From Bacteroidales bacterium (lineage in GTDB: Bacteria > Bacteroidota > Bacteroidia > Bacteroidales > JAADJA01): DNA of 64,000 bases. A program made the translations under genes and the position numbers. The stretch spans positions 308 through 64,307 of the forward strand of contig JAWKKL010000013.1 in the NCBI GenBank assembly GCA_041393275.1. The letters run 5' to 3'. The notes under the pieces are model-generated. The model did no database searches. It saw only the letters and a program-made list of their open reading frames with translations, and had not been told where the DNA came from. Each line of letters starts with the position of its first letter. Positions within the stretch are counted from its first letter, which is position 1. This document shows positions 1-64,000 of the stretch, one piece after another.

Positions 1-1479
1 CTTCATTAAACTATCCTGTACCTGGCGTGTATTGAAGATCGGGCGAATGGTTGGCTGTTGTAAGCTATACATACCCGAATAAGGTTCCGCATCGCCCCAC
101 GATTCAAGGTAATGATGGTCAGGACAGGCATAAGTAACCAGCTTTGTGCTTTCATCATTCACTTCATTAAACGAAATTGATAAGCCGACTTTGCCTAATC
201 CACTTAAAAACTTTTCAGCCTCCGGATAATCGTAAGCCAGGTTAACATTATAAAGCAATATCGCACCTACACTTCCTCCATTCATGTCGGAGATCAGCTT
301 ATCAACCTTTTGATCACACCCCTTTTTCGATAATAAATTTCTTTCAAAATTAAAGGTGCCGCCAAGGTTCCCGAGAAGGAAATTGATGGCATTTACCACA
401 GCCTGAATATATACATCATTGGTACCGGAAACGACGAGCCCTTTGCCCTGGTGGTGTAACAAGTCTTCTGCAACATTATCAATATTAACCGGAGAAGTGT
501 CAGCACTAAATGTTGGCATATCTGACTTGGCCGCTATAATATTATAAATATTCAATAAAACAGTTAATTCATTTGATGGCTTAATGGACATTCTAATATC
601 GGCATTGCTTCCGGTGAGCGACATGGTTGACTCAAACTGGTAATGTTTGGAGAGTGATTTTTTCTTCTCGTTTAACTCACGGGTTTTGGCATATTGATTT
701 GAAAATTCAACCGGAGATAGCCAGGTTCCCAGAAAGTCGGCGTTAAATCCAACGATTACTTCCGCTTTATCAAAACGATAGGATGGGATGGCCGGCCTGC
801 CGAAGGTTTCTTTGTTTGCCATGCGTATGGCAGAAAATGACACGGTATCATAATAAACAACTTCAGCCGTAGGATAAGTAGCCTTAAATTCCTCAAACAC
901 CTGTAAAGTGGATGGACTGATTACAGAAGAGCTAAGAATCACAATTTTTTCCTCCTTAGCGGCTATTGCATCCAATTGTGTTTTTATTTCACCATCAATG
1001 GTTGCCCAGTCCGATCTTTCACCATTTTTCATGGGATATGGCAGGCGAGCCGAATCGTAAAGGTTCAACACTGAGGCCTGAACCCTTGCATTGGTGCCAC
1101 CATCGGTTATTTTCGAAAGTGTATTTCCCTCGATTTTTATGGGCCTGCCATCCCTCACCTTAACGACCACAGGACAATAATCATGTCCATCGAAAAAGGT
1201 GGAGGCATAATGATTGGCCATACCGGGGGTAACTTCTTCAGGTTGCGCCAAATAGGGAATAGCCTTACGAACAGGTTGCTCACAACTTGAAGCAAGGGCA
1301 GCGGTTCCAACCGAAAACCCTAGAAACTTAAGAAAATCACGACGAGATGATTTCATTTTATTGGATACTTCTGTCTCTGTCAATCCTTCAATTGAAAATT
1401 CAGGTTCCACTTCCTTTTGCAGTCCTGGCCCTTCCTGGATATCTTTAAGCTCATCTAAACTTTTCCAGTATTTTTTCAT
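1..1479 (-). CDS. actB: Alternative complex III subunit B (TAT-exported molybdopterin-oxidoreductase-like protein), 5' part; runs off the left edge
   Basis: Not in the ORF track. Manual translation from ATG 1479 gives MKKYWKSLDEL...SSRRDFLKFLGFSVGTAALASSCEQPVRKAIPY...VKVRDGRPIKIEGN, the ActB N-terminus with a twin-arginine motif. It lies directly downstream of actA. Confidence 0.93.
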   Translation of the reverse strand, partial: MKKYWKSLDELKDIQEGPGLQKEVEPEFSIEGLTETEVSNKMKSSRRDFLKFLGFSVGTAALASSCEQPVRKAIPYLAQPEEVTPGMANHYASTFFDGHDYCPVVVKVRDGRPIKIEGNTLSKITDGGTNARVQASVLNLYDSARLPYPMKNGERSDWATIDGEIKTQLDAIAAKEEKIVILSSSVISPSTLQVFEEFKATYPTAEVVYYDTVSFSAIRMANKETFGRPAIPSYRFDKAEVIVGFNADFLGTWLSPVEFSNQYAKTRELNEKKKSLSKHYQFESTMSLTGSNADIRMSIKPSNELTVLLNIYNIIAAKSDMPTFSADTSPVNIDNVAEDLLHHQGKGLVVSGTNDVYIQAVVNAINFLLGNLGGTFNFERNLLSKKGCDQKVDKLISDMNGGSVGAILLYNVNLAYDYPEAEKFLSGLGKVGLSISFNEVNDESTKLVTYACPDHHYLESWGDAEPYSGMYSLQQPTIRPIFNTRQVQDSLMK

Positions 1480-1517
1480 GTATCGTTTTTTATATTTTGG
1501 TACTTAAAGACTTTCTA

Positions 1518-2668
1518 TTAATAATGACAAATCTGGCAGTTATTTCCGCCTATATCATCAACAGTAACACGCGAACGTTTCCCTGCTTTAATTTCTTCAT
1601 GGAATTTTACATATTCCTGGTAAAATCCATTTCCTTCAAATTGAACCTCTGTTCGGCGATGGCAACTGATACACCATCCCATGCTTAAATCCTCTACCTG
1701 AACGATGCGGTCCATTTCTTCAACCGGCCCATGACATTCCTGGCATTGTCGTTTACCGGCATTAACATGTTGCGCATGGCTAAACCAAACGTGGTCGGGC
1801 AGGTTATGCACCCTTACCCATTCAATAGGTTCACCACTTTCAAAAGAAGCAATCACTTTAGCAATTTCTTCGGTGCCGGTTTGTTTGCCTTTCTTAACCA
1901 CATTATGGCAATTCATACATACGGCTGTACCTGGAATACCGGCTGATTTACTTTCATTAGCCGAACTATGGCAATACATACAATCAATATGATTTTGCCC
2001 GGCATGAACCTTATGCGAAAACCATATTGGCTGATCGGGTGAATATCCTTGTTGTCTTCCCAATGCTTTGGCTTCAACATATACGATTTCACCCATCACA
2101 AATATGGAAACAAGTACAATGATAATATGAATAAATCTTGCTTTGATAATTTTTGTTAAAAGCAGATCAACTATTGCCACAAAAAACAATATAAGGAAAA
2201 TGATGAATGTAGGCTGAGTAGTGCCTGTTCCGTAGGTTTTCTTATGCCTGCTTATAGCCGCATCAACCTCAGCATCTTCACCGGCTACTTTAGTTGTGGT
2301 ATCCGTTGCCGAAACCACTGCACTTTCATCATAGTTTTCGATATAGGAAAGAATGCCTTTGATTTGTTCATCTGTAAACGGATTATCAGGCATTGGAATT
2401 TTATTGAATTCCTCAAATAGTTTAACCGCAGTTTCGTCCCCGCTTTTAACCATGGTTTGCGAAGACTTTATAAAGCTGATGAGCCAGGCTTCTTCCCTCC
2501 GTTCGGTTACCCCTTTTAAGTCGGGTCCGATGAGTTTACCTTTTCCAATGGTATGACAAGCCGCACAGGTTGCCCATTCGGGCGGGGCTTGTTGTGCAAA
2601 TGCAGATTGGAAAATAAAGTAAAATGAAAGAAACAAAACAGGAATAAAAACTACGTTTTTCTTACCAT
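1518..2668 (-). CDS. actA: Alternative complex III subunit A, multiheme cytochrome c (N-terminal monoheme domain, TM helices, pentaheme domain)
   Basis: Six CxxCH motifs (CAACH, CMYCH, CMNCH, CQECH, CISCH, CQICH) plus QPIWFSHKVH and WVRVHNLPDHVWFSH. The track ORF is 1518-2636. The likely start ATG 2668 needs one more A in a homopolymer to give MVRKNVVFIPVLFLS. Confidence 0.92.
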
Positions 2669-2743
2669 TTTAGTATATTATTATTCATATAATTTTAAGA
2701 AACATAGGCGAATTACTATTCCTCTCATTTTTTTAATAAGGAG

Positions 2744-2751
2744 CAAAAGTA
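2744..2751 (-). promoter_or_regulatory. Bacteroidota sigma-70 -7 element (TACTTTTG) upstream of actA
   Basis: Matches the TAnnTTTG consensus about 75 nt upstream of the actA start. Confidence 0.6.
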
Positions 2752-2793
2752 CAAATTAATTTATATTTTGGTAACTGTACTTGAATAATTTCA

Positions 2794-2812
2794 ATTTATA
2801 TAATTTCTAAAT
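2794..2812. promoter_or_regulatory. 7-5-7 palindromic operator upstream of the act operon
   Basis: ATTTATA-TAATT-TCTAAAT. The arms differ by one base from the perfect copy at 25154-25172. Confidence 0.5.
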
Positions 2813-3252
2813 AGCCCAAACCAATTAGAAATTCCATACCTTAATTACTATCAATAAGCATGTTACACTCATTTCTTATGTACAAAATATAGATGTATTA
2901 TTTTACAAAATATAACTTGTCGGAAAAAATTGAATGAATACAAAATTTATGAAATACTTTATTGAAAATATAAGATCCATTGTTTACCATAATGGTATAA
3001 GGTATTATTACTAATTTCAATTAGTTCGCTGAATTTGGGAATGGCCACTAGTTTCATACGTCAATTTGTGGGGAAACGGCCTGATATTTTGCTACGGTAA
3101 ACTTATCTCCTGATAAAACACAATGCAAAACAATTTCTGATCATTCCGGATTCAGAAAAGAAAATTTTACCACTTCTCTGACCATTATTATACCAGATTT
3201 AAAGGTTATTTGTAAGAATCCTAAATGATACGGATGACGGTTAATTGGTCAT

Positions 3253-4066
3253 TTACCAACTTCCACTGGCGCCACCACCGCCAAAGCTGCCACCCGCCAA
3301 ATCCACCGAAGCCGCCACCGCCACCCCAAAACCACTGGGCCTGATTTGGAAATTACCAAACGATCCACGATGACTACTGCCAAGCATACTACCCAGCATT
3401 AAGGCTGTCCAGAAAGAAGAACTACTGCTTCCTGATGTATAATGGCCTCTTCTGCCCCGGTTGATCATAGAGATGACAATGATCATAATAATGATGGGCA
3501 CGATCCAACCCATTCCTTCTCCTTTACCTGCATTTTTACCATAATCATCTGCAGTAAAATGACCGGAGGCGAGAGACATTATCACATCGGTTCCTGCATC
3601 CAGGCCGCCAAAATAATCGTTGTTTTTAAAGCGGGGGATCATCTCATTTTCGATGATCTGTTTATTTGTGATATCTGGGATATAGGGTTCCAGCCCTTAC
3701 CCACTTATCAATAACTTCACCTTTAACGGTGGAGGTTTTTGGCACAAGTACAATGATAGCCTTCCATCACTTCCCTTTTTGACCTATGCCCCACTTTTGG
3801 CCAACCCGCTGTGCATAGTCCACAATATCATATCCCTGAAGATCATTTACAATTAAAACGGCTATTTGGGTTGATGTTGAATCGTTATAATCAACAAGTT
3901 TCCGTTCGAGCTGATTTAATTCCTGCTCACTGAGTAAATTTGCATTATCACTCACCAGCCGTTTTGGTATATCGGGCAATTCCTGTCCGAACAGAAGGGC
4001 AATGGAAATCAAAAAAGTCAGAACAAGTAAAGCTTTCTTTTGTGGTATTAAATAACTTTGAATCAT
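3253..4066 (-). CDS. TPM (YgcG/DUF477) domain membrane protein with Gly-rich tail, frameshifted
   Basis: Two pieces: 3767-4105 (VSDNANLLS..STQIAV..KWGIGQKG) and 3253-3642 (IPRFKNNDYFGG...GGGGASGSW). Indels lie near 3700-3770. Context is the typical lemA-TPM-TPM operon. Confidence 0.85.
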
Positions 4067-4067
4067 A

Positions 4068-4508
4068 TCAATAGCTTCCAAATGAAATTTCATCTGATAA
4101 TTCATTTACATCGTCAGTTTGGTAAGGGAAATGTTTTTTGAGCTGTTTCCCGGCTTCGGTAATCCCGCTTACGAGCCCTTCGGCAAACCGTTCTTCACGA
4201 AAAGAATCGAGCAAATCATCCCTGATTTTATCCCAGAAGTTTTCAGGTACTACGTTGTTGATTCCTACGTCGCCTAATATGGCAAATCTTCTGTTTTTTA
4301 CTGCAAGATAAAACAACACTCCATTTCTTTGTTCCGTTTTATGCATTGCCAGTTTCTCAAAAATATAAGCCGCCCTGTCTTTTACATCCCCTTTGCATTT
4401 ATCTTCAATGTGTACCCTTATTTCGCCTGATGTATCAAGCTCTGCATTTTTAATAGCGAGGGTTATATCCTCTTTTTCGTCGGTTGTAAAAAAGTTTCTG
4501 GCTGGCAT
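4068..4508 (-). CDS. Short TPM domain protein
   Basis: AELDTSGEIRVHIE...RNGVLFY...ILGDVGIN...DDVNELSDEIS; adjacent to lemA. Confidence 0.9.
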   Translation of the reverse strand: MPARNFFTTDEKEDITLAIKNAELDTSGEIRVHIEDKCKGDVKDRAAYIFEKLAMHKTEQRNGVLFYLAVKNRRFAILGDVGINNVVPENFWDKIRDDLLDSFREERFAEGLVSGITEAGKQLKKHFPYQTDDVNELSDEISFGSY

Positions 4509-4519
4509 TTTATAAACGT

Positions 4520-5119
4520 TTAAAATTCAACTTTGGGTGCATTCTGGGCTCCTTCGTCGGAGGAGAAGTAGGCTTTCTTTTCAAATCCGAATATTGAAGC
4601 CAGTATATTTTTAGGGAATTGACGAATGTAAGTATTGTATCCCTGGGCCGAAGTATTAAAACTCCTTCGTTCAACGGCAATCCGGTTTTCAGTTCGTTCG
4701 AGTTGGGTTTGCAAATCCATGAAATTCTGGTTAGCTTTTAAATCAGGATAACGCTCTACCACGACCATTAATCTCGAAAGTGCAGAACTCAACCCGTCCT
4801 GGGCAGCCTGAAACTGCTGTATAGATTCAGGATTTAAATTGGATGGATCAATGGTAACCGAAGTAGCTTTTGATCTTGCTTCAATAACTCCCTGAAGGGT
4901 TTCTTTCTCAAAGTCGGCATAACCTTTTACCGTTGAGACAAGGTTTGGGATAAGATCAGCCCGGCGCTGGTAAACATTCTCCACCTGCGCCCATTGTGCC
5001 GTTACCCCTTCATCCATCGTAACCATAGAATTGTAGGAACCTTTGAAAGATGAATACATAAGAATCACAGCCAACACAATAACGGCAATTATGATCCACG
5101 ATTTTTTTATTGATTTCAT
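4520..5119 (-). CDS. lemA: LemA family protein
   Basis: N-terminal TM helix; YQRRADLIPNLV, ERYPDLKAN and ENRIAVERR motifs. Confidence 0.95.
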   Translation of the reverse strand: MKSIKKSWIIIAVIVLAVILMYSSFKGSYNSMVTMDEGVTAQWAQVENVYQRRADLIPNLVSTVKGYADFEKETLQGVIEARSKATSVTIDPSNLNPESIQQFQAAQDGLSSALSRLMVVVERYPDLKANQNFMDLQTQLERTENRIAVERRSFNTSAQGYNTYIRQFPKNILASIFGFEKKAYFSSDEGAQNAPKVEF

Positions 5120-5153
5120 TTATTTTGATTTATTTCGTTTTATAAAAGTACAC

Positions 5154-7061
5154 CTATTTACCAATCAGGTCAACACTTCTTCTGATAAAGTTTGTCAACT
5201 CTTCTCCCTTAAGCAATCCCTGCGACAATTTAGCAAGGTCAGTAACCTGCTTTACGAGTTTTTCCTGTTTCGTTTCATCTTTTTCATTCAGAATTTCAGT
5301 TATAACTTTGTGGTTTGAGTTAACTACCAGGTTATAACTATCGGGCAGGGTTCCCATATAATCCATTCCGCCACCACCCAATTTCGACATATCCTTCATA
5401 CGCCGCATAAATTCGGGTTGGGTAATGATCACGGGTTGGTCTGTTTCGCTCAGGCTTTCGAACACGATGGAGTAGTTTTCTTTTTTGGCATGTTTTTCAA
5501 AAACCGGCTTTAACGCTTCCTGTTCCTTTTCAGAAAGTTTCGAAGGTTGATCCTCTTCTTTTTTAATTATTTTATCAATGATATCTGCGTCCACCCGTGA
5601 AAAGGAAGAATTTTCAAATTTCTGTTCCAGGGTATTGATGAAGTGATTATCAAGCACACCGCTCATTTCCAATACATCATATCCTTTGGCGCTGGCTGCA
5701 TCAATAAACGCATGTTGCTCATCTTTATTGGTTGTATATAAATAAACCAGCTTTTTGTCTTTATCGTGTTGGGTTTTATCAATATGCTTTTTGTATTCAT
5801 CAAATGTGAAATACTTTCCATCCACATTTTTGAACAACGATATTTTTTCGGCCCGGTCGTAAAATTTAGGTTCTGAAATCATCCCGTATTGAATGAAAAC
5901 TTTAATATCGTCCCATTTCTTTTCAAATTCTTCCCGGTTATTTTTGAAAATATCTTCCAGTTTATCGGTTACTTTTTTCATGATATGATTCGAAATCTTC
6001 TTCACATTGCTATCGCTCTGAAGATAACTTCTGGATACATTCAAAGGAATATCCGGTGAATCGATCACTCCATGCAAAAGGGTTAAAAAATCAGGTACAA
6101 TGCCTTCAACGCTATCCGTTACAAAAACCTGGTTACAGTACAATTGAATTTTATCACGCTGAACTTCAATGTTTTTTTTCACTTTCGGGAAATATAAAAT
6201 CCCCGTGAGGTTAAATGGATAATCCACATTCAGGTGAATATGGAAAAGGGGTTCCTCAAAATTCATAGGATATAATTCCCGGTAGAATTTTTTATAATCT
6301 TCCGCTTTTAAATCGGCTGGTTTTTGAGTCCAGGCCGGGCTGGTGTTATTGATGATCCGTGGTTTTTCAACTTGCTTGTATTCATCGTTTCCATCCTTGT
6401 CTTTTTTCCCGGTTTTTTCTGAAATTTTTTCAGTTCCAAACTGAATTGGAACGGGCAGAAATTTTGAATATTTTTTCAGTAATTCTAAAATCCTGTAATC
6501 TTCCAGAAATTCTTTCGATTCAGATTCTATATGAAGAATTATTTCCGTTCCGCGATCTTCTTTGTCGGTTTCGGTTATCGTATATTTGGGGCTGCCATCG
6601 CACGTCCATTTTACGGCTTTAGTTGGGCCTCCCTTTTTGTATGTTTTTGTAATGATTTCAACTTTATCCGAAACCATAAATGAAGAATAAAAACCCAATC
6701 CAAAATGGCCAATCAAAGCATTTTTATCAGCATCCGATTTTCCTTTGTATTTTTTAATAAATTCTTCGGCACTCGAAAATGCAATCTGGTTTATATACTT
6801 GTCTACTTCCTCTGCCGTCATGCCTATTCCACGGTCAATCACTTTAAGGGTTTTATTTTTTTTGTCCAATTCCACATGGATTGTCAAATCGCCCAATTCG
6901 CCTTTTACTTTGCCCATACTGGCAAGGGTTTTCAGTTTTTGTGTGGCGTCAACCGCATTTGAAACAAGTTCCCTTAAAAATATCTCATGGTCAGAATACA
7001 AGAATTTTTTAATGATTGGGAAAATATTTTCCGTTTGTACGTTAATTGTTCCTGTTTGCAT
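5154..7061 (-). CDS. htpG: Molecular chaperone HtpG (Hsp90)
   Basis: LYSDHEIFLRELVSNAVDA, DRGIGMT, IGHFGLGFYS and DSPDIPLNVSRS motifs. Start moved to MQTG (7061), downstream of the promoter. Confidence 0.97.
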   Translation of the reverse strand: MQTGTINVQTENIFPIIKKFLYSDHEIFLRELVSNAVDATQKLKTLASMGKVKGELGDLTIHVELDKKNKTLKVIDRGIGMTAEEVDKYINQIAFSSAEEFIKKYKGKSDADKNALIGHFGLGFYSSFMVSDKVEIITKTYKKGGPTKAVKWTCDGSPKYTITETDKEDRGTEIILHIESESKEFLEDYRILELLKKYSKFLPVPIQFGTEKISEKTGKKDKDGNDEYKQVEKPRIINNTSPAWTQKPADLKAEDYKKFYRELYPMNFEEPLFHIHLNVDYPFNLTGILYFPKVKKNIEVQRDKIQLYCNQVFVTDSVEGIVPDFLTLLHGVIDSPDIPLNVSRSYLQSDSNVKKISNHIMKKVTDKLEDIFKNNREEFEKKWDDIKVFIQYGMISEPKFYDRAEKISLFKNVDGKYFTFDEYKKHIDKTQHDKDKKLVYLYTTNKDEQHAFIDAASAKGYDVLEMSGVLDNHFINTLEQKFENSSFSRVDADIIDKIIKKEEDQPSKLSEKEQEALKPVFEKHAKKENYSIVFESLSETDQPVIITQPEFMRRMKDMSKLGGGGMDYMGTLPDSYNLVVNSNHKVITEILNEKDETKQEKLVKQVTDLAKLSQGLLKGEELTNFIRRSVDLIGK

Positions 7062-7101
7062 ATCTCGATATAATTTTATTAGTTTGTTTGGAGGGCGAAG
7101 T

Positions 7102-7117
7102 AGCAAAGCATGTGCCA
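7102..7117 (-). promoter_or_regulatory. Sigma-54-type -24/-12 promoter of htpG
   Basis: Minus strand reads TGGCAC-ATGCT-TTGCT, the exact RpoN spacing, 40 nt upstream of the htpG ATG. Confidence 0.65.
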
Positions 7118-7273
7118 GTAGATTTCTTATGACATTTTGGCAACAATCATCTAAAATCAAAATTTGTCATGACTTTCGCATCTCAAATAAATGCTAAAAC
7201 ATATATCGAATTCAAATAAATTAAACTTATTTTTGCACTCAATTAAAAAGTGTTGAATCCAAAAAACAAAAAA

Positions 7274-7771
7274 ATGAAACGAAACACAATTCTTGCAGTT
7301 ATTACAATGTTCTCTATTATATTTTTTAGCTCGTGTGGCGGCGGCGGAGAGGCCAGTCAAACAAAAGAAGAACCCGTAAAACAAGAACAAGAGAAACCTG
7401 AAAAAACTTCAGTACTTGAAACACAGCTTGCATTGGGCGAAAAAATTTACAAAGAAAAATGCATTGTTTGCCACCAGGCTGATGCGAAAGGCCTAAAAGG
7501 CGCTTTTCCCCCTCTGGCAAATGCTGATTACTTATTAGAAGACCCACTCAGGGGAGTAGCCCAAACACTGAACGGTTCCAATGAAGAAATGATTATTAAT
7601 GGTGAAAAATATCATGCTCCAATGGTTCCACAAGTAACTACGAAAGAAGAAGCAGTTGCCGTAATCAATTACGTATTAAAAGAATTTAACGGCTATACTG
7701 ATGATCAGCTTCTTACCGTAGAAGATGCAAAAGATATTGAGATTAATCCAATGAAAACCCCAATTCAATAA
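7274..7771 (+). CDS. Monoheme cytochrome c lipoprotein
   Basis: Lipobox FFSSC, low-complexity linker, CIVCH...FPPLA and a distal Met (HAPMVP). A -7 element TATTTTTG lies upstream. Confidence 0.88.
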   Translation: MKRNTILAVITMFSIIFFSSCGGGGEASQTKEEPVKQEQEKPEKTSVLETQLALGEKIYKEKCIVCHQADAKGLKGAFPPLANADYLLEDPLRGVAQTLNGSNEEMIINGEKYHAPMVPQVTTKEEAVAVINYVLKEFNGYTDDQLLTVEDAKDIEINPMKTPIQ

Positions 7772-7779
7772 AAATCCCA

Positions 7780-8283
7780 ATGGTTAAAAATATCATATTA
7801 TTGTTTGCAATCAGCTTTTTATTTGGTTGCAACTATACGTCTACTACCGAACAAACTGAAACTGCTGACAACACTGAAATTTCAGCTGACACCACCGGAT
7901 TTTATGGTGAAAAAATAAGCGGTGAAAATCCGATATCAGGAAATGAGTTGAAAACTATGCTCGAATCAAATGATTCCGTTTGGGTTACCATGAAATCGAC
8001 GATTGTCACAAATTGTCAGCATTCGGGTTGCTGGATGGACCTCGACCTTGGCACTGGTGAGGTGGTAAAAGTTACTTTTAAGGATTATTCATTTTTTATT
8101 CCGCTTGATTCAAAAGGAAAAACTGCAACTGTTGAAGGTTTTGCAAAAAAAGAAATGATTCCGGTTGATATGCTTCAGCATTATGCCGAAGATGATGGAA
8201 AATCAGCAGAGGAAATTGCTGCCATTACCGAACCTGAGCTTGCTTATACCTTTGAGGCAATTGGGGTTATCATTGAAGACTAA
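7780..8283 (+). CDS. DUF4920-type lipoprotein
   Basis: Lipobox LFGC; CQHSGCWM, VTFKDYSFFIP and HYAEDDGKS motifs. Confidence 0.8.
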   Translation: MVKNIILLFAISFLFGCNYTSTTEQTETADNTEISADTTGFYGEKISGENPISGNELKTMLESNDSVWVTMKSTIVTNCQHSGCWMDLDLGTGEVVKVTFKDYSFFIPLDSKGKTATVEGFAKKEMIPVDMLQHYAEDDGKSAEEIAAITEPELAYTFEAIGVIIED

Positions 8284-8304
8284 CAATTACGTTTGTAGAA
8301 ATAG

Positions 8305-8336
8305 AAAAAGGTTACCTTTGTGTAGCCTTTTTTTTT
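8305..8336 (+). terminator. Intrinsic terminator after the DUF4920 gene, overlapping a TACCTTTG -7 element (8313-8320) for the HTCS
   Basis: AAAAAGGTTAC-ctttgt-GTAGCC followed by T9. Confidence 0.6.
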
Positions 8337-8354
8337 ATTTTATTACTAACCTTA

Positions 8355-11300
8355 TTGGCTAAGGTTCAATCAAATATAGATTTGTTGCTTAATTACTTGA
8401 GGACTTTTATTAAAATACTTGTATTGCTTTCTCTTTCGACATCATTATCTTTCGGACAGGTAATTGATGTGTCTAATTTATATTCCTCAAACAAATTTTT
8501 CTTTCCGAATTTTGAACATTTAGGCGAACATACAGGGCTGCCCCATTACCGTATCAGCTCCCTCATCGAAGATCACGAAGGGTATTTATGGATAGGAACA
8601 AACGACGGGGGCCTCATCAAATATGATGGTTATTCTTTTCATTCGTTTGAATTTGACCCTACTAATCAATTTTCCATATCCAGCAATAATGTATATTTTG
8701 TTTTTGAAGATTCACGCAACATGCTTTGGGTAGGCACCGAAAATGCGCTCTGTTACTTCCATCCATATCGCCGGCAATTTATGAAGGTTCAACTTCAGGC
8801 TGCTGATAAATCATTAATTATTCCCAGCGATATTTCATGCATTACAGAAGATGAATTCGGCAACCTATTACTTGGAACAAATATTGGCATCATTGCCATT
8901 ACACAAATAAATAAAGAAAAGTTTCTCCAACAGAAAAGTCATGAAATTTTTCTTAATACTGTTAATGCAAAAGCAATTCGTACTAAATTCTATAACGAGA
9001 TTCATTCAACGCCGGGCTCGACAATTCAGGATATGGAATTTGACCCACAGGGTTTATTGTGGATTTTAACAAAAATGGAATTAGGCGTAATAGATTATCC
9101 AAAAGATTCATTATTAACCGATTCAATAAAATTTTCTACTCAAGCTTTTGACAATTACAAAAAGGTAACCGAAATTAGTTCAGCCCGTGAAATTAATATC
9201 GACGGATCAGGAATTGTCAGGGTTGTAACGGGTGAAAGTTTATACCACATAATCCATAATCGTGATACCATTGAGGTTAAAAATTTTGATTTTCATACAA
9301 ACATCCGCAATGTAGAAGATTTCAATAAAGGTTATTCTTCGGGTAAAAAGTTTTGGATAGGATATTACAGAACGGATGTGAAACTTTATGATGATGTAAA
9401 TAGTGAATTTTACCCCTTGACTTTTGAGACAAATAATATCAGTGATTTATACGATCACGGGGTTACCTGTTTTCTTAAAACCCGTTCGAATGTTATTTTT
9501 ATAGGTACATCATGGGGCGGTTTATTTAAATTCAACCAACATTCTATATTGTCATACTTCCACCCAAACCTTCAAAATATTCATCTAAAACAAACCAACA
9601 ATTTAAGGTATGTTTATGAAGACTCAAAAGGATATTTGTGGATTTTAGCAAAGGACATCTACAAATGCAACCGCAACACCGGTGAAATTATCGAAACATT
9701 TACCGATGGATTCTTTGATCAGTTATGGTGTTATAAAAATAAACTAATTGAACATAGTAATGGCGACATATGGATCGGCACAGAAGGCAGTGGACTAATT
9801 TCTATTGATTTAAATAAAAAAGGTGAAGCCATTGGATCAAAAAAAATCTTTAGCGATACCACAGTAACTTCAATAAGTGAGGATGCCAATGGAATGGTTT
9901 GGGTTGGAACCAATATTTATGACATGAACAATTCAAGGGTTTCTTCAGAATTGTTCAAAATCAACCCTGATGGTAAAATTTTAAATAAACACATGATTGC
10001 CCAATGGAAACAAAGGTCTGACATGCAAATTGACCAGTTTATCAATCAGGTATATATCGACAAAAAAGGAATAATTTGGCTTGCAACAGGTTTTGGTTTG
10101 GTAAAAGTTTCTGAAAATCCTGATAAGATCACCCGGTATTTACTTCCTGAAAATAGCACGACAACCAAAGGGCAAAGTAAAATATTATCGCTTAGTCCTG
10201 ATCCCAATTCCCCGGAAAGATTTTTATGGATTGGTACATCAGGTGGAGGATTGTATAGTTTTGATATTGAACGCTCCAATTTTATTCATACCCCCGAAAC
10301 ACAAGGAATTTTAAGCAATCATATTGCATCAATTTTATCGGATGATTATGGTAATCTTTGGCTGGGTACCGATGTTGGCCTTGCCAAACTTACCATTGAA
10401 AAAGATGGAGGGACTGTAACAGATATTCAACGATTTAATAATTACGATGGCTTAATTACCAATGATTATTCGAATTATTATGGACATAATGCAGTTAAAA
10501 CTAAAAATGGTGAATTGATTTTCACCGGCCCACGGGGTTTTCATATAATCGATCCGGAAAATGTAAAAACGGATTCCTACATCCCCCCCATTCATATAAC
10601 TAATTTTTACATCAATCATAATCCTGCCAATTTCAATCTGCCCGGCTCGCCGTTGGATAAACCTATATCGATGGTAAAAAGTTTACAATTACCTCATGAT
10701 AAAAACTCAGTTGAATTTGAATTTACCGCCCTGGATTATAAATCACCAAACAATCTGAAATATGCCTTTATATTAGAGCATTACGACAAAGACTGGATAT
10801 ATTATGGCAATAATAGGACCATCCAATACACAAAGCTACCCCCGGGTAAATACACCTTAAAAGCAAAAGTTGCAAACCGGGACGGTATTTGGAGCAACAG
10901 TTTTCCGGGGTTAGAAATCCAAATTTATAAACCCTGGTGGGCTACATTTTGGGCCTATGTTTTATACTTTGTAATCACCGGTTTTGTCATCTGGTCAATT
11001 GTCAAAGAGCAGATAAACAGGCAAAAGATGAAAATGAAAATGGAGATGAAAATTCTTGAAGCTAAAAAGTTTAAAGAACTTGACTCCATGAAATCTATGT
11101 TTTCGCAAATATTTCTCATGAGTTCAGAACCCCTCTGACCCTTATTATGAGTCCCATCGAAAACTTGCTCAACAAGGTTACCGATAAATCAATTCGCGAT
11201 TCGTTGATATTAATGCAACGAAATGCCAGTTTATTACAACTATACATAAATGAATCCTTGACTTATCAAAATTAGAAGCCAATAAATTAAGCCTTAATAC

Positions 11301-12671
11301 AAAAGAATTGGATATTGTAAATTCTATTAAATTTCTCCAAAACTCATTCGAATCGCAGGCGATACAAAAAAATATTTCATTGCATTTCGACTCCACCCAT
11401 GAGAAAATAATAGGCTATTTCGATCCCGAAAGAATCAAATTCCATATTTACAAATCTATTATCGAATGCCATTAAATACACACCCGCCAATGGCCGGGTT
11501 GATGTGATTCTTTCAATTAACTTTGGAATTCAACACCCACACTTCTCGCCATCTGATGGATGTGTGGAAATCTCAGTTAAAAATACAGGCGATGGTATTC
11601 CCAGGGAAAAGATTCCTTATATATTTGACCGATATTACCGGGTTGACAACGAACTGACAGAAAAAGAAACGGAACAGGACTGGGCCTTACATTGGTAAGG
11701 AGTTGGTTCACCTACATAAGGGAATCATTAATGTAATGAGCATGGAAAATGAATTCACCGTATTTATAGTACGGTTGCCACTCGGACAACATCACTTAAA
11801 ACCTGAAGAAATAGATCGTTCGCAGGCAAATGTAATGAGTGATGTTTTTAAGAAAACTGCAATACCCAAAATAAAAGACGAACCAACTAAAAATGATGAA
11901 GATTTAATATCAGGCAGAAAAATAGTATTGGTAATTGAGGATAGCGAAGATATGAGGACCCTGATCCGGTTTGGCCTTCTGGATGATTACAAAATAATTG
12001 AGGCACAAGATGGTGAGGAGGGTGAAAAGATGGCTATCGAAACCTGTCCGGACCTGATTATTTGTGATGTATCCATGCCTAAAAAAGAAGGATTTGAAGT
12101 TGCCGCAAACCTGAAAAAAAATGAAATTACAAGTCATATTCCCATCATCCTTTTAACAGGGAGGGCAAGTCAATCAGATATAATCACCGGGCTTGAAACT
12201 GGGGTTGATGCTTACCTGACCAAACCATTTCACACTAAAGAATTAAAAATTAGAGTAAATAAATTGATGGAACAAAGAGAGAAACTTAAAGAAAAATAGG
12301 GCCGCCAAAATATTCTAAAACTAAATAATTTACACGAAAAATCAATCGACCAGGTTTTTCTTGAAAAAGTAATAAAAGTGATCGAATTGCATTTGGCAGA
12401 AGAAGATTTTACGGTTCAGACGCTCATTAAAGAAATGAGTGTAAGCCGTACGCAGATGCACCGGAAATTAAAAGCCCTCCTAAATCAATCAGCGAATGAA
12501 TTAATTCATAGTATTCGAATGCAAAAAGCTTCCGAAATGCTAAAAAATAAATCTGCTACCATAGCCGAAATTGCTTACCTTATTGGGCTTTCAAGTCCCC
12601 AATATTTTTCAAGAACGTTCAAACAATACTTTGGACATTCACCCTCTGAACATATTAAATCTCATTCTTAA
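8355..12671 (+). CDS. Hybrid two-component system (beta-propeller sensor, Y_Y_Y, TM, HisKA, HATPase, receiver, AraC HTH), broken by frameshifts and one in-frame TAG
   Basis: Pieces are 8355-11138, HisKA ANISHEFRTPL in another frame near 11105, 11504-11698, receiver 11703-12299 and AraC 12378-12671, the last in frame with the receiver across TAG 12297-12299. Probably assembly errors, but a pseudogene is not excluded. Confidence 0.9.
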
Positions 12672-12702
12672 ATACACTTTTTTATAAATTCTTTTCCTGA
12701 TC

Positions 12703-12770
12703 TTGGAACAATAAGGCAAGGATTTGGAACATCAGGATTAACTTATTGGGCTATGGCAACCCTATCTTTG
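12703..12770 (+). promoter_or_regulatory. Putative HTCS-activated promoter: TTGGAACA direct repeat (21-bp period) plus -7 element TATCTTTG
   Basis: TTGGAACA at 12703 and 12724; TATCTTTG at 12763-12770. Confidence 0.55.
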
Positions 12771-12774
12771 TATT

Positions 12775-13069
12775 TTATTCTTTTATGAAAATAAGCAGGT
12801 TATTGAAATTGCATAAACTTTTCTTTTTCAATACCTTTATTACAATGACTTAACGTCATCCTCAACCTAACAGGGGCATTATCCTATCCAGGTTAATGCC
12901 CACAGGTAGTAGAGGGTCGATTGAATTTCAGGATAAGGTTAAATAAAAGCATAAAAAGATATTTTCAAGAATTTTAACATAAGTATCGAAAATAATCGTA
13001 ATGCCAAAACCAGATTAGATTGGTAGTTCTCTATACGAAAAGAGCCTGAATTAAAACTCAGGCTCTTTT
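12775..13069 (+). ncRNA. Candidate structured small RNA (or small-peptide mRNA) downstream of the HTCS
   Basis: Promoter at the 5' end, three consecutive hairpins, terminator at the 3' end. The only ORF I found is 22 codons. Confidence 0.3.
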
Positions 13070-13074
13070 ATTTT
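13038..13074. terminator. Bidirectional intrinsic terminator
   Basis: AAAAGAGCCTGA-attaaaac-TCAGGCTCTTTT, at the 3' end of the convergent hydrolase gene. Confidence 0.8.
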
Positions 13075-13937
13075 CAGGGGTATAATGAACCATCAAGAAA
13101 TTCTTTTATCCGTTCCCAAAATCCGGGAAATTTATGGCAATCAGAGTGGCCGGCACCATCAATGATCCATAGTTGCGAATGAACGGTATGTGATGCATGA
13201 AATAATTTTTGAGCCTGGTTTACCGGCGCCGTAACATCATCGCTTCCATGAATCAACAACAATTTGGCGTTGATATTTTGAACATGCCGTTCTGGTGCAA
13301 AGGTGTTAAATTTCAATCCGATTTTAAGTTCTACATATTTCAAAAAAACATATACGAAAGGGAAATATGGAATATGCCGTTTTTTAAATTCAAGTTCCAT
13401 GATCTCATCCGGATTTGCAAATGCGCCGACTGTTACAACACTTTTTATCCGTCTATCTTTTGCTGCTGCATAAATGGCTGCCGATCCACCCATTGACAAC
13501 CCAAGCACTCCAATTTCATTTATTCCAGTATCTTTCCGGCTAAGTATGTAGTCGATCGCTGCCAACATATCTTCTGTAAATTTCGGCATCGTAGCAATTC
13601 CGTCCTTATCACTTTTACCATGGTTCCTGGCATCGAAAACTAACAAGTTATATTCATGATAAAGTTCCTTTATATAAGGCAGCATACGCTCAACATTCCG
13701 GCGCCAGCCATGGACTAATATCAAAACAGGCTTAAGATTACAATTTTCAGATGGAATCCACCAGGCATATAATTTGAGATTATTAACGGTTTTAATCCAA
13801 ACTTCTTCAAATTTAATTCCAAGTGCTTCGGGTGTTGTCGTATGCGGAATAGGCATTGTTTTGTATGCATTGGCCATAAAAATGAACAAAACAACTGATC
13901 CAAGAATAAAAAGAATAAGGACAATCAGCAACCACAT
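13074..13937 (-). CDS. Membrane-anchored alpha/beta hydrolase
   Basis: LVHG, FDARNHGKS, GLSMGG nucleophile elbow, IHGSDD and GAGH. N-terminal TM helix from MWLL (13937). Confidence 0.9.
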   Translation of the reverse strand: MWLLIVLILFILGSVVLFIFMANAYKTMPIPHTTTPEALGIKFEEVWIKTVNNLKLYAWWIPSENCNLKPVLILVHGWRRNVERMLPYIKELYHEYNLLVFDARNHGKSDKDGIATMPKFTEDMLAAIDYILSRKDTGINEIGVLGLSMGGSAAIYAAAKDRRIKSVVTVGAFANPDEIMELEFKKRHIPYFPFVYVFLKYVELKIGLKFNTFAPERHVQNINAKLLLIHGSDDVTAPVNQAQKLFHASHTVHSQLWIIDGAGHSDCHKFPGFWERIKEFLDGSLYP

Positions 13938-14027
13938 ACAATTGGAATTTGACAGTAAAGAAATGAAAAGTAAACTTACCACTGAAATTTTTCAAACAAA
14001 AAAGATAAAAATGTGTTTCTTTACCAT

Positions 14028-14324
14028 ATGTTTAAAAAGTTAAAAAATAAATGGGGAATCGAAAGCAATTACCAGTTTTGGCTGATCTTTTCGATTTTTG
14101 GAATAAGCGGGACTTCCATGCTTTTTATTAAACCACATCTTTTTGATTTTATCGGCATCAACTCTTCAACCCACCCGATCCTATATGTACTTTTATACAT
14201 ACTTACTATTACCCCTGCCTATTTTGTTGTATTGTTCGCACTGGGAAGTTTGGCTGGTCAATTCCGTTTTTTCTGGGAATTCAAAAAAAGGATGATCAAA
14301 AAAATATGCACTGCTTTTAGATAG
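14028..14324 (+). CDS. Small membrane protein, DUF6787-like
   Basis: MFKKLKNKWGIESNYQFWLIF...GQFRFFWEFKKRM pattern with two TM helices. Confidence 0.7.
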   Translation: MFKKLKNKWGIESNYQFWLIFSIFGISGTSMLFIKPHLFDFIGINSSTHPILYVLLYILTITPAYFVVLFALGSLAGQFRFFWEFKKRMIKKICTAFR

Positions 14325-14449
14325 CACTTGATTCTTAAGAAATTATCCAGTTCGGTATAATTAAGAATAAACTGTTGATAAGCTTCGTTCTCTATTTTTC
14401 ATATCCCGAAAGTTTCAGGCTATCTTTGATTTGTTTAAATTGATCATTC

Positions 14450-15004
14450 TTGAACGAAAATCAGGCACATACACATCTAAATCGTTCTGACTTTGAAAAA
14501 TTATTCAAGGAATTGTATTCTTCCTTGTGCCATTTTGCTTATGGATTTATCTATGATTTTGACAATGCCCAGGAAATCGCACAGGATGTATTTATTAATT
14601 TGTGGCAAACGAGGGAAACAATAGATCCAAAAAAGTCAGTTAAATCTTACCTGTTTACATCCGTAAAAAATCGTTGCTTAAATTATATCCGTGATCATAA
14701 AAAATTCCGAAGTCAGTATTTGGATGTTGAACTGGAACTGGAAATTCCGGTGGAGGATAAAGATATTTTTTCTGAGAATGAAAGAAAAGAAAGGATAAAT
14801 CAGGCATTAGACAAACTTCCGGAAAAATGCCGCGAAGTTTTTGAACTAAGCCGTTTTGATGAGATGAAATATAAAGATATTGCCGAAAAAATGGATATCT
14901 CTATAAAAACCGTTGAAGTGCATATGTCGAAAGCCTTAAAAATACTTCGTGAAGAATTAAAGGATTTAGTGCTTTTGTTATTGATAATATTAAATTTAAA
15001 ATAA
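14450..15004 (+). CDS. ECF RNA polymerase sigma-70 factor (FecI-like, Bacteroidetes expansion family)
   Basis: AQEIAQDVFINLW, SVKNRCLNY, LPEKCREVFELSR and ISIKTVEVHMSKAL; adjacent to fecR. Confidence 0.93.
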   Translation: MNENQAHTHLNRSDFEKLFKELYSSLCHFAYGFIYDFDNAQEIAQDVFINLWQTRETIDPKKSVKSYLFTSVKNRCLNYIRDHKKFRSQYLDVELELEIPVEDKDIFSENERKERINQALDKLPEKCREVFELSRFDEMKYKDIAEKMDISIKTVEVHMSKALKILREELKDLVLLLLIILNLK

Positions 15005-15029
15005 GGGTAAATGATCCTGAATGTGTATT
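15002..15029 (+). promoter_or_regulatory. Putative cognate ECF promoter, copy 1 (fecR-TBDR)
   Basis: TAAGGGTA-N11-ATGTGTATT; a near-identical copy lies at 19781. Confidence 0.7.
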
Positions 15030-15047
15030 TTATTTGATAATAAATAA

Positions 15048-16049
15048 ATGAGCGCCAGCAACAAACATAAAGACTATGACGAATTGATCGCCAGATACCT
15101 TTCCGGCGAAACTTCAACCGATGAAGTGCTTCGATTAGAAAGCTGGGTGAAAGAAGATGAATTGAATAAAAAACGTTTTATTGAATTCAAACGGGCATGG
15201 CAATTATCCAACTCTGCTTCGAAATCTTTTGACACTAATAAGGCATGGAATAAAATTGAAGGTTCAATAGTTGAAACCCGAAAAGATACCAATGCAATCC
15301 ATTTTAAAGCTAAAAAAACAAATACCATTTTCTATCGGATTGCGGCCAGTGTTATTGTTTTACTTTCGGTTGGACTTACGTTGTATTTTTTGCTTTACAA
15401 CAAAAATGTAGAATTAATAGCCAATGATTCAGCATTAACAGAAAGGTTAATTGATGGGTCTGAAATTACACTTAACGTAAATTCAAGTTTAACTGTCTTG
15501 AAAAATTTTAATAAAAAAGAGAGACTGGTTAAACTTAGTGGCGACGCTTTTTTTGATATTAAACCAAACCCTGAAAAACCATTCATTATCAATGCCGGTA
15601 AGGCCACAATCAAGGTTTTGGGAACGTCATTTTATGTGAATGCTAAAACAGACTCACCGGAAATTGAAGTTACAGTTACTACCGGAAAAGTTGCCATGAT
15701 ATCAGAAACAGGCGAAGAAATCAATCTTATTGCCGGTGAAACAGGCCGATACAATAAACTGATTGACAAACTTATCAAAGAGGAAACCAAAGATCAAAAT
15801 GTGCTTTCCTGGAAAACCCGCAAAATTAAGTTCGAAAATACCAGCTTATTGGAGGTAGTAAAAGTGCTGAATAATTCTTACAATGTACATATTCAACTTG
15901 AAAATTCAGACCTTGAAAATTGCCGGTTGACCGCAAACTTTGATCATCAATCTTTAGCAAATGTCTTGTTAATCATTGAAGAAACCCTTGATATCACTTC
16001 GAAAAAAACAGACAATATAATAACCCTTTCGGGAAACAGGTGCAATTAG
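15048..16049 (+). CDS. fecR: FecR family anti-sigma factor
   Basis: TM helix after RIAAS; LIDGSEITLN, LSGDAFF and KVLGTSF motifs; C-terminal FENTSLLEV. Confidence 0.92.
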   Translation: MSASNKHKDYDELIARYLSGETSTDEVLRLESWVKEDELNKKRFIEFKRAWQLSNSASKSFDTNKAWNKIEGSIVETRKDTNAIHFKAKKTNTIFYRIAASVIVLLSVGLTLYFLLYNKNVELIANDSALTERLIDGSEITLNVNSSLTVLKNFNKKERLVKLSGDAFFDIKPNPEKPFIINAGKATIKVLGTSFYVNAKTDSPEIEVTVTTGKVAMISETGEEINLIAGETGRYNKLIDKLIKEETKDQNVLSWKTRKIKFENTSLLEVVKVLNNSYNVHIQLENSDLENCRLTANFDHQSLANVLLIIEETLDITSKKTDNIITLSGNRCN

Positions 16050-18664
16050 ATGGTTTGGCGTTTGAAACATATCCTCCTTTTGTTGTTAATCCTGCAATTT
16101 TATCATGTTTTCAGCCAGGATACGCTATTGAATAAAAAAATTTCATTGGATGCTGACAATGTTTCGCTTGATTGGGTTCTCGCTGAAATAACAAATCAAA
16201 CCGGTATTAATTTTTCATACAACAATAAAAGTATACAATCTGAAAAAACTACCACCCTGCATGTTAGAGATCAAAGCCTTCAGCAGGTTTTAAATGGTTT
16301 AAGTTCGGCGTATAAACTGGAGTATAAGATCGTAAAAGAGCAGATCATTTTAAAACCTTTGCGAAAAAAAGATGATCAAGTTCAACAGTTTACCGTTAGC
16401 GGCTATCTTCGCGATAAAGAAAGCGGGGAAACCCTACCCGGGGCTACTGTCCTGGCCGAAAATTCCGGTATGGGAACCATCACAAATGCTTACGGATTTT
16501 ATTCACTTACCTTACCGGAAGGTGAACATACCTTAACGTTTACTTTTGTCGGGTTTAAAGAACAAACGGAAGTCATCGAATTGACCGAGAACCTGAAAAT
16601 GAACCTTACACTGATCTTCAACACGCAACTTTTGGGTGAAATTACCATTGAAACAAACGAGCAGGTTGAACAAATTGAAAAAAGCCAAATGAGCCGAATC
16701 AAAATAAATCCCAAAAGTCTTTCAACTATGCCCGAATTTGCCGGCGAAGTGGGATTAATAAAAAGCCTGCAATCGTTACCCGGAATTAAAACCCACAGCG
16801 ATGGTTCTGCTTTTTTCTTTGTTCGGGGTGGCAACAAGGACCAAAACCTTATACTGATTGACGATGCGCCCATTTATAACCCTGCTCATTTATTTGGCTA
16901 TTATTCTGTTATTATTCCTGATGTTGCAAAGGAAATTAATATTTACAAAGGCGACCTTCCCATTGAAAAAGGCGATCGTTTGTCAAGTGTGATTGATGTT
17001 CAGACAAAAGATGGAAACCTCAATAAATTTGAATTTAATGGCGTGTTAAGTCCGTACATGTATCGGTTTTCTGCTGAAGGGCCGTTAGCAAAACAAAAAA
17101 GTTCATTTTATACTTCTTTCCGGCACTCCAACTTCAGGTGGTTATATCGAAGGGCGGCACCCGACAATGATTTGTATTTATTTGATATCAACGCAAAACT
17201 TAACTGGAGAATAAACCAAAACAACCGCTTTTATTTTTCCTTTTTTTATGGGGCTGATAATTTTACCAATTCCAACATAAATGATCCGGGTGGAATTAAA
17301 TGGTATAATTTCACCACCACACTCCGCTGGAACCATGTTTTTAATAGCCGTCTTTTTTCTAATGCAACGTTGTATGGAAGCCGCTACGAATATTCACTCT
17401 TAACTACCGGAACCCATTGGAATTCAAGCATAGGCAACGTAAGCCTCAAATATGATTTGACATGGTATTCAAACCCTGATTTAACGTTTAAATTTGGGTT
17501 TAGCCAAACCGGTCAGGATTTTGATCCAGGCAATTTAACGGAGGCAGAAAACAATCCCTACGTCCCGCAGATTGCAAAAAGTCAGGGCAATAAATTCGTC
17601 TTGTACGCCAACGGGGAACAAAATCTAACTGAACGTTTCTCTTATAAAATTGGGCTTCGTATGCCTGTTTGGAATAGCACCGGCCCTACCACTATTTATC
17701 AGTTTGATACGGAGTATAATGTTACTGATACATTGGAATACGCTGAAAATGAATCAGTCAAAACCTTTGTAAATCTTGATCCCAGGATCAGTTTAAAGTA
17801 CAAACTCGGTCAAACGGCTTCCCTTAAATTCAGCTATGGAATTTATCATCAATACATTCATCTGATTTCGAATTCTATTAGCCCATTTACTTCTTTTGAA
17901 ATTTGGTTGCCAAGCGGGCCGAACATAAAACCGCAACGGGCCGATCAGGTGGCCTTGGGGCTTTATAAGTTATTTGAAAAAACAAACCTTGAACTTATAT
18001 CTGAAGTGTATTATAAAATGATGTATAACCAGATTGATTATGAGTCGCACGCAAACCTACTTCTTAATCCATTAATCGAAGGCGAACTTAGATTTGGTAC
18101 AGGCCGATCCTATGGTTTTGAGTTTATGTTAAGAAAAACCAAAGGACGACTTACCGGCTGGGTTAGTTATACCTATTCCCGAATTTTAAATGAAATTGAA
18201 GGGTAAATAATGGACATGAATTCCCGGCCTATTACGACAGGCCCAATGACTTTTCATTGTTTCTATCCTATCATTTGACCAAAAAATTAAATCTCTCAGC
18301 AAATTGGGTGTATTACACCGGATCGGCCTTTTCAACCCCCATAAGTTTTTATTCATACAACGGATATACGGTTCCTTTATATGGAGATAAGAACAATGAC
18401 CGTCTTCCTGATTATCACCGGCTGGATGTAGCCCTGGCGTGGCAAATTAACAAACCGGAAAATAAATATCAGCACAGCTTTACTTTTGCCATTTATAACT
18501 TTTACAATCGACACAATCCGGTTTCGATCAACTTTAATAAAATAGAATCACCGGACGGAAGTTATGAGGTTCCTCAAAACCTGTATGGTTCTGAACAAAT
18601 TTTAACAACCCAAAAATACCTGGCAGGCATTATGCCTTCAATAACGTATAAGTTTAAGATTTAA
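16050..18664 (+). CDS. TonB-dependent transducer (STN, carboxypeptidase-regulatory-like, plug, barrel), frameshift near 18200
   Basis: LPGI...VRGGNKDQNLILIDDAPIYN plug; C-terminal RLPDYHRLD...PSITYKFKI. Adding one G to GAAGGGTAA joins the two ORFs (EGVNNGHEFPAYYDRPND). Confidence 0.9.
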
Positions 18665-19632
18665 TGATTAAGCATTATAAGATATATAATCAAATTAAAA
18701 TCGTCATTGCGAATCTCTGGGCAGGCATGTGGGAAGTAATGAAGCAATCTCAAAGTAGGCTGCTTTATACAATTAATTACAAAGATTGCTTCGCTCCGCC
18801 GCTTAGGCCAGCGCTATGGCTCGCAATGACGGCAGCAAGTTTGCTCCTGGTCACTTCCTGCGAAGAAAAAATTGACTGGCAATTGGAAACGGAATATGTT
18901 AATACCATCGTGGTTAACGGTATCATTACGAATGAAGTTAAATACCAGCAAATCAGATTGACTAAACCATTTGCAAGTCAAAACGATCAACCGGTAGCTG
19001 TATCCGGAGCTTCTATAAAAATTATAGTTGATAATGTCCAGGTTCAGTTTTTTGAATCGCCTGAAAATAAAGGGTATTATATCAGTGAAATACCTGTTGC
19101 CGCTACCGTTGATAAAACCTATCAATTGTTTATTCAATCTGAAGGAAAAGATTATGATGCTAAAACGTATATGATCCCAGTCATCCCTACAGCACCCCCT
19201 TACTGGGTTTATAACGCAACCAAAGAACTTTATACCATTGGTTGGCCGGCAGGTCAATACAGTCAGTTTGAGCAAGCCATGTACGAAGCAGAAATATCAT
19301 GGACTCATTTATTGGATTCTGCTTATACTGATTCTGTTTCTACTGCCAAATTGATGTATTATACCTTTAATACTATTGATGTTAGTTATGTGATTTTTCC
19401 TCAAGATAAAGAAGAGGTTTATTTTCCACTTTACAGTAAGGCTGTTGTTAAGAAATATTCCCTCACCGATGAATATGCTGCATTTCTCAGGGCTTTACTT
19501 GCTGAAACCGAATGGCAGGGAAGTTTATTTGAAGATGCCAGGGGAAATTTGCCGGGCAATATTTCCAATGGCGGACTTGGGTATTTTGGTGCCTGTTCGG
19601 TAATTTCGGATACCCTTTTGGTTGGACTTTAA
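18664..19632 (+). CDS. DUF4249-type lipoprotein partner of the TBDR, with a palindromic insert in its signal peptide
   Basis: TAATG overlap with the TBDR stop; lipobox VTSC at Cys66; C-terminal NLPGNISNGGLGYFGA. Confidence 0.82.
   Translation: MIKHYKIYNQIKIVIANLWAGMWEVMKQSQSRLLYTINYKDCFAPPLRPALWLAMTAASLLLVTSCEEKIDWQLETEYVNTIVVNGIITNEVKYQQIRLTKPFASQNDQPVAVSGASIKIIVDNVQVQFFESPENKGYYISEIPVAATVDKTYQLFIQSEGKDYDAKTYMIPVIPTAPPYWVYNATKELYTIGWPAGQYSQFEQAMYEAEISWTHLLDSAYTDSVSTAKLMYYTFNTIDVSYVIFPQDKEEVYFPLYSKAVVKKYSLTDEYAAFLRALLAETEWQGSLFEDARGNLPGNISNGGLGYFGACSVISDTLLVGL
18702..18831. repeat. Nested palindromic element (RPE/REP-like), copy 1, in frame within the CDS
   Basis: Perfect outer arms CGTCATTGCGA (18702-12) / TCGCAATGACG (18821-31). 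Perfect inner arms GAAGCAATCT (18741-50) / AGATTGCTTC (18783-92). Confidence 0.85.
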
Positions 19633-19780
19633 TTGTTTCAAATTCTTAGCTTCAATGCCAATGAGGATTCGTTTTTCTTGCAAAATATTCATTTGTCTTA
19701 TTTTCGCATAAACAAAATTTGAACAATCTTCTCTTAATAATTCATACTATTGGTCTATTCTTAAAAAAATCATCCAGTTG

Positions 19781-19808
19781 TAGGGGTATTTCATTTTTAA
19801 TGTGTATT
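19781..19808 (+). promoter_or_regulatory. Putative cognate ECF promoter, copy 2
   Basis: TAGGGGTA-N11-ATGTGTATT, ending 39 nt before ATG 19848. Confidence 0.7.
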
Positions 19809-19847
19809 ACTTCCAAAATCAAGTAATATTAATTAAAATTTAGAAAA

Positions 19848-20954
19848 ATGAAAACAACAAAAGTAATCTTAACCGTAGGTGTCCTTTTCTTTTCGATTGT
19901 CTTTCAATCATGCCAGAAAAACGAATCAAATCTAAATCAACAGGAAAAAAACATCATGCCTGAACGCTTTAAAGTCGACATCCCCAGTTCCATCAGTTCC
20001 ATCTCATATTATAAAGATGCGAATATCGATACCCTGCAGGGAAACGATATTTATGAGCATTTACGCACGTTCATTCACATCGGGGAATGTGCGGCTGACA
20101 TTGTGGGTGAGATCATCCTTGTGATTTCGTGGCACAACCTGAGTCAACCCATGTCGTTTACATTTACAAGCGATGATGATAACCGGCTAAAACATGTTGA
20201 TATTATTGAAAATGCAACATTTGAAGGCTATACATGGCAATACAAAATGACCATTACCGATGAAGGCCCGTCAGAAAACATCGAAAACACTGCACTTCAA
20301 ATTTTCTGGGATAAATATCCGATCAAAGGCATTGCAATGTTGAATCCGTATAATATCGACCGCACCACAAATCCTATCTATGCCCAAACCATGTACCGGA
20401 TCGAATACAGCGAAGGGGGCGAAGCGGGTTATTCACATCATATGATCGTTACCATAGACGGCTTGCCCCTTGAAGAACCTCTGATTAACCCTTATTCGAT
20501 TTCAACGTTAAAAATGTTTGTGGGTAAAAATGGCGATGATATTAGTGTTTATGGAAATTCAGAACATCCAAATGCCACCTTCTTTTCTGGTGAAACTGGT
20601 TTTGACTGGGCGTTTACTGCAGCAGGAAAAGAAAGTATAAATATCGGGGTGGCCGAAGTAGGACTACCTTCAAATACATTAAATTCAAGCGACCGCTATA
20701 CCTTACTGGTAGAAAACTCAATCCACAATGTTTTTGAAAAACAGATTTATGGCGTTTGGCCATGGATTGATCCTGCGACAGTTGAGGCATACCTCTATAA
20801 TACTGAGGCACCAGGATTTTTCGACTATAATGGTTTTGTGCAGGGAAGTACTGCGCCAAACGAAAAATACAACTCACTATTAACTATTATCGCCGGATTA
20901 ACACCTTATAATCCGCTTGACATTCATAATCTTCAAATTGAATTTGACGACTAA
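19848..20954 (+). CDS. Hypothetical lipoprotein
   Basis: 368-aa ORF with lipobox FQSC; no family recognised. Confidence 0.8.
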   Translation: MKTTKVILTVGVLFFSIVFQSCQKNESNLNQQEKNIMPERFKVDIPSSISSISYYKDANIDTLQGNDIYEHLRTFIHIGECAADIVGEIILVISWHNLSQPMSFTFTSDDDNRLKHVDIIENATFEGYTWQYKMTITDEGPSENIENTALQIFWDKYPIKGIAMLNPYNIDRTTNPIYAQTMYRIEYSEGGEAGYSHHMIVTIDGLPLEEPLINPYSISTLKMFVGKNGDDISVYGNSEHPNATFFSGETGFDWAFTAAGKESINIGVAEVGLPSNTLNSSDRYTLLVENSIHNVFEKQIYGVWPWIDPATVEAYLYNTEAPGFFDYNGFVQGSTAPNEKYNSLLTIIAGLTPYNPLDIHNLQIEFDD

Positions 20955-20975
20955 ACTATATTATCATCCCATGTT

Positions 20976-21006
20976 AAAGGCATTCCCCAATGGGGTGCCT
21001 TTTTTT
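20976..21006. terminator. Bidirectional intrinsic terminator
   Basis: AAAGGCATTCCCC-aat-GGGGTGCCTTTTTT between convergent genes. Confidence 0.75.
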
Positions 21007-23074
21007 ATTTGATGATGATTTTTCGTGATAAAACTTTATTATCAATAGCAACCCTCAGAAAATAAACTCCATTTTGAATTTCATTATTTTGAATGGGTAT
21101 TATATATATTCCTTTGCCAAGATCTTTGTTTAATAGTTCCATGACCATTTGTCCATTCAGATCAATGAGATCAATTAAGAGATGCATGTTGCCTGGGATT
21201 TCGATTTTTACATTCGAATGATTACTAAATGGATTTGGATAAACTTCAAACTTAACTGAGAAATCACCTACAGGATCGTTTCCTGCAATGCCACCAGCAT
21301 TGTTCGTTTTCACAATCATGCCATCATGTCCGACCAAAAAACCAGTATTTTCATTGACAAAAGCTGAACTTGAAACTAGCGCATAGATTCCTGTTTCAGA
21401 GCTATTCCATGTATTTCCTCCATCAATAGAAGCCAATATTAAATTATTGTTTCCTGCAATAAAAGCAGAATTTTGATTAACAAAGTTTATTGTTATTAAC
21501 GTTTCATTTGTTCCTGAATTGATGTTTTCCCAGGTATTACCTCCATCGATTGTTTTGATGATTGTACCTTTACTGCCTGATACTAATCCCCTGTTTTCAT
21601 CGATGAATGATACTGAAAGCAGAGCTTCAGAGGTGCCACTAAATTGCTCGGTCCAGGTGGTACCACCATCTATTGATTTAAAAATCGTTCCTAATCCTCC
21701 AACGGCATATGCAACACTCTCTCCAACAAATTCCAAATCATATAACCCAACTGAAGTGCCTAATGGTATAATTTCACATGTGTTTCCGTCATCGGTAAAC
21801 TTAAGTAATGTCCCCGAAACACCGACAGCAAAAAAAGTGTATTCAGAACTACAAAATACACTCATTAATAAATTATTAGGACCGATTAATACAGGCGTCC
21901 ATTGTGATCCACCATCTATTGTTCTCAAAACTTTTCCATACCCTCCAACAGCACAACCAATGTTTTCGTTAAAAAAATGGATGGATTGAAAATCAATACC
22001 ATTACTTTCATTTATTAATTCCCAGTTGTCTCCTCCATTAGTGGTTTTAAGAACGGTTTCATTATTCCCGCATGCAAACCCAACTTCATCATCCACAAAA
22101 TAGATTGAAGCCAATAGGTTAGAAGTTACTGATTCGAAAGCGAATTCCCATGTTTCTCCACCATCTATTGTTTTTGAAAGCCGACCTCCATCGCCTGCCG
22201 TATAACCAACCAACCCATTTGTAAAAACAATGTCCTTAGCTCTTGAATCAATACTTACAGAATGATTCGACCAACTTACACCTGTATTTACTGTTTTGTA
22301 CCAGTAGCTTTTATTTGTAAGAATATAACCAATGTTGCTATCGATAAAGTAGATATCAAGTAAGTCAATATCATTTGGCAAATTTGAATATACTATCCAG
22401 TTATTACCCCCATTAGTAGTTTTGCGAATTTGATTTAAACCTCCGACTGCGAATCCAACATTTTCATCTAAAAATAGTATAGCATGTAAGTTATATATTG
22501 ACCACGTTTCGATCCAGTTTACACCCCCATCAACAGTTTTGAGAATGTACCCTGAACCACCTGCAAAACCCAACGTATCATTTATGAATTCTAACTCGCT
22601 TAACGTATAATTGTCTTCTGTTTCAATAACATTCCAAGTAACTCCACAATTCACTGTCTTTAGTAGAAGATTTTGATAACCACCAATAAAAGCGGTGGAA
22701 TCATTAATCACTGATATAGAATGAAAGTTTTTATCTGTTCCTAGTTCGATTTGATTCCAATGTATACCATAATCAATTGACCTTAGCAAAACACCTTCCC
22801 AACCTATCACCAAACCAATTGAATCGTTTATAAATTTAATTTCTGTCAAACTATTTGTTGTTATTTTATCAACAACATCCCAGGTCATACCAGCATCTTA
22901 AGTTCTTAAAATTGAACCATACTGGCCAATAGCACAACCAACCGAATCATTGACAAAGTCAATGGCATTTAGATGATATGACTGTGGAATTGGATTGACC
23001 CATTCCCAGGTTTGTGAATGGCTGCTCGAAAATAATAAAAGCAAAAGCACCATTAAAAAGTATGTATACTTCAT
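21005..23074 (-). CDS. YCF48/BNR-repeat beta-propeller protein with T9SS type A C-terminal domain; in-frame TAA at 22898-22900
   Basis: Many kTxDGGxTW Asp-box repeats; VYPNP...GVYFLRV CTD. The signal peptide MKYTYFLMVLLLLL from 23074 is in frame across one stop. Confidence 0.85.
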
Positions 23075-23123
23075 ATTACTTATCTATTAAATCAAAAGTT
23101 TGTCAGAATCAACTAAATGATAA

Positions 23124-24953
23124 TCATTTCAAAACAAACTTGCTGTAAAATGATTTGTCATCGTTTTCAATTCTGATAAAATAAATCCCTTTATCCAGCC
23201 ATTGTAAACTAATAATCTTTTTTTGTTCAGTTCCATTTACCAGAAATCTTTCCATGTATAAGCATTTCCCTTCCGGGGAATAAATACTTAACTCAACTTG
23301 ACCAATTAGCCTGTCCAGATTAAAAGCTATCGGACCTGCAGAAGGATTGGGATAAACACTTATTCGTTCGTGGCTGAAGTTTTTTTCAATATAGTTCTCA
23401 CAACTATCAAATTCAACAATAACATAATCATCTATCCAACAATCTGGAGCATAAACTACCCTAATATTGACTATTTGTGACTCAAATACAGTATATGTTA
23501 TATCCCCCGGAACCGTGTCACCATTCCAGTAATATTGGGTAAAAGGATCACCGTTAAAACAAGTGGCATCAAGCATAACAGTGTCGCCCAGACAAGCTTC
23601 CATAGTTGCTCCCCCAAATCCGTAATAAAAATTTGTATCATTTTCAAATATCCAACCGGGCGGAGGATCTTCCAATGGAAAATAATTGCTATTTGCTCCT
23701 GCATAAAAATTAAGATTTTCACTTTCAGCAGCCACTGCCTGAATCATTAAAAAATCGCAGGAAACATCATGTTCGCCTTCATCCTTTTTTATAGTTGCCA
23801 AACCAGTGTATGGGCTGGAAGCTTGCAGCGTCATAGTTTCACATTGATTCCCTCTTACATAAAGTGAGTCAATTATTTCTTGTGTGCTACCGGTTTGAAA
23901 CGTAAAAAAACTACCTGTCAAATTATACGATGGTCCTAATATCAGCGTATCAAAAACATTACTATTCATAAAATGGACATTTCCGGATAACCTGGCATAA
24001 CCATAATGATGCATTCCTGGCAAACTAATATTCCCACTTGCTTCAAGCCTGACTATGTATCCAGCATTTATTTCCACGTGATTGATGCTGTTGTTCCCAA
24101 AAAGTGAACAATTTTCACCATTAATTGTAACAAAATTAGCGTGTATACTTTTCCCGGCCGAGCAACCTATCCCATTAAGGTAAATATGTCCAATAGCAGA
24201 GGTCATGCCATTTATAATCATGAAAATGCTTTGATTAGATTCTATATAAACGGATGAATAATCTGCATTCAATTCTAAATTTTCATTATCAATTAAACAA
24301 CAATAACCACTTGAATTAAATAGCCTCAATTCAGAATTTTCAATGTCTAATTTCCGTTGGTTTTGATTTTCTGAAAAAATGCCCCCGCAAATAATAACTT
24401 TTTCACTGGCAATCAGGCTTCCATTTTCTAAAAAAATGGAACCAAACGATTGGGATGCATAATTGTAGGCCATAATAATCGTGTCTAAAAGTGTCCATTC
24501 CCCACCTGCACCATCAAAGTGCAAATCATTCCTAAATTGAATTCCATGTGGATCAATAGTATTCCCGACTTGTTCAGACTGAAACATTATTTTTCCTGGA
24601 TAGCTGTAAATTAAATTTGGATGCGAACTCAGGGAACCATAAACCCACATTTGTGAGGTGGTATCATCACCGTACAATACCACCTGGAATGGCAGATTTT
24701 CCCATGTCATATTTTTAAGCGCAGGATGCACGATATCAATAAATACAGTATCATTTTCCCAAAGAAATGATTCTTCATTAAATATGACATTAATATTTGG
24801 ATGAGGCATTTCAACAGGAATTAGACCGTTTTCATCCCGCCAGCTATTCAAATCACTCCAGTTCCCCTGACCACCAACCCAATAATAATTTTCCTGTGCT
24901 GAAATTGGGTTGAATAAAAAAATTGAGAATACAATCGAAATGAAATATTTCAT
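23124..24953 (-). CDS. T9SS type A sorting domain-containing secreted protein
   Basis: Signal peptide, YYWVGGQGNWSD N-terminus, beta-rich body, VYPNP...GIYFIRI...KFVLK CTD. Confidence 0.85.
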   Translation of the reverse strand: MKYFISIVFSIFLFNPISAQENYYWVGGQGNWSDLNSWRDENGLIPVEMPHPNINVIFNEESFLWENDTVFIDIVHPALKNMTWENLPFQVVLYGDDTTSQMWVYGSLSSHPNLIYSYPGKIMFQSEQVGNTIDPHGIQFRNDLHFDGAGGEWTLLDTIIMAYNYASQSFGSIFLENGSLIASEKVIICGGIFSENQNQRKLDIENSELRLFNSSGYCCLIDNENLELNADYSSVYIESNQSIFMIINGMTSAIGHIYLNGIGCSAGKSIHANFVTINGENCSLFGNNSINHVEINAGYIVRLEASGNISLPGMHHYGYARLSGNVHFMNSNVFDTLILGPSYNLTGSFFTFQTGSTQEIIDSLYVRGNQCETMTLQASSPYTGLATIKKDEGEHDVSCDFLMIQAVAAESENLNFYAGANSNYFPLEDPPPGWIFENDTNFYYGFGGATMEACLGDTVMLDATCFNGDPFTQYYWNGDTVPGDITYTVFESQIVNIRVVYAPDCWIDDYVIVEFDSCENYIEKNFSHERISVYPNPSAGPIAFNLDRLIGQVELSIYSPEGKCLYMERFLVNGTEQKKIISLQWLDKGIYFIRIENDDKSFYSKFVLK

Positions 24954-25153
24954 AATTAAAGGTTTAAACGATTTGGTAGTAAAGGTATTAAAATCCTTGG
25001 AAAATAGAAAATGTAGAAAAGCTCATTTATTTAAACAGCATGTAATTTTTCCATCGAAAAAATGCAAAAGGCCGACAAAGATTTGATCATTATTGTATAT
25101 TAATGAACCTATTTGTTAAAAATTTGTTAAATAATCTATCATAAACAAACATT

Positions 25154-25175
25154 ATTTAGAATACATCTAAATTTG
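25154..25175 (+). promoter_or_regulatory. Perfect 7-5-7 palindrome overlapping the -7 element of the cox operon promoter
   Basis: ATTTAGA-ATACA-TCTAAAT (25154-72) overlaps TAAATTTG (25168-75). Confidence 0.65.
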
Positions 25176-25223
25176 CAAACCTTTTCGAAAATGAGTTCAA
25201 AAAACAAAAATGAGGTTAAACTT

Positions 25224-26021
25224 ATGAATAACAAAAGTAGATTGCGGTATGTAACTGCTTTCCTTTTTATCATATCCATTTATTTCACGGTTTATGCTGA
25301 ATCAGATCCTCCTGAACTTGGCATCTACGAGCACCTTGATGAATACCTGCCGGAAAATATACAACTGGTGGATGAAAATTACAATACCGTCAACTTAAAA
25401 CAAAAAATTGATAAGCCAACCGTTATTGCCCTGGTTTATTATGAATGCCCCGGCATTTGCAGTCCACTGCTCGAAGGTGTTGCTGATGTGATCACCAAAG
25501 CGAAAATTGACCTTGGAACAGAATACCAGGTTTTTACCATCAGTTTCGACCCCGATGAAAAACCCAAACTCGCCAAAGACAAAAAATCAAATTATGCCAA
25601 ACTGGTGAAAGGAAAAGATGTGGAAAACGGCTGGACCTGGTTTACAGGCGACAGTGCCAACATCACAAAATTATTGAATGGATTAGGGTATAAAGTAAAA
25701 AAAGAGGGCCAGGAGTATATTCACCCTGCAGCTATTATGGTGGTAAGCCCGGATTCAAAAATCACCCGCTATCTTCATGGAACATATTTTCTTCCGTTCG
25801 ACTTGAAAATGGCCGTGATTGAGGCATCCGAAGGAAAATCCGGACCAACCATTAACAAAGTATTAAAATACTGTTTCTCATATGATCCCGAAGGACAAAA
25901 GTATGTTATGAACTTCACAAAAGTTTCCGGATCGATTATCATATTCCTTGCCCTTTCGTTGTTTGTGGGGCTGTTAATTAGTAGTAAAAGTAGAAAAAGA
26001 AAATCTTTAAAAGCAAATTAG
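25224..26021 (+). CDS. SCO1/SenC copper chaperone
   Basis: CPGIC (CxxxC), YIHPA and LKYCFSYDP; first gene of the cox operon. Start is 25191 or 25224. Confidence 0.9.
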
Positions 26022-26022
26022 T

Positions 26023-27624
26023 ATGTCGACAGCTATTACGAAACCCGTGAGTTTTTTCGATGAGAAGAAGGGCTTGAAATCCTGGATTTTTTCCACGGAC
26101 CACAAACGGATCGGATTATTGTATTTTTATTCCATCTTTTCCTTTTTTCTGGTAGGGGTTTTATTGGGTTTATTGATGCGCTTAGAGCTAATTGCCCCCG
26201 GTGAAACCTTAATGGGTCCCAAAACCTATAATCAGGTGTTTACACTCCACGGGGTTATTATGATTTTTTTATTCTTGATCCCCAGTGTTCCGGCATTTTT
26301 CGGAAACTTTTTCCTGCCCATTATGATTGGAACCGATGATGTTGCTTTCCCTAAAATTAACCTCCTTTCCTGGTGGTTATATGTTTTAGGAGGAATTTTT
26401 GCTTTATTAACACTTGTGGTTGGTGAAGGGCCTGCTGATACAGGTTGGACATTTTATGCCCCCTACAGTGTTCGTACAGGAACCAATGTTTCGCTTGCTG
26501 TTTTTGCAGCATTTATATTGGGGTTTTCATCCATCTTAACAGGTTTAAACTTTATTGTGACGATTCACCGCCTTCGCAGCCCGAAAATGGGTTGGTTTCA
26601 AATGCCTTTGTTCCCTTGGGCATTATATGCCACAGCCTGGATTCAGGTTTTAGCCACACCAATTATTGGAATTACCCTATTGATGATCATTGCGGAAAGA
26701 GCATTTGGACTTGGCTTATTCGATCCGGCACTTGGCGGCGACCCTATATTATATCAACATTTGTTCTGGATTTATTCCCATCCGGCAGTTTATATCATGG
26801 TTCTTCCAGCTATGGGTTTAATCTCAGAAATTATCCCAACCTTTGCTAAAAGGACTATTTTTGGATACAAGGCTATCGCATACTCAAGTTTGGCTATCGC
26901 CTTTATTGGTTATTTTGTCTGGGGACATCATATGTTTACTTCCGGAATGAGCGGGCCGGCCAGGGTTATCTTTTCCGTTCTAACATTTCTGGTTGCTGTT
27001 CCTTCTGCCATCAAAGTATTTAACTGGGTAGCTACTTTATACAAAGGCTCTATTTTGGTAAAGACACCTTTACTATTCGCCATGGCGTTTATTTTCCAGT
27101 TTTTAATCGGAGGTTTAACCGGCCTGGTAATTGGCGCATTGTCCACGGATATTCATCTTCATGATACGTATTTTGTTGTTGGCCATTTTCATTATGTAAT
27201 GTTTGGAGGTGCTGGGTTTGCTTTTTTTGGTGCCATGCATTATTGGTACGGAAAAATTTGGGGGAAACAATACAATGAAAAAGTGGCTCAGATAGCTTTC
27301 TCTTTTTTATTTATTGGTTTTAACATATTATACTTTCCAATGCTAATATTAGGCATGATGGGAATGCCCAGAAGATATTATGATTACCTTCCTGAATTTA
27401 CAACACTAAATGCAACCTCAACGGTGGGTTCATGGATTTTAGCCACAGGGTTAATCATCATGATATACAATCTGATCCGGTCAAAGAAAAAGGGAGCACC
27501 CGCTGAAAAAGATCCCTGGGGAGGAACGACACTGGAATGGCAAACAGCTTCTCCGCCATCACTGCATAATTTTGACGCGGAACCAATAATTTCTGAAGAA
27601 GGGCCTTATTTCCATAAAGAATAA
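26023..27624 (+). CDS. ctaD: Cytochrome c oxidase subunit I (heme-copper oxidase, type A2)
   Basis: [42 protein letters not shown] and GMPRRY motifs. Confidence 0.97.
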
Positions 27625-27668
27625 TGAGTTAAATACTAATTCGAAACTAAAAAAACAATTGAACTGAT

Positions 27669-28288
27669 ATGGCAAACTTTGTTATGGTAAACTCCGGACA
27701 CAACCGGGATGATGAAGCTTCAAAACTGGGAATGTGGTTATTCCTGTTTACTGAACTTCTATTGTTTGGCGGTTTATTCCTTGTATATACAATTTACCGG
27801 TACCTTAATGCAGATGCTTTTTTACACGCATCTTATGAATTAAATGTAATAATGGGCACCGTAAATACAGTAGTTCTGCTTACCAGTAGTTTAACGGTGG
27901 CCATGTCGATCACCGCTATCCAAAAGGGGGAAACTAAAACTGCACTCACTCTGATTTGGGCAACCATTGCTTTTGCCGGTGTGTTTCTTATCATTAAGTA
28001 TTTTGAGTGGACTGCAAAATTTGAACACGGCTTATTCCCGGGAATGGATCATTTTAATCACCTTGAGCCGGGCGAAAATTATTCTTTTTTTTATATTTTT
28101 TCATGACAGGATTACATGGATTTCATGTGATTGTGGGAGGAATTTTTCTGGGATTTGTAATACGGGCAGTTAGAAAAGGTACAGTAAACAAAGGAAGATT
28201 TGTCCTTCTTGAAAACGGAGCACTTTATTGGCATCTTGTTGACGTCATCTGGATTTTCTTGTTCCCTTTATTCTACCTGATTCATTAA
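27669..28288 (+). CDS. ctaE: Cytochrome c oxidase subunit III, frameshift in the T-rich tract near 28080-28100
   Basis: GMWLFLFTELLLFGGLF and NTVVLLTSS; second piece MTGLHGFHV...LYWHLVDVIWIFLFPL. Confidence 0.92.
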
Positions 28289-28322
28289 TTATAAAAATAA
28301 ATTCGAACATCGAACATATATT

Positions 28323-28646
28323 ATGGCAAATCAAAACGAAAGCAGACATTTACCCGGCGACCCAAAAGAGCATCATGTTGTATCCTATAAATTTAATATA
28401 GGTATTTGGGTTGGATTAATTATTCTAACCGTAATGACAGTATTGGTATCCGTAATGGGTATCAACCTTGTGGCATTTTCAGTTTTAACGGCTATGGTGA
28501 TTGCCTCGGCCAAGGCGCTTGTTGTCGCTAATTATTTTATGCATTTAAAGTGGGACAATAAATTACTGAAATTATTATTTGGCGTTACCATGCTGTTGTT
28601 TGCGGTATTTATTTTTCTCACTATTATTGATTATTTAACAAGATAA
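28323..28646 (+). CDS. ctaF: Cytochrome c oxidase subunit IV
   Basis: Three TM helices and the KALVVANYFMHLKW motif. Confidence 0.88.
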   Translation: MANQNESRHLPGDPKEHHVVSYKFNIGIWVGLIILTVMTVLVSVMGINLVAFSVLTAMVIASAKALVVANYFMHLKWDNKLLKLLFGVTMLLFAVFIFLTIIDYLTR

Positions 28647-28658
28647 AAACTGAGGTAT

Positions 28659-29564
28659 ATGTTTACGAATGCGTCAAATTTTGTAGAAGGTGATGACCTT
28701 ACATTTGCCATAATCCTGGGAGCTTCGGTTTTCTTCCTGGTAACCATTACGGCTGTTATGATTTGGTTTGTGATAAAATACAATAGAAAGCGACACCCGA
28801 AAGCTAAGAACATCCACGAAAACCAAAAACTTGAAATCATATGGACTGTTATACCCACCATTTTGGTGTTGATCATGTTTTATTATGGCTGGGCCGGCTA
28901 TAAACCGATGCGTGATTTTCCGGATGATGCCATTCAAATAAAAGCCATCGGCCAGATGTGGGCCTGGAATTTCGAATATGAAAACGGAAAGACATCAGAT
29001 ACCCTCGTTATTCCGAAAGATAAAGCCGTGGTGCTGAACCTTGAATCAAGGGATGTCCTTCATAGCCTTTATATTCCGGCTTTCAGGGTGAAAGAAGATG
29101 TGATTCCGGGGATAAAAAACAGAATGTGGTTTATCGGACAGGAATTGGGAAACTATAACATTTTATGCGCCGAATACTGCGGCGACCGCCATTCTTATAT
29201 GTTGAGCAAAGTATATGTTGTACCTGAAGATGAATACACGACCTGGTTTAATGATAAATCAACAAATGAACACCCGGGGCTACAAGTTCTCAAAAAGAAT
29301 GCTTGTGTTAGTTGCCACTCACTTGATGGCAGTAAAATAATAGGACCTTCCTTTAAGGGTGTTTGGGGAACAAAAGAGATAGTTGTTACCAATGGCACCG
29401 AACGTGAAATCACGATTAATGAAGAATACATTAAAACATCCATTTATGATCCGAATGCAGATGTAGTAAAAGGATACAACCAGGGATTGATGATATCCTA
29501 TAAAGACCTGGTAAGCGAGGAAGAAATAAAAGATATAATTGAATACATGAAAACGTTAAAATAA
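28659..29564 (+). CDS. ctaC: Cytochrome c oxidase subunit II with fused C-terminal cytochrome c
   Basis: LEIIWTVIP, DVLHS, CuA motif CAEYCGDRHSYM and heme motif CVSCH. Confidence 0.95.
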   Translation: MFTNASNFVEGDDLTFAIILGASVFFLVTITAVMIWFVIKYNRKRHPKAKNIHENQKLEIIWTVIPTILVLIMFYYGWAGYKPMRDFPDDAIQIKAIGQMWAWNFEYENGKTSDTLVIPKDKAVVLNLESRDVLHSLYIPAFRVKEDVIPGIKNRMWFIGQELGNYNILCAEYCGDRHSYMLSKVYVVPEDEYTTWFNDKSTNEHPGLQVLKKNACVSCHSLDGSKIIGPSFKGVWGTKEIVVTNGTEREITINEEYIKTSIYDPNADVVKGYNQGLMISYKDLVSEEEIKDIIEYMKTLK

Positions 29565-29597
29565 TTTGAAACTGCCAAAAAAATACCGGGAAATAAA

Positions 29598-30461
29598 TTG
29601 AAAAAGACATTCTTACATACAATTCTTGAATTAAGCAAAGTACGTATCACCTTTGCTGTTTCGCTTACGACCATTACCGGATATGTGTTGGCAAATGGCC
29701 GTTTCGATTCAGGTTTAATTTTACCCACTATTGGCATTTTTCTTTTAGCCTGTGGATCTTCTGCCCTAAATCATTTCCAGGAAAAAGATAAAGATGCTCA
29801 AATGGAGCGGACTCAGGATCGCCCCATCCCCTCAGGAAGAATATCAGCCAATGGTGCATTATTGGTTGCTTTACTATTGTCTGTTAGTGGTTCACTTCTG
29901 ATATTTTATGGTTCAGGGATGCTTGCACTGCAACTGGCTTTACTTGCATTAATTTGGTACAATGCAATTTATACACCTTTGAAAAAGAAAACAGCCTTCG
30001 CTGTTGTTCCTGGATCTGTTATTGGAGCCCTTCCACCCATGGTAGGTTGGGTTGCCGGAGGCGGTAGTTTAGTTGATCCTAGAGCACTCATCATCGCTTT
30101 CTTTTTCTTTATCTGGCAGGTACCCCATTTTTGGTTGCTGATGTTAAAATATGGCAAAGAATATGAAAAAGCCGGTTTCCCATCACTCACAAGTATTTAC
30201 AGCGACAAACAAATTAGGTTCACCACCTTTATCTGGACTATGGCCACCGGAGTAACTGCCCTTATGTTACCCGTTTTTGGTATTGTAAATTCAATCGGGT
30301 TCTCCTTCGCTGTTTTGGCTGTTACGGGATGGCTGGTTTTCCAATTTGTCCATTTATTAAAAGTAAACGACGAAAGTTTTAATCCCGGTTTTTATTTCAT
30401 GAAGATCAATTATTTTGTACTCTTTATGATCATTTTCCTCTCTGTTGATTCCATATTATAA
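29598..30461 (+). CDS. ctaB: Protoheme IX farnesyltransferase (heme O synthase)
   Basis: DAQMERTQDRPIPSG, YTPLKK, GALPPMVGW and WQVPHFW motifs. Confidence 0.95.
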   Translation: MKKTFLHTILELSKVRITFAVSLTTITGYVLANGRFDSGLILPTIGIFLLACGSSALNHFQEKDKDAQMERTQDRPIPSGRISANGALLVALLLSVSGSLLIFYGSGMLALQLALLALIWYNAIYTPLKKKTAFAVVPGSVIGALPPMVGWVAGGGSLVDPRALIIAFFFFIWQVPHFWLLMLKYGKEYEKAGFPSLTSIYSDKQIRFTTFIWTMATGVTALMLPVFGIVNSIGFSFAVLAVTGWLVFQFVHLLKVNDESFNPGFYFMKINYFVLFMIIFLSVDSIL

Positions 30462-30645
30462 TCTCCAACTCATTTTTTAAAATAATAATCTTACCGGAAA
30501 AACAATCGCACATATCCTGTGCTAAGGCTTACCTTCAATTCATTCAATCCTAAAATTATTTTATAAATTTCCGTATCCAAAAAGTTACTATCTGATTTTT
30601 CTACGTCTCAAATAGACAAAACATGGTTGGGAAATTATAAATTAA

Positions 30646-31419
30646 ATGACTGGTCATAAGTTCGCATACCTGTTTATCTTCATCCTAATAATTACCACAA
30701 ATAAGGAGGCAACTTCCCAGGAATGGGGCGGCGAAAAGAAAAACAGTATTTGGCGGGGCGTCTCAATCAATACAAATGTTGGGGCATTGTCGTACTTTGG
30801 TGATGTAAGCAAGTTCGATAAAAAACCCATTAATAAGTTGAAATATGAAAGTGGCCCGGCATTTAGCATTTTTGTTACAAAAAATTTTCAAAACAAATTT
30901 GGTATATCCGCACAATTGCTTCATGGAAAATTTAATGGGGGTTTCAGAAATTATACCTTCAAAACCCAGCTCCTGGAATTTAACCTGAATATCAGAACTG
31001 AATTGCTTTCAATAATTTTACATAATAAGAAATTCAATATTGGCATTAGTCCTTATATGGGTTTTGGGCAGTTTTATTTTAAAACACTAACGACCAAGTA
31101 TAATAACGAGGCACTGGTTTCAAATAGCTATAATACAGGAATACCCGAATTTGTTTTTTTTATAGGTGGTGAATTATCGTACAAATTACCCAAAAATATT
31201 GCATTAACTGGCGATTTTTCGGTACGACAATGCCAAAGTGATAAACTTGATAATTACATTCAGGATAAAAGTTTTGACTTCTACTCCTATTTAAGCATGG
31301 GCATTTCCTACCGGATTAGCAACATTGCGTTAGAACCCATGAAAAATAAAGCCAGGCTGGCACACAACGAACCTTATCACTCTAAAAGAAAATACCAAAA
31401 GGCCTGTCGAAGAGTTTGA
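30646..31419 (+). CDS. Putative outer-membrane beta-barrel protein
   Basis: Signal peptide, SYFGD motif, alternating aromatic strands, SDKLD...YSYLSMGISY. Confidence 0.65.
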   Translation: MTGHKFAYLFIFILIITTNKEATSQEWGGEKKNSIWRGVSINTNVGALSYFGDVSKFDKKPINKLKYESGPAFSIFVTKNFQNKFGISAQLLHGKFNGGFRNYTFKTQLLEFNLNIRTELLSIILHNKKFNIGISPYMGFGQFYFKTLTTKYNNEALVSNSYNTGIPEFVFFIGGELSYKLPKNIALTGDFSVRQCQSDKLDNYIQDKSFDFYSYLSMGISYRISNIALEPMKNKARLAHNEPYHSKRKYQKACRRV

Positions 31420-31519
31420 TGTCCTTTTTCTAATATTTATTAAGGCACGGACAAAATTATCTACTTCCCAACTTTTTACTTTTTCGTACCTTCATCGTAT
31501 CATTCATATAAAAACCGTA

Positions 31520-32095
31520 TTGCTGATGCAATTGGATATTGAAAAATCAATCCTACAAATTCAAAAGGGCGACAGCACAGCCTTTAAAACCCTGGTGGAA
31601 GAATATCAGCAATACGCGTTTAAACTGGCGTTCAGAATTGTGTGTAATGAAGATGATGCAATGGATGTGGTGCAGGAAAGTTTTATAAAAATATGGAAGA
31701 AAATAAATACATATAAACCAGAAATTAAATTTACAACCTGGATGTATAAAATAATTTCAAATACGGCCATTGACAAATTGAGATCGATAAAACGAAACAA
31801 TCATATAAACATTGACGATGTCAGTCTTTTGTGTGATCGAATGAGCAACGAACATCCCGACGTTCAAGTCGATAATATAGAAACCGGCCAACTCATAAGA
31901 ACCATCTCCGAATCGCTGCCTGAAAAACAAAAACTGGTTTTTATACTAAAGGATTTACAAGGAATGGATTCAAATGAAGTTGAAAATATCTTGAACATGA
32001 ATGAAACTTCAGTAAAAAGTAATCTTTACCATGCCAGGAAAGGGATCCGGGAGAAACTAAATAAATTATTATCCTACGAAAGGAGGTTTTCATGA
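31520..32095 (+). CDS. ECF RNA polymerase sigma factor
   Basis: DVVQESFIKIW, FTTWMYKI, LPEKQKLVF and SVKSNLYHAR motifs. Confidence 0.92.
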   Translation: MLMQLDIEKSILQIQKGDSTAFKTLVEEYQQYAFKLAFRIVCNEDDAMDVVQESFIKIWKKINTYKPEIKFTTWMYKIISNTAIDKLRSIKRNNHINIDDVSLLCDRMSNEHPDVQVDNIETGQLIRTISESLPEKQKLVFILKDLQGMDSNEVENILNMNETSVKSNLYHARKGIREKLNKLLSYERRFS

Positions 32096-32742
32096 AATGT
32101 AAACAAATAAAAGAAAAAATCGACAGCCTGGTTTTTGAGTCAAACGATCAAAGTAATCTTGAAGTGATCGTTCACATTGAAAACTGTGATTCATGCAAAA
32201 AGTATTACGAAGAAAGTCTTCTTTCAAAAAAAGTGATCAGTAGTTTACGAAACCAGGAATACACGCTAAAATACCCTGAAATAATTACAGATAACATTCT
32301 TGACAGAATTGAAAATCTTGATATAACTGATTCGTCTACAAAAAGATCATTTACTTCGAAACTGATTAAAATTGAAACAATTCAACGACTCCTGGCTGCC
32401 GCATCAGTTTTACTTCTTGTGGTTTTCGGATATGAACAGTTTATAGTCATAGATAAAATTTTATCCCTGGAAGAACAAATGTCTACTTCAAGCAATGAAC
32501 CTGCGCACTTTAAAAATTATAATGAGGTAATTGCCTTCTATCCAAAACAGGTAACCGAAAACTTAATTTCAACGATCAAAGACAGGCTTAGTAAGAAAAA
32601 AAATAGCAAATTTAGATCCATGATATTGTTGGCCCGCTTAAGTAAAATGGATCTCACGCAACAAAAACAATTTCTCCCAAAACAATCGAATGAAAAAGAT
32701 AATAATTCAACATCATTAACCAAAAAAAGAAAAGAGAGATGA
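32092..32742 (+). CDS. Zinc-binding (ZAS) anti-sigma factor
   Basis: MKC...HIENCDSC (HxxxCxxC), one TM helix, ATGA overlap with the sigma gene. Confidence 0.8.
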   Translation: MKCKQIKEKIDSLVFESNDQSNLEVIVHIENCDSCKKYYEESLLSKKVISSLRNQEYTLKYPEIITDNILDRIENLDITDSSTKRSFTSKLIKIETIQRLLAAASVLLLVVFGYEQFIVIDKILSLEEQMSTSSNEPAHFKNYNEVIAFYPKQVTENLISTIKDRLSKKKNSKFRSMILLARLSKMDLTQQKQFLPKQSNEKDNNSTSLTKKRKER

Positions 32743-32779
32743 ATAAAATGATACTCTTTAATCTTAAAAACTGTTAGCT

Positions 32780-33814
32780 ATGAAAACAAAACATGTCATC
32801 TATAGCCTGCTAGTTCTGCTTATTATCTTCACTGGTTGTCGCGAGATTACCGTTACGACAAAAGTCAATAAAAACGGTTCGTTTACCCGGATTATAAGCA
32901 TTCGAGGAGATTCGTCAGATCTTTACAAATCCGGCTTGCCATACCCTATTGATAGCTCGTGGATAAGCCATATTAAACCCGATACTTCAGAGGCCAATAA
33001 ATTCATTCTGACCTATTCTAAAACATACGCAAACAATGATCTGTTAAATGCAGAAATTGAAAACGATACAAGCTGGAAAAAACAGCTAAACAGAAAAATT
33101 GAGATCAATAAACGCTTTGGCCTTTTTTATTCCTATATACGTTACAGGGAGATATACCCTGCTGCCAATCCATTTACCAAACTTGATTACAAAAATTACC
33201 TTACCAATGGAGATTTGCAGATTTTTCGGGGCAATTTTTTGGCGTTAAACAAACAAGACAGCCTGCTGCTTGAAAAAACCGAGGATAAGATGGATGACTA
33301 TCTCCTCCAGTCAATATCCATCGAAATCAGGGATATTTTAAAGAAAGGCGTCCTTCAGGTCAACAATAAAAATCTTGATACCAGTATAGTTGATTTTTAT
33401 AAAGATAGCATTGATGTGAAAATTGATGATTGGGAATACGACAATCCGCAAGAATTTATTAGGTATATGAAAGAATGGACAGACAATCCGGCATTCGAAG
33501 ATTTGAATAAAATAGATCCTCCATTATTTCAAGAGCAAAACCAAAAGTTTCTATTTATCATGCAGTTAATTGAAATGGAGGATTTTACTAATGTTGTTGA
33601 AATGCCTGGATTGATCACTTCAACAAATTCAATCAATGTAAAAGGAAACCGGCTTAGCTGGGGGGTTGATGTCAATTCCTTTTTAGTTTCCGATTATGAT
33701 ATGACAGCTGAATCGAGGGTGATTAATAAATGGGGGTTTATCACTACGGGTATAGTTATTTTATTTACCATACTCATTTTCTTTGTAAAATTGAGAAATA
33801 GGAGAAATGTATAA
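32780..33814 (+). CDS. Hypothetical lipoprotein with C-terminal transmembrane helix
   Basis: Lipobox FTGC; EMPGLITSTNS motif; hydrophobic C-terminus followed by basic residues. Confidence 0.78.
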   Translation: MKTKHVIYSLLVLLIIFTGCREITVTTKVNKNGSFTRIISIRGDSSDLYKSGLPYPIDSSWISHIKPDTSEANKFILTYSKTYANNDLLNAEIENDTSWKKQLNRKIEINKRFGLFYSYIRYREIYPAANPFTKLDYKNYLTNGDLQIFRGNFLALNKQDSLLLEKTEDKMDDYLLQSISIEIRDILKKGVLQVNNKNLDTSIVDFYKDSIDVKIDDWEYDNPQEFIRYMKEWTDNPAFEDLNKIDPPLFQEQNQKFLFIMQLIEMEDFTNVVEMPGLITSTNSINVKGNRLSWGVDVNSFLVSDYDMTAESRVINKWGFITTGIVILFTILIFFVKLRNRRNV

Positions 33815-33842
33815 TCAATTTCAAACTTGTAAAAAGTAAACC

Positions 33843-34034
33843 TTATAATGTAAACTTCTTCTTCTTCTCGTCCCAGGAGATATAGGTAGCATTTGAATTT
33901 TTCGATACAAATTTGAGGTATTCTTCAGCCATTTCAGGATCTTTCTCCTGGTAAGTTTCATAAACCTGTCTTTTTCCTTTGTGACCATTAATTGTATTTA
34001 GTCCTTTTTTTCTCCAATCTTTTTTTGTAAACAT
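33843..34034 (-). CDS. Small basic hypothetical protein (63 aa)
   Basis: Free-standing ORF in an intergenic gap with ATG start, A-rich leader and natural composition. Confidence 0.6.
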   Translation of the reverse strand: MFTKKDWRKKGLNTINGHKGKRQVYETYQEKDPEMAEEYLKFVSKNSNATYISWDEKKKKFTL

Positions 34035-34286
34035 ATATCCTTGTTCTCGAATTAAAATTAATATCCTCTATAATGCAAAAAAAAAGACAAACGAAGTAAG
34101 TTATCGGTTGCACTAATTTCCGAATTATTGTTAACACGCCAAAACTAAATAAAAATATCTTGAGAAAAAATTTAATTATCTAAGTTCATTAGGGGAAAAA
34201 TCAGTAAATAGCCATCCTTATAATGCCTTATCGAATAAAGAAAAAAAGGAAGAAATTAATTTTAATTATCTTTTCGCAAGGATACA

Positions 34287-35113
34287 TTAATAACTGAAAT
34301 CTGTAAGTTCTTCACTCACTTTCCATAATCCATCCTGAATATCGATATCATATGATATTTTAGCTGAGCGAGATGGCCTGCTATTGGAAAAATACCTCCC
34401 TGATTCATTTGAAATAACAGGAGATGTTGCAAGATAGACACTGGTTTTGGAACCTTGTGAAAGATGGGTTCCCCCACTCCCCCATCCTTCATGCAATAAC
34501 TTTGTACTTATCACACCGGGATGAAGAACATTGGCCGTGACATGGGTATCACGAAGAATACGGGCAAGTTTGTAAGTAAATAAAATATTGCAAAGTTTGG
34601 AACGGGAATAAACATCATACCCATCAAAGAATTTTTCTGCCTGCAGATTTTCAAGATCAATCTGACTTGCATGAGCCTGTGAAGCTACATTAACAATTCG
34701 GGCATAATCAGATTTTTTTATCAAATCGAGCAATAATCCAGTAAATAAAAAATACGATAAATGATTTACAGCAAAGGTCAGCTCAAACCATCTTCACTTA
34801 ATTCACGCTGATTTTTATAAACACCCGCATTATTGATCAACACATCAATTTTATCGAAACGGTCATGAATATCTTCCGACATATCGCGGATCTGAGAAAG
34901 TGAAGCAAGATCACCGGCAACAATTTCAATACTATTGTTACCCGATTTTTGCTTTATTTCTTCTGTTGCTTGTATTGCTTTTGTTTTATTTCTTCCGTGA
35001 ATGATTACATGAGCACTCATTTCAGCCAGGTCGATGGCTGTTTGTTTTCCAATGCCATCGGTGGAACCGGTAATCAAAATAATTTTTCCTGAAATATTGT
35101 TAGTCGAATTCAT
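34287..35113 (-). CDS. Short-chain dehydrogenase/reductase (retinol-dehydrogenase-like), frameshift near 34785
   Basis: TGSTDGIG, NNAG, YSRSK and HPG motifs. Adding one T restores DGFELTFAVNHL. Confidence 0.9.
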
Positions 35114-35126
35114 ATTCAAATAACAA

Positions 35127-36251
35127 TCATACCTCCAGGAAGTTTAAAATAAACTGTGCTGTTTTTTTAGAAGCTCCTTTTCCACCGAGCCTGGCTTGTA
35201 AAATTTTATAATCTTCAAGCTGCTGATTTCGCTTTGCCTGATTTTTTGTGATAAGTTTTAGTTCTTCCTTAAGGTTCTTTGTATTAAAATCATCCTGAAT
35301 CAATTCTTTCACCACTTCCCTATCCACTATCAGGTTTACTAATGAAATAAATTTAATTATTGACTGATCAATCACCCTTCGCGCAATCTGATATGAAACA
35401 TAACTTCCTTTATAACAAACCACTTCAGGAACGCCGAATAAAGCCGTCTCAAGCGTGGCAGTACCGGATGTGACCATTGCACCATAAGCGTTTTGAAGCA
35501 ATGCATGGGTTTGTCCCGAAACCAACCGGGCATTTTTTCCATGTATGATATTTTCGTAAAAATCGTTTTCAATTGACGGTGCACCGGCCACTGCAAACTG
35601 ATAATCCGGGAAATCAGGAATAACTTCAAGCATGACTGAAAGCATTTTTTTTATTTCCTGTTTTCTGCTTCCGGGCAGCAAGGCAATAATGGGGTTATCA
35701 GAAAGTTTATTTTTCTTGCGAAAAGATACCGGATCATTGTCAGGTAATTGTGCTATCATGTCAAGCAACGGGTGTCCGACAAATTCCACATCAACATCGT
35801 AGCGTTTGTAAAAATCCTTTTCAAACGGTAGGATCACAAACATCCTGTCAACAAACTTTTTGATCTTATACACCCTTGATTGTTTCCATGCCCAGATTTG
35901 TGGCGAGATGTAATAAAATACCTTGAACCCCTCTTTTTTTGAAAATTCAGCAATGCGAAGGTTAAAACCGGGATAATCAACCAAAACAATCGCATCAGGA
36001 TTAAATTGCAAAATATCCTGTTTACAAAATTTAATATTTGAAAGGATGGTATTTAGATTGACAATTACCTCGGCAAAACCCATAAAGGCAAGCTCGCGGT
36101 AATGCTTCACGATGTCTCCGCCCTGCGCTGCCATCAGGTCGCCACCCCAACAACGGAAGTCAGCCTTTGGATCATTGGCTTTTAGTTCTTTCATCAGGTT
36201 TGAGGCATGTAAGTCACCCGAAGCTTCACCGGCGATGATATAATATTTCAT
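35127..36251 (-). CDS. lpxB: Lipid-A-disaccharide synthase
   Basis: MKYYIIAGEASGD, DYPGFN, SPQIWAW, VGHPL, LPGSR and SGTATLE motifs. Confidence 0.96.
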   Translation of the reverse strand: MKYYIIAGEASGDLHASNLMKELKANDPKADFRCWGGDLMAAQGGDIVKHYRELAFMGFAEVIVNLNTILSNIKFCKQDILQFNPDAIVLVDYPGFNLRIAEFSKKEGFKVFYYISPQIWAWKQSRVYKIKKFVDRMFVILPFEKDFYKRYDVDVEFVGHPLLDMIAQLPDNDPVSFRKKNKLSDNPIIALLPGSRKQEIKKMLSVMLEVIPDFPDYQFAVAGAPSIENDFYENIIHGKNARLVSGQTHALLQNAYGAMVTSGTATLETALFGVPEVVCYKGSYVSYQIARRVIDQSIIKFISLVNLIVDREVVKELIQDDFNTKNLKEELKLITKNQAKRNQQLEDYKILQARLGGKGASKKTAQFILNFLEV

Positions 36252-36252
36252 C

Positions 36253-36540
36253 TTAATTGAAAAGGTGCTTATGAAACCCAAAAAAGATAAGGATGCTAAC
36301 AAAAGTAACTAGCAATATCCCTCGACCCGTTTTGTCAAATTTTAAATTGACAAAATAATACCGTATTGGAAGCAGGTTTCCGGCCAGACTAATCAAAACA
36401 TGGGTTTCAAGATCAAGATAAAATTTAGCCACGCTCATGATAAATAAAAGGTAATTTATAACATAGATGATCAGGAAGAGAATAACCGGAACCATAACCC
36501 CGATCAACAAGCCGAATAGATAGTGGTCTTTTTTAAACAT
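36253..36540 (-). CDS. Small integral membrane protein
   Basis: Three hydrophobic helices; packed between surE and lpxB. Confidence 0.75.
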   Translation of the reverse strand: MFKKDHYLFGLLIGVMVPVILFLIIYVINYLLFIMSVAKFYLDLETHVLISLAGNLLPIRYYFVNLKFDKTGRGILLVTFVSILIFFGFHKHLFN

Positions 36541-37303
36541 TCATCTTCCATTTTTTAATAGACGAAATGGCCTTATGCGCTGTAAAATCGTAATGGACAG
36601 GCACAACAGAAACATAATTATTGGCTAAGGCCCAGGTATCGGTGTCTTCATCCGGATCGCCATTTTTAAACATACCGGTCAACCAAAAATATTCCCTCTG
36701 ATGGGGATCCAATCGTTCATCAAATTCTTCTTCCCATCGGCCTTTTGCCTGCCTGCAAATTTTTATTCCCTTTATTTCTTCTTTTTTAACAGCAGGGAAG
36801 TTAACATTCAGGCTGATACCTTCAGGTAAGCCATTTTTAAGAACATTTGTAATGATCGTTTTAATATAATCATCTACCGCACTAAAATCGGCACAATGAG
36901 AATAATCGGATAAAGAAAAACCGATGGCCGGTATGCCATCAATATTCGCCTCCAGGACAGCGGCCATGGTTCCCGAATAAATGATATTTATAGAGGCATT
37001 TGATCCATGGTTGATCCCTGAAAGCACAATATCCGGCTTATCATTGAGTACGATCTTTTCCCCAAGTTTCATAGCATCAACGGGTGTTCCATTACAACTA
37101 TATTCAACAAAGTCTTTTTCTTCTTTTATTTTGTGCAGGCGAAGCGGTGTTTTAACGGTAATGGCGTGCGACATCCCTGACATAGCACTGTCAGGCGCTA
37201 CAACTACCACCTTTCCAAGAGGCCTGGCAACATCAATCAGCTTTCGTAATCCCGGAGCAAAAATGCCATCATCATTGGTGATAAGTATTGTTGGTTTTTT
37301 CAT
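36533..37303 (-). CDS. surE: 5'/3'-nucleotidase SurE
   Basis: ILITNDDG, GTPVD, SGINHGSN and YSGTMAA motifs. Confidence 0.97.
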   Translation of the reverse strand: MKKPTILITNDDGIFAPGLRKLIDVARPLGKVVVVAPDSAMSGMSHAITVKTPLRLHKIKEEKDFVEYSCNGTPVDAMKLGEKIVLNDKPDIVLSGINHGSNASINIIYSGTMAAVLEANIDGIPAIGFSLSDYSHCADFSAVDDYIKTIITNVLKNGLPEGISLNVNFPAVKKEEIKGIKICRQAKGRWEEEFDERLDPHQREYFWLTGMFKNGDPDEDTDTWALANNYVSVVPVHYDFTAHKAISSIKKWKMNV

Positions 37304-37364
37304 AAACTATGCGTGACGTAATTTCCAGTAAATGTATTCAATAGTAAGCGCACAAAGATAAGGT

Positions 37365-37955
37365 TTATTGTACAAAGGCGATTAACTCCGAGTATAGCTT
37401 TTGAACCGGCAATCCTACAACATTTAGGTATGATCCTTCAATCCGTTCAATTCCAATATAACCAATCCACTCCTGGCCTCCATACGCTCCTGCTTTATCA
37501 TACGGCTTGAATTTCGTAACATACCAGTGGATTTCTTCCTGAGAGAGGGGTTTGAAATACACCTTTGTGACCGAATAAAAAGTCTGCATCTTTGAAGTTG
37601 TCCGCAGGGTTACACCGGTGATCACTTCATGCATCCTCCCCGACAGGGTTGATAATATCCTTACAGCATCGTCGTAATCAGTGGGTTTAAGCAGGATTTT
37701 ATTATCCAGCCACACAATGGTGTCGGCGGTGATGACCAGGCAATTTTCACATTTCGCACTCAAATCAAAGGCTTTGGCTTTTAGTTCGCTAAGATAAACC
37801 GCTATTTCGGCATGTTTTAGTGCAGGAGGATAAGATTCATCAACATCCATCGGTTTTACCTCAAAATCAATTTCGAGGTTTTTTATAAGTTTTGCCCTGC
37901 GTGGCGAACCGGAGGCCAGTATGATCTTGTATTTTTTAAGTTGATCGTGTAACAT
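37365..37955 (-). CDS. maf: Maf family nucleoside triphosphate pyrophosphatase
   Basis: LASGSPRR, ADTIV, DKAGAYG and NVVGLP motifs. Confidence 0.95.
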   Translation of the reverse strand: MLHDQLKKYKIILASGSPRRAKLIKNLEIDFEVKPMDVDESYPPALKHAEIAVYLSELKAKAFDLSAKCENCLVITADTIVWLDNKILLKPTDYDDAVRILSTLSGRMHEVITGVTLRTTSKMQTFYSVTKVYFKPLSQEEIHWYVTKFKPYDKAGAYGGQEWIGYIGIERIEGSYLNVVGLPVQKLYSELIAFVQ

Positions 37956-38897
37956 TTAAAAACTGATGTAAAAAAGCTGCATGGATAAAATTCCAGCCAG
38001 CATGATGATTTTATAAGCACTGCTGAGAAAATGGTATTCTTTTTTTGTTTCTGCAGTAAAGACATAGTATAAGACAAACAGAAACAACGATTGTACAGCG
38101 ATTGTTACATACCAAAAAACCATCATTAATCCGTGGGCATAAAGCAGGTATTGAAAATAACCCAATAGCAACATAGTGAAAACATGGAATCCAATGATAA
38201 CGGATTTCGAAGTCTTTTTCCCATAAACAATGGGCAGGGTTTTAAAACCGCCTTCCCTGTCGCCTTCCATATCCTCAGTGTCTTTTGAAATTTCACGAAT
38301 AAGCGATACAAAAAAAGCAAATACTGCATACCCCAAAACTATCACATGCACATGATTCAATTGGCTGAAAACATCTACAAAACGAATCGGATCGTTTTTC
38401 AAAGCAAAAAATTCAAACAGCCAGAGAACAAGAATAACAAGTGCCGATAACGTGGCAATCATAACATTCCCTGAAAGTATCTTTTTTTGATAGTACGATG
38501 AATAATACCAAAGCATGATACTTACCACCGGAAAAATAAACCCCAGCAACAAATAATTAATTTTTATGGCCAGGTAAAAACCAATTATATTTCCCGGAAC
38601 GGTAAGAACGATATAATAACGTTTGAGGTTTAATGCCGAAATCGTTGTGCCGGCAATTACTTTTTCGGGTTTGTTGGCCTGGTCAATTTTTTGGTCGAAA
38701 TAATCATTGATGACGTATCCGCCGGCAGCAATCAACATGGTACTAAATACAAGCAATATAAAATCGACAACAGGAAATGCCGAACTCGCGAGGCTTAATC
38801 CAAAATAAGTATCCATCACACAAAACCTCAACAACGATTGGGTCAATAATATGATGACAAGGTTTACCGGACGGATGATTTTTAAGTACGACAACAA
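37956..38897 (-). CDS. UbiA-family prenyltransferase (DGGGP-synthase-like)
   Basis: IRPVNL, GYVINDYFDQKIDQANKP and REISKDTEDMEGD motifs. Confidence 0.88.
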   Translation of the reverse strand: MLSYLKIIRPVNLVIILLTQSLLRFCVMDTYFGLSLASSAFPVVDFILLVFSTMLIAAGGYVINDYFDQKIDQANKPEKVIAGTTISALNLKRYYIVLTVPGNIIGFYLAIKINYLLLGFIFPVVSIMLWYYSSYYQKKILSGNVMIATLSALVILVLWLFEFFALKNDPIRFVDVFSQLNHVHVIVLGYAVFAFFVSLIREISKDTEDMEGDREGGFKTLPIVYGKKTSKSVIIGFHVFTMLLLGYFQYLLYAHGLMMVFWYVTIAVQSLFLFVLYYVFTAETKKEYHFLSSAYKIIMLAGILSMQLFYISF

Positions 38898-38921
38898 TCT
38901 ATTTTATAATTTAGTTCCCTC

Positions 38922-38997
38922 GTCCTCCGAAGCTTTAGCGCAGGAGGACATATTAACCCTTTAACTTATTAACTATTAACATTTAACCTATTAACCT
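38922..38997. repeat. REP-like hairpin followed by six TTAAC-core 7-8-bp tandem repeats
   Basis: GTCCTCC-gaagctttagcgca-GGAGGAC (38922-49); TTAAC at 38953, 38961, 38969, 38976, 38983 and 38991. Confidence 0.7.
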
Positions 38998-38999
38998 TT

Positions 39000-39521
39000 T
39001 TACCATTTAAACCCATCCTCTGTCATCCATTTTTCCTGAACTTTTAAGGTTTGTTCAATTATATCGCGAACACAGCCAGAGCCCCCTTCTTTGATAGAAA
39101 TATATTCAGAAATTCCTTTGATTTCAGGAACCGCATCAGCCGGACAACACGCCAGTCCAACAATTTTCATGGGTTTATAATCCGGAATATCATCGCCCAT
39201 ATACAATGTGTTTTCAGGTTTGGTCCCTTTTTCTTCAAGGTATTTAGTCAACACCACAACTTTGTTGTCAACCCCGAGAAAAAAGTCCTTGATGTTCAGG
39301 GTTTCAAACCGCTTTTTCATAGAATCGGAATTTCCACCTGAAATAATGGCCACGTTAAAACCAAGTTTGATGGCTAATTGCAATGCATATCCGTCTTTTA
39401 CATTGGCTGTTCGAAGGGCATCGCCGTCGTTCTGCAAAATAACAGTTCCATTGGTCAACACACCGTCGTAATCAAAAATAAACGTGTTAATATGCTTGAG
39501 TTTGTTTTTATAATTGCTCAT
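39000..39521 (-). CDS. kdsC: KDO-8-phosphate phosphatase-like HAD hydrolase
   Basis: FDYDGVLTNG, KDGYA, YMGDDIPD and GGSGCVRD motifs. Confidence 0.85.
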   Translation of the reverse strand: MSNYKNKLKHINTFIFDYDGVLTNGTVILQNDGDALRTANVKDGYALQLAIKLGFNVAIISGGNSDSMKKRFETLNIKDFFLGVDNKVVVLTKYLEEKGTKPENTLYMGDDIPDYKPMKIVGLACCPADAVPEIKGISEYISIKEGGSGCVRDIIEQTLKVQEKWMTEDGFKW

Positions 39522-40305
39522 TTTCTGGTTGCTTGTTGCTGGTTACTAGTTGATCGCTTATGAATTTATATAAATCGTATAATTCTTTATTGTCTTTAAG
39601 AAGTTCAAGATGTTGCTCCATTATTTTCCGGTCGCCACGAATGGCCGGGCCGGTTTGGGCATCCACAGGATTTATTGTCTGCACTTTTTCTGCCGTTTCC
39701 CTGATCAACGGTTTCAATAAATCGAATTCCAGATCCGCATCTCCCAGAATTTTCTGTGCGATGGTATACATAAAATTTGGAAAGTTGCATGCAAAAACAG
39801 CGGCAAGGTGCAGCATTTTTCTTTGACCGGAATTTATTTCATAAATTTTCTCGCTTACTTTTTTGGCTAATTTTTTTAATAAATCAAGGTTTTCCTGAGA
39901 ATTTGCTTCGAGGCAAAGAGGAATATCCTGAAAATTAATATTCCGGCATTTTGAAAATGTCTGCAAAGGATAAAAAACGCCATAACGATTTGAAATGGAA
40001 GATAAAATATCCAATGGCAAAGTGCCCGATGTGTGGACAACAAATTTATCGCGTAAATCTAACTTTTTACAAATCTCACCTGTTGCGTCATCTGTAAGTG
40101 AAATGATATACAAATCCGCATCAAGTTTAATTTCATCAATACTTATTGTAAAATCAGCAGATAACTTTCCGGCCAGCCATTCAGCAGAAGTTTGGGTCCT
40201 GCTGTAAACCTGAACAATCTTAAATCCTGCACCCACAAGTGCAAAACCCAGTTGCGTAGCCACATTTCCGGCACCAATGAAGGCGATATTTTTTATTTTT
40301 TGCAA
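39508..40305 (-). CDS. Rossmann-like plus DUF2520 domain oxidoreductase
   Basis: IGAGNVA, HTSG, YPLQTFS, HLAAVFACNF and QTGPA motifs. Confidence 0.9.
   Translation of the reverse strand: MQKIKNIAFIGAGNVATQLGFALVGAGFKIVQVYSRTQTSAEWLAGKLSADFTISIDEIKLDADLYIISLTDDATGEICKKLDLRDKFVVHTSGTLPLDILSSISNRYGVFYPLQTFSKCRNINFQDIPLCLEANSQENLDLLKKLAKKVSEKIYEINSGQRKMLHLAAVFACNFPNFMYTIAQKILGDADLEFDLLKPLIRETAEKVQTINPVDAQTGPAIRGDRKIMEQHLELLKDNKELYDLYKFISDQLVTSNKQPENEQL
39525..39552. repeat. Four degenerate heptamer tandem repeats
   Basis: CTGGTTG CTTGTTG CTGGTTA CTAGTTG in the 3' end of the DUF2520 gene. Confidence 0.6.
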
Positions 40306-40371
40306 ATAAAATTATTTGCGGGCGAAGATACGAAATCGTCAAAGAATAAGAATTTTCAAATGTAGATTATT

Positions 40372-42099
40372 TCAGGTAACATACCCAAACAAACCTACAA
40401 AGCGGTCATAAAGAAACCCAATAACAGAAACCTGGCTCCCATCTCCAATTTCTTTAGGTTCATTCTGATTTACCGGATTCTCATCCATTTCCTCAGGTAT
40501 ATTTAAAGGTACATCTTCTGTTTCTTCCAAACCCGAATCGGTCATTACCCAGGTTGTGCCTGATAGCCGGTAAGGCGAATGATGAAAATCATCAATGATG
40601 GTAAACATATTTTCGCTGACATTTACTCTGCAACCCACCGGTAATTTTATGACAATATCCACTTCCTGCTCGCGCCACACTTCATGCTCAGGCAACTTAA
40701 AAAACTGGTCGAAAACTATTTTATCACCATCAATGACATATTTAAATGAAGTTCGCTCCGCTCTCTCCTCTGCCAATTCGCTTGATTTTCCTCGGGCTCT
40801 GTAATAAAATTCAAGTTCTATCTTTTGGGATTTACTTTTTACAATTTCCAGTTGGGGAATACCATAGAAAAAATCATCGGCATCGTTGGTAATGATCATA
40901 TGTGCTTCATCTACTTCGAAATATTCTTCATAGCGGTAATAGCGGTTAAATTCTTCATTTTCCTTTAGTTCAAGTTTAATGAGGTTGTTTACCGGAACTT
41001 CCACGCTTACTGTTTCCTGGTGAACGCCAGTATGGCTGAAACTCCGAAAGACTTTAAAACTGTAAAACCCGGTAATAATAAGGGCAAGTAACCAAATATT
41101 CAGGGCGGTAATTCCAACAAAACGGGTACGGTCAAGGCCAAATACCAGTTTTACTCCTGCATACACGATCAATAAAAAAGGGATGGTTATCAGCACTATA
41201 AAGGCAGGTTTAAATAACAAACTATTACCTACTGAACCCAGGAAGAAATTAGCAATGGCCGGAAGTGAAATAAATACAAGTTCAGAATCTATGATAAATA
41301 TGTCCTGGCCGAAACCAAAAAGAACAGCAACAATAGCCGCTAAAAATGAAATCCCCAAAATGAACAAAATGATACCAGTAAATATCAGGATCATTTTTAC
41401 AAAAAGTTCAGCCACTTTGCCCAAAGCTTGCCCTACACCTTCAATATTTGAGCGCTGTTCATTGCTTTTTTTTTTATAGGTCCGTTTGGCATCACGAGCA
41501 AACTCGTTAAATTTATTTTTCAGGTTGCTAATCTCCTCCCGAATTGATTTTTCAATGTTTGAGATGTTTACTTTTTCGCCTTTCATTTCGAGGCGTTCAG
41601 CGGCCGTTTTGGCTTCCGGCAAAACGATCCACAGCACAGCATACACCAGTAAGGGGGTACCGATTCCGGGAATACAAAGCAGGACAAACGCAACCCTGAA
41701 CCAAACCGGATCAGTATTGAAATAACTGCCCATACCACCGCAGACACCACCCAAAACCGAATGTTCGGGATCGCGGTAAAGCCTTTTGGTGTTCCTTTCT
41801 GAATAAGAGGATTTACCGGATTCTTCCTCTGCAAACTCTTCCCCAAACTCGCTGGGTTGGCCAATGACATTAATGACTGCTTCGATATCGTCAAGGGTTA
41901 TTACCTGTCGGTTGTCCCCGATCCGTTCCTTCAGCATTTCTGCGATCCTCGCTTCAATATCAAAAATGATCTCTTCACCCCCTTTGGTTCGCGAGAAGTT
42001 TTTTCGGATGCTTTGAAGGTAATCATTCAGGACGTTGTAAGCATCTTCATCAATGTGAAATACAATGCCGTTTATATTAACTGTTAGTGTCTTTTTCAT
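40372..42099 (-). CDS. pspC: PspC domain-containing membrane protein
   Basis: MKKTLTVNING..DEDAY, DIEARIAE and RLYRDP...GGVCGG motifs, TM helices, periplasmic C-terminal domain. Confidence 0.9.
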   Translation of the reverse strand: MKKTLTVNINGIVFHIDEDAYNVLNDYLQSIRKNFSRTKGGEEIIFDIEARIAEMLKERIGDNRQVITLDDIEAVINVIGQPSEFGEEFAEEESGKSSYSERNTKRLYRDPEHSVLGGVCGGMGSYFNTDPVWFRVAFVLLCIPGIGTPLLVYAVLWIVLPEAKTAAERLEMKGEKVNISNIEKSIREEISNLKNKFNEFARDAKRTYKKKSNEQRSNIEGVGQALGKVAELFVKMILIFTGIILFILGISFLAAIVAVLFGFGQDIFIIDSELVFISLPAIANFFLGSVGNSLLFKPAFIVLITIPFLLIVYAGVKLVFGLDRTRFVGITALNIWLLALIITGFYSFKVFRSFSHTGVHQETVSVEVPVNNLIKLELKENEEFNRYYRYEEYFEVDEAHMIITNDADDFFYGIPQLEIVKSKSQKIELEFYYRARGKSSELAEERAERTSFKYVIDGDKIVFDQFFKLPEHEVWREQEVDIVIKLPVGCRVNVSENMFTIIDDFHHSPYRLSGTTWVMTDSGLEETEDVPLNIPEEMDENPVNQNEPKEIGDGSQVSVIGFLYDRFVGLFGYVT

Positions 42100-42111
42100 T
42101 TTAATATTGAT

Positions 42112-42456
42112 TTATTGATTAGTTTCTTTTTGACTTAATGATATTCTGTTTACTGAGGCCACGAGGTCTTTCCAGCTATTGTCGAGTTCGGCAACAAACG
42201 TTTTACCGGTATCGGTGATGGAGTAATATTTTCGCGGCGGCCCCGATTTCGACTCTTCCCAACGATAATTCAAGAGGTTATCGTTTTTCAGGCGGGTGAG
42301 TAGCGGATAGAGTGTACCTTCCACTACGATGAGTTCAGCCTCCTTTAACTGAAAAATAATATCCGATGCATAAACTTCTTTCTCAGCAATAATGGATAGA
42401 ATACAAAACTCAAGTACCCCTTTTCGCATTTGCGCTTTTGTTTTTTCGATATTCAT
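42112..42456 (-). CDS. padR: PadR family transcriptional regulator
   Basis: QMRKGVLE, EGTLYPLLTRL and GPPRKYY motifs. The start is at MNIEK because the -7 element lies just upstream. Confidence 0.95.
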   Translation of the reverse strand: MNIEKTKAQMRKGVLEFCILSIIAEKEVYASDIIFQLKEAELIVVEGTLYPLLTRLKNDNLLNYRWEESKSGPPRKYYSITDTGKTFVAELDNSWKDLVASVNRISLSQKETNQ

Positions 42457-42460
42457 GCGG

Positions 42461-42502
42461 CAAATATAATACAAAAAATAGTACTATGCAATACATAGTA
42501 CT
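42461..42502 (-). promoter_or_regulatory. padR-pspC promoter (TATATTTG) with palindromic operator over the -33 region
   Basis: AGTACTATG-caata-CATAGTACT (42480-42502); -7 element at 42461-42468. Confidence 0.75.
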
Positions 42503-42677
42503 AATTTTTTTTAAGTAGCTTTAACAACATATTAGTTATTGTATTGATAGAAAGCTGATTAGCTGTTAAAAAATTATTAAACAATTTTTTTCAAAAAGAT
42601 AAATGTGATACAAATCCGTTTGATAAAGTCAGGATGCTTTCAGGAGGTAAAAATTATATCTGTGAACTATATGGCGC

Positions 42678-42715
42678 AAAACAACAAAACCTGGACAGGT
42701 TTATCCAGGTTTTGT
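42678..42715 (-). terminator. 12-bp hairpin, probable intrinsic terminator (possibly REP-derived)
   Basis: ACAAAACCTGGA-8nt-TCCAGGTTTTGT, followed on the minus strand by TGTTTT. Confidence 0.65.
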
Positions 42716-42804
42716 GGTAGTTGACTAATAACTCTTTTCCGTTCTTCTACGATTTCTTTTATAATGCAATACTAAAGAAATACTTCATAGCAAAAAAACT
42801 GGAA

Positions 42805-42855
42805 TGTATAACCGGGCATGTTTTATGGATAACTATACCATTCTATTGTATAACC
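42805..42855 (-). promoter_or_regulatory. Three 9-bp direct repeats with 21-bp period, putative LytTR binding sites
   Basis: TGTATAACC (42805), TGGATAACT (42826) and TGTATAACC (42847), starting 5 bp beyond the LytTR stop codon. Confidence 0.7.
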
Positions 42856-42860
42856 TGATT

Positions 42861-43619
42861 TTAAACTTGTTTTGCATATTCTTCCAACTGTAAAAGAAAT
42901 TCAGTTTTCCGGCTTTTCGAAACATTTATTTCTGTACCATTTGTTAATATCACTGATCCGCCTAACCCGCGTATATATTTTTTTACATACTTCAGATTAA
43001 TGAGGTATTTGCTGTGAATCCGAGCAAAATTAACATCTGAAAGGCTTGATTCAAACGTCCCGATTGGTTTTGAAACCATTATAAAATCATTGGTAGTAAG
43101 ATAACAATTTGTATAATTATGGTTGGCTTCCAAATACATTACATTGTCAAGCGAAATAATTTCGAGGCCGCCAGCTGTGGGCAGAATAATCTTGTTCTGA
43201 TGGTTGTTCAGGTTTTTATCCAGTACATCCATTTTCTTTCGGAATTCTTCAAAATTATATCGTCCTGTATAACGGCCCACCGCTTTCTGTAATTCAAGGT
43301 AATTGATGGGTTTTAATAAATAATGCAGGGCCGAAAACTCAAAAGCACGGGTTGCATAAGTATTAAAAGCCGTAACAAAAATAATTTCAAACTCGATGTT
43401 TGTAAAGCTTTCAAGAATTCTGAACGCATCTCCATCAGGCAATGAAATGTCAAGAAATACCAGGGCCGGCTTTTGTTGATTAATTTGTTTTATTGCTTCG
43501 GCCACTGTGCCTGCTGTGGCAACTACCTCAACTTCCGGGCAATAGTTCGAAAGCAATTTGATAAGGGCTTCCCGGCTCCTTTTTTCATCTTCAACAATAA
43601 CTGATCTTATTTTTTGCAT
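42861..43619 (-). CDS. LytTR family response regulator
   Basis: Receiver motifs (IVEDE, FLDI, FVTAF, YLLKP) and LytTR motifs (FARIHSKYLIN, VSKSRK). Confidence 0.95.
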   Translation of the reverse strand: MQKIRSVIVEDEKRSREALIKLLSNYCPEVEVVATAGTVAEAIKQINQQKPALVFLDISLPDGDAFRILESFTNIEFEIIFVTAFNTYATRAFEFSALHYLLKPINYLELQKAVGRYTGRYNFEEFRKKMDVLDKNLNNHQNKIILPTAGGLEIISLDNVMYLEANHNYTNCYLTTNDFIMVSKPIGTFESSLSDVNFARIHSKYLINLKYVKKYIRGLGGSVILTNGTEINVSKSRKTEFLLQLEEYAKQV

Positions 43620-43659
43620 TGCTAATAAGTTATAATATTCCTTTACTCTTTTGTTTTAT

Positions 43660-46590
43660 TCAGATTTCAAGCTCAAGTTCAACCCTGGTTCCTGCCGCTT
43701 TTTGATCCTGGTCAAACATATCAACAATCCGCATTGAATTTTGCGAATTATTTAGTCGGTTTAGCAACTCTATACGTTCCTGAATATTTTTAATCCCAGT
43801 GGGTTTATGATGCCTTCGCTTCATGCCAATTTCCATTGAGTCTTTTCGTCCGATGCCATTATCCTCAATGCAGATTAAAATTTTATCCGAATTAGCCGGT
43901 ATAATTTTAAGGTCGATTTTTCCTTTTGAATTTTTGGGCATAATGCCATGCCAGATTGCATTTTCAAGAAATGGTTGTAAAATCATCGATGGAATGGTTA
44001 CAAGCTCTGGCCTGATAGTGGAATCAATGGAAATTTGGTAGTCGAACTGATCCTCAAAACGAAGTTTTTCAAGATCAAGATATAATTTTAGTGTGTCGAG
44101 TTCTTCTCGTAAACTTGAAAAATTGTTATTTGCCGATTCAAGTATTCGTCTGATAAGTGACGAAAAATTCGAAAGATAAAGGTTTGCATTTCCGGCATTG
44201 TGATCAAGAATAAAATTTTGTATCGAATTTAATGAGTTAAAGATAAAATGGGGATTCATTTGCGACCTCACTGCTTTTTGTTCGGCTAATAATATGTGTC
44301 TTTTTAATTCTTCGCGCCTGCGATAATGATTGATAATCGCATAAATGATATACCCCAACATACCGGCCAAAAGGATCAACAGGAATATTCGGAACACAAT
44401 AGTTTCGGTAAAATGCTTGTGAATAACAAATGGAAAGGAAATAACATCACTTACAGGGCCGTCGTTTATGCTGGTCTTTACGTCAAAGGAATATTCACCA
44501 TGCGCTAAGTTTGAATACCTTACCGAGGTGTTTGTGGTTTCAATCCAATCCGGTTCCAGAGGATTCAACTTATATGCGTAGTTAACTTTTTTAGGATTTT
44601 TAAATGTATTTGTATGAAATAGAAATGTAAAGGTATTTTGAAAATAAGGAAATTCGTTGCTATCATGAATCTGCCTGATGGTATCCTGATTTACGATCAC
44701 TTCTTTCAACATGAGGATTGGCTTTTCTTTTGGGATATTAATGGTTTCAGGATTAAAACATACCAGGCCATTATCGCAGCCAAGCCAGATAGTTGTACCA
44801 ATTTTCGTAATATCATTTATTTCATTCGATGGCAATCCTTCAACAATGGTATACTTTTTAATGGAAAAGTTTAAAAGTTCGCTCCCACTCATCGAAATTT
44901 TATTTAATCCCTTATTGGTCCCAATCCAAAAGATTGAATCATTTTCAGGAAAAATAGCTTTAATTCTATTACTGGTTAATCCATGGTGGATATTAATAAA
45001 ATTCAATTCATCTTTTTGAACTACTGCAACACCATTATCAAACGTTCCAATCCATATCTGGTTAGCATGCGTTGTTAAACAAGTTATTCGGCTGTTAAGT
45101 ACCACTGAAGTATCATTAAATCTTGAAAATTCATCATCTTTGTAAAGGATCAATCCCTTGATGGTTCCCAACAACAGGCTTGAATCAGGCGCTTCGCAAA
45201 GGGCCAGGGTTTTCATATCGTAACCCAAATTTCTTGAATGCTGAATTTGACCTGAAAAATCAGAAACTGTAAACCCTTTGTTTAATCCCATAATTATTTT
45301 GCCGTTTTTTCTTTCCAGGATCGAATATGCACTACGACCAAATTTTAAATCAAAGGGAATAGGATTACCCCGCAGATCATACCTTATATTTTCTGCACAG
45401 GGGATCATCAAGTCGCCTTTTGACGAAATCAAAAAATTGAAAACTTCCGATTCGAAATAACCAGGGATTGAAAAATCGTGTTCCATTTCCGGTGAATCAT
45501 TTATGATAATGGCTTTATAAAAACCTTTATTGGATGAACTAAAAAACAACTCATTGTTTTGATGCTGAAGTTTATACACAACCTGGCCATTTAAACCAAG
45601 ATAATAATTATCATAATTACGAAATTGTATGGAAGGAACTAAATATACGCCGTTTTCGGTGGAACAAAACCAATAATTTCCCTCATGGTCCTGCAGCATT
45701 GATGAAATTGTGTGATTTTCCAGGAAAAGAACGGGAGATTTGGATATATCAGATCCGGGGTACATTCTTATTCCGTTGAACCTCTCGCTCACCCATAAAT
45801 TTCCCTGTCTGTCGAGATATGTGTTGATTATATCATTGTTAAACTTCAAGGTATGAATGATTGAATCCTTTCTTGCCGCATTCAATGTGCGGCCAAGCGA
45901 AACAATATATTCATTGGGGGCTGTTCTGATTACATTTTTATGCTGATAAAAATATTCATGGTCATTATAAATTTTAAAGGCTTTTATGTTTGGATAAACC
46001 TCCCTCATTTTTTCAGATTCAAAAACATCCTGTAAAACAGAAGCACAAATAAACCCGCTTTCAGTTTCTTCATAAATGACAGTTTGCCAATAAGGTGGTC
46101 TAGTTTTTTTCGATCGTCGAACAAGTTCAATTTCCCCGGTTTTTGAATTTACTTTTAAGATTCCGCCGAAATAGGGTGATAAATGAAGATTGTCATCTTT
46201 ATCAATAAACATTTTGTCAAAAAAGCTTATGGCATAATTGGATACCGAATCATTGATCCAGTGGCTGTAAATTGTATCCTTATCGAAATAACTGATATAT
46301 CCTTCGTATGAAGAAAACCAAACCCGGCCTTTATCATCAAGGTAAAGTTTCAAGGTTGAATTATCAGGCAATCCATCGCGGGTAGTATAATTCTTAAACG
46401 ACAATCCATCATAGCGGGAAACACCATTTTCAGTAGCAAACCAAATATAAGAAGAGGAATCCTGAAGAATATCATAAATCCTCGAACTGGGTAATCCGTC
46501 ATTCACTGTAAAATTTTTACGGATGGTAAACTGGCTCCGTGCTTCGAAAAGAAGAAAAAAGGATATCAATAAAATGAACCAACATCTCAT
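43660..46590 (-). CDS. LytS-type sensor histidine kinase with beta-propeller and Y_Y_Y periplasmic domains
   Basis: DGLPS and WIGT repeats, TM helix, SQMNPHFIFNSLN, QPFLENAIWHG and DNGIG motifs. Confidence 0.93.
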   Translation of the reverse strand: MRCWFILLISFFLLFEARSQFTIRKNFTVNDGLPSSRIYDILQDSSSYIWFATENGVSRYDGLSFKNYTTRDGLPDNSTLKLYLDDKGRVWFSSYEGYISYFDKDTIYSHWINDSVSNYAISFFDKMFIDKDDNLHLSPYFGGILKVNSKTGEIELVRRSKKTRPPYWQTVIYEETESGFICASVLQDVFESEKMREVYPNIKAFKIYNDHEYFYQHKNVIRTAPNEYIVSLGRTLNAARKDSIIHTLKFNNDIINTYLDRQGNLWVSERFNGIRMYPGSDISKSPVLFLENHTISSMLQDHEGNYWFCSTENGVYLVPSIQFRNYDNYYLGLNGQVVYKLQHQNNELFFSSSNKGFYKAIIINDSPEMEHDFSIPGYFESEVFNFLISSKGDLMIPCAENIRYDLRGNPIPFDLKFGRSAYSILERKNGKIIMGLNKGFTVSDFSGQIQHSRNLGYDMKTLALCEAPDSSLLLGTIKGLILYKDDEFSRFNDTSVVLNSRITCLTTHANQIWIGTFDNGVAVVQKDELNFINIHHGLTSNRIKAIFPENDSIFWIGTNKGLNKISMSGSELLNFSIKKYTIVEGLPSNEINDITKIGTTIWLGCDNGLVCFNPETINIPKEKPILMLKEVIVNQDTIRQIHDSNEFPYFQNTFTFLFHTNTFKNPKKVNYAYKLNPLEPDWIETTNTSVRYSNLAHGEYSFDVKTSINDGPVSDVISFPFVIHKHFTETIVFRIFLLILLAGMLGYIIYAIINHYRRREELKRHILLAEQKAVRSQMNPHFIFNSLNSIQNFILDHNAGNANLYLSNFSSLIRRILESANNNFSSLREELDTLKLYLDLEKLRFEDQFDYQISIDSTIRPELVTIPSMILQPFLENAIWHGIMPKNSKGKIDLKIIPANSDKILICIEDNGIGRKDSMEIGMKRRHHKPTGIKNIQERIELLNRLNNSQNSMRIVDMFDQDQKAAGTRVELELEI

Positions 46591-46696
46591 AAAACCTCTT
46601 ATTTAGCAGCGGTAAAAGAAAAGCTAAAGATAGGAAAAATAAAAACAAGATGAAAATCTGCATTAAAATTTTGTTTCAGTTAAGGGCATAAAAAAA

Positions 46697-46794
46697 GGGT
46701 AAGCTACTTATATCGCACCGCTTCGACCACCTACCCTTGCTACCTTCCGGTCCTGGGGGGATTCAGCAGGAGCTGGTCGTATAAGACTTACCCG
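46697..46794 (-). ncRNA. ffs: Signal recognition particle RNA (small bacterial type)
   Basis: Minus strand has the CAGG-ACC-GGAA-GGT-AGCA domain IV core inside a long hairpin GGGTAAG...CTTACCC. Promoter TAATTTTG at 46798-46805; poly-T tail. Confidence 0.95.
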
Positions 46795-46893
46795 CGGCAA
46801 AATTAATAATATTCTCCACAAGAAAACAAATATTCGACGTTTTAATTCTGTATAAGTTTTATCTTTGCATAAAAGCAATTAAAAATTACAACA

Positions 46894-47434
46894 ATGGAAA
46901 ATAATAGTTACCCCGTTTGGAAGCATGCAATGCTTTATGGATTATACATTGGAATTGTCCTCATTATTTTATCACTTTTTATTTTATGTTACCGACCTGT
47001 ACACTCAAAGCTGGGTCGGCTATGTCAATTACGCAATTATTCTTGCAGGCGTTGTTTTTGCATCCATCACTTATCGTGATAAATATCTGAACGGGTCAAT
47101 TTCTTACGGAAAAAGTGTTTCGGTTGGGTTTTTAAGCGGATTGTTCTCCGGGGTACTGGTAGCCATTTATACCGTTGTGTTTATGACGGTAATGGGTGAA
47201 GAGTATATCCAAACCCTCATGGACATTGCAGAAGAAAAAATGTTGTCGTCGCAACCCAACATGACGGACGATGAAATTGATATGGCCATGAACATGACAA
47301 AAAAAATGATGACACCCGGTTGGGTATCCGTCATGGTTTTTTTAGGAAGTGGTTTTTTTGCTCTCGTATTTGCCTTAATTGCAAGCATCTTTATTAAAAA
47401 AGAAGAAAGTACCACCACCGAAACCGAACAATAA
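46894..47434 (+). CDS. DUF4199-type membrane protein, frameshift near 46980
   Basis: MENNSYPVWKHAMLYG joins the ORF carrying YRDKYLNGSISYGKS...IASIFIKK. Confidence 0.78.
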
Positions 47435-47442
47435 TTGATTGC

Positions 47443-48381
47443 ATGGATATTACCGTAGTAGTCCCTTTATACAATGAGGAAGAGTCATTGCCCGAACTTG
47501 CAGAATGGATAAGTAAGGTGTGCGATGATGCAAAATTAACCTATGAAGTGATCTTTGTTGATGACGGAAGTTCTGATAAATCGTGGGTTGTGGTTGAACG
47601 TTTGGTCAATAAAAACAAATCGTATAAAGGGATTAAATTCCGTCGTAATTACGGCAAATCAGCGGCCCTGAACAAAGGGTTTGAAGCAGCTAAGGGAGAC
47701 GTAGTCATAACCATGGATGCGGATTTGCAGGACAGCCCGGATGAAATACCGGAATTGGCCCGAATGATCAGGGAAGAAAACCTTGACCTGGTATCGGGCT
47801 GGAAGAAAAAGCGGCATGACCCATTTGGAAAAACCATTCCATCAAAACTTTTTAACAGGACTACCCGCCGGATTTCGGGCATTAATCTCCACGACTTTAA
47901 CTGTGGTTTAAAAGCCTACCGGAATGAAGTGGTAAAAAATATTGAAGTATATGGTGAAATGCACCGCTACATACCGGTCATTGCAAAGTGGGCAGGGTTT
48001 AATAAAATTGGTGAAAAAGTGGTACAGCACCAGCCACGAAAATATGGAGTTACAAAATTTGGTATGGAGCGACTTGTAAAAGGCTATCTCGATTTGCTTT
48101 CCATAACCTTTATTTCAAAATTTGGAAAACGGCCCATGCATTTGTTTGGTACGCTTGGTTCAATCCTGTTTTTTATTGGTTTTGCCATAGGTATTTATTT
48201 AACCATTGAAAAGTATTTCTTCGGTGCCTATAAGATGACAGAAAGGCCGTTGTTTTATTTAGGGATGCTGGCCATGATCATCGGTTCTCAATTATTTGTC
48301 ACCGGTTTTATTGCTGAAATGATCTCCCGAAATTCGCACGACCGTAATTTTTACCAAATCGAAAAAAAATCCGGCTTTTAA
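47443..48381 (+). CDS. GT2 polyprenol-phosphate glycosyltransferase (ArnC/DPM-like)
   Basis: VVPLYNEEE, DDGSSD, RNYGKS, DADLQD and GEMHR motifs; two C-terminal TM helices. Confidence 0.93.
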   Translation: MDITVVVPLYNEEESLPELAEWISKVCDDAKLTYEVIFVDDGSSDKSWVVVERLVNKNKSYKGIKFRRNYGKSAALNKGFEAAKGDVVITMDADLQDSPDEIPELARMIREENLDLVSGWKKKRHDPFGKTIPSKLFNRTTRRISGINLHDFNCGLKAYRNEVVKNIEVYGEMHRYIPVIAKWAGFNKIGEKVVQHQPRKYGVTKFGMERLVKGYLDLLSITFISKFGKRPMHLFGTLGSILFFIGFAIGIYLTIEKYFFGAYKMTERPLFYLGMLAMIIGSQLFVTGFIAEMISRNSHDRNFYQIEKKSGF

Positions 48382-48398
48382 CCCCGTTTTTAAGGCTT

Positions 48399-49535
48399 AT
48401 GCAGAAAAAGAGAAAAGTTGTTATTATCGGTTCTGCTTATCCGCTGAGGGGAGGCGGCATTTCAACTTTTAATGAACGATTAGCAAAAGCTTATAACGTA
48501 AATGGTGACCAAGCCATCATTTATAATTTTAGCCTTCAGTATCCATCTGTTTTTTTCCCGGGATCAACCCAATATTCAAATGAAGCCGCTCCTGAAGGAT
48601 TGAACATCATAACAAAAATTAATTCCATAAATCCTTTTAACTGGTTAATAGTTGGTAGAGAAATCAGAAAACTAAAACCAGATATTGTTATTGTCAGATT
48701 TTGGATTCCTTTTATGGCGCCATGCCTGGGCACAATCTGCCGCATCATCCGAAAGAAAGGAATAAAGGTAGTTGCTATAACAGACAATATTCTTCCACAT
48801 GAAAAGAAATTTTTCGACAGGCCTCTTGTTTCATATTTTGTCAATAGCATTGATTCCTTTGTCACCATGTCGAAATCCGTTCTTAACGACCTGAAAACAT
48901 TCGATCAGAAAAAGCCAAAAAAACTTACCGTTCATCCATTGTATGACAATTTTGGTGAACCGATTTCTCAGGAAAAAGCATTAAAAAATATAAACCTATC
49001 ACCAGCTTATAAATATATTCTATTTTTTGGCTTTATCCGCGAATACAAAGGGCTTGATTTATTATTAAAGGCTTTTGCAGATCCGGCGATACAAAAGTTA
49101 AACCTAAAGCTATTAGTAGTTGGTGAGTTTTATAGTGATTCACAACCCTACATTATACTGATCGAAGAATTAGGAATTAATGATAAAGTGATTCTGCACA
49201 ATGAATTCGTTCCAAACACAGAAATTGTAAATTATTTTTGTTCGGCCAGCCTGGTAGTTCAACCATATAAGGATGCTACACAAAGCGGTATCACTCAAAT
49301 TGCCTATCATTTCAACAAACCAATGATAACCACAAATGTTGGTGGCCTTGCCGAAATAGTCCCTGATAATAAAGTTGGATTTGTTGTTACTCCTGATTCT
49401 AAAGATATTTCAAAGGCAATTTTAAAATTCTTCAATAATAACCTGGAAGCAACTTTTATTGAAAATATAAAAGTTGAAAAGAAGCGGTTTTCATGGGACA
49501 AAATGTTATCAGCCATTGACGAAGTTAACTCTTGA
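48399..49535 (+). CDS. GT4 glycosyltransferase
   Basis: AYPLRGGGI, FFGFIREYKG, PYKDATQSG and TNVGGLAE motifs. Confidence 0.92.
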   Translation: MQKKRKVVIIGSAYPLRGGGISTFNERLAKAYNVNGDQAIIYNFSLQYPSVFFPGSTQYSNEAAPEGLNIITKINSINPFNWLIVGREIRKLKPDIVIVRFWIPFMAPCLGTICRIIRKKGIKVVAITDNILPHEKKFFDRPLVSYFVNSIDSFVTMSKSVLNDLKTFDQKKPKKLTVHPLYDNFGEPISQEKALKNINLSPAYKYILFFGFIREYKGLDLLLKAFADPAIQKLNLKLLVVGEFYSDSQPYIILIEELGINDKVILHNEFVPNTEIVNYFCSASLVVQPYKDATQSGITQIAYHFNKPMITTNVGGLAEIVPDNKVGFVVTPDSKDISKAILKFFNNNLEATFIENIKVEKKRFSWDKMLSAIDEVNS

Positions 49536-49566
49536 TTTATCGTAATTAAATTTTTACATTTGCGCT

Positions 49567-51947
49567 ATGAACCGGAAAAGAGGTAATATTTTAGCGTTAC
49601 TCTGTTTTATCTCCTATTTTCATTATAGCCAATCTCAAAGTGTAATTATCATTCAACCTGGACCATCTGAAGGCAAAGACGCACGGGTATGGTCTCTTTC
49701 ACCAAATGGAAATTTTCCTGATCATTTATATACCAAAGCAAATGCATGGACATGGAATGGTGAATTTGGGATTGAGCGAACCTTCATTGAATTTGATTTA
49801 AGCCCGGTAACTAAGAATATGATCATATCGGAGGTTTTACTATCATTCTACTATCATTCACTTCCGGGCAACCCTGAGCAAACAAACGCCGGTGATAACA
49901 GAATCCTGATCAGCAGAACTATTGAATCCTGGTCTGAAAATTCAATTACCTGGGATAATCAACCAGAAACGACTAATCTTCATCAGGTTGAAGTACCGCC
50001 CAGTTCTTTTCCCCAACAAAATTGCACAGATATTGATGTTACCAGTCTGATTGATGATGCACTTAATTACAACGAGAATTATTTTTCTTTCCTTGTTCGT
50101 ATAAAAGATGAAATGACATATAGACGATTTGCGCAGGCATCAAGCGACCATCTTACACCCGAAAAAAGGCCTAAACTTGAAATCTTTTACGATTGTTTTG
50201 TTGATTTAGGAAATGATACAACCATTTGTAGCTCGGATACGATCAATTTATCAGCAGGCCCATATTTCTCAGAATATCTTTGGAGTACGGGAAATACTGA
50301 TTCGATAACTGAAATATCTTCAAATGGGATTTTTTGGGTTCAGGTTGTTGATGATTTTGGATGCATTGCTTCAGATTCAATACAAATTTATTTTTTACCC
50401 GATCCCGCTACCATATTGAACCTTGGGCCTGATACAATCATCTGCACCGGCGATAGCATACTGTTAAATCCTGAATCGGATTTTCAAATTTTTTATGGCA
50501 GGATGATCGACGGATAGTATTTTCCTGGTAACAGCACCGGGTCAATATTATGTAAGTGTTTCAAATGAATGGCGAGGCAACCGATACAATTAATATTTCT
50601 GAAAGCAATATAACTTTTGTCAATCTTGGGATTGATACAACGTTATGTTTTGGCGAGTCTTTGATTTTATATGCCGGTTCAGGTTTTGATGAATATTTGT
50701 GGCAAAACGGTTCAACGGAAATGCAGTTTACAGTTACAGAGCCGGGAACTTATTATGTAACAGTTCAGAATAACTGTGGAACAGGAAGCGACACCATCAC
50801 CGTTGGATACTTCCCTGAAATCAGCCTAAACCTCGGGAATGACACCATCCTCTGCGGAATGGAATCAATCATGCTGTCAACAGGTTCCGTGTTTATGGAT
50901 TACATTTGGCAGGATGGATCTACCGCCCCCTTTTATTTGGCACAGGATGCGGGAATTTATTGGGTGGAAGTGACAGACGGAAATAGCTGCAATGCCGAGG
51001 ATGAAATTTTTATTGATCTGCTTGTTCTCTCCGTCAACCTTGGTTCCGATACCGTTTTATGTCCGGGAACAGAAATCACCCTTTCGCCCGATCAATCCTT
51101 CGATGGTTATATTTGGCTCGACAGCCTTAGTTTTGAACCTGATTTTATAATTGATACCTCCGGAATATTTTGGGTAACATGCTTTGATTCGGTTAATCAG
51201 AAAATTTGTTTTGAAACAGACACTATCCTCATTACCCAGTTAAGTAATCCTTATCCCCCTGAAATACCGGATGAATACACCATGTGCCCGGGCGAAGAAT
51301 TAACCATTGATGCCGGAATAGGAAAGGACTTCAATTATCTTTGGAACGACTCTTTAAATGATTCCGTGCTGTTTGTTCAGGATTCCGGGTTATTCATCAT
51401 TTCCATTTCAAATGTATGCGGCACGATCTTCGACAGTACGTCAGTTTTCTTCTATCCCTTCCCTTATGTAGAAATAATCGTCGATACTATTTCACAAAAT
51501 GAATTTTTTCTTTTTCTAAACCTGGAATTTGAGTCATATTATTGGTCAAACGAAACAACAAATTCAACCATGTTAGTGAATATTCCTGGTATGTACTGGA
51601 TTGAAGTGGCCAATGAATTCGATTGCAAAGCAACGGATTCAATTCTTATAGAACCCACAGAATGTGATATTTTTATACCGAACCTGCTCACCCCAAATCA
51701 CGATTCATCCAACGATTATTTCTTTATTGAAGGGATGAATATTCAGGATGCCCATATTCTAATTTTTAACCGCTGGGGTGAAACAGTCTTTCAATCGGAT
51801 GATAAGAACTTTGTGTGGGACGGTACAAAAAATGGGCACCATTGTTCGGAAGGCACCTACTATTATATTATTTCCTATAATTGCAATAACTTTACAAACA
51901 ATTTACAGCAGATAAAACGAAAAGGAACAATAACTTTGTTGCGATAA
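49567..51947 (+). CDS. Secreted protein with DNRLRE-like domain, LGxDT Ig-like repeats and gliding-motility-associated (T9SS type B) CTD; frameshifted near 50480-50570
   Basis: QPGPSEGKDA; repeated LGNDT..C...YLW; C-terminal IPNLLTPN...IFNRWG...WDG...GTYYY...KGTITLLR. Confidence 0.85.
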
Positions 51948-51960
51948 GAAAAGTAATAAC

Positions 51961-52983
51961 ATGATAATACGAAGCAAAGCACCCCTCAGGTTAGGATTGG
52001 CAGGTGGCGGAACTGATGTAGCCCCTTATTCAGATATTTACGGCGGAGCCATATTAAATGCAACCGTAAATATGTATGCCTATGCTACTATCCAACCCCG
52101 GACCGATGGAAAAATCATTCTGAACTCGCTGGATAATAATTCGAAACGGGCATATAAAAGTGCCGATCAGCTTGAAATTGATGGACTCTTCGATCTGGCC
52201 AAGGGGATTTACAACCGGGTGGTAAAAGACTTCACAGGAAAAAATTTAGCTTTTGAATTAACCACTTTTGTTGATGCACCTCCGGGTTCAGGGCTGGGGA
52301 CTTCATCTACTTTAGTTGTAGCTATTCTTGGCGCTTTTGCGGAATGGCTGAGTTTACCGTTGGGAGAATACGACCTGGCCCACCTGGCTTACGAAATCGA
52401 ACGGGTTGACCTGAATATGGCCGGAGGTAAACAAGACCAGTACGCGGCTACTTTCGGAGGGGTAAACTTTATGGAGTTTTTTAATGAAGATAAAGTGATT
52501 GTAAACCCCCTGCGCATCAAACCTGTTTATCTGAATGAACTCGCATTTAATCTATTGCTATATTACACCGAAACAAGCCGGCTTTCGTCGCGCATTATTG
52601 AAACGCAAAGCAGGAATGTGATGGAAAACAATACAATCTCCATTGAAGCAACACATAACCTGAAACAACAGGCCATCCGCATGAAAGAGGCGGTATTGAA
52701 AGGAGAACTTGACCAGATTGGGGAGATCCTTGATTTTGGTTGGCAAAACAAGAAAAAAATGGCCATAGGGATCAGCAATAAAAGCATTGACGATATTTAT
52801 GATGCCGCCATTCAAAGCGGGGCTTCCGGTGGTAAAATGTCGGGTGCCGGCGGTGGCGGTTTTATGATCTTTTATTGCCCAAACAATACCCGGATTAAAG
52901 TGATCGAATCATTAAAGAAATTTGGCGGTGGAATTAAACGCTATGAATTCACCACATCCGGCCTCACAACCTGGACAATATAA
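51961..52983 (+). CDS. hddA: D-glycero-alpha-D-manno-heptose 7-phosphate kinase (GHMP family)
   Basis: APLRLGLAGGGTD, PPGSGLGTSS, GGKQDQY and SGAGGGG motifs. Confidence 0.92.
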   Translation: MIIRSKAPLRLGLAGGGTDVAPYSDIYGGAILNATVNMYAYATIQPRTDGKIILNSLDNNSKRAYKSADQLEIDGLFDLAKGIYNRVVKDFTGKNLAFELTTFVDAPPGSGLGTSSTLVVAILGAFAEWLSLPLGEYDLAHLAYEIERVDLNMAGGKQDQYAATFGGVNFMEFFNEDKVIVNPLRIKPVYLNELAFNLLLYYTETSRLSSRIIETQSRNVMENNTISIEATHNLKQQAIRMKEAVLKGELDQIGEILDFGWQNKKKMAIGISNKSIDDIYDAAIQSGASGGKMSGAGGGGFMIFYCPNNTRIKVIESLKKFGGGIKRYEFTTSGLTTWTI

Positions 52984-53071
52984 TAAATGAAAAAACTTCA
53001 ACCTGCAATCGTAGAACATCTAAATTTAAACTCACCCGCCTGCTGATAAGGCCGGGCAGGGAATCAATTAT

Positions 53072-54853
53072 ATGGAGGACAACACGCCCATAGGAAGATT
53101 TATAAACTGGCGGTCAAAACATATGAACGACCGATACTTTATCATCATCCTGAGCGCCATCATCGGGTTCCTTTCAGGTATTGCAGCATACCTGCTCAAG
53201 TCTTCTGTTTTTTATATTGAATATTTTTTAACATCAAATTTTCAAACCCAGGAACAAAATTACTGGTATGTTCTCTACCCCGCCATTGGGGTTTTTTTAA
53301 CGGTTATTTTTATAAAATATATAATTAAAGATGAAACACGTCATGGTATACCCTGGATTTTGTACGTAATATCCAAGCTTGGCGGAAAAATGAAACAACA
53401 TAAGATTTTTTCATCTTTGTTTGGAAGCTCCCTTACTGCCGGGTTTGGAGGGTCTATCGGGCTTGAGGCTCCCATTATTTCAGCAGGCTCTTCACTGGGG
53501 TCATCACTTGGCCAGTTACTTCGCCTCGACTATAAAACAACCATTTTGTTGATCGGTTGTGGTGCGGCAGGTGCAATGGCATCTATTTTTACTACGCCCA
53601 TCGCTGCCGTTATTTTTAGCCTTGAAGTGTTAATGCTTGATCTGACAATTTCAAGTATAATACCCTTGTTGATGGCCTCTGCTACAGGAGCCATCACAAC
53701 AAAACTGTTGCTTGCCGAAAAATTCCTTGTGCATTTTAATATCAGCGAACCTTTTATAGTTTCCGACGTCCCTTTCTTTTTGTTATTAGGTATATTTACC
53801 GGCCTTGTATCATTATATTTCAACAAAGCCACCCATTTCATCACAAACCGGATGGAAGCCATTCAACATTCCACTATTCGGAGTTTGGTTGGGGTTACTG
53901 CCCTCGGCATCCTGATCTTTTTATTTCCCCCACTTTATGGAGAGGGATATGATGCTATCAGGATGATCATTTCAGGAGATTCGATCAATTTGCTGGACAA
54001 CAGTTTTTTCTATGAATTCCGTGATAATGCCTGGTTTTTTGCAGGCTTCCTGATTTTCATTATTATGTTTAAAGTGGTGGCTACAACACTAACAATTGAA
54101 AGTGGCGGAATCGGAGGAATTTTTGCACCAAGTGCCGTTACAGGAGGATTTATAGGGTTTGTATTCGCCCGCGTGTTTAACGACTTTGGTTTTTCAAAGC
54201 ACCTGTCCGAAAGTAATTTCACCCTTGTGGGTATGGCCGGTGTTTTAGGGGCGGTATTGCATGCCCCACTTACCGCCATCTTTCTTATAGCAGAAATGAC
54301 CAATGGATATGAATTGATGGTACCGCTGATGCTCACCTCCACCGTTTCTTTTGTTACCATAAAAACCTTCGACCCGCATTCAATTTTTACCAAAAAACTG
54401 GCCGAACGCGGAGAATTGCTGACACACCATAAAGACCAGGTTGTGCTGACGTTATTAAATATCAAAGATGTCATTGATAAGGACATTAAAACTATTTCAC
54501 CTGATGCTACCCTGGGCGACCTTACCCGGGTGATCGCAAAATCGAATAGAAATTTGTTTCCTGTGGTAGATAAAAACAAAGAATTCAAAGGCCTGGTCAT
54601 CCTTGATGATGTTAGAGAAGATATGTTTAACCACGACAAATATGGAATTTCAATCACCCGATATATTTTAAAACCTTCAGCCAAAGAAATAGTTTCTGTT
54701 AACGATTCGATGGATATCGTTATGGAAAAATTTAAACGTACAGGACATTTTAACCTGGTGGTATTGAACAAAGGAAAATATGTCGGATTTGTGTCGCGGG
54801 CCAATGTATTTAATGCCTACCGGCAAACATTGATTGATGTTTCGCATGAGTAA
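53072..54853 (+). CDS. ClC family chloride channel/antiporter with CBS pair
   Basis: HGIP, GGSIGLEAP, GGIFAPS and APLTAIFLIAE motifs; C-terminal CBS domains. Confidence 0.93.
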   Translation: MEDNTPIGRFINWRSKHMNDRYFIIILSAIIGFLSGIAAYLLKSSVFYIEYFLTSNFQTQEQNYWYVLYPAIGVFLTVIFIKYIIKDETRHGIPWILYVISKLGGKMKQHKIFSSLFGSSLTAGFGGSIGLEAPIISAGSSLGSSLGQLLRLDYKTTILLIGCGAAGAMASIFTTPIAAVIFSLEVLMLDLTISSIIPLLMASATGAITTKLLLAEKFLVHFNISEPFIVSDVPFFLLLGIFTGLVSLYFNKATHFITNRMEAIQHSTIRSLVGVTALGILIFLFPPLYGEGYDAIRMIISGDSINLLDNSFFYEFRDNAWFFAGFLIFIIMFKVVATTLTIESGGIGGIFAPSAVTGGFIGFVFARVFNDFGFSKHLSESNFTLVGMAGVLGAVLHAPLTAIFLIAEMTNGYELMVPLMLTSTVSFVTIKTFDPHSIFTKKLAERGELLTHHKDQVVLTLLNIKDVIDKDIKTISPDATLGDLTRVIAKSNRNLFPVVDKNKEFKGLVILDDVREDMFNHDKYGISITRYILKPSAKEIVSVNDSMDIVMEKFKRTGHFNLVVLNKGKYVGFVSRANVFNAYRQTLIDVSHE

Positions 54854-54888
54854 ATTCCACCGCTAATCGCCTTAAAAAGTAAATAAAA

Positions 54889-55416
54889 ATGAATTTCTTA
54901 GAATTAGCAAAAAACAGGTATTCGGTCAGAAATTATAAACCTGATCAGGTGAGTGATGACGATTTGATGTATGTTCTTGAAGCCGGCAGAATTGCCCCTT
55001 CGGCGGTCAATTACCAGCCCTGGAAATTTTTAGTTGTCAGGGAAAAAGAAAACCTTAAAACGTTATATTCATTTTATCATCGTGAATGGTTTCGTGAAGC
55101 CCCGGTTGTCATTCTCATGTTAGCTGATCACAGCCAGTCATGGAAACGGGCCGACGGAAAAGACCATGCCGACATTGACGCAGCCATAGCAGCCGACCAT
55201 ATGACCCTTGCCGCCACCGACCGTGGTTTGGGAACTTGTTGGGTATGCAATTTCGATAAAGAAAAAACCATTGCCTGCTTAAATTTACCCGATCATCTTG
55301 AACCCGTCGTCTTTCTTCCGCTCGGATATCCTGCATCTTCAGCGGATATTGATCGTCATAAAAGCAAAAGAAAATCAATTGATGAGATTATTTTCTGGGA
55401 AAATTTACCCGATTAG
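54889..55416 (+). CDS. Nitroreductase family protein
   Basis: RYSVRNY, APSAVNYQPW, GLGTCW and RKS motifs. Confidence 0.93.
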   Translation: MNFLELAKNRYSVRNYKPDQVSDDDLMYVLEAGRIAPSAVNYQPWKFLVVREKENLKTLYSFYHREWFREAPVVILMLADHSQSWKRADGKDHADIDAAIAADHMTLAATDRGLGTCWVCNFDKEKTIACLNLPDHLEPVVFLPLGYPASSADIDRHKSKRKSIDEIIFWENLPD

Positions 55417-55530
55417 CTTTTATTAAATCACCTATTGTTAACATAAAAACCACTAATTTTACCGCTTGTTTTGAATGATCATTTCTTGCTTACTCGAAAC
55501 AGGACTCAGATTAATTAAATTGCATTTATT

Positions 55531-56112
55531 ATGCGTATTAAACAGGCAATTCAGGAATCGATTGATGTAAAACAACAGATATTATTGAATCAGGAACTTC
55601 AGGATACAATCCTTGAAATAGCCAAAACTTGTGTCGCTTCATTTCATCGTAAAGGCACGGTATTATTTTGCGGAAACGGTGGAAGTGCTGCCGATGCCCA
55701 GCACCTGGCGGCCGAACTTTCAGGCCGGTTTTACTTTGATCGTGAGCCGCTTGATGCCGAAGCCCTTCATGTAAATACATCTTATCTGACTGCCGTGGCA
55801 AATGACTATTCTTACGATGATATTTTTTCAAGATTAGTAAAAGCCAAAGGGCAAAAAGGCGATGTGTTGATTGGGTTATCTACCTCGGGAAATTCGCCAA
55901 ACATAATAAAAGCCTTTGAAACAGCCAGGAACCTTGGGGTTATCACCATTGGCTTAACCGGAGAAAGGGGCGGTAAAATGAACAAGCTGTCCGATTTAAT
56001 TGTTCGCATACCATCAACAGATACGCCCAGGATACAGGAAGCGCACATTCTTGTGGGGCATATTATCTGTGAATTGATCGAAAGCGAAATGTTCAATAAA
56101 AAACAAGCGTAA
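55531..56112 (+). CDS. gmhA: Sedoheptulose-7-phosphate isomerase
   Basis: CGNGGSAADAQH, ANDY, STSGNS and RIQEAH motifs. Confidence 0.96.
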   Translation: MRIKQAIQESIDVKQQILLNQELQDTILEIAKTCVASFHRKGTVLFCGNGGSAADAQHLAAELSGRFYFDREPLDAEALHVNTSYLTAVANDYSYDDIFSRLVKAKGQKGDVLIGLSTSGNSPNIIKAFETARNLGVITIGLTGERGGKMNKLSDLIVRIPSTDTPRIQEAHILVGHIICELIESEMFNKKQA

Positions 56113-56116
56113 TTTT

Positions 56117-56827
56117 ATGTATACACAGGAAGCAATTATTCTTGCAGGGGGCTTGGGTACCCGGCTTAAAGAGATTGTTTCTGAGGTCCCGAAAGTGATG
56201 GCCCCGGTCAATGGCAGGCCATTCCTCGAATATGTCCTCGATTATCTTGAGCATTACATGATTGAAAAAGTGGTGTTATCGGTTGGATATAAACATGAAA
56301 TCATTAAAGAACATTTTGGATTCGAGTACAAATCCATAACTATTAAATATGCCATTGAGGATGAACCGCTGGGAACGGGAGGCGCTATAAAAAAAGCATT
56401 TGAATTTATTAACGATAACAAAGCATTTGTTTTTAACGGGGATACCATGTTCCGTATCAACCTTGTAAAACATTACGATTTTCATTTATCAAAACAAACC
56501 GACTTTTCGTTGGTTTTGCGCCAGGTGAACAATGTTCAGCGATACGGGGCCGTTGAATATGATGATGATAAAAAAATAACCAGTTTCCTGGAAAAAGGTG
56601 AAAAGTTTGGCGATGGTTATATAAATGGCGGCGTTTACCTTATCCATAAACGATTTTTCAACCAGCATCAATGGCCCGAAAAGTTTTCGATTGAAAAAGA
56701 CTGTTTGGAAAAAATGGTAAATACATATTCGTTTTACGGAATGGTTTGTAAACAATATTTTCTGGACATCGGAATACCGGAAGATTATAACAGAGCACAA
56801 GATGAGTTTAAAGAGTTTGCCTATTGA
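56117..56827 (+). CDS. hddC: Heptose-1-phosphate guanylyltransferase
   Basis: LAGGLGTRL, PK, EPLGTGG, NGD and FLDIGIPEDY motifs; lies between gmhA and gmhB. Confidence 0.82.
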   Translation: MYTQEAIILAGGLGTRLKEIVSEVPKVMAPVNGRPFLEYVLDYLEHYMIEKVVLSVGYKHEIIKEHFGFEYKSITIKYAIEDEPLGTGGAIKKAFEFINDNKAFVFNGDTMFRINLVKHYDFHLSKQTDFSLVLRQVNNVQRYGAVEYDDDKKITSFLEKGEKFGDGYINGGVYLIHKRFFNQHQWPEKFSIEKDCLEKMVNTYSFYGMVCKQYFLDIGIPEDYNRAQDEFKEFAY

Positions 56828-57371
56828 TAAAACCTGGACCTTGTTTTTAGACCGCGATGGTGTGATCAACAAAAAACTACCGGGCGATTATGTAAAAAAA
56901 TGGGAAGAATTTGAATTCCTGCCCGGAGCCGTTGAAGCCATAAGAAACTTTACCGGCCTATTTGGCCATATTTTCGTTGTTACCAATCAGCAAGGCATAG
57001 GCAAAGGCATAATGAATGAAATTGACCTGGAAATCATCCATAATAAACTTGAGGAGGAAATTAGGTATGAAGGGGGCCGGATCACTAAAATTTATCACTC
57101 CCCTTACCGGGCTGAAGAAAAAAGTGTTTTCCGAAAACCCAATCCTGGCATGGCCCGAAAAGCTAAAATAGATTTTCCGGAAATTGATTTTGAAAAAAGC
57201 CTTATGGTTGGGGATTCAATTTCGGATATGCAGTTTGGGAAAAATACCGGGATGTATACTTTATTTATAGCCAAAAATAACTTAGAATTTGAAGAACATA
57301 GTGACATCATCGATTTTGTTTACCCAACCCTAAAATCAATTTCCGATGAGCTTATGAAAAACTTAAAATAA
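56802..57371 (+). CDS. gmhB: Heptose-1,7-bisphosphate phosphatase (HAD-IIIA)
   Basis: FLDRDGVIN, TNQQG, RKPNPGM and VGDSISD motifs. Confidence 0.9.
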   Translation: MSLKSLPIDKTWTLFLDRDGVINKKLPGDYVKKWEEFEFLPGAVEAIRNFTGLFGHIFVVTNQQGIGKGIMNEIDLEIIHNKLEEEIRYEGGRITKIYHSPYRAEEKSVFRKPNPGMARKAKIDFPEIDFEKSLMVGDSISDMQFGKNTGMYTLFIAKNNLEFEEHSDIIDFVYPTLKSISDELMKNLK

Positions 57372-57381
57372 CGGCCATCGC

Positions 57382-58827
57382 GTGACACCACTATCCATAT
57401 TTATTGTTTTTATTGCGTATACCGCATTGCTGTTTATAATTTCCTGGTTTACTTCCCGAAAAGCTACCAACAAAACCTTTTTTATCGGCAATAAACAATC
57501 ACCGTGGTTTGTGGTGGCCTATGGCATGGTTGGGGCTTCTTTGTCAGGGGTTACCTTTATTTCAGTCCCGGGCTGGGTGGGCGATACCCAGTTTTCGTAT
57601 ATGATGGTGGTGATTGGTTATTTGTTTGGCTACTTTGTTATTGCAAAAATATTACTGCCCCTGTATTACAAATTAAACCTGACATCCATTTATTCGTACC
57701 TCGAAGGCCGTTTTGGTTTCTGGTCGTACAAAACCGGGGCTTTTTATTTTCTTGTTTCCCGGATTATCGGGGCTTCTTTTAGAATGTTCCTCGTGGTAAA
57801 TGTGTTACAGCTTTTTATTTTCGATGCCTGGAATATACCATTTGGCGTTACCATCGCCTTGTTTATTTTTCTGATTTGGTTATACACCTTTAAAGGCGGT
57901 ATAAAAACCATCGTCTGGACGGATATGCTTCAGACGACCTTTATGCTGCTTGCAGTTGGCATTTCCGTTTATCTTGTTTCGAAAGGATTAAATATTAGTT
58001 TAAAAGAACTGGTTTCGACAGTATCTCAGAGTGATTATTCTGACATAATTGTGAGTGATTGGCAAAGCCGAAGGTTTTGGCTAAAACAGCTTCTGAGTGG
58101 TGCATTTATTGCCATCGTAATGACCGGCCTCGACCAGGACATGATGCAAAAAAACCTCAGTTGCCGCAATGTAAAAGACGCACAAAAAAATATCATTTCC
58201 TTAAGCTGGATTTTGGTCCCGGTGAATTTGTTGTTTTTGTTTTTGGGAGCTTCCCTGTTTATCTATGCCCAACAAAAAGGGATACAAATTCCTGAACTTA
58301 CTGACAATCTTTTCCCTACAATTGCAATAGAGCATTTAGGCGTTTTTGCAGGATTAACGTTTATCATCGGATTGATCGCGGCTGCTTATTCAAGTGCAGA
58401 TAGCGCCCTGACAGCATTGACCACCTCTTTTAGTGTGGATTTTTTAGGAATTGAAAACAAACCCGAAAAAAGTGAAAAACAGCAGATCAAATCAAGAACG
58501 ATTGTACATATAGGAATTTCATTAACTGTACTTTTAGTTATCCTTGTTTTCAGGGCGATCAACGACCAGGCAGTCATATCGAAATTATTCACTATTGCCG
58601 GTTATACCTATGGGCCCTTGCTTGGAATGTATGCTTTTGGGCTTTTTACGAAGTTTCGTGTTAAGGACAAATGGGTTCCATTTGTTGCCTTTCTTTCCCC
58701 TACTTTATGCTACATTTTAAGCATTTAGTCCTCCGAGCTGTTCAATGGTTATAAATTTGGTTTTGAGATGTTGATTGTTAATGGAATTCTGACTTTTTTG
58801 GGATTGGTGGTTATCCGAAAGTATTGA
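57382..58827 (+). CDS. Sodium:solute symporter; in-frame TAG at 58726-58728
   Basis: SLSGVTFISVPG, KTIVWTD and GLDQDMMQK motifs. The frame continues past the TAG as SSELFNGYKFGFEMLIVNG, the expected last TM helix. Confidence 0.9.
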
Positions 58828-58836
58828 TAATATAAT

Positions 58837-61392
58837 CTATTTGTTTTTTCGAATGATCTTCTTACCTGCAATTTTTTCTCCATTCAAAGAAATGGAGATC
58901 ATGTATGTTCCTGAAGGAACGGAATTTCCAGCATCATCATTCCCCTCCCAGGTCATGGTAAATTTACCGGGCGATAAGTGGGCATTCATTAAATTTTTTA
59001 TTGGATTGCCCGCCATGTCAAAAATGATTGCCTGTACATTGCTCTTTTTTTTAAGTTCGAATGAGATAAAGGTATGGGCGTAACAAGGATTGGGGAAAAC
59101 ATCAATCTTGGTTTCCAATATGTTTTGCCGAAAAAGTTCCCTGATCCTGGTGGATGTATCCTGAAATTCATAGGCACCCATATCTATCCTGCCATTGACA
59201 AATCTTGGGTTTCCTGCTATATCAGTTGGCGGGAGATGGAGAGTGTCCCCATCAATTTTATACAGGACTATTTGTTCATTTTCGACTTTAATATATGGAA
59301 AATCTATCCCCTCCTCATACAAAGGTACCCCGGCATCAATACAGGGTGAATTCCAATACAACGAATAGGGATTATCAGAAAGTGAATCCCACAAAGGATT
59401 TGTTTCAATGTTACCATCAAGCCAGTTAAGGATATTTTGGTTATACCAGTTTTGTACATTTGATTCACCCCCCTCAATATTTGAATAACTGACATTGGCT
59501 GTGGTTATATAACTTGAAGGGCCAGAGGATCCCAACGATAATTCATAAATAGAATCACCATAAAATATCGAATTGTAAATATCCAGTTTTGAATCACCAC
59601 TAACACGTATAGCCACTCCAGCAATATCATTCTCGGTTACATTGCCATTTACTGTTGCATTAACAAGGGTCACCTCTGTATTATGACCAATCCCTAATCC
59701 CGAATGAGCACCTGTATAGCCCCAGTTTGGGTCAAGAAATCTTCTATTATTTGATAGTAGTAAATTTATAATTTCACCCTTCATACTTTCAGGTGTTTCT
59801 TCGTCCCCACTAATTACAAGGCCACCCCCCATACCGGTATCAGGGTCAGCATCTGGACCGTTGTTACTAATAACGCAATTTTCAAGACTAAATGTTCTAT
59901 TAACTTCATCATTATTACTTATCTGAAAACAGATACCACCTTGTAAATTAATAATTGAAATAGTTTTAATCTTTAAATTTGATGTATTAAATACAAAAAC
60001 TCCTGGATAAGAAGAGCTTATACAATTGCGAATTTCAATATTTTTAAAAGAAATATTATTACACCACTTTATATATAATCCACCTATATTAGAAATAGTA
60101 TATTGATTACCATATCCTTCCATCATGGTAACTTTCTGTAAACTAAAATTTTTTGTAAAGCCATATCCTCTCAGTATATAGGTCAGGGAATCAAGGTCAA
60201 ATATAGTGCTGTCTTTATGCGTTCCGATCAATGATACATAATTTCGAGGATTTAATGGGAATTTCTCATTATTTGTATGAGAAGAATAAATCCCGTTACT
60301 TAAATAGATCTTTTTGGGTTCAGTACTATCCGGTTGGATAAGTTTGTGCGCATAAGCAATTGTCTTAAGTGCTGTAGCGGGTGACAACCCATCACCGGCA
60401 TCATTGCCCTCTATCGGGTTCACATATAAATCTGCATTTACAGGATTAATTTTCGAATGTAAGATATCCAGTTCAATATCATCAACAGGCAGTTCATACT
60501 CGTCAACCGAAAAAAAGAAATGATAATCGGGGTTTAAGACAGTGAACGTATCGACTATAATCTCTTGTGACGGGGCATAATTAGTTTTAAAAAAGTCGGA
60601 TCCATATCCAGAATAATTCAGGTAAATATTGCAACGGTCTATCGGGTCAAAAATCACGGATGATCCATACCCGCAATTTATCCCACCTCCGGCAATAAGC
60701 GCATAATTATATCTGATGGTTGCCCCTGAGATATTTACGGTTGAAGACTGGCAATAAAAACCACCACCACCATCACACATATTGTTCTGGATAATACAAT
60801 GTGAAATATGTGGTTCAGCATTTATAATATATAAGCCGCCTCCCCCGCCATTTGAGTATCCACTGCCATTTTCTATGGTAAATCCTGTTATTTTTATATC
60901 GGCATTGTTGGTATTACGTATGGCTATACAACTTCCATTCTGATTTCCGTCAATTACAGTATTGTTTATATATGATTCATCAAAAGTAATAAGGTAAAGA
61001 CTTGCAATGGTGATGTCAATCTGACTGGAATTGATATCAAGGTTTTCGAAATAAGTACCCGGGTAAACCAGTATGGTGTCGCTATTGTTGGCATTTTCAT
61101 AAGCTGTTTGTACGGAAGTGTAATCACCGCCGCCATCATGTTTTACGGTTATTATTGTGGCAATCACTGGATTTGCAATCAAAAACAAAATAATACCAAA
61201 AAGACTGGATTTAAAAGAATTAATGATGGCCAGGCAACATGCCCTTATTAAATAATGTGAGATTGATCTGCGCAATATTTTAAATTTAAGATATGCACAA
61301 TTTAAACTACAGATTGCTCCGCTCATTCTTAAATTTCGACCCTTGGGCTCGCAATGACGTTTCGATGGCTCCTTTTGCTGGTTTATTAACAT
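58837..61392 (-). CDS. Secreted parallel beta-helix protein with choice-of-anchor-Q-like segment and FlgD-Ig/T9SS-like CTD; palindromic insert in the signal peptide
   Basis: ITVKHDGGGDY..PGTYFEN, GGG-rich repeats, SPCIDAG...RIDMGAYE and FPNP...WEGNDDAG. The ORF-track TTG start lies within a TAATTTTG -7 element (61423-30), so ATG 61392 is preferred. Confidence 0.85.
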   Translation of the reverse strand: MLINQQKEPSKRHCEPKGRNLRMSGAICSLNCAYLKFKILRRSISHYLIRACCLAIINSFKSSLFGIILFLIANPVIATIITVKHDGGGDYTSVQTAYENANNSDTILVYPGTYFENLDINSSQIDITIASLYLITFDESYINNTVIDGNQNGSCIAIRNTNNADIKITGFTIENGSGYSNGGGGGLYIINAEPHISHCIIQNNMCDGGGGFYCQSSTVNISGATIRYNYALIAGGGINCGYGSSVIFDPIDRCNIYLNYSGYGSDFFKTNYAPSQEIIVDTFTVLNPDYHFFFSVDEYELPVDDIELDILHSKINPVNADLYVNPIEGNDAGDGLSPATALKTIAYAHKLIQPDSTEPKKIYLSNGIYSSHTNNEKFPLNPRNYVSLIGTHKDSTIFDLDSLTYILRGYGFTKNFSLQKVTMMEGYGNQYTISNIGGLYIKWCNNISFKNIEIRNCISSSYPGVFVFNTSNLKIKTISIINLQGGICFQISNNDEVNRTFSLENCVISNNGPDADPDTGMGGGLVISGDEETPESMKGEIINLLLSNNRRFLDPNWGYTGAHSGLGIGHNTEVTLVNATVNGNVTENDIAGVAIRVSGDSKLDIYNSIFYGDSIYELSLGSSGPSSYITTANVSYSNIEGGESNVQNWYNQNILNWLDGNIETNPLWDSLSDNPYSLYWNSPCIDAGVPLYEEGIDFPYIKVENEQIVLYKIDGDTLHLPPTDIAGNPRFVNGRIDMGAYEFQDTSTRIRELFRQNILETKIDVFPNPCYAHTFISFELKKKSNVQAIIFDMAGNPIKNLMNAHLSPGKFTMTWEGNDDAGNSVPSGTYMISISLNGEKIAGKKIIRKNK
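61223..61359. repeat. Nested palindromic element, copy 2 (one half degenerate), in frame within the CDS
   Basis: AGATTGCTCCG (61311-21) and CTCGCAATGACG (61348-59) match the arms of copy 1. Central hairpin ATCTG..TGCGCAATAT/ATATGCACA..CAGAT. The distal arm has decayed. Confidence 0.7.
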
Positions 61393-61433
61393 ACGATAGC
61401 GGCAATGTAATTTTATTAAATGCAAAATTATAT

Positions 61434-64000
61434 TTATTTTATTAAAATAATTTTATCTGAAACAACGGTTCCATTACCTGTCTTAATCTTATAAAAGTAA
61501 ACGCCTTTGTTTACTTTTTTTCCCTTCTCATCATCCCCGTACCAGGTAGTTTTGTAAATTCCGCCGGGCATTATGCCTTCCATCAAGGTTTTTATTTTAG
61601 CACCGTTAATGTTTAATATTTCAACCCATAAGCTCTGCAATTTATCCAAATGAAATGTAATGATCGTTTCATCCTTAAATGGATTAGGCATACAGGAAAC
61701 ATTATGCGTGCCCAAAGGAATCTCGGAAACCTCCTCTTTCTTGAATGAAACAAGCTGGGCATCAACAGGCTCACCTGTATAAATGGTACGTTTTTCCTTA
61801 ATCCTGGTTTTTTGATTCAATACCGCATAAGCATTCTTGTCGACACTTGCCGTTTTATAACCATTATAAGTTTCAAACTCCAGGGGAGTTCCGGAAGGTA
61901 TTCCCTCTAAATACGCATTTATCTGAACGATTGAATCACCTGATTCCCTAACGGCTGCCCTTTGATTTCCCCGCCTGCAGTTATGGCAATCTCCTGCACA
62001 TCAGACATTTCATCAAACTCAACATATACAGGTAAATAATCGGCTTGTTCTTCGTACGAAAAATATTCCGTTTTGGGTATGGATGATTCTTCCTCTACAT
62101 CCTCACTGCTGATCCATGTAAATGTATGATCGACCCCAGTTTTAAAAATAACCATGTCTCCATATCTCAACAGGTTTTCTACCAAAAGTAAACCATTCCC
62201 TAACCTAATCATTGCCCAGTACTGGGTTTTTATTGGTTCAAGTCCTCCATCACTTCAGGAGGTATACAAGCTTCCACTTTCTGGGGGTATTCAATAAAGT
62301 ATCCCTTCCAGTTTTCTATACCCTGGCCTGGATACTGGTCCGAATAAATGGTGGTCTCGGTTTCAGGGTCAAGGGCGGCGCCAAAGAGGTCAATATTTGG
62401 AGGATAACCATCCAAAAGTTCGAGACGGAGTTTATAACCCGATGTACTCTGAAGTTCATCCAGATCACCACTCCATCCCCCAAATAGATTGTAATCCTTT
62501 GTTTTTAGTTCAGGCGATGCATCATCAAATTCAATATGCAAGTTAACAGGGAATACACTGATCCGGGATAACACAGTTTCCGTCCTGTCAGGTTCATTTT
62601 CAAAACGTTGCATTCGGGGAAAAGATAGCCAGTTCCAACCGAAATTGAGTTGTCTGTTGTCGGTATAGGCCTGGATTAAGGAGGCGTTGCTTAAGTATCC
62701 ATTAACATTTACCACTTTATTATTTATAGTTCCAGCCATTAAACTTGATGAAGCTGAGTTTTCATTTAGTAAAATAGTTCCGCTAACTTCTTCAGTCCTA
62801 CATTCAACAGAACTAATCGCTAACTTTTCATTATTTAAACCAGCTACATAAATCGAATTATTATTAGGATTAAATTCAATATCTGTTGTTTCATGTGGGA
62901 TTTGTAAATCATTTATAAAATCACCATTTATATTAAAGACATTAAGTTCCGCAGTACCAGCATCAATAGTATAGATTTTTCTTTCATAAAATCCATAACA
63001 TATCTTATTAACATCATTTGAAGGAATAACATATTCAAATGTATTTGCATTGAGTATAATAAAATAATCTGTACCAGCCACCATTATTATATTATTCACG
63101 CCCTGATCTGTTTTTACAATCTGCATGTAATGTTTCGAAAATGAAATGTTAGCAACATTTATAATTAAAGGAGTATTGACATCTTGCACATCAACAGTAG
63201 TAACATTATAACCTCCCCCAACATAAAGCCTATGTAATTCGTTGTCAATTGCTAAATCATAAATCCTGTCTCCACCTGTTATGGCAAATGGATTATAAAC
63301 TGTATTATTTGACATATCTACAAAATACACCTGGTTGTAGCCTCCTATATAAGCTATATCACCTGAACCTGACTCAATAGAATAGGGTTTTACAATTCCT
63401 GGTAATTCAACAATATCAGAATAATCGTTCGCATTGATTATAAAGAGACTATTGTTCCCAAAACTAGATATTAAAATTTTATTATTGTCTTCATTGAATT
63501 CAATATCAGTCAATTTACTTCCTAATTCTATAATCTGGGTTTCATTCATTTCAATATCATAAGCAGCAACATGTGAATTATAATTTTCCTGGTCGGTTTC
63601 ATTTTCCGTATACTGGCTTCCTTGTAAAAAAAATAATTTAGAACGATCCTTATTATAACAACCTGCAAAATATCCGCCTCCAGTGTGTATTATGTTTTCC
63701 AAAATACAATCATTATTAAATACCCCTAAATAACCTTCCCTAAAATTGGCAGAAAGCACTTCTGAATTTTCCATATTGTAATCCAACCTATAACCAATTC
63801 CATAAGAATTTAATTCCTCAGAAACAATACTGCCATCTATTACATTAATTGATTTTAGCAGAAAATCTTCATCAGAAGATTTGCCACTACAGTATAATAA
63901 ATTTCCTGATCATATACAATTCCTATTGATTTGTGCAGGATATAAAAATTTACCTCTGCATTTAAATTGCAATCAATCAAAGAGGCCCTATTACCCCCAT
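61434..64000 (-). CDS. Large secreted protein (YVTN-like beta-propeller, C-terminal FlgD-Ig/T9SS-like domain), frameshifted; 5' end lies beyond the right edge
   Basis: Fragments 62230-63786 (TDIEFN repeats, GWNWLSFP), 61919-62212 and 61434-61820 (MPNPF...WYGDDEKG..GVYFYKI). Confidence 0.75.

Follow-up and report, generated by a model that had tools for sequence, protein, structure and literature searches.

A 130-bp element near the 5' end of a DUF4249 lipoprotein gene from a Bacteroidales bacterium is a real and old part of that gene, and it is likely translated and then discarded. The explanation that we favor, with a probability of roughly two in three, is that this inverted dimer of CGTC-tagged REP units is a tolerated passenger, which would be translated as a long n-region and lost when the signal peptide is cleaved. 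The features are collected in Table 1, in positions of the window, by which we mean the whole stretch of 64,000 nucleotides that was analysed.

Table 1. Features of the element, its host operon and a second family copy (window positions)
Feature	Position	Strand	Remark
ECF sigma factor (14450-15004) and FecR anti-sigma (15048-16049) genes, head of the operon	14450..16049	+	
TonB-dependent receptor gene, directly upstream of the lipoprotein	16050..18664	+	split near 18200: ORFs 16050-18206 and 18257-18664
Predicted 65-residue lipoprotein signal peptide	18664..18858	+	13 host, 43 repeat and 9 host codons; predicted processing
Whole element: two REP-type hairpin units with CGTC tags, joined as an inverted dimer	18702..18831	.	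18703-18831 are codons 14-56 of the lipoprotein
Left unit: CGTC tag, stem of ATTGC and GCAAT arms enclosing a long loop, short tail	18702..18752	+	
Right unit, opposite orientation	18781..18831	-	read on the + strand: basic residue and beginning of the hydrophobic stretch that precedes the lipobox
Mature DUF4249 lipoprotein, from Cys66	18859..19632	+	
Second family copy: one unit, within the open 5' part of a gene for a secreted protein whose tail is of T9SS type	61308..61358	-	start codon ambiguous

The element and its host operon

The nested dyad described in an earlier note on this DNA, with perfect outer arms of 11 bp (18702-18712 and 18821-18831) and perfect inner arms of 10 bp (18741-18750 and 18783-18792), was confirmed by reading the sequence, as was its fit to the frame, since codon 14 begins at 18703 and 43 codons follow without remainder. 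The arms are nested because each half of the dyad is a CGTC-tagged hairpin unit of its own and the two units are inverted. Both units open with CGTC and then ATTGC, which pairs with GCAAT in a stem of 5-7 bp around a loop of ~25-30 nt. The RNA fold of the element has a predicted energy of -47.7 kcal/mol (z -3.86) that was equalled by none of 200 shuffles, and an Rfam search of 18400-19100 returned a single match at E 0.74, well under the gathering score.

The host ORF (18664-19632) encodes 322 amino acids and begins with an ATG that shares bases with the TAA of the receptor frame upstream. Gene order in the operon is ECF sigma factor, FecR, TonB-dependent receptor and DUF4249 lipoprotein. The Pfam DUF4249 domain spans residues 68-313, Cys66 (codon at 18859-18861) is invariant among 26 aligned proteins, and the named relatives of the protein are nearly all from Bacteroidales. 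A basic n-region, a hydrophobic h-region and a lipobox Cys conserved in homologues together point to an SPII signal. Removal of the 43 codons leaves 13 + 10 = 23 residues up to the Cys, in agreement with the signal of about 23 residues that had been predicted after excision. Insert-free homologues exist, but a near-identical empty site was not found among the sequences compared, so the insertion measures either 129 or 130 nt. Just downstream of the lipoprotein (19848-20954) we noted a predicted lipoprotein of 368 amino acids that has no credible match in Pfam or NCBIfam.

The split in the receptor gene raises the reading that the operon is dead and the frame through the insert open by accident, which we consider very improbable. 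The split corresponds to a one-base difference in a G run (window 18195-18260). A near-identical contig (X1, a single contig at depth 4.1) and a relative (X4) from public runs both carry one extra base at this place, which makes an assembly error the probable cause of the split. In addition, the closest clade keeps the mature lipoprotein at 83-89% identity with the insert open in all four members. One 245-nt contig from an RNA run is identical to the mature lipoprotein region; it was not counted as expression, as DNA may occur in such a library.

Frame, start codon and hairpin among DUF4249 homologues

The insert was followed through the best 120 of 155 homologues of the lipoprotein. Eight of them, the query included, carry a recognisable stop-free insert of 42-50 residues placed 10-11 residues before the Cys, and the seven others are homologues at 53-79% identity. 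In-frame maintenance, as the earlier note had proposed it, thus extends to all eight. Each of the eight has a Met upstream of the insert with 11-16 open codons between, like the n-regions of insert-free homologues. Identity is 21-67% in the insert versus 55-89% in the mature domain (tree lengths 5.3 versus 1.5), and insertions and deletions within the insert are whole codons. While the loops drift, the motifs encoded by the arms persist across homologues.

In a neutral simulation that kept the arms constant and excluded indels, stops arose from 8.3% of residue-changing substitutions, and only 16-25% of drifted copies stayed open. For 43 long dimers in relatives, 13 of the 86 orientations are open in the lipoprotein's frame; six of the 86 are both open and of the right length, and two of those six are a genic copy (L174, below). 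The set of homologous proteins has passed through gene calling and is biased by it. The sole candidate for a broken copy is P0041, which lies within an insert-bearing clade and is called from a Met in the right arm; annotation that restarts at an internal Met would lose the signal in genes of this kind. DNA that was picked out by its likeness, independently of gene calling, agrees with a kept frame: contigs from three runs of one study align over 253 nt in both sequences, with paired gaps and 47 substitutions, and the contig of a second relative has 1111 bases against 1089 in the window, a difference that by length would be one extra base in the receptor and 21 in the insert. The organisms behind these contigs are probably those of P0002 and P0004, and the contigs are therefore not independent of these two proteins.

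In a quick tree that covered 68 of the first 70 proteins, the full insert occurs in three groups, requiring at least three changes, and a short remnant occurs in a fourth; the eight carriers fall in only these three groups and are not independent of one another. DNA of one locus (L005) holds a collapsed remnant of 14 nt that is in frame, and in P0038 the repeat arms are eroding. This distribution is compatible both with one old insertion followed by losses and with repeated insertion. In most homologues the junction of receptor and lipoprotein is short, with stop and start overlapping or a few bases apart.

We infer that translation starts at Met1 (18664). The overlap of Met1 with the receptor stop is common to many homologues, and predicted accessibility mildly favors Met1, whose unpaired fraction is 0.42 versus 0.27 for Met26 and Met55, although this is a weak measure. 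An internal start at Met22, Met26 or Met55, which would make the element partly or wholly an untranslated lipoprotein leader or the 3' tail of the receptor mRNA, appears unlikely to us. Met26, which may be the start in the closest clade, is conserved in the closest homologues (P0001-P0004), its position holds a Val, possibly a GTG start, in P0007, P0038 and a copy elsewhere in the genome (C34, below), a start there would give a 40-residue signal, P0041 is called from the right arm as noted, and PMC3733652 cautions that N-terminal REPs may be misannotated. However, the position of Met26 is taken by Ala in P0031 and P0035, all eight carriers keep the open codons from their upstream Met, and the stop/start overlap is without difference in the relatives' contigs, among the rows listed. 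Even from Met26 about 70% of the element would still be translated, whereas Met55 would leave an 11-residue signal without a basic n-region, of a type that was ineffective in PMC11554821. The same paper gives a working range of 16-34 residues for B. thetaiotaomicron lipoprotein signals and finds signals of ~10 or ~40 residues ineffective, a range which by analogy would count against efficient export of the predicted 65-residue signal. A long signal translated from Met1 amounts to a prediction that lipoprotein signals of 60-90 residues, beyond that working range, can be processed by the export machinery of Bacteroidales.

A second, unrelated palindrome occupies the same n-region of DUF4249 proteins in 16 of the 68 proteins, and it is in frame in all six DNA loci whose junction is intact. 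It is itself dispersed in 13 of 28 congeners, where it is mostly intergenic. We observed it singly, in pairs or as five tandem copies (P0025) at loci L047 and L050-L055 and in proteins P0010-P0029 and P0042. At two other loci (L016 and L410) repeat-like DNA follows the coupled ATG with the frame broken, and a new ATG serves the gene. Other repeat-like stretches (L012, L016, L019 and L023) are intergenic, between receptor stop and lipoprotein start. Long lipoprotein n-regions of ~45-85 residues without a match to the repeat were also seen (L388, L389, L391, L146 and L154), and these may be eroded or other inserts.

The earlier note had further suggested that the mRNA hairpin tunes translation or stability within the operon. 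If the hairpin had been co-opted, so that it stabilises the receptor part of the mRNA or slows translation of the lipoprotein and thereby sets their ratio, the open frame would be a side constraint. The persistence of arm-encoded motifs while loops drift, the presence of two unrelated palindromes at one site in different clades, and the avoidance of divergent gaps by the repeat family (12 of 133 contexts versus 240 of 1020 in the background) are consistent with co-option, and REPs have been proposed as RNA elements (PMC3733652). Most homologues, however, have no repeat (42 of the 68 on the quick tree have a plain short signal), the insert is collapsed or absent in sister lineages while the arms of P0038 erode, and no conserved hairpin was found after the receptor's stop, strong folds occurring at 4 of 39 junctions versus 13 of 120 in the background. 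Co-option is accordingly improbable in our judgement: a regulatory hairpin is not required, and a lineage-specific effect is possible.

Going further, the signal-peptide n-regions of coupled Bacteroidales lipoprotein genes might be a long-lived refuge and a recurrent hotspot for several unrelated families of selfish hairpins. The repeat here would then function within the export signal, to which it would contribute a basic residue and half of the h-region, the first, while its hairpin would tune the amount of lipoprotein relative to the receptor. We put this forward as a rather unlikely proposal.

The repeat family and the position of its copies

An HMM of the unit, which was built from 25 units of the same genome and is thus partly circular, gave 35 matches there, grouped to 20 loci; 15 of these are intergenic, four lie inside ORFs and one overlaps the 5' end of an ORF. 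A strict unit pattern is present in 28 of the 29 genomes of the genus (27 of 28 congeners), while its reversed control gave no matches. The 20 loci and the spread through the genus support the earlier view of a non-autonomous, dispersed element. Relatives yielded 183 unit clusters and 137 dimers; 158 clusters have no long frame through them and 25 have one. The repeat is therefore multi-copy, dispersed, mostly intergenic and downstream of genes, and mostly arranged as inverted dimers, as is characteristic of the CGTC-tagged REP superfamily. A third palindrome of ~21 nt is nested within repeats (P0004, P0018, L052, L053, and G000:C10:51650, C44:20848, C46:24525 and C27:5502), and in genic cases it adds whole codons.

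A search of the whole order, in which 70 of 401 genomes had a match and 47 loci were read, revealed no additional copy of the element in the DUF4249 gene family. Protein-profile searches for further insert carriers gave 9 and 13 matches. The 13 that were read, our own protein aside, were mostly repeat-array ORFs plus one low-complexity protein, with no signal-peptide case, and two of the matches (P0124 and P0138) are longer proteins that carry units C-terminally. Because the known carriers P0002-P0004 were missed, the sensitivity of these searches is too low for an enrichment test. NCBIfam includes models of RPEs, in-frame palindromes that are considered below, and none of its families matched any of 22 repeat-encoded peptides at E up to 10; the peptides do not place the repeat among the RPEs.

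Several further copies lie in or near signal peptides. In the same genome a full dimer (L310:1305-1433, G000:C34:36205-36332) sits in the same frame in the signal of a MauG-type di-haem cytochrome c peroxidase lipoprotein, and a 70%-identical orthologue in a relative (L174, genome G017) has at the corresponding site an in-frame dimer of different construction, for which both strands are open in that register. Inserts were found in two of 30 loci of this peroxidase family; L359 may be an eroded third, by eye and with no HMM match. An S41 peptidase lipoprotein carries an insert at codon 17 in two of the 27 genomes having the gene (L211 in G025 and L237 in G020), and the gene in G020 is split further downstream. 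Read by eye, the 25 open clusters in relatives comprise three lipoprotein signals (the L174, L211 and L237 just described), three ambiguous 5' ends of secreted proteins (L167, L233 and L292), two single units in frame in cytoplasmic proteins (L335:1203-1238 and L205:1744-1775) and 17 spurious or unclear cases; the labels of L205, L233 and L335 come from reading the sequence and not from Pfam. The carriers of the two single units are, as we take them to be by eye, restriction-modification enzymes. The second copy in the window and another in the same genome (G000:C18:37207-37337) each lie at the open 5' end, with alternative starts, of one member of a pair of paralogous secreted proteins, and L167 and L292 belong to the same protein family with repeats at the 5' end.

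By a crude rule, signal peptides make up 2.1% of coding residues and are present in 725 of 2381 ORFs (30%). Five of the seven clear in-gene copies, in three of five gene families, are in signal peptides (P ~9e-5 at 2.1%). All three clear gene families with N-terminal inserts are secreted (0.30 cubed is 0.027), although the bias to secreted proteins among N-terminal inserts is weak when taken alone, with only three gene families. The 133 resolved contexts comprise 102 unidirectional, 19 convergent and 12 divergent ones (50 more were unresolved). Copies lie at a median of 42.5 nt from the upstream stop, and 66 of the 102 unidirectional ones are within 70 nt of it. In-signal copies lie ~38, 37, 66 and 66 nt after the upstream stop, the same distance as intergenic ones. 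The position just after a stop accounts for much of the signal-peptide enrichment.

The earlier note had inferred that the element shelters in cleaved signal peptides and expected a genome-wide bias toward them. The kept frame makes the sheltering likely, and the share of clear in-gene copies found in signals bears out the bias; active direction of the element to signal-peptide codons is another matter, and we find it scarcely credible. In its favor are the five clear in-gene copies, together with five ambiguous ones at 5' ends of secreted proteins, and the three or more changes required on the DUF4249 tree. Against it, most copies are intergenic and clustered after stops, both in this genome (15 of 20 loci) and in relatives, where 17 clusters are spurious or ambiguous by eye beyond the 158 without a long frame; in-signal and intergenic copies are equally far from the upstream stop, two monomers are in cytoplasmic proteins, and a DNA nuclease would have no evident means to read a signal peptide. 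Targeting is in our opinion largely refuted already.

The right end of the repeat appears pre-suited to sit before an h-region: it is mildly hydrophobic, and 43 of 72 intergenic right ends encode a basic residue. Selection on the encoded residues was not significant with three independent groups, either for the basic residue (8 of 8 homologues versus the 43 of 72 intergenic right ends) or for an acid-free right end (8 of 8 versus 61 of 72).

Proposed course of events and relation to known repeats

Passive shelter, in which the n-region tolerates the repeat, is likely, and the passenger explanation would run as follows. The repeat, presumably spread by an Ssn-type ssDNA nuclease, clusters just after stop codons, and because of this it would fall in the n-region of the next gene in coupled operons, where the spot just after the stop is already within the first 12-20 codons of that gene. 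Copies that break the frame would be purged by selection unless a new start codon arises, and those in the n-region would be spared, their added residues being cut away. The basic and hydrophobic residues of the right end could slot in before what is left of the h-region, a short stretch to which they may by now belong. Later the insert could collapse in frame or erode.

Both units have the tag and stem that define the CGTC-tagged REP superfamily, namely CGTC (or TGTC/CCTC) at the end of the palindrome and a stem starting with AT, and share with the CGTC REP dimers of Di Nocera, De Gregorio and Rocco 2013 (PMC3733652) the tag, the AT-starting stem, the short tail and the inverted dimers. The 8-9-bp stems and 4-5-nt loops of subfamilies CGTC-1 to CGTC-4 differ from the shorter stem and longer loop here, and our units were given no subfamily. 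The same source reports CGTC REPs in Bacteroidetes, mostly downstream of coding regions and some in frame inside ORFs. Where its main text speaks of a signal, signal peptides are not the subject, and in part 2 of 3 of its supplement file 3 no peptide has the motifs of the present repeat family. RPEs (Ogata et al., in PMC10969869) are likewise palindromes of ~130-150 bp fused in frame into host proteins, and RPE-4 and RPE-6 are CGTC REPs. RPEs are described from unrelated metabolic genes, whereas the clear dimers here are in predicted cleaved signal peptides. In-frame palindromes and intragenic CGTC REPs are thus already known from PMC10969869 and PMC3733652, respectively. A literature search, with most subscription journals outside its coverage, found no paper on repeats sheltering in signal peptides. 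The DUF4249 locus adds persistence to 53% identity, in-frame collapse, the occupation of one site by two unrelated families and an explanation from position, and so provides a dated, multi-lineage case of where and why selfish repeats survive within genes.

As to what moves the repeat, the earlier note had suggested looking for a linked RAYT or GIY-YIG gene. A GIY-YIG gene is linked to it, in relatives only. No repeat unit was found around the three RAYT-like (Y1_Tnp) matches or the single long GIY-YIG match of the genome itself, and the tag is CGTC rather than the GTAG that goes with RAYT flanking. Small Ssn-like GIY-YIG genes were found in 16 of the 29 genomes of the genus, though not in the 63%-complete genome studied here. 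At 15 Ssn-like loci in relatives, units lie on both sides in seven, on one side in one and on neither side in seven, and two GIY-YIG genes of 100 aa (Pfam GIY-YIG) are bracketed by arrays of the unit. This recalls the NTS/SRM repeats with Ssn (GIY-YIG, cd10448) nucleases in PMC11893778, where oriented CGTC-tagged hairpins likewise flank both sides of a single-domain GIY-YIG gene of ~100 aa and such repeats are treated as rarely inside genes. The flanking arrangement is seen here in relatives only, and the degenerate SRM pattern given in that paper matched neither the element nor any of the 183 related clusters. From this genomic association we infer mobilisation of the repeat by an Ssn-type ssDNA nuclease. 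In that case Ssn-like nucleases would be linked to a hairpin family that the published SRM pattern does not cover, which could represent new ssDNA specificities. Two Ssn-like GIY-YIG genes (L194:1676-1978 and L258:5822-6124) lie within dense hairpin arrays outside that pattern, and their proteins are candidates for such a specificity.
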